Below, piece by piece: positions 1-21,221 of a stretch of DNA of 21,221 bases; within the stretch, counting starts at the first letter, position 1; every line of letters starts with the position of its first letter. The stretch lies in the NCBI GenBank assembly GCA_048938005.1, contig JBHLMQ010000028.1, positions 19,188-40,408 of the forward strand. The letters are read 5' to 3'. The notes under the pieces were generated by a model that saw nothing but the letters and a program-made list of their open reading frames with translations, ran no database searches and was not told the DNA's origin. The DNA comes from Promethearchaeota archaeon. Its GTDB lineage: Archaea > Asgardarchaeota > Lokiarchaeia > Sigyniarchaeales > SOKP01. A program made the translations under genes and the position numbers.

Positions 1-225
1 GCTTATATAAATTTGGATCAATTTGCTGCTTTTATATTCGGTGAGTTAGGCTATGGATGGATAATAGTTATCCTGATATTATTATTAGGAGCTTTAGGTG
101 GAGCTTTAGGTGGAGCTATAGGGAGCGGAACTATGATATTACTCAGACCTAAACTTAAACAGATTTCGCTAAAAATTTTTAAATCAAATAATTCTGCGGT
201 AAACGAAAAAAGTCTAAAACCATAA
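1..225 (+). CDS. Membrane protein, C-terminal fragment (5' partial)
   Basis: The frame is open from base 1 (gct tat ata aat ttg...) to TAA at 223-225. It has a hydrophobic helix followed by a glycine-zipper-like GALGGALGGAIG and a basic tail. Confidence 0.65.
   Translation, partial: AYINLDQFAAFIFGELGYGWIIVILILLLGALGGALGGAIGSGTMILLRPKLKQISLKIFKSNNSAVNEKSLKP
88..117 (+). repeat. 12-bp coding tandem repeat (ggagctttaggt x2.5)
   Basis: ggagctttaggt ggagctttaggt ggagct, encoding GALG-GALG-GA. Confidence 0.85.
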
Positions 226-257
226 GATTATTTTAATTTTACAAATTTTTTTATTAA

Positions 258-803
258 ATGAGTGAAGTAGAGATCAAAGGAAATCGGAGCAGAAGAGTAA
301 AACGTATTTTAGCATTAATAATTAGTGGTATTTTTGTTGTTATAATTTTGCCAGTTATATGCATTTTGGTTTCATTATATTTTGATTCATTATTTAATTT
401 ACCAGACATTATTCCATTTCCCATTAATGTTATAATAGGTATTATAATATTAGTAAATGGCCTATTTTGGGCGATTTGGTCAAATCTCGAATTATATGAA
501 AGAGGAAAAGGAAGTCCAGTTCCCTTAAAAGGAACTCAAACAACGGTAGTAGTTATCAGTGGACCTTATAAATATACAAGAAATCCTATGATTTTCGGAT
601 ATTCCCTTATGTGGGTAGGATTAGGATTTCTATTTAATTCTATTATTCTCTTGATTGGATTTGCGCTCATAATAACAATATTATTAATTATTATGGTTAA
701 AGTCTGGGAAGAAAAAAATTTGGAGAAGAGATTTGGTACCTCATACTTAGAATATAAAAGTAAGGTATCCTTTCTCATTCCCTTACCATCTAAGAAAACC
801 TGA
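258..803 (+). CDS. Isoprenylcysteine carboxyl methyltransferase / phospholipid methyltransferase (ICMT/PEMT) family membrane protein
   Basis: Several TM helices. Family motifs GKGSP, GPYKYTRNPM and EEKNLEKRFGTSYLEYKSKV. Confidence 0.85.
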   Translation: MSEVEIKGNRSRRVKRILALIISGIFVVIILPVICILVSLYFDSLFNLPDIIPFPINVIIGIIILVNGLFWAIWSNLELYERGKGSPVPLKGTQTTVVVISGPYKYTRNPMIFGYSLMWVGLGFLFNSIILLIGFALIITILLIIMVKVWEEKNLEKRFGTSYLEYKSKVSFLIPLPSKKT

Positions 804-933
804 ATTCATCAAGATTATATGTATTTATTAGGAATAATTTTCAATAGCAAAATTTGAAAAAAGAGAGTTTAATAATAAATTAATTTTTAAAATTTAGTTA
901 TTCTCCAATTGATAAAAGAAGTAAAAAAGTTGA

Positions 934-2271
934 TTATTTAATTTTATACTGGCTTTTTAAGAAATTGATTATATAATCTTTGACTTTTTCTCGGTCAGGT
1001 AAGCTGGCTACCATACCGTATATAGCAGCATCTCCATCTGTAGATTTACCGGGATTTTCTACGACTTCAGTCACAGTTTCTCTGAGATCTTTCAAGAATG
1101 TATCAACAATCTCAGCATGATGGGGATTAACCATCATGTGTAAGGCATTTGGAAATTGAATTCTGTCTAAATGCCAACCTTTCTTATCCATACGATCTCC
1201 TAATTGATATATGTCTATTTTATCAGATGTAAAAGAAAAGACACTCATTACCGGTTTTCCTATAATATATAAGTCGGGAATTTCATTAATACCATTAATC
1301 AACTTTTTTGATGCATCCATTACGATTTTCGCTAAATTTAAATATCCATTCATTCCTAAATGCCTCATAGCTGCCCATGCTGCTGCGATTGCTCCTCCTG
1401 GACGAGTTCCTCTCATAGAAGGGGAAATGTATACTCCACCCGTCCAATCTGTATATACCGAAAATTGATGTTTCCAAACCCTCTCTTTTCTATATAAGAT
1501 TGTAGATGCTCCTTTTGCACCATAACCATATTTATGAACATCTGCACTGATAGATGTCACACCGGGTACAGAAAAATCAAAATCTGGGACTTCATAGCCA
1601 AGTTTTTTGACAAAGGGTAACATAAACCCTCCCAGACATGCATCAACATGTAATCCAATACCATGATCTTGAGCGAGAATTCCCAATTCAGTAATGGGAT
1701 CGACAACTCCTCTTGGGAAATCACATGCTGAACCAACAATTAATATGGAATTTTCCGTAATAGCATTTTTCATTGCATTTACATCTGCTAAATGAGTTTC
1801 GGTATCAACAGGCACTTTAACTAATTTTACTTTAAAATATTCGGCAGCTTTATCAAACGAGGGATGGGCTGAACTAGGTACAACTACTTCTGGTTCTTTT
1901 ATGTTTGGAAACTTCTCTTCAGCCCAGTCTCTATAAGTTTTAACCGCCATAAGAAGGCTTTCAGTCCCTCCAGAAGTCATACTTCCACAGCATCTCTTAT
2001 CTCCATTAAAAAGGTCAATAGCCATTGAAATTACTTCTGTTTCAAACTTCCTCAAACTTGGAAAAGCCATCGGACTGAGAGCATTCTTAGAAAAATACAT
2101 TGTATATGCCTTTTTCAGCATTTCAGTATGTTCATCTGTAGCATGATATACCAAACTCCACACTTTACCATTTCTCCAGTTGATATCATCTTTACGTATA
2201 TATTCCATTTCTTTCAATAGATCTGCTTCTGAAATTCCATTTTCTGGTAAAATAACTTTAGGTCTAACCAT
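934..2271 (-). CDS. PLP-dependent group II decarboxylase-fold enzyme, sphingosine-1-phosphate lyase-like
   Basis: Motifs TSGGTES, AHPSFDKA, HVDACLGGF, SADVHKYGY (PLP lysine), GTRPGG and C-terminal AAIYGM. N-terminal LPENG...W.NGKV...VY is SPL-like. No N-terminal TM anchor. Confidence 0.85.
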   Translation of the reverse strand: MVRPKVILPENGISEADLLKEMEYIRKDDINWRNGKVWSLVYHATDEHTEMLKKAYTMYFSKNALSPMAFPSLRKFETEVISMAIDLFNGDKRCCGSMTSGGTESLLMAVKTYRDWAEEKFPNIKEPEVVVPSSAHPSFDKAAEYFKVKLVKVPVDTETHLADVNAMKNAITENSILIVGSACDFPRGVVDPITELGILAQDHGIGLHVDACLGGFMLPFVKKLGYEVPDFDFSVPGVTSISADVHKYGYGAKGASTILYRKERVWKHQFSVYTDWTGGVYISPSMRGTRPGGAIAAAWAAMRHLGMNGYLNLAKIVMDASKKLINGINEIPDLYIIGKPVMSVFSFTSDKIDIYQLGDRMDKKGWHLDRIQFPNALHMMVNPHHAEIVDTFLKDLRETVTEVVENPGKSTDGDAAIYGMVASLPDREKVKDYIINFLKSQYKIK

Positions 2272-2350
2272 TTAATTTTCACATATGTCTATATTTTTAT
2301 TAAATATGTTAAGTTAATTCTAAAATAATAATTATACTAGCATAGAAATT

Positions 2351-3505
2351 CTATATTTGTAGAGGATATTTCCCATACTCTAGGGTAGTTTCAATCATCC
2401 ATTTTAATCGTTCAACAGATATCTCAGGATGAAAATTAGCTGGAGACAACATATATCCACCTCCATAACCCATTGCTCTTATTGCTTCTTTTACTGCTTG
2501 AATGACTTCATTTTTCTGTGCTTTTACTAAAATATGTCTAGTATCAATGTTTCCTGACAAGCATAATTTATCCCCCACTTTCTTTTTAACTAAATAAGGA
2601 TCTACAAGTGGAGGTTCGAGGCATTGGAGTCCATCAAAGCGAGAATCAATAATGAAATCTAAAAGGCTTGTGATATCTCCATCTGAGTGCAAGATATATT
2701 TTCCCCCCCATTCATGAATAGCATCTGCTACTTCTTGATAACAAGGTAATAAATATTCATTAAAATATTTGGGATTTATCATAGGTCCTCCACTATGAGC
2801 AATATCTCCACCCTCGAGAAAAATTTTGGCTCCACAATCGGAGTATGCTTCAAATACGGTTAAAACGAAATCTGTGGTATATCTAAAACGTTCCTCTATT
2901 AATTTGGGATCATTTTTCAATGCCCTTACGAAATTTGTCATTCCCATTCCTTGCCAAACGGGGGGAAATACCGAAGTAAGGGCGTTTTGAGCAAAAATGC
3001 AAATTTCATCTTTAATATCACGGCACTTTCTTAAAACTCCCTTATAGAATTTTTTAGCTTTTCTATATTCTTCTTTTAAATCTGGTTTAGGGTATGCTTC
3101 CCAATCTTCTCTATTCTTAATATATCCACCATAATAATCAGGGTATGGATTTCCATCTATATTTCTTATTTTATGCCTCTTTCCAAATATATCTGTCATC
3201 TCAGTTTGGCTTTCGAGGACAAATGGGATATATTGAATACCAACACCATCAAAACCTAGTTCATAACCTGCTCGAACTGTTTTTGCAAAGACACCAATTT
3301 CGATATCATCAAGGATTTGATTAATCTTTGATACCCACTCTTTGGGGTATTTTTCTTCCATTTCATCAAAGATATCAAATGCTGTTTTCTCTGGTTTTCC
3401 TAATATCTTGTCAGCAACATTTCCATCAATATTTATTGTATGAGTTGGAATTCTATCTGGTTCTTCAAGATTCAATGCGGACCAAATTCGATTAAAACTA
3501 TTCAT
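2351..3505 (-). CDS. Uroporphyrinogen decarboxylase (URO-D)/MtaA-CmuA superfamily protein
   Basis: N-terminal EEPDRIP. Also GGDIAHSGGPMINP, ILHSDG, CLSGNID and GGGYMLSP, typical of the URO-D-like TIM barrel. Confidence 0.8.
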   Translation of the reverse strand: MNSFNRIWSALNLEEPDRIPTHTINIDGNVADKILGKPEKTAFDIFDEMEEKYPKEWVSKINQILDDIEIGVFAKTVRAGYELGFDGVGIQYIPFVLESQTEMTDIFGKRHKIRNIDGNPYPDYYGGYIKNREDWEAYPKPDLKEEYRKAKKFYKGVLRKCRDIKDEICIFAQNALTSVFPPVWQGMGMTNFVRALKNDPKLIEERFRYTTDFVLTVFEAYSDCGAKIFLEGGDIAHSGGPMINPKYFNEYLLPCYQEVADAIHEWGGKYILHSDGDITSLLDFIIDSRFDGLQCLEPPLVDPYLVKKKVGDKLCLSGNIDTRHILVKAQKNEVIQAVKEAIRAMGYGGGYMLSPANFHPEISVERLKWMIETTLEYGKYPLQI

Positions 3506-3609
3506 ATGAATAATTTCGATAATGGACTATTTAATTATTTTATTATGAGAATAAAAATTCAGAAATTTAATATATTCATGAACTATTTTTAAATAAGGGT
3601 GATTCTCTT

Positions 3610-4566
3610 TTGCGAGTTAAACATGTTAATTTTCTTCTTACATTTAAATGTCCCGCGAAATGTCAGCATTGTAGTTATAAGGCGGGACCGAATCGAACTG
3701 GATACATTAAACCAAAAGAAGCTTCCCAATATTTAAAAGAATTGACAGAGATACAGCCAATAGAATCTGTTTGGATTCATGGAGGCGAGCCCTTTCTTTA
3801 TTTTGATTGTTTAGAGCATATAATAAAAGAAGCTAAAAAGTTAGATATTACTCGTAGAGGTGTTATTACTAACAGCTTCTGGGCAAAAAATGAGAAAATA
3901 GCATATAAAAAACTAGCAAAATTAAAAAAAGTTGGATTAACTGTATTGACCTTCAGTTCTGATTTTTTTCATCAAGAATTTATTCCCTTAGAATATGTTA
4001 GAAATGCCCTTAAAGCAGCAGTAGCTATTGGATTTGATAATATATATGTAGACTGTTATTTTGTAAATGATATTACTGCGGACAATTATTTTAATCAGAT
4101 ATCAAAAAGTAATTTAGAAATATTAAGTGATATCGAAGATATTGAAGTTCACAGATTTCTTATGAGTGTAGAAGGACGAGCGACAGATTTAACAGAATTT
4201 ATAAATCTAAGGGTAGAGTTACCATCAGGAAAATGTCCTGTACCATTTTGGATAGAAGGGGATCTCCAAAATCCAGAAACTATTGAAATCGATTGCGAAG
4301 GTAATGTTACACTTTGTCCCGGAATCTGTATGGGGAATACAAACATTCAATCATTAACTAAAATTATTCAAGATTATGATGTTAGTAAACACTCTATTTT
4401 ATCAATTATTCTAAATCAAGGTCCCATTGGATTACTAAATATTGCAAAAAATCACGGATTTCAAGAAAATCAACAATTTGCTAATGAATGTCATCTATGT
4501 TATGAATTAAGGAAATCTATGCAAGAAATTTATCCATATTCATTGGCTCCAAAAGAGTGTTATTAA
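3610..4566 (+). CDS. Radical SAM protein with Cys-containing C-terminal (SPASM/twitch-like) extension
   Basis: CPAKCQHC (CxxxCxxC), GGEPF, ITNSFWA and S.DFFH. C-terminal IDCEGNVTLCPG and ECHLC. TTG start. Confidence 0.88.
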   Translation: MRVKHVNFLLTFKCPAKCQHCSYKAGPNRTGYIKPKEASQYLKELTEIQPIESVWIHGGEPFLYFDCLEHIIKEAKKLDITRRGVITNSFWAKNEKIAYKKLAKLKKVGLTVLTFSSDFFHQEFIPLEYVRNALKAAVAIGFDNIYVDCYFVNDITADNYFNQISKSNLEILSDIEDIEVHRFLMSVEGRATDLTEFINLRVELPSGKCPVPFWIEGDLQNPETIEIDCEGNVTLCPGICMGNTNIQSLTKIIQDYDVSKHSILSIILNQGPIGLLNIAKNHGFQENQQFANECHLCYELRKSMQEIYPYSLAPKECY

Positions 4567-4603
4567 ATGAATTAAACTTCAGTAGTTTATAAACCGAAAT
4601 TTT

Positions 4604-5137
4604 TTACATATTCAATCTTATTTTGATAATATCAAATATTATTATTCCGAGTGTCGCAAGAATTACTTCAGAAACTAAAACTTGAATAAGACTCAGCCAG
4701 AATGGAAGACCAAAAGCTATATTTAGAACAATCGCAACATAGAGTGAAATAATATAAGCATAGATTACACCACCTAAATACTTTAATATTTTTCTATCTC
4801 TTAATACCACAATACAGTAAAGTGCCGGAACATTCACAATACAACTAATTAAATCAATTGGTCCTAATGGTGATGTTAAATTAACAAAAAAAACACCAAT
4901 TACTTTTCCAGATAAACCTTCAAAAGGAAATATGATACACATTCCTACAATTAATTCAGCTACACGAAATTGTAAACCGAGGAAACTTATGGGCTGGAAA
5001 AGATATCCCAAAGTAATGTAAAGGGCAGCAGTAATAGCAGTAAGAGCCACTTTAATGCTGATGTTTCTTTCTTCTAAAAGCTTTGTTTTAAAACCTTCAG
5101 TTTCATTATTCAATTTTTCTTCTGTTTCTGGCTCCAT
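4604..5137 (-). CDS. queT: QueT-family transporter (putative 7-deazaguanine precursor ECF S-component)
   Basis: About 5 TM helices. N-terminal signature TAITAALYITL...PISFLGLQFRVAE, plus SPLGPID and SEVI near the C-terminus. Confidence 0.72.
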   Translation of the reverse strand: MEPETEEKLNNETEGFKTKLLEERNISIKVALTAITAALYITLGYLFQPISFLGLQFRVAELIVGMCIIFPFEGLSGKVIGVFFVNLTSPLGPIDLISCIVNVPALYCIVVLRDRKILKYLGGVIYAYIISLYVAIVLNIAFGLPFWLSLIQVLVSEVILATLGIIIFDIIKIRLNM

Positions 5138-5209
5138 TTTACTGCCTTGAAAGACTAAAATATAATTTTTGTGAATAATCTAGATATATCCAAAAATCTT
5201 TAGTTTTTA

Positions 5210-6586
5210 TTATTTCAAATGTTTTTGAAGGTTTAAAATCTTTTTTTCTAGTTTTTTAATTCTAGATTCATTCCCATTTAAATCTTGAAAGTCTCTTAGA
5301 ACATTTAATGCTTGTTTATAATAATTAATGGCATTGATGTAATCTTTTCGTTTCTCGGCTTTTTCTCCTGCTTTTGAGGCATATTCTAGCTCCAGTTCCT
5401 TAATTTTCTTATCTAGTTCTAAAACCATAAATGAGATTCTACCAATATCTTCTTTTAAATCAAAACCAGTGGCTAAATAAAGAGCTTTCTCATACTCTTG
5501 TTGTGCTTCCTTATAAATTAAAGCTTTTTCAGCAGTTTCAGCTTTTTTAATAAATGAATTGATGGCCTTTCTAACTTCCTCTTCGTTCATAAATTTAGCT
5601 CTTGCTTTTAATTCATTTATTGCATCATCATTGGCTATAATTGTAGATATTAGTTCATTATTCGCAATTCTTATCGCTTGCGATTCTTGAAATTGTAAAA
5701 TGGTGGTTTCAGCAGTTTCAATCGTAGTTGGAAGGATTATATTTTTTTCTAAAAGTTGATAAATTTCATAGAGAAGAGTATTTGCATCAATATTAACAAT
5801 TTTTTGAACTTTATCGAGTAGATTAATGATAAAAAAAAAGGGTTTTGAAATTAAAAGTTCTTTAGCAAAATCAATTATGGCTTTTTGTATAGGATTCTTT
5901 TTGATTAATTCCAATGTATCTGGTAAAAATGTGTGGGTTAGAACCATGGGGAAGACTAATTTAACATTAAAAGTATCAACTATGAAATCTAGTGTATCAC
6001 CAAAATGCATCATTCCTTTTCTTAAATGTTCGCTAATTTTATCACGATATCTACTTTCATAGTCATTTAAAAAATCAGTAACAAGAGCTTTCAGACTATC
6101 GGAAGCTTTATGATCTAAGACTAAGCAGGTGTTAATAAATTCCCCACTTTTAAGTAAAATATTGAAATTTTCATAGTGAAATTCATAAAAGTGATGATTT
6201 TTTCCATTAGCTGCATTTCCATTTGATGCAGTACTCGATACTGAAAAGGATATATTTGCTTGAATGAATCCCGTTAATAATTGCGTATTGACCCCCGCCC
6301 CAGAAATTGGATAATCTATTATTGCTAACCCAGACTCTTTAGCCATTAATAAAATGTGTTTTATGTTCAAAACATCTAAAAATTTCTGCCATATTAAATC
6401 TTGGAACATTTGAATACGTTTCTCTTCAGAATCAATAATCGTGAATTTTAAATTTTGATTAAGGTTTAAACCAAATTTTTCAAGTTGAGCTTTAACACAC
6501 TCTTTACAGAAATCTGGATATTTTTCACAATTATTTTTATCTAATCCACAATCAAATCCCACTGGACTAATCTGAAAATATACCAT
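5210..6586 (-). CDS. Multidomain protein: Cys4 N-terminus, longin/roadblock-like domain, helical TPR/MIT-like C-terminus
   Basis: C13/C20/C27/C30. The segment IKHILLMAKESGLAI...LLTGFIQANISFS...EFHYENFNILLKSGEFINTCLVL has the longin-like strand/helix pattern. Two helical repeats: AEKALIYKEAQQEYEKA and AEKRKDYINAINYYKQA. Confidence 0.6.
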   Translation of the reverse strand: MVYFQISPVGFDCGLDKNNCEKYPDFCKECVKAQLEKFGLNLNQNLKFTIIDSEEKRIQMFQDLIWQKFLDVLNIKHILLMAKESGLAIIDYPISGAGVNTQLLTGFIQANISFSVSSTASNGNAANGKNHHFYEFHYENFNILLKSGEFINTCLVLDHKASDSLKALVTDFLNDYESRYRDKISEHLRKGMMHFGDTLDFIVDTFNVKLVFPMVLTHTFLPDTLELIKKNPIQKAIIDFAKELLISKPFFFIINLLDKVQKIVNIDANTLLYEIYQLLEKNIILPTTIETAETTILQFQESQAIRIANNELISTIIANDDAINELKARAKFMNEEEVRKAINSFIKKAETAEKALIYKEAQQEYEKALYLATGFDLKEDIGRISFMVLELDKKIKELELEYASKAGEKAEKRKDYINAINYYKQALNVLRDFQDLNGNESRIKKLEKKILNLQKHLK

Positions 6587-6742
6587 TTAAATCGAATATC
6601 TTTTAATATTTACTTTTTAATTAATATGAATCTTAAAGAACATTATTATTAACACATTCTTATCTAAGTTCCCAGCAAACAATTAATAAATTCAAGACTT
6701 ATATACCTTTTAAAAACTCTTAGATTATGTGATATTATAACG

Positions 6743-6756
6743 AAAATTCGAATTTT
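6743..6756. promoter_or_regulatory. Perfect 14-bp palindrome AAAATTCGAATTTT (copy 1), possible regulator site
   Basis: Intergenic, upstream of the longin-like gene. An identical copy lies at 20448-20461. Confidence 0.3.
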
Positions 6757-6808
6757 AAAAAAAATTTAATTTGGAAGAATACGTATTAATTAAATAAGAA
6801 GCAAAATA

Positions 6809-7285
6809 TTAAGCACGTTTTATATCTTGGATAAAAGAATTGATCTTATCAATATGTATGTCATTCTTTATATCTTTTTTGGTAATCTCTAAGGTAGATA
6901 ATGGTTCTTTCTCACATAATTTAGACATACTTTTAAATGCTTTAGGACCACCACTTCCACCTTCAGTACAGAAAAATGCGACATTCTTAAATTTACTTAG
7001 ATTATTAGTAATGTATGTTCTTATAGCAGGCGTCATTCTACTATTCCATATCGGAGTTCCTAATAGTATTAAATCAAATAATTCAGAATTTTTTTTGCAT
7101 TCTTTGATTGTTGTAAGTTTTTCTCTTGTTGCAGCGTATCCACATTTAAGGAACCCGATAATAAACCCAGTTCGCTTCTTAGTGTCAATAATTTCTTCAT
7201 ATTCACAATTTAGACTGCTGGAAATTAATTCAGCAATTTCCTTAGTTCTACCTTTCCTTGAATAAAACACAAGTAATGAATTCAT
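6809..7285 (-). CDS. Flavodoxin-family protein (158 aa)
   Basis: FMN loop VFYSRKGRTKEIA, plus LGTPIWN and AFFCTEGGSG. Start reassigned to ATG at 7285 because the longer ORF overlaps the GDT1 gene. Confidence 0.85.
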   Translation of the reverse strand: MNSLLVFYSRKGRTKEIAELISSSLNCEYEEIIDTKKRTGFIIGFLKCGYAATREKLTTIKECKKNSELFDLILLGTPIWNSRMTPAIRTYITNNLSKFKNVAFFCTEGGSGGPKAFKSMSKLCEKEPLSTLEITKKDIKNDIHIDKINSFIQDIKRA

Positions 7286-7314
7286 GGCTAGCAACCTTGT
7301 TATATTTTGATAAT

Positions 7315-7947
7315 CTAGAACGATGTTATTAAAATAAATATTCCAACTAAAATAAATATAGAGGTCGAAATTAACTTTAGATAAAATTTTGACACTTTTC
7401 GTGCAATAAAAGCACCAAAAAGGATTCCGATCCATGCTACCGAGATTAAAGCTAAAAATGCTCCCAACCAGACTTCAAGTGGAAAGTTGTAAATTGATGC
7501 AAGAGTAATTGTTAAAATTTGGGTCTTATCTCCTAATTCCATGAGAAATATAAATATAAATCCCGCTAGATATGGATTTTTTTTTAACTTATGAAATTTT
7601 TTAGATATTTCTGTTGAGTCTTCTAGATTATTATCTATTTCATAATTTTTATTCTCTTTTCTCTCTAAATAAAGTTTTTTAAGATTTCGTGCTTCTATAA
7701 CTCCAATTATAATGAAAATAATTCCAGAGGCTATTGAAATTATAAAAAGTGGAATAAATTGAGTGATAATTGCTCCAAAAAAAACACCAATGGTTACTAA
7801 AAAGGCGAATCCAATAGTGACTCCTATACCAACTTTATAAAACTTCTTGTATTCTAAAGCGAGATTGAACACAATCAATTGAGTTTTATCGCCTAATTCA
7901 CCAACAAATAATATCCCATAAGTTATAAATAGAGTTGCAATATCCAC
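7315..7947 (-). CDS. GDT1/TMEM165 (UPF0016) family Mn2+/Ca2+ transporter
   Basis: Two copies of the family motif ELGDKTQ in two hydrophobic halves, separated by a charged loop. GTG start. Confidence 0.92.
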   Translation of the reverse strand: MDIATLFITYGILFVGELGDKTQLIVFNLALEYKKFYKVGIGVTIGFAFLVTIGVFFGAIITQFIPLFIISIASGIIFIIIGVIEARNLKKLYLERKENKNYEIDNNLEDSTEISKKFHKLKKNPYLAGFIFIFLMELGDKTQILTITLASIYNFPLEVWLGAFLALISVAWIGILFGAFIARKVSKFYLKLISTSIFILVGIFILITSF

Positions 7948-8088
7948 ATATTTTTAAATTAAAAATATCTAAAATTTTTTTCTAAATTCTCATTATTTTT
8001 AGGATCTGAGGAAGTAAGGACTATCACAATTAACATCTTTTAAATTTCTCCTTTTAAAAAAAAAGATATTAAAGGATTTTAATGATTT

Positions 8089-9378
8089 TTAAAACATTTT
8101 ATTAAAATCTTCTTTTAATTGGTCACGGAAGTTTGGATGAGCAATTCTAATTAATTCTTTAGCTCTTTGACGAACAGTCTTTCCTCGTAAATCCGCTATT
8201 CCATACTCAGTAACTACATAATGAACATCAAAACGAGAGGTTGTTACACACGCGCCTTCGTTTAGTCTAGAAACTATTCGAGAGATAGTCTTTTTTTTAT
8301 TAGTGGATGGAAAGGCAATTATAGATTTTCCACCAGGTGATAAACTTGATGCTCTAACAAAATCTACTTGGCCTCCAACTCCAGAATATTGTTGATAACC
8401 TAGAGTATCTGCGCATACTTGCCCGAATAAATCGACTTGCATTGCAGAATTAATCGAGACTAGATTATTAATTTTTCCTGCAATTGTAACATTATTAGTA
8501 TAATCAACAGGCTGCATGTCAACATTCGGATTATCATCAACGAAATCATAAAGGCGTCTTGTGCCCATTAAGAAAGTTGCTGTAAATTTTCTGGGATTAA
8601 GATTATTATACTTATTTGTTATCACTCCTTTTTCATAAAGATCAACAACTCCGTCAGAAAACATTTCTGAATGAATTCCTAGATCTTTTTTATCAGTTAA
8701 AAAATGTAATACTGCATCTGGGATAGCTCCTATTCCTAACTGAAGATTAGCGTTATCTGGAACTAATGAAGCAATATATTTCCCTATTTTTTCTTCTAAT
8801 TCTGTAATCTGAGGAAGGGGGATTTCTAATAATTTTCTATTAGTTTCTACCACATAATCAATCTGAGATATATGAATATGAGAACCTCTTGTTCGGGGCA
8901 TTTGTTTATTAACTTCAGCAATTACAATCTTAGCAGTTTCTGCGGCAGCCATGGTGTAATCAATTGAAATTCCATAACTTAAATAGCCATTATCATCTGG
9001 TGGAGAGAGTTGAATAAGTGCAACATCAACAGGAAGGATATAATCTTTAAAAAGGCGTGGAATTTCAGAAAAGAAAACTGGTGTATAATCAGCTCGCCCT
9101 TCACTTATTGATTTTCGAGTTCCAGCACCTGCAAATAATGAATTATGGCGAAAATGCTTTTCCATTTCCGGTAAACAATACTTACATTCCCTTAATGGAA
9201 CCATGTGAACAATTTCAACATTTTGGAGCCGATCTTTCTGGTTAACCAATTCATCCACTAACATAATTGGGTCCCCAGCTGCATGTCCAATTACTACTCG
9301 ATTCCCAGACTTGATGTGTTGAATTGCATTTTCAATTGAGGTAACCTTCTTTTTATACTCTTCTTCCCAATCTTTCAT
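8089..9378 (-). CDS. 4-hydroxybutyrate CoA-transferase / acetyl-CoA hydrolase-transferase family
   Basis: LQLGIGAIPDAV, LGIHSEMFSDG (catalytic Glu), GVGGQVDF, VVTEYGIADLRGK and IAHPNFR. Confidence 0.92.
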   Translation of the reverse strand: MKDWEEEYKKKVTSIENAIQHIKSGNRVVIGHAAGDPIMLVDELVNQKDRLQNVEIVHMVPLRECKYCLPEMEKHFRHNSLFAGAGTRKSISEGRADYTPVFFSEIPRLFKDYILPVDVALIQLSPPDDNGYLSYGISIDYTMAAAETAKIVIAEVNKQMPRTRGSHIHISQIDYVVETNRKLLEIPLPQITELEEKIGKYIASLVPDNANLQLGIGAIPDAVLHFLTDKKDLGIHSEMFSDGVVDLYEKGVITNKYNNLNPRKFTATFLMGTRRLYDFVDDNPNVDMQPVDYTNNVTIAGKINNLVSINSAMQVDLFGQVCADTLGYQQYSGVGGQVDFVRASSLSPGGKSIIAFPSTNKKKTISRIVSRLNEGACVTTSRFDVHYVVTEYGIADLRGKTVRQRAKELIRIAHPNFRDQLKEDFNKMF

Positions 9379-9512
9379 ATTATTATATTATCTACCTTAG
9401 TGCTTTTTAATATTTTTAAAAGTTTATCAAGATTGTAGTAAATTTATTCTTATTTTTATTTTAAATTAAAAGAATAAGGTTATTAGCAAGTTTGTATTAA
9501 ATTCTTTAGGCG

Positions 9513-9520
9513 TATAAAAA
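9513..9520 (+). promoter_or_regulatory. Candidate TATA box for the BpsA-SpeD gene (leaderless transcript)
   Basis: TATAAAAA lies 22-29 nt upstream of ATG 9542. No SD-like motif. Confidence 0.45.
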
Positions 9521-9521
9521 A

Positions 9522-9543
9522 TTAACTCAATGAGTTAACTCAT
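9522..9543. promoter_or_regulatory. Nested inverted repeats over the start codon, candidate operator
   Basis: TTAACTCA-a-TGAGTTAA (9522-9538) overlaps the perfect 14-bp palindrome ATGAGTTAACTCAT (9530-9543). Confidence 0.5.
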
Positions 9544-10963
9544 GGATACTGAAGTAGAAGAGACTTTAACAATTGTCGCTGAGAGAGCACAGTTAGCTGA
9601 GGGTATCGAGGGGATTCGCTCAATTTTACTTACAATGTATCGTTTTCCTTCTCTTAAAAATAAAAAAGTAGCTCAAAAAACAGGAATTGCTATTCCAACT
9701 ATTGCTGCTGTTAGAAGCGAGTTAGTAAAGGCTGGTATTATTGAGAAAAGGAATTTTCTTGGTAAAAAAGGGAGAGAATGGGTAAGAATAAAGCTAAATT
9801 TAATTTTTGATTATGATCCTCTTCCAGGAGATTTTGATAGTACCATGAGGGAGTTACCAAAAGAATTTGACTATTTAAACAAGATTAAGGATTTTCTTAA
9901 TAATCGTCCAAAACCAGAATTTGCTCTTGATCAATCACATGCGGATTTTTCCACAGTTATAAGAAAGACCTTATATTTACTCAAAAAGGGAGATATTGAA
10001 GGAAGAAAGATTATTTTTTTAGGGGATGATGATCTTATATCGCTAGCAGTTGGTCTAACTAAATTAGCAAAAGAAATCACTGTATTGGATATAGACAATA
10101 GAATTTTGAATTTTCTCTCAAAATCCGCAGAGCAAATCTCTTTAAATAATTTTAAGGTTCTACTTCATGATTTGAGAGAACCATGTCCTAAAAATATCTT
10201 GAATAAATATGATGTTATTGTAATGGATCCTCCCTATACAAATCAAGGTTTAAGATTATTTCTGAAAAGAGCAAGCCAAGTGTTAAAATCAAATATCAAT
10301 ATTAACGGTAAAAACTATCCAATAATTGGGAAAAAATGTCTTCTCAGTTTTGGAAGTAAGCCTCCAGAAGAAATGCAGAAATTACAATTATCGATATTAG
10401 ATCATGGATTTATTATTAATGAAATGATCCCTGACTTCAATCATTACGAGGGTGCAAGTATAATAGGTAAATTTAGCCATCTTTACTATTTACAATCAGT
10501 AATAAATCCAAGTGATAAATATAACCTTAGCTTAAGTTCACTTCCAATATATACTTCTGAAGTAAAATCTCAAGTTTACCCGCAATTTCGTCCAATTGGT
10601 TTTCATTTTATAGGAGAAATGCGATTTACCTCACAAAATCTAGTTTTGGACAATAAAAGAATCCGTCAAATATTCCTAGATGCTCTTAATTCTGCTGGTT
10701 TAACAATATTAGATATATATAATCATAATTATATCCCCTATGGCTATACTATCATTGCTATTTTAGAAACAAGTCATGCTGCTCTCCATACTTGGCCAGA
10801 ACATGGCTATATCAGTATTGATATTTTTATTTGTGATGAGTTTGAAAAGGGCTTAAAAGCTTTAAGAAAGTTAAAAAGTAGTTTTAAACCTAAAGAATCA
10901 GAATTCTTCTATATAGAACGAGGTAAGGAGCCATTAATAGAATATAAAGCACTTGAATTATAA
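9542..10963 (+). CDS. bpsA: Fusion of a branched-chain polyamine synthase BpsA-like aminopropyltransferase and a C-terminal pyruvoyl S-adenosylmethionine decarboxylase (SpeD/SpeH-like)
   Basis: N-terminal wHTH-like region. BpsA motifs RPKPEFALDQ, FLGDDDLIS (G161-D164), LDIDNRIL, HDLREP, DPPYT and FNHY. From about aa 353, SpeD motifs GFHFIGE, PYGYT, TSH (Ser411), HTWPEHGY, IDIFIC and ERG. One uninterrupted ORF. Confidence 0.85.
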   Translation: MDTEVEETLTIVAERAQLAEGIEGIRSILLTMYRFPSLKNKKVAQKTGIAIPTIAAVRSELVKAGIIEKRNFLGKKGREWVRIKLNLIFDYDPLPGDFDSTMRELPKEFDYLNKIKDFLNNRPKPEFALDQSHADFSTVIRKTLYLLKKGDIEGRKIIFLGDDDLISLAVGLTKLAKEITVLDIDNRILNFLSKSAEQISLNNFKVLLHDLREPCPKNILNKYDVIVMDPPYTNQGLRLFLKRASQVLKSNININGKNYPIIGKKCLLSFGSKPPEEMQKLQLSILDHGFIINEMIPDFNHYEGASIIGKFSHLYYLQSVINPSDKYNLSLSSLPIYTSEVKSQVYPQFRPIGFHFIGEMRFTSQNLVLDNKRIRQIFLDALNSAGLTILDIYNHNYIPYGYTIIAILETSHAALHTWPEHGYISIDIFICDEFEKGLKALRKLKSSFKPKESEFFYIERGKEPLIEYKALEL

Positions 10964-11030
10964 GATTAAGTTTATAAATCGTAAGATCCAAATTATCATA
11001 AATTTAAATCTATTAAAAAAATTTTTAAAA

Positions 11031-11864
11031 ATGAAAGAATCAAACAACATAGGGCATTATGAGATTTCCGAATTTCCAAAAGTAAGAATCCCAACTTTGG
11101 ATTTCCTAGCACTAGGAGATAATAAGCATTATGTGAAAGGATTAATTGAATTTGATGTAACAGAGGGTAAAACTAAAATTCGGGAGCATGAGAAGAATAC
11201 AGGAGAAAAAATATCTTTCACAGCTTGGCTCCTTAAGTGTATAGGACAAGCCGCGAGTGAATATAAGGAAGTCCATTCTATGATGATGGGAAGGAAAAAA
11301 ATCATTAAATTTGATGATGTTGATATTTCCATTACAGTTGAGAAAACAGTTGATGAAATGAAGTCCCCAATGCCTTTAGTAGTCAGAAAAACGAATAAAA
11401 AGACTGTTAAGCAGATCAATGACGAAATAAGAAAAGCACAATCAGAACGAGTAAATGAAGCGACAGTCTTAGGAAATCATAACATTAAAAAAAAAGCGAA
11501 ATATTATCTTTCTCTGCCTAAATCTTTTAGAAGATTTTTAATAAAGAGGAGATTGAGAGATCCAATTAAAGTTAAACAACTCATGGGAACTATTATAGTT
11601 ACCTCTGTAGGCATGTTCGGTAAACTTCATGGATGGCCAATTCCGACTACTAATCATCCATTAGCTTTTGGTGTAGGAACCATTACAAAAAAACCAGGAG
11701 TAGTAGATGAAAAGATTGAAATTCGTGAATATCTGACAACAACTATATTATTTAACCATGATGTTGTTGATGGTGCTCCAGCAACCCGATTTGTGTCTCG
11801 ACTTGGTGAACTAATAGAAAGTGGATTTGGACTCCTAAATCTAGAATCATTTATATTTTTTTAA
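11031..11864 (+). CDS. Stand-alone 2-oxoacid dehydrogenase E2-type acyltransferase catalytic domain (no lipoyl domain)
   Basis: KISFTAW, DVDISI.VE, GTIIVTSVG and catalytic HDVVDGAPATRF (HxxxDG). Start reassigned to ATG at 11031. Confidence 0.85.
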   Translation: MKESNNIGHYEISEFPKVRIPTLDFLALGDNKHYVKGLIEFDVTEGKTKIREHEKNTGEKISFTAWLLKCIGQAASEYKEVHSMMMGRKKIIKFDDVDISITVEKTVDEMKSPMPLVVRKTNKKTVKQINDEIRKAQSERVNEATVLGNHNIKKKAKYYLSLPKSFRRFLIKRRLRDPIKVKQLMGTIIVTSVGMFGKLHGWPIPTTNHPLAFGVGTITKKPGVVDEKIEIREYLTTTILFNHDVVDGAPATRFVSRLGELIESGFGLLNLESFIFF

Positions 11865-11883
11865 AAGGAGATAATCTAGAAAT

Positions 11884-11893
11884 AAAAAAAAAA
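11884..11893 (-). terminator. Oligo-T (T10) tract, candidate archaeal terminator of the wHTH-ARPP operon
   Basis: A10 on the + strand, about 28 nt past the stop at 11921. Confidence 0.4.
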
Positions 11894-11920
11894 GAAGTTT
11901 GTTTAAATTAAATTTCTCAC

Positions 11921-12955
11921 TTAAATTGTATATCGCTGATTAATAAGTGTTTGAAATTGTATATTCGAATGTGGTTGATCCTGATAACCTCCTCGTTTTG
12001 AAACAAGATAGAACTGAACCAAACTATCATTGTGAACTAAAGTAATTCCTCGCCATTTGTTTTCACTAGAATTAAATTCTACTACATTTCCAAGAGCTAC
12101 CCCTTCTCTAGTGGAGTAATTTAAGTTTAAACTATGTAAAGTTTTTATAAGTTCATCATGGTATTCATTAACTTTACGTTGAGGTTTATCTTTAAACCTA
12201 AGCGCTTCAATGGAAAAAGCTTTGAGAATGTCATTACTCATAGCCTTCCATGCCTCCGGGTTTGCATAAATCTCAGTACCTATAAACTCTCCGTTAATAA
12301 ACACAGCAATTCCACACTGATCTTTAATATTCGTAAAATGTTTAACGAGATCTTTAGTTTGTTTTTCAGATTCTTTTGTCATTTCAAGATAACTTTGAGT
12401 GGGAGCAACGGCTAAGGCATAATTCATTTCTGCCCTATGAGATTGAATTTCATCCCAGACTGCTCCCTGACCTGCAGCTGAAATAGCCTCAAATGCAACA
12501 TTAGGGTGAAGTCTAGTATTTGAAGATTTAAATCCACGTCCTTTAGTGTAGGTCCATCTTGATTGTTCTACACATTTAGCTGGGATCTTATATTTATGTT
12601 TAACTGTTCCAGGATTATGTTTGACAATTTTTTCCTTTCCTCCTACTGGAAGTAATATTGGTTCCCAGATGGTTCGATCCTGCTTTCCACCGTGAACAGT
12701 CATTCCAAATGGAATTAATATCTGCTTATCACTTTTATTTATGACTTCTAATTGTCCCACTGTCTCAGTTTCGAGTATCTCTACTAACTCTAATTCTTCA
12801 GCTTCTTTAATGCTAATAAAATCAATAAATTTGTCATCTTGAATTATGATAGGAATAACAGCCATATTTTCGTAAACTTGAGGAGTACCTAATTTAAGAA
12901 AACTTAAGGGATTTTCAAACATAGATTTTACAATTTGGATACTTTCATTTTTCAT
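11921..12955 (-). CDS. ARPP-1/DUF6569-like domain protein
   Basis: Recalled family motifs: ENMAVIPI, VEILETETVGQLEVINKS, GGKQDRTI, CVEQSRW, QGAVWDEI and QCGIAVFING. Confidence 0.7.
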   Translation of the reverse strand: MKNESIQIVKSMFENPLSFLKLGTPQVYENMAVIPIIIQDDKFIDFISIKEAEELELVEILETETVGQLEVINKSDKQILIPFGMTVHGGKQDRTIWEPILLPVGGKEKIVKHNPGTVKHKYKIPAKCVEQSRWTYTKGRGFKSSNTRLHPNVAFEAISAAGQGAVWDEIQSHRAEMNYALAVAPTQSYLEMTKESEKQTKDLVKHFTNIKDQCGIAVFINGEFIGTEIYANPEAWKAMSNDILKAFSIEALRFKDKPQRKVNEYHDELIKTLHSLNLNYSTREGVALGNVVEFNSSENKWRGITLVHNDSLVQFYLVSKRGGYQDQPHSNIQFQTLINQRYTI

Positions 12956-12957
12956 AC

Positions 12958-13380
12958 TTATTCATCCTCCTTTTTATTATTTTTAATTTTTTCTTTTAAA
13001 CGTTCTTTATCTTCAACCTTTTCTTCATAAAGTGGACTTATAAATTGGTTTACAATATTTTTTCCATTTTTAGTAAGTTCTACCCCCTGAGCAACTTTTA
13101 ATTTACCACTTTTACTTATCCCATTAATTCTTGTTCCTTTACCTTTTGGTATTTCATTTTCTGTTAATTCTTCCCTATGTGTTTTAATTAATCCGCCTCT
13201 TTTTAACGCATTCAAATGATAATTAATGTTTTGTTTTTGAAGTCCAATGTTTTCAGCAATCTCAATTGGTCTCTGTGGATTATCTGAAAGTTGTTGTAAA
13301 ATATCAGCTCTTACGGGGCTTCTAAATACAAGTCCTACTTTTTCAAAAATTGGTTTTTTCTTTTCTTTTTTCTTTGTCAT
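12958..13380 (-). CDS. ArsR/SmtB-like winged helix-turn-helix regulator
   Basis: SPVRADILQQL...RPIEIAENIGLQKQNINYHLNALKRGGLI...LTKNGK. Ends 2 bp before the ARPP gene, with GGAGG at 12970-12966 as the SD for that gene. Confidence 0.82.
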   Translation of the reverse strand: MTKKKEKKKPIFEKVGLVFRSPVRADILQQLSDNPQRPIEIAENIGLQKQNINYHLNALKRGGLIKTHREELTENEIPKGKGTRINGISKSGKLKVAQGVELTKNGKNIVNQFISPLYEEKVEDKERLKEKIKNNKKEDE

Positions 13381-13382
13381 AT

Positions 13383-13414
13383 TTTTACCGTAAAATTTTT
13401 TTTTACTGTAAAAA
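13383..13414. promoter_or_regulatory. Twin palindromic boxes TTTTAC-n-GTAAAA, candidate operator of the wHTH regulator
   Basis: TTTTACCGTAAAA (13383-13395) and TTTTTACTGTAAAAA (13400-13414), centres 18 bp apart, directly upstream of ATG 13380. Confidence 0.6.
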
Positions 13415-13431
13415 GAAAATAGTGACTTTCA

Positions 13432-13439
13432 TATTTAAA
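13432..13439 (-). promoter_or_regulatory. Candidate TATA box (TTTAAATA) for the wHTH-ARPP operon
   Basis: Consensus archaeal TATA on the minus strand. The expected start site about 25 nt downstream falls inside the distal palindrome. Confidence 0.4.
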
Positions 13440-13639
13440 TGTTTGTGATTCTTAAAAAATAATCCTTCCCTAAGAAGATAAATTAGATCATTTTCTTTCT
13501 TATATTTCTTTAATTAGCAATCTAAATTCTACTCTCTTAAGCAATTAATGATTACCATGGGATTAATAGCTCCTGTAAAAAGAAAAATTAATAAATAAAA
13601 ATAAAGAATTTTTTTTTCTAAAAGTAAAATACTAAATCT

Positions 13640-14179
13640 TTATTCTTCAAGAAGTTCCTTTTTCCTTAAATATTCTTCTTCGGAGATTTCTCCTTTAGCA
13701 AATTTAACTTTCAAAATTTGAAGTGCTTCCTTCGCAGTTTCTTTACCTTCCTCCAAATCTTGTTCCAATGACTTTTCAACCTTTCTAATAGCTTCTTTTA
13801 TTGATACTTGGATTAAGGGAATTAATTGAGAGTCAAATCCTCTTTCAATAAAATCTCTTTGTTTCTCAATCATTCTTTTAAGAAGTTTACCTGCTATCAT
13901 ATCTGGCACATTAAAATCAATAGTTCTATCGTAAAATACATCAATTCCTGTTTGTTTTTCTATAAATTTAATATCAAATTTAACTATGCCATTACTTGTT
14001 GGTATAAGTTGAAAAACTGTTGTTAAATTCTCTCGGGGTCCTGGTTCAAGTATTTGGTATTGTGTCCCCTTTACCCAAAATTGTTTTGTTATAAGAATAT
14101 CTATGAAATTTTCAAAAACGAGTCCTAGTTCCGAAGGAACTCCCTCTATGGTATATATTATCTCTTCCATTAGATTCAT
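13640..14179 (-). CDS. Hypothetical protein with C-terminal SHOCT domain
   Basis: C-terminal EALQILKVKFAKGEISEEEYLRKKELL. Start uncertain (GTG 14182, ATG 14179 or ATG 14170). Confidence 0.75.
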   Translation of the reverse strand: MNLMEEIIYTIEGVPSELGLVFENFIDILITKQFWVKGTQYQILEPGPRENLTTVFQLIPTSNGIVKFDIKFIEKQTGIDVFYDRTIDFNVPDMIAGKLLKRMIEKQRDFIERGFDSQLIPLIQVSIKEAIRKVEKSLEQDLEEGKETAKEALQILKVKFAKGEISEEEYLRKKELLEE

Positions 14180-14321
14180 CACTAAATTTATTTATAATTT
14201 AGTTAAATATCATTTTCATTTAATGATATTTAAAGCTTTTTTAATTCAATACCTTACTTATTTAATCATACACGATTTAAGTTAAATAAGTTTTTAATAT
14301 TGCTTATTATTAAAACACCTA

Positions 14322-14699
14322 ATGCCTGATTTTAAAAAAATCATAAAAAACTATCAAGCTCCAGGGGTAACTGCGAATTTTTTTGTTCTATATAAGGATG
14401 AGTCTACTTGGCTACATGGATGGATTTCAATGGAGACTTCCCTTGAAGAGTTTCTTACACTTATACAAGGTGAGATAGAATATTCATGGGGTTCTGATTA
14501 TGCCAATATGGCAGATTATATAATTTTCCATATTGATCTTGAAGATAACAACAATCTAAAGGAAATAAAGGATAATGAATATTACCAATATGTAAAACAG
14601 CTTCAGGAAATTTATATCGTTGTTTTACACAGAGATTGTAAATATCGAATAATTGAGAATATTCCACCCCTATTCGAGTGGTTTATTGGAACATTATGA
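14322..14699 (+). CDS. Hypothetical protein (125 aa, acidic/aromatic)
   Basis: ATG-started ORF with protein-like composition that fills the gap before the MBL gene. No motif recognised. Confidence 0.6.
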   Translation: MPDFKKIIKNYQAPGVTANFFVLYKDESTWLHGWISMETSLEEFLTLIQGEIEYSWGSDYANMADYIIFHIDLEDNNNLKEIKDNEYYQYVKQLQEIYIVVLHRDCKYRIIENIPPLFEWFIGTL

Positions 14700-14715
14700 A
14701 GTTTAATTAATTTAA

Positions 14716-15423
14716 ATGAAAATATTATTAAGATGTATGACATTGAATATTTCATTTGAAATTAAAATTGTTTTTGATAATAAATGCCCTAAACCAGGAT
14801 TTATTCCTAGTTTTGGTTTCTCTGCCTTAATACATAACCAATTTACTGGCAATTTTTCATTATTAGATACTGGTGGAAATGGTAATATTTTAATTCATAA
14901 TATTAAGCAATTTGGTGTTGGTATTTTAGAAATTAATAAAGTAATAATTTCTCATAATCATCATGATCATGCTGGAGGGTTGGAAAGATTGGTTAGAATT
15001 AATCCCAATATAGAAATTTATATTCCTCTAGATAATTTAAAATCATATATTAAGAAATTTCCTCAAAATAAAGTGCATGGAATCTCAAATCTAATAGAAA
15101 TTGAGAAAAATATTATAATTTCAGGTCAAATCAAAGGAAATTTTATATCAGAACAATCTCTTTTTTTAAAGACTATTAATAATGAAATAATTTTACTTGT
15201 GGGATGTGCTCATCCTGGTTTGGAGCGTTTTATAATAAAAGCTCAAGAAATAGCAAATATTAAAGCAATTATTGGAGGTTTTCATGGTTTTCGAAAATTT
15301 TCATATTTGGAAAATATTGATTTTATTGGCGCATGCCATTGCACGCAACATAAAGAATTAATTAAAACGAACTTTCCGAATCAATTTAAACACGTTTGTT
15401 TGGGAGATAATTTTTCCTTTTAA
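14716..15423 (+). CDS. MBL-fold metallo-hydrolase, COG1237 type (includes the 7,8-dihydropterin-6-yl-methyl-RFA-P synthase-like group)
   Basis: FGFSALI, LLDTG, SHNHHDHAGGL (HxHxDH), GCAHPG, IGGFH and CHCT. The start may be a few codons downstream. Confidence 0.85.
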   Translation: MKILLRCMTLNISFEIKIVFDNKCPKPGFIPSFGFSALIHNQFTGNFSLLDTGGNGNILIHNIKQFGVGILEINKVIISHNHHDHAGGLERLVRINPNIEIYIPLDNLKSYIKKFPQNKVHGISNLIEIEKNIIISGQIKGNFISEQSLFLKTINNEIILLVGCAHPGLERFIIKAQEIANIKAIIGGFHGFRKFSYLENIDFIGACHCTQHKELIKTNFPNQFKHVCLGDNFSF

Positions 15424-15470
15424 AAATTTTAAAGACTACAAATTTAATATAGGATATGTCAATTTAAATT

Positions 15471-15479
15471 AAAAAAAAA
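15471..15479 (-). terminator. Oligo-T (T9) tract, candidate terminator of the coo operon
   Basis: A9 on the + strand, about 50 nt past the stop at 15528. Confidence 0.35.
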
Positions 15480-15527
15480 GAAGATTTAGTTATTTGAATA
15501 ATAGCAAATATCTAATCGTTAAAAAGG

Positions 15528-16763
15528 TTAATATATTTCTTGTAGTAGAGCAGCTTTTATTTCGATCATACCTACATTGAATTTATCTTTTAAAATGAGA
15601 TTCTTGTATTCGGAAACATCGCGTTTACTTACCAGTAATGAATGATATACCCCAGCATTCTGCAATGTATTAATAAGCATATATCCAACTATGGTTGAGT
15701 CTTTTAAATACATTTTTTTATAAATGTTATCTTTAAAAAATTTCAATTCTTCTCCTTCATATACTCCATCTGAAATAATTGGCGTCCCAAATATCTTAAT
15801 AAGGGTTTGTATAGCAGAACCTTCATATTTAGTTTTTCTTCCAACCATATTATAACCAGCAATAGTCCCTTGAGTTAATGCGTTTGACCAAAGCAAAATA
15901 GACTCTCGATTTCCAGTTGAGATATTAATAGATTCAGTAATATCTCCTGCAGCATATATGTTAGGAATATTTGTTTCAAGATATTCATTTATTATTATTC
16001 CTGAATTTGTTTTAATTCCGCTATCTCGTAAAAAATCTAAATTTGGCTTAATACCTGTGGCAATTATAACAAGATCCGCATCTAAAACAGTTCCGTCAGC
16101 AAGTTTAACACTATTTACTCTTTTTTTACCAATAATCTTGGAAATATTATTTTCTAAGAAAAGATTGATATCATTTTTTTCAAGAATCTTTTTTGTTATA
16201 TCCGACATTTCTTTATCAAGCATTCGAGGTAAGACTCTATCCAAGATTTCAACAATAGTCACATCTATATTTTTTTTTTTCAATCCCTCAGCAGCATCAA
16301 GACCTACAAACCCCCCACCAAGTACAACAGCTTTTTTAGGTTTTTGTGTATTAAGCCAATTGTAAATAGCATCAGTATCATTCAGGGTTTTGAATGTAAA
16401 AATACCCTCCTTGTCAATTCCCTTTATAGCTGGCATATCAACATGGCCGCCTCCTGCGATGAGAAGTTTATCATAATCAATCGATTCTGAATCTACTAAA
16501 ATCTTTTTACTTTCAGGTTGAATATTTTTTACTTCTTTGCCTAAAATTGGATTGATGTTCATTAGATTGAAAAAATCTTTACCTTTCCAGAAGATTTTAT
16601 CTCTTTCTTTCTCTTCCAAGATGTAATGACAGAGAAGACAAGCGGAATATGCTGGAACATCTTCTTTTGAAATCATTATGATTTCTGACTTTTGATCATA
16701 CTTTCTTATTGCTTCTGCTGCACTTATACCTGCTCCTCCAGTTCCAATTATTGCATATCTCAT
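15528..16763 (-). CDS. FAD-dependent NAD(H) oxidoreductase (pyridine nucleotide-disulfide family), CODH-associated
   Basis: IIGTGGAG (FAD), VLGGGFVG...VE (NADH-type), ATGIKPN and TNIPNIYAAGD. C42LLC45. SD GGGGTG at 16776-16771. Confidence 0.9.
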   Translation of the reverse strand: MRYAIIGTGGAGISAAEAIRKYDQKSEIIMISKEDVPAYSACLLCHYILEEKERDKIFWKGKDFFNLMNINPILGKEVKNIQPESKKILVDSESIDYDKLLIAGGGHVDMPAIKGIDKEGIFTFKTLNDTDAIYNWLNTQKPKKAVVLGGGFVGLDAAEGLKKKNIDVTIVEILDRVLPRMLDKEMSDITKKILEKNDINLFLENNISKIIGKKRVNSVKLADGTVLDADLVIIATGIKPNLDFLRDSGIKTNSGIIINEYLETNIPNIYAAGDITESINISTGNRESILLWSNALTQGTIAGYNMVGRKTKYEGSAIQTLIKIFGTPIISDGVYEGEELKFFKDNIYKKMYLKDSTIVGYMLINTLQNAGVYHSLLVSKRDVSEYKNLILKDKFNVGMIEIKAALLQEIY

Positions 16764-16792
16764 TCTTTTCCACCCCTTTCTTATATATAATA

Positions 16793-18694
16793 TTACATTG
16801 GAGTTGTAATTGGAGGTTGTGTCAATCCGAGTGCTTTTCTCTTCTCTTCAATATGGTTGATTATCAACTCAGCCTCTTTCTCAGGATCGGGTTCGACTGC
16901 AAAAGTAGCTCCAACAACATCACCTAGTCCTTGTGTAAGAAGCGATGTAACATTTTGACTTCCTAATACTGGAGGTATAGAGCCAAGAACAGTAAATATA
17001 CCAGAAGCAACAACATAGGCTCCAATACTAACTGCCTTTTCTGACATCCATTCTGGCGCAGCACCCGCAACTGGTAAATCACTAATATCTACATTTAAAG
17101 CTTTTGCAATAGCGGCAGCAACATTCATAATTCTGCTTATATCTACACAAGATCCCATATGTAATACGGGAGGAATACCAAGAGCTTTTGCAATTTCTTT
17201 TAATCCTTCACCCGCTTGATCTGCTGCTTCTGGAACCAATAATCCTGCTTTCCCACACGCTATAGCAGAACAACCTGTCTCAACGACCAAAATATCATTT
17301 TCAATTAGCTTTTTTGCAAGGGTCACATGATTATAATCATGTTTAATCTTTGGATTATTACAACCAACAAGAGCTGCTATTCCTCTTATTTTACCATCTT
17401 TTATGGCATCAATGAGAGGTTGAGCGGTCCCACCAAGAGCATTTATTATAGCTTCAGTAGAAAATCCAGCCATTAATTTAACAGGATTTTTAGGAATGCT
17501 CACTTTATTAGGATTTCTATTTTTATAATTCTCAATAGCCTCTCTAATTATATTTTTACCGATTTCATATGCACGTTCTGGTTCAAACTCCATATGCATA
17601 GCCCCTTGCATTTTTGCTTTAGGAGATGTTGTTATTAATTTAGTATGATAACAGCTCGCTATGGATGGCAATGAAGGCATAAGACACTGGTAATCAACAA
17701 CCATGGCTTCAATAGCACCAGTGATGAGGGCAAGTTCTTGTACTAAGAAATTACCAGCAACGGGAATTCCCTTTCTCATTAGTAGTTCATTAGATGTACA
17801 ACAAATTCCACCTATATTAATACCATTAGCTCCATTTTGTTTTGCTAAATCAATCATTTCCTGATCTCTAGATGCATCCACAACCATTTCAGATAAAACA
17901 GGATTATGTCCATGAACAATAATATTCACCATATCTTCCTTTAATACAGCTAAATTTACTGAAGTCTCTTTTGGCTCTGGTGTTCCAAATAATATATCAC
18001 TAAATTCTGTAGCTAACATGGATCCCCCCCAACCATCACTAAGCGACGCTCTAAGACCATGCAATAATATATTTACATAGTCAGCACCAACACCTATATG
18101 TGTACGATGCATGATTTCGACTATCTCTCTATCAATACTTCTTGGCCAAATACCAAGATTTTTCCATAAATCTTTTCTTTTATCTGGTGCTCTTTCTGCA
18201 AACTGAATGGTATTTTTAATCATCCCAAATTCTTCCATTGCTTTTTCAGCTAAGTCTTTAGCAATTTCTTCCTTTGGTCTAGTATCTGTGAAAATATCAT
18301 ATTCTTGAGCTATTCTTTTCAATTTTTCTTCATCAGTAATTTTATATCCTAGAGTTTTACCCTCAGCAGTTAAGTGAAGTACTTCAACAATATCTCTTCC
18401 ATGATCAGAATGAGCAGCAGCTCCAGCAGCAATCATTCTTGATAAATTTCTAGCTACAATAATATCTGAATCAGCACCACATACTCCTCGGGTTGGTTCA
18501 TCACCAAAAGGATTAATTCTACAAGGGCCCATTACACAATTTCTGCAACATATTCCTAGTAATCCATATCCACATTGCGGTTCTTGAGACTCTAATCTAT
18601 CCCAAGCTGTTTCAATATGTTCTTCAGCAGCTTTTTCTAGTATAGGTTGAGCAGTTCGATCTATTGTCCTTTCTAAAATATCTTTTTTTATCAT
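16793..18694 (-). CDS. cooS: Anaerobic Ni,Fe carbon monoxide dehydrogenase catalytic subunit (CooS type)
   Basis: D/B clusters CGYGLLGICCRNCVMGPC...C. AAAHSDH. C-cluster ligand motifs HGHNP, GICCT, VDYQC, GCNN, TGC and GSCVD. EWMSEKA. SD AGGTGA at 18706-18701. Confidence 0.97.
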   Translation of the reverse strand: MIKKDILERTIDRTAQPILEKAAEEHIETAWDRLESQEPQCGYGLLGICCRNCVMGPCRINPFGDEPTRGVCGADSDIIVARNLSRMIAAGAAAHSDHGRDIVEVLHLTAEGKTLGYKITDEEKLKRIAQEYDIFTDTRPKEEIAKDLAEKAMEEFGMIKNTIQFAERAPDKRKDLWKNLGIWPRSIDREIVEIMHRTHIGVGADYVNILLHGLRASLSDGWGGSMLATEFSDILFGTPEPKETSVNLAVLKEDMVNIIVHGHNPVLSEMVVDASRDQEMIDLAKQNGANGINIGGICCTSNELLMRKGIPVAGNFLVQELALITGAIEAMVVDYQCLMPSLPSIASCYHTKLITTSPKAKMQGAMHMEFEPERAYEIGKNIIREAIENYKNRNPNKVSIPKNPVKLMAGFSTEAIINALGGTAQPLIDAIKDGKIRGIAALVGCNNPKIKHDYNHVTLAKKLIENDILVVETGCSAIACGKAGLLVPEAADQAGEGLKEIAKALGIPPVLHMGSCVDISRIMNVAAAIAKALNVDISDLPVAGAAPEWMSEKAVSIGAYVVASGIFTVLGSIPPVLGSQNVTSLLTQGLGDVVGATFAVEPDPEKEAELIINHIEEKRKALGLTQPPITTPM

Positions 18695-19305
18695 TTTTTC
18701 TCACCTAGTTGTGTCATAGAGAGAGCCATATCACGCCATACTTTTAATAATTCAGGTATCCTTTCTTCAATTGGTACTGCCGCAGCAAATTGTGCTGCTG
18801 TTTTACCAATAGCTCTTCGTTCTTTTTTTATAATTTCATTAATATCTCCATAGGAAAGGGCTCCAGTCTTACAAGCTTCAACACATGCGGGAATCAAATC
18901 ATTTGTGATACGTTCATGACAATTATCACATTTGTTAGCAATTTCTCTCTCTATGGAAACACGCCATGAAGGATTAAACGATACGGCATTAAAAGGACAA
19001 GCAATTGCACACATACCACATTCAATACATTTTTCTTCATTTATCAGAATTATATCAAATTCTTGATCTTTGGTAATTGCTCCAGAAGGACAGACATTTA
19101 TACAAGGTGTTGGATCGCAATGCATGCATTTACCAGGATAAGTCATTACTCCAAAAGTAGGCATTACATGGATTTTTGAAGTAGGTAATGGTTTTTCAGA
19201 AATTGCAGAATAGAGGTTTTTTGTTTCCGAATGTTCCACAGCACAAGCAACTTCACAGTGCTTACAACCAATACAATTCTCAGGTTTGATATAGACATTT
19301 TTCAT
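18691..19305 (-). CDS. cooF: 4x[4Fe-4S] electron-transfer subunit (CooF/DmsB type)
   Basis: CIGCKHCEVAC, CMHCDPTPCINVCP, CIECGMCAIACP and KCDNC...PACVEAC. ATGA overlap with cooS. Confidence 0.92.
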   Translation of the reverse strand: MKNVYIKPENCIGCKHCEVACAVEHSETKNLYSAISEKPLPTSKIHVMPTFGVMTYPGKCMHCDPTPCINVCPSGAITKDQEFDIILINEEKCIECGMCAIACPFNAVSFNPSWRVSIEREIANKCDNCHERITNDLIPACVEACKTGALSYGDINEIIKKERRAIGKTAAQFAAAVPIEERIPELLKVWRDMALSMTQLGEKK

Positions 19306-19584
19306 ATGTGGACTCCCTCTTTTATTTTTTTTTAACTAATTTGTCCAAAATTTTTTTATTAAATTCTTTTGCAGTTATAAAAGAAGATAACACATTATAA
19401 AAATATATATTAAAGAGAAATTTTGGGGAATTTCATATATTAGATTAACTTATAAATATCTCTAAAGATTTTGATTAATTCCATAATTCCAAGAGTTTAA
19501 TTAAAATTAGATTATATTATACTTAATTTAATTTCTAAAATTTATCCAGATTTGTACAATAATCATTGTATTTAAACAAAAGTA

Positions 19585-20121
19585 TTATTTCTCTAAGGAT
19601 TTGTAAATATGTGATATTAATTTTAAAAAAAATTCATCTATACCTGTGCCTGATTTTGCACTGGTTTCAAAATATCCACACGCGGTTAAAAATTGTTTAA
19701 GGTTGTCAGATTCTTCTTTATTAATTACTCTATTCTCAGTATTAATCAAATCAAGCTTATTTCCGACAAGTATACTAGAGAAACGTTCAATCACTTTCTC
19801 TATTTCATCTTTCCAGTTTGTAAGATTTTCAAATGTTTTTTTATTTGTTAAATCAAATACATATACTATTCCTTTTGCACCTTTGTAAAATTCATGTCTA
19901 ACCCATTTAAAGTGTTCTTGTCCAGCTAAATCCCATATCTGTAATGTAATTAATTTCTTAACATTAGGAATTTTAATCCGTTTTACGTAGAAGTTAGAAC
20001 CTATAGTAGCAGCCACATTAGGGGTAAATCGCTTTTCTAAGTATTGATTAAGTAAGGTTGTTTTACCTACCCTATAATCACCAACAATACAAATTTTATA
20101 TAAAGGATATTTAAGCCCCAT
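19585..20121 (-). CDS. Rab-like small GTPase (Ras superfamily)
   Basis: G1 GDYRVGKT, G2 TIG, G3 WDLAGQ, G4 NKLD, G5 ETSAK. No C-terminal Cys tail. Confidence 0.95.
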   Translation of the reverse strand: MGLKYPLYKICIVGDYRVGKTTLLNQYLEKRFTPNVAATIGSNFYVKRIKIPNVKKLITLQIWDLAGQEHFKWVRHEFYKGAKGIVYVFDLTNKKTFENLTNWKDEIEKVIERFSSILVGNKLDLINTENRVINKEESDNLKQFLTACGYFETSAKSGTGIDEFFLKLISHIYKSLEK

Positions 20122-20221
20122 TTTTTATAGAATGAACGGATTTATCTATATATTAATTTAAAATAGATTTATATTTTAATATTCTGTGTACTTATTTATA
20201 AAAGAAGTCAACGAATATTAA

Positions 20222-20440
20222 TTAATATCTTTTTTTCATCCATATCACGTATTGGATTCTTGTGATTAATAAAATTCCAGCTAACAATAATGCTATAGCA
20301 ATAGACATCAATAATGGAGATGCTTTTTCTGGGGAATTTAAAAAACTTACCATCCAAATGATCAGTAGCAAAACAGCGATGAGTATTATTATCAATGAAA
20401 AATTTCTAAGCCTCCTATCAAATTTATCCAATTCTTCCAT
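20222..20440 (-). CDS. Small two-TM membrane protein
   Basis: ATG start, two hydrophobic helices, and basic residues flanking both ends. Confidence 0.65.
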   Translation of the reverse strand: MEELDKFDRRLRNFSLIIILIAVLLLIIWMVSFLNSPEKASPLLMSIAIALLLAGILLITRIQYVIWMKKRY

Positions 20441-20447
20441 TGTAATT

Positions 20448-20461
20448 AAAATTCGAATTTT
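20448..20461. promoter_or_regulatory. Perfect 14-bp palindrome AAAATTCGAATTTT (copy 2), possible regulator site
   Basis: Lies in the divergent intergenic region between the small membrane gene and the methyltransferase. Overlaps the direct repeat AATTAAAATTC (20444-20454, 20464-20474). Confidence 0.3.
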
Positions 20462-20555
20462 TCAATTAAAATTCATATTTAATTTAATATAATTATTAAA
20501 ATGATGTAAAAAATATTTAGATTCCAAATTTAGGGAAGATTTATTTCGAGAAAAA

Positions 20556-21221
20556 ATGGATATACAGAAACAAGGGACAGTATATACACCAGAAAATATA
20601 GCAAATTATATTGCTAAAATTACGATTGAAAAATTTCTATTAGAAAAAATAAATAATTATTTTTCAACTAAAATATCGAGTTTGAACGCCTTATTTAAAA
20701 AATACATTCAAGAAAATGGAAATAATTACGTTTTAGAAGCTTCATCTATTATAAAATATGATAAAGAGCAATTTGAATATATTTTTAGAACATTAAAGAG
20801 TCTAACCGTTTTAGATCCAGCAGTGGGGAGTGGACACTTCATATTAGCGGCTTTAAAGGTTTTAGAAGAATATTATTTTAAGTTAAAACGCTTAGGAATA
20901 ATAAATTGGCCAAATTATAAGATCAGAGAGTATATAATCTCAAATAATTTGTTTGGTGTCGATATTGAGATTAAAGCAATTGAGATTACCAAGCGGAGAT
21001 TAAGTTTAGCTCTTGAAAAAAGGGAAGCATATACAAAGAATGGTAGGACTTTACCAAATATTGAATCCAATTACAAAGTAGGTAATGCTATAATTGGTTT
21101 CATAAATCAATCAGATATTGATAGTTTACATTATACAGACCTAAATGATTGTTTTTATGATGAAATAAAAAGTATTTTTCTAACACACAAAGATTTAAGA
21201 AAGATTAAATTAACAGAAAAA
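20556..21221 (+). CDS. N6-adenine DNA methyltransferase, Eco57I/type IIG-like (3' partial, not in ORF track)
   Basis: My translation from ATG 20556: MDIQKQGTVYTPENIA...TVLDPAVGSGHF...NNLFGVDIEIKAIEITKRRL...LPNIESNYKVGNAIIG. Open to the window end (222 codons). Confidence 0.88.
   Translation, partial: MDIQKQGTVYTPENIANYIAKITIEKFLLEKINNYFSTKISSLNALFKKYIQENGNNYVLEASSIIKYDKEQFEYIFRTLKSLTVLDPAVGSGHFILAALKVLEEYYFKLKRLGIINWPNYKIREYIISNNLFGVDIEIKAIEITKRRLSLALEKREAYTKNGRTLPNIESNYKVGNAIIGFINQSDIDSLHYTDLNDCFYDEIKSIFLTHKDLRKIKLTEK

Follow-up and report, generated by a model that had tools for sequence, protein, structure and literature searches.

The locus examined here raises the question of what is made by a protein in which a transferase resembling BpsA is joined to an S-adenosylmethionine decarboxylase (AdoMetDC, SpeD). 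The first-pass annotation of the window (the whole 21,221-nucleotide stretch of DNA from a Promethearchaeota archaeon) had taken the protein for a BpsA and hence for a producer of N4-branched polyamines.

Gene and domain architecture

The gene occupies positions 9542 to 10963 of the forward strand, stop codon included, and its translation from the ATG start is a fusion protein of 473 amino acids without internal stop or frameshift. The single frame described earlier, joining a BpsA-like synthase to a SpeD-like module, was confirmed: both Pfam domains lie in this one ORF, and every motif that had been named was found at its position in the translation (DQ at 130, GDDD at 161-164, DID at 183, DLR at 210 and DPPYT at 229-233; in the decarboxylase half GFH at 353, ETSH at 409, HTWPE at 416, DIFIC at 427 and ERG at 459). 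The stop or frameshift near 10500-10600 that had been raised as a possible objection is absent from the ORF, and the architecture repeats across homologues. All 120 homologues among the matches listed (of 386 with E<=1e-3) are 464-482 amino acids long, are collinear with the query at 97-100% query coverage and carry both Pfam families in one chain. At 35 of 79 loci from public genomes the two domains were likewise within one ORF. Since the same two-domain chain is found in the listed homologues and at the public loci, the junction is no assembly artefact, and the fusion is real and recurrent.

The first ~100 residues (9542-9841) correspond to a helical, winged-helix-like domain common to the BpsA family. 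They contain a weak Pfam match to HTH_24 (residues 26-68, E 5.3e-5), align from residue 51 to T. kodakarensis BpsA (Tk-BpsA, 5xnc) in a PDB sequence search, and are helical between residues 3 and 85 in the predicted structure. The following BpsA-like Rossmann-fold aminopropyltransferase domain (residues 111-329, 9872-10528) matched BpsA_C (PF01861) over profile positions 2-210 of 243 with E 3.6e-48 and 164.4 bits. In the PDB sequence search 5xnc was matched with E 6.7e-30, and the best Foldseek hits were 5xnf, 5xnc, 2qm3 and 6j27 (E 3e-19 to 1e-15; 3.1e-19 for 5xnf). PF01861 and the two-domain fold are thus common to the window protein and the characterised BpsA enzymes (T. kodakarensis 5xnc/5xnf/5xnh, T. 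thermophilus 6j27), and the donor, decarboxylated SAM (dcSAM), is presumably the same.

The two catalytic domains are connected by a flexible linker of 24 residues (326-349, 10517-10588), which was modelled as disordered with pLDDT <50 in a monomer model of pTM 0.68. It carries the tripeptide IYT (336-338, 10547-10555) and occupies the place of the acidic tail of canonical BpsA, or of the zinc ribbon found in most proteins of the sister clade described below. The C-terminal module (residues 355-461, 10604-10924) is a class 1b AdoMetDC proenzyme domain. AdoMet_dc (PF02675) matched over its whole profile (1-107 of 107, E 7e-27, 94.3 bits), and the NCBIfam equivalog for adenosylmethionine decarboxylase, TIGR03330, scored 89.6 bits, above its cut-off of 75.65. 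The PDB sequence search returned T. maritima AdoMetDC (1vr7/1tlu, E 3e-17 to 6e-17), and Foldseek superposed 2iii, 1vr7 and 1tlu with rmsd 1.4-1.7 A over ~110 residues. The T. maritima enzyme TM0655 (1tlu, 1vr7), which has the full-length PF02675 domain and superposes with an rmsd of 1.7 A over 110 residues, is a free-standing protein of ~125 amino acids, whereas here the AdoMetDC is the C-terminal module of a much longer chain.

Conserved residues

Conservation was scored over 46 aligned fusions. The GDDD motif (residues 161-164, 10022-10033), D229 of the DPPYT motif (residues 229-233, 10226-10240), K273, Y302, Y337, T338, S411, H412 and C431 were invariant in 46/46, and I336 and H416 were conserved in at least 90%. 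The catalytic motifs were conserved although two Asgard fusion groups share merely 32-36% identity. GDDD corresponds to G157-D160 of Tk-BpsA, which, according to section 9 of PMC12979288, positions the aminopropyl amine of dcSAM. The motif was present in 177 of the 189 BpsA-family ORFs examined. The Asgard exceptions belong to families f5 (GDSD, GDMD), f18 (GDGD) and f25 (GDFD), in which AdoMet_dc matches numbered 0/21, 0/1 and 0/2, respectively; thus, where there is no source of dcSAM, the Asp anchoring its amine has been lost.

The counterparts of S411, H416 and C431 in the T. maritima enzyme are Ser63, His68 and Cys83 (1tlu residue number equals query minus 348), reported (Toms et al. 2004) to be the processing serine and the active-site histidine and cysteine. 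Self-cleavage is therefore predicted between T410 and S411 (10769-10774), S411 being the would-be pyruvoyl group, with H416 (HTWPE) and C431 (DIFIC), encoded within 10784-10834, as putative active-site residues of the decarboxylase. Such a cut would yield chains with computed sizes of 410 amino acids (46.9 kDa) and 63 amino acids (7.4 kDa). In T. maritima the processing serine is preceded by Glu (E62-S63), whereas the window protein has T410 there; this position holds T or S in the f1 fusions and E in the f22 fusions. Other AdoMetDCs tolerate other residues before the processing serine, and we attach little weight to the missing Glu.

Identity of the decarboxylase domain

As described in PMC10407285, SpeD homologues have become arginine or ornithine decarboxylases in a wide range of bacteria and archaea, and fusions of SpeD with SpeDC are known. 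By this precedent the C-terminal domain could be a neofunctionalised SpeD that provides the acceptor (agmatine or putrescine) and not the donor; the non-canonical T before the serine of the window protein would fit, as would the long branches of the fused domains in a SpeD tree (1.23 and 1.79 changes per column). In the same tree (quick search, SH-aLRT support only, rows chosen by us), however, the 14 Asgard fused domains fell within a 30-row group (support 86) together with SpeDs adjacent to speE or canonical bpsA, and apart from the f12 orphans. On TIGR03330 the window domain passes the cut-off, the f22 and Xenorhabdus fusions score 90.4 and 121, and an orphan f12 SpeD-like protein fails at 59.8. 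A change of function would moreover leave a transferase that has kept GDDD without any source of dcSAM in the genome, which already has PdaD as its pyruvoyl arginine decarboxylase. We therefore regard a neofunctionalised domain as very improbable. The mark of such proteins, lack of a partner transferase or presence of an extra SpeD, was not seen either, the sole PF02675 match of the genome being joined to a candidate aminopropyltransferase.

Fusions of a class 1b AdoMetDC with an aminopropyltransferase in one polypeptide are known from Ca. Pelagibacter, where, according to the available part of PMC11107197, both halves were shown to work in speD- and speE-deleted strains of E. coli. In those proteins the AdoMetDC is N-terminal and the transferase is of the SpeE type, whereas the order is reversed in the window protein. 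PF01564 (Spermine_synth) matched the latter with E 0.094 and 12.7 bits, under the cut-off of 22.9, which, together with the domain order, sets it apart from a Pelagibacter-type fusion. The earlier statement that the order, transferase then AdoMetDC, is opposite to that of the known AdoMetDC-SpeE-type fusions and that the transferase family differs was thus correct.

Relation to characterised BpsA

The transferase half was placed in a tree of 78 rows, chosen by us and analysed by a quick search with SH-aLRT support only. A branch with support 98* divided the rows into a canonical clade (25 rows) and a sister clade (53 rows), and the window protein was in the latter. As the T. kodakarensis and T. 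thermophilus BpsAs are absent from the tree, the canonical clade was anchored through PDB searches of its member L131, which matched 5xnc end to end with E 1.1e-104; for L021, a sister-clade protein, the value was 6.4e-37. Compared directly with Tk-BpsA, a canonical-clade member scored 353 bits end to end, whereas the window protein (107.5 bits) and another member of its clade (130.7 bits) matched only to about residue 300. The sister clade is marked by DPPYT, by G304 (N in the canonical clade) and by [ILM]YT. The Y232 column holds Tyr in all 39 sister-clade rows compared and in none of the 25 canonical rows, which have DPPET.

The residues that activate the acceptor in Tk-BpsA are D225, E259, Y290 and Y316, as given in the available part of PMC12979288. 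In the sequence alignment D225 and Y290 are kept as D229 and Y302. The column of E259, aligned likewise by sequence and not in superposed structures, is S272 here and S, H, N, A or V elsewhere in the sister clade, and a segment of ~30 residues that is specific to canonical proteins and includes the NWY of Y316 is missing from the alignment of the window protein. The same source describes a ping-pong mechanism in which a C-terminal acidic cluster (E339, D342, D343, E344, E345) carries the aminopropyl group. Tk-BpsA ends in LYDDEESSTT, and in 21 of the 25 canonical rows at least two acidic residues were counted in a tail of 4-21 residues. In the window protein, by comparison, IYT is followed by SEVKSQVYPQF, with E340 as the sole acidic residue, and then by the SpeD domain, which is fused where the tail of BpsA would be. 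A lid-like [ILM]Y element after the last strand aligns with L340-Y341 of Tk-BpsA.

Taken by sequence, the transferase half is a sister of BpsA and probably not BpsA sensu stricto (EC 2.5.1.128). A true BpsA, converting spermidine to N4-aminopropylspermidine and N4-bis(aminopropyl)spermidine with its own dcSAM, would account for the two characterised BpsAs being the best PDB matches, for the retention of GDDD, D229 and Y302, and for the aligned [ILM]Y element. We nevertheless consider it quite unlikely, because the protein lies across the 98* branch with a match to Tk-BpsA that stops near residue 300, has S272 for E259, lacks the Y316 segment and is left with E340 at most of the acidic cluster, in a genome that has neither SpeE nor a carboxyspermidine route to spermidine, nor a reverse gyrase above the cut-off (see below).

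Polyamine gene content of the genome

The genome is 95% complete and contains one match each to PF02675 and PF01861, both of which are the fusion gene; besides it the genome has no AdoMetDC and no candidate aminopropyltransferase. In profile searches of this genome, SpeE yielded only a generic Methyltransf_31 protein at ~24-25 bits, nspC reached at best 43.6 bits against a cut-off of 409, and CASDH gave no credible match. As SpeE, a further AdoMetDC and a carboxyspermidine route are all missing, classical branching of spermidine by the fusion enzyme is unlikely, and the step from a BpsA-like sequence to N4-branched polyamines does not hold for a sister-clade protein that lacks two of the four acceptor residues and the acidic cluster and has no separate spermidine source. 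Since no reverse gyrase was found over the cut-off, the host shows no sign of hyperthermophily; in lacking a thermophile marker and SpeE it differs from the setting of BpsA. Among the genomes searched, SpeE was found in 0 of 10 for f22, and 2 odd matches were obtained in 40 for f1; the sole AdoMetDC of these fusion-bearing families is the one joined to the BpsA-like transferase.

PdaD, agmatinase and two paralogues of deoxyhypusine synthase (DHS) are encoded in the genome. The paralogues scored 208 and 211 bits on the NCBIfam model for 1,9-bis(guanidino)-5-aza-nonane synthase, for which the figure is 500, and both were also under the NCBIfam cut-offs for DHS equivalogs. On these scores neither paralogue was named as an agmatine-dependent SpeY.

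Neighbouring genes and the nature of the acceptor

The ORF downstream of the fusion (10953-11864) encodes an E2-like 2-oxoacid_dh catalytic domain (acyltransferase). Its start is probably the ATG at 11031, because relatives begin ~69 nt after the stop of the fusion, and the 11-nt overlap with the fusion would then likely be an artefact of ORF calling. As a dedicated partner of the fusion the acyltransferase was rejected: it adjoins the fusion in genus g1 only, it occurs in 19/61 genomes of the family as against 14/61 for the fusion, and either gene is found without the other (acyltransferase alone in G171, G065, G121 and others, fusion alone in G071, G083 and G104).

The f22 orthologue is in an operon with genes for inositol-1-phosphate synthase, a UbiA prenyltransferase and a CTP_transf_1 protein; by Pfam, it lies between the latter two and downstream of the synthase at 4/4 loci. 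The operon gives a hint that free polyamines may not be what is modified; the acceptor might be the head group of a lipid, an intermediate bound to a carrier or a small anionic molecule. Such a non-polyamine acceptor would agree with the fusions of transferase relatives to other domains (GNAT in 4, LPG_synthase_C in 2 and a PP-binding carrier domain in 2 of 35 representatives), with the Xenorhabdus fusion gene, which adjoins the end of an NRPS gene, and with the invariant K273 and the replacement of the acidic E259 of BpsA. The f22 loci, however, all belong to one genus, so that their synteny may simply be inherited, and the window has no such neighbours, its E2-like acyltransferase being tied to the fusion within genus g1 only. 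Furthermore, the known dcSAM-dependent transferases of this fold all act on polyamines, which is established knowledge and agrees with the available part of the review PMC12979288. On balance we think it unlikely that the substrate is not a polyamine. Judged from sequence, the acceptor still may not be a polycation, because the pocket differs from that of BpsA and carries K273.

Distribution and origin of the fusion

The Asgard fusions formed one clade in the transferase tree (support 99*). The same architecture has arisen separately in Xenorhabdus (10 species with named strains), in a Clostridia MAG and in Patescibacteria, and databases already annotate it; the fusion is thus not peculiar to Asgard archaea. 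The earlier statement that no description of it is known agrees with our finding none in the literature searched. Members of the sister clade are numerous and modular, their partners being zinc ribbon, GNAT, LPG_synthase_C, carrier-protein and SpeD domains, and none of them has been characterised.

Asgard genes were counted in samples of 201 and 61 genomes. In the window's family the fusion was present in 14/61 genomes and DHS in 61/61, and AdoMet_dc gave no match in the sampled g2, g3, g5, g6 and g7 genomes. The patchy occurrence of the fusion beside universal DHS points to an accessory role. It also weakens the idea that the fusion is the lineage's essential source of spermidine for hypusine, and means that it is not the general source of the hypusine precursor in this family.

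Genes for SpeD adjoin BpsA-like genes in many lineages. Origin of the fusion by read-through of such a pair was discarded, as in most adjacent pairs speD precedes bpsA, which is the wrong order. The order bpsA-like then speD was found only in Bathyarchaeia and a few bacteria. The nearest unfused relatives of the transferase in the tree are a Bathyarchaeia BpsA_C-GNAT protein, whose gene overlaps speD, and the product of an Asgard f27 speD-bpsA-like pair. Both share DPPYT, G304 and [ILM]YT with the fusion, and the Bathyarchaeia gene order equals its domain order. In both, [ILM]YT is followed by a zinc ribbon (CxxC...CPxC), and the Bathyarchaeia protein has a GNAT domain besides, whereas the Asgard fusion has neither. 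The SpeDs of the Bathyarchaeia and f27 relatives, and those of the bacteria with this order, fell outside the group of fused SpeD domains in the SpeD tree.

Predicted dimer

A homodimer model gave a median ipSAE of 0.63 over 3 runs, as compared to 0.00 for the best of 3 controls. Of the proteins solved as pairs of one chain, 20/30 reached the mark, as did 1/23 of those solved as single chains; since our own alignment was used, these counts hold only roughly. At least 73% of contacts agreed between runs, and the pLDDT of the partner was at least 80. In the model the interface is formed by the helix region 272-298 of the transferase and by the SpeD sheet with S411, H412, H416 and C431, so that, as in TM0655, the predicted dimer contact would run through the sheet. 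The fusion enzyme is probably dimeric, though the pass of the model may reflect likeness to solved oligomers of BpsA and AdoMetDC.

Proposed activity

The explanation that we favour, and think likely, is a bifunctional enzyme in which a self-cleaving AdoMetDC serves a BpsA-sister aminopropyltransferase that acts on an arginine-derived amine to make an accessory polyamine. The class 1b proenzyme would cut itself between T410 and S411, converting S411 to the pyruvoyl group, and the 46.9-kDa chain (the transferase and the first half of the decarboxylase) would stay together with the 7.4-kDa pyruvoyl chain. The C-terminal domain would then decarboxylate SAM to dcSAM, which the transferase would bind through GDDD, handing on its aminopropyl group to an acceptor amine. 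Most likely this acceptor would be derived from arginine via PdaD, agmatinase and the two DHS paralogues, with agmatine, putrescine or a homospermidine-type amine as candidates. Since the fusion is the sole AdoMetDC and aminopropyltransferase and SpeE is lacking, ready-made spermidine would not be branched in the manner of BpsA, and the product is probably not a classical branched polyamine. The channelling of dcSAM between the two sites that had been suggested is no more than a possibility, the linker being modelled as disordered.

Nearly every kind of cell requires polyamines; in eukaryotes spermidine is produced by SpeE together with an AdoMetDC of class 2. A more speculative reading, possible but doubtful, is that two Asgard lineages without SpeE rely on the BpsA-sister enzyme with its built-in AdoMetDC to modify an unusual acceptor, giving an undescribed class of aminopropylated metabolites. 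The lineages concerned are the window's Promethearchaeota/Lokiarchaeia-type family and a Hodarchaeales-type family, SpeE being absent in the genomes searched. The pocket, without E259, Y316 and the acidic tail and with invariant K273, would have been remodelled for this acceptor, which could be a head group, lipid-linked or anionic (cf. the f22 operon), or else a homospermidine-type amine produced by the additional DHS paralogue. If this were true, SpeE-type spermidine synthesis of eukaryotes would not descend from these two Asgard lineages. The identity of the product would show which polyamines are made by these archaea, which are related to the eukaryotic host cell, and would test the names 'BpsA' and 'bis-aminopropyl spermidine synthase' now carried by hundreds of proteins of mesophiles. 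Direct tests may be possible with the Xenorhabdus fusions.

Domain structure of the fusion protein

The fusion gene (9542-10963, + strand) is a single uninterrupted ORF that starts with ATG and encodes 473 aa. Pfam searches detected a BpsA_C domain at residues 111-329 (E 3.6e-48, profile positions 2-210 of 243), and a complete AdoMet_dc domain at residues 355-461 (E 7e-27, profile positions 1-107 of 107); residues 26-68 matched a winged-helix profile weakly. The first-pass annotation, which had proposed a BpsA-like and a SpeD-like (AdoMetDC) protein joined in one ORF, was thus borne out, and each motif that it named was present where it had been placed. In a PDB sequence search the protein matched BpsA of Thermococcus kodakarensis (5xnc, E 6.7e-30), P. 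furiosus 2qm3 and T. thermophilus BpsA, as well as the AdoMetDCs of T. maritima and A. aeolicus. The AlphaFold2 model, built with a 46-sequence alignment (mean pLDDT 85, pTM 0.68), was confident in both domains, with interdomain residues 326-349 below pLDDT 50. When this model was used in Foldseek, BpsA structures ranked first (E 3e-19 to 1e-15), followed by AdoMetDCs with an rmsd of 1.4-1.7 A over about 110 residues. The best 120 of 386 homologues (E<=1e-3) were 464-482 aa long, covered 97-100% of the query and each contained both Pfam families; these collinear two-domain homologues rule out an assembly artefact as the source of the fusion. Judged by its sequence, the window protein is a real fusion, predicted to be bifunctional.

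Relationship of the transferase half to BpsA

BpsA-family genes were drawn from 201 genomes in the phylum of the window and from public genomes, the latter searched once with the fusion alignment (79 loci) and once with aligned canonical BpsA-like proteins (80 loci). In a quick IQ-TREE tree of 78 rows, chosen by us from 189 family ORFs plus the window protein, two clades were separated by a branch with SH-aLRT 98. The clade of 25 rows (Archaeoglobi, Hydrothermarchaeota, Thermodesulfobacteriaceae, Njord-type Asgard and others) is taken to be BpsA proper because one member, L131, aligns end to end with T. kodakarensis BpsA (Tk-BpsA; E 1.1e-104), including the C-terminal '...LYDDEESSTT'. The window protein falls in the sister clade of 53 rows, whose matches to Tk-BpsA are weak and reach to about residue 300 (locus L021, E 6.4e-37; window protein, E 6.7e-30). 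Three columns of a 64-row alignment (39 sister-clade and 25 canonical rows) were diagnostic: column 232 is Y in 39/39 sister-clade rows (DPPYT) and E, D or H in 25/25 canonical rows (DPPET), column 304 is G in 39/39 and 0/25, and column 338 is T in 39/39 ([ILM]YT) and 1/25, respectively.

According to a 2026 review of branched-chain polyamines (PMC12979288), D159 and D160 of the BpsA motif GDDD hold the aminopropyl group of decarboxylated SAM (dcSAM), D225, E259, Y290 and Y316 activate spermidine, and in a ping-pong reaction the aminopropyl group is carried by five acidic C-terminal residues, E339 and D342-E345. The window protein shares with Tk-BpsA the GDDD motif, D229 (= D225) and Y302 (= Y290), but S272 occupies the E259 column, and a segment of about 30 residues found only in canonical proteins, with the 'NWY' of Y316, is missing in the entire sister clade. 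The [ILM]Y element of this clade aligns with Tk L340-Y341; canonical BpsAs end shortly after it in an acidic tail, whereas sister-clade proteins have no such tail. Directly after [ILM]YT, 17 of the 24 unfused sister-clade members and 3/3 GNAT-fused ones have a conserved zinc ribbon (CxxC...CPxC) some 55 residues long; 7/24 unfused members have a short basic tail. In the Asgard fusions the SpeD domain starts about 15 residues past [ILM]Y, and the sole acidic residue left is E340. The place of the zinc ribbon (examples in L021:900-2063, L059:630-1781, L184:348-1523 and L070:2995-4500) is there taken by SpeD.

The earlier description as a BpsA-like synthase therefore stands in part. With its PF01861 domain and GDDD the protein appears to have a BpsA-type donor-binding apparatus, and D229 and Y302 are kept; it belongs to the sister clade, and E259, Y316 and the acidic tail are absent. 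As it lacks three defining BpsA features, the protein is not classed as a BpsA. N4-branched polyamines, the product first suggested, are improbable, as two acceptor residues, the acidic tail and placement in the canonical clade are missing.

The decarboxylase half and the source of dcSAM

Residues S411, H416 and C431 correspond in the alignment to Ser63, His68 and Cys83 of T. maritima AdoMetDC, the roles of which were reportedly described by Toms et al. in 2004. Across 46 fusions S411, H412 and C431 do not vary, and at least 90% of these proteins share H416. The residue preceding the predicted processing serine is T in the window protein, T or S in the window's family (f1) and E in f22, a Hodarchaeales-type Asgard family.

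SpeD homologues can turn into arginine or ornithine decarboxylases, as one paper describes (PMC10407285), and the fused domain could be such an enzyme rather than an AdoMetDC. We consider this very unlikely. The fused domain passes the cut-off (75.65 bits) of TIGR03330, the NCBIfam equivalog for adenosylmethionine decarboxylase, with 89.6 bits in the window protein, 90.4 in f22 and 121 in Xenorhabdus, in contrast to an orphan SpeD-like protein of family f12, which scores 59.8. In a quick SpeD tree of 58 rows with modest supports, 14 Asgard fused domains formed one group with long branches (support 90), nested in a 30-row group (support 86) with SpeDs adjoining speE (the gene of the spermidine-synthase-type aminopropyltransferase) or canonical bpsA; the f12 orphans were placed elsewhere on a very long branch. 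Moreover, the window's genome already encodes a pyruvoyl arginine decarboxylase (PdaD).

The GDDD motif also speaks against a changed decarboxylase. It is present in 177/189 BpsA-family ORFs, and its middle Asp is replaced in proteins of Asgard families for which the phylum scan gave no AdoMet_dc match: f5 (GDSD in 4/4 long paralogues, GDMD in two short ones; AdoMet_dc in 0/21 genomes), f18 (GDGD; 0/1) and f25 (GDFD; 0/2). SpeE was likewise not found in the 21 f5 genomes. The BpsA-like proteins of these families probably depend on a different donor or have a different function. Of the in-silico evidence, this link between GDDD and AdoMet_dc points most clearly to dcSAM as the donor of GDDD proteins and to the fused domain as its source. 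That the fusion enzyme makes its own dcSAM and aminopropylates an amine is, on the sequence evidence, the reading we regard as fairly likely. The loci with altered motifs are L025:646-1806, L027:839-1987, L034:310-1473, L035:459-1622, L032:427-1629, L026:824-1702, L028:935-1783 and L036:601-1461.

Model of a dimer

A two-copy model of the window protein gave an ipSAE of 0.63 (median of three runs), compared to 0.00 for the best of three controls; by rough counts obtained with our own alignment, the mark was reached by 20/30 proteins solved as same-chain pairs and by 1/23 solved single. The runs shared at least 73% of contacts, with partner pLDDT of at least 80, and the modeled interface comprised transferase region 262-321 and the SpeD sheet including S411, H412, H416 and C431. 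The model supports dimerization, and the pass may be due to likeness to the parent families, both of which have solved oligomers.

Origin and range of the fusion

Both domains were found in one ORF in 35/79 public loci: 15 of the window type (one truncated), seven of the f22 type, ten Xenorhabdus species (501-512 aa), one Clostridia MAG (513 aa), one gammaproteobacterial MAG and one weak case in a WWE3 bacterium. Window-type and f22-type fusions share 32-36% identity and are collinear through the linker. As the transferase tree places the Asgard fusions in one clade (15 rows, support 99) and the SpeD tree places them in one group, and as they are collinear through the linker, their sequences suggest a single fusion event in Asgard archaea. 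The Xenorhabdus and Clostridia proteins, which retain the zinc ribbon ahead of SpeD, are separated in both trees from the Asgard fusions and therefore represent a separate event. The Xenorhabdus fusion loci are L070:82-6977 (Xenorhabdus sp. PB62.4), L074-L080, L082 and L094; in L070 the fusion lies beside an NRPS gene end (Condensation and PP-binding), an SDR and a fatty-acid desaturase. In nine Bathyarchaeia loci a BpsA-like gene (544-563 aa in at least seven of the nine) is followed by speD, often overlapping, and one of these genes (L067) has a C-terminal GNAT domain by Pfam.

A search of 1.84 billion representatives yielded 5618 matches with E<=1e-3, of which 128 had E<=1e-30. Pfam architectures were checked for 35 representatives: BpsA_C preceded AdoMet_dc in 16 and followed it in two, and GNAT was present in four, LPG_synthase_C (an aminoacyl-tRNA-dependent transferase domain) in two and an N-terminal PP-binding carrier domain in two. 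The GNAT, LPG_synthase_C, PP-binding and reverse-order relatives checked were P0135, P0150, P0181, P0236, P0219, P0245, P0180, P0185, P0167 and P0203. The nearest ESM Atlas cluster had 298 members, mostly WWE3, with PF01861 in 100% and PF02675 in 99%. Database names for fusion homologues were 'adenosylmethionine decarboxylase' or 'N(4)-bis(aminopropyl)spermidine synthase'.

No paper in the literature searched combined BpsA, S-adenosylmethionine decarboxylase and 'fusion'; supplements and about 1.7 million further PMC articles may mention them together. The words 'fusion', 'fused' and 'Asgard' did not occur in the available text of the 2026 review (PMC12979288), nor was BpsA mentioned in the part consulted of the SpeD neofunctionalization paper (PMC10407285) or in the eukaryotic spermine-synthase paper. 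The sole fusions described in the accessible part of a bacterial aminopropyltransferase paper (PMC11107197) are of the Pelagibacter AdoMetDC-SpeE type. Nothing relevant was found in this literature for DUF43 with polyamine, for Xenorhabdus with AdoMetDC or with aminopropyl, or for Asgard with spermidine synthase and deoxyhypusine synthase (DHS).

Distribution in Asgard genomes and polyamine genes

Both domains occurred in one frame of 459-502 aa in 23/201 phylum genomes, and an additional two-domain frame in genome G175 was cut by the contig end. Fourteen of these fusion genomes, including the window's, belong to f1, and f22 had the fusion in 10/10 sampled. SpeE (E<=1e-12) was found in 28/201 phylum genomes, in 0/10 of f22 and in 2/40 of f1, both matches being atypical. 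In families f6, f8, f9, f15, f17, f19, f20 and f23 the speD, speE and bpsA-family genes are separate and often lie in clusters. Within f1 the fusion is patchy (14/61 genomes): it was present in 9/11 genomes of the window's genus g1 (including the window's), 4/11 of g4 and 1/1 of g60, and in none searched of g2, g3, g5, g6 and g7; these f1 and phylum counts come from samples, so that an absence stands for a gene not detected in the genomes searched. DHS was found in 61/61 f1 genomes, most with 1-3 matches. Comparison with the 14/61 for the fusion therefore rules out the latter as the family's general supplier of hypusine precursor, and in f1 the enzyme looks accessory.

In the window's genome (3.72 Mb, 101 contigs, 95% complete) the fusion gene is the one match for both PF02675 (AdoMet_dc) and PF01861 (BpsA_C). 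SpeE (PF01564) was not found there, the sole match (about 24-25 bits) being a generic Methyltransf_31 protein; neither were carboxynorspermidine decarboxylase (nspC; top score 43.6 bits, cut-off 409), a credible match to CASDH, or reverse gyrase above the cut-off (85.8 vs 471.7 bits). The PdaD gene adjoins, divergently, one DHS paralogue, and a second lies immediately 3' of agmatinase in a cluster ArgRS fragment-agmatinase-DHS (paralogue loci G000:C48:37811-39646 and G000:C24:20773-22559; L004-L007). Neither paralogue reaches a naming NCBIfam cut-off. Bacterial DHS homologues named SpeY have been shown to join two agmatine molecules, with homospermidine then formed by an agmatinase homologue (PMC13625781). 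One of the paralogues here may be an agmatine-dependent homospermidine-type synthase.

Gene neighborhoods

In the window a divergent acetyl-CoA hydrolase/transferase gene lies upstream of the fusion. The downstream ORF (10953-11864, + strand) encodes a 2-oxoacid dehydrogenase E2-type acyltransferase catalytic domain on its own, with no lipoyl domain; it probably truly starts at ATG 11031, and hence does not overlap the fusion. The acyltransferase, found in 19/61 f1 genomes, is 3' of the fusion within genus g1 only. In f22, by Pfam, 4/4 loci of one genus have a tight same-strand row of inositol-1-phosphate synthase, UbiA prenyltransferase, the fusion and a CTP_transf_1 protein (L008:3606-7756, L009:3605-7773, L010:5331-9502, L052:832-5065). 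These neighbors are suggestive of lipid chemistry; as all the loci are from one genus, the synteny may be merely inherited.

Elsewhere in the window (all on the - strand), the genes of an ARPP-1 domain protein (344 aa) and of an ArsR/HTH_20 regulator (140 aa) are paired at 11921-13380, with homologues of both at adjacent coordinates in four related loci (L014, L015, L040, L049). A Ras-family small GTPase (19585-20121, E 1.7e-45) and a protein of 458 aa with an MIT domain at its C-terminus (5210-6586) belong to the eukaryote-like signature proteins for which Asgard archaea are known. A row at 15528-19305 encodes a 4Fe-4S dicluster protein, a Prismane/CO dehydrogenase family protein (633 aa, E 2.5e-193) and a pyridine nucleotide-disulphide oxidoreductase.
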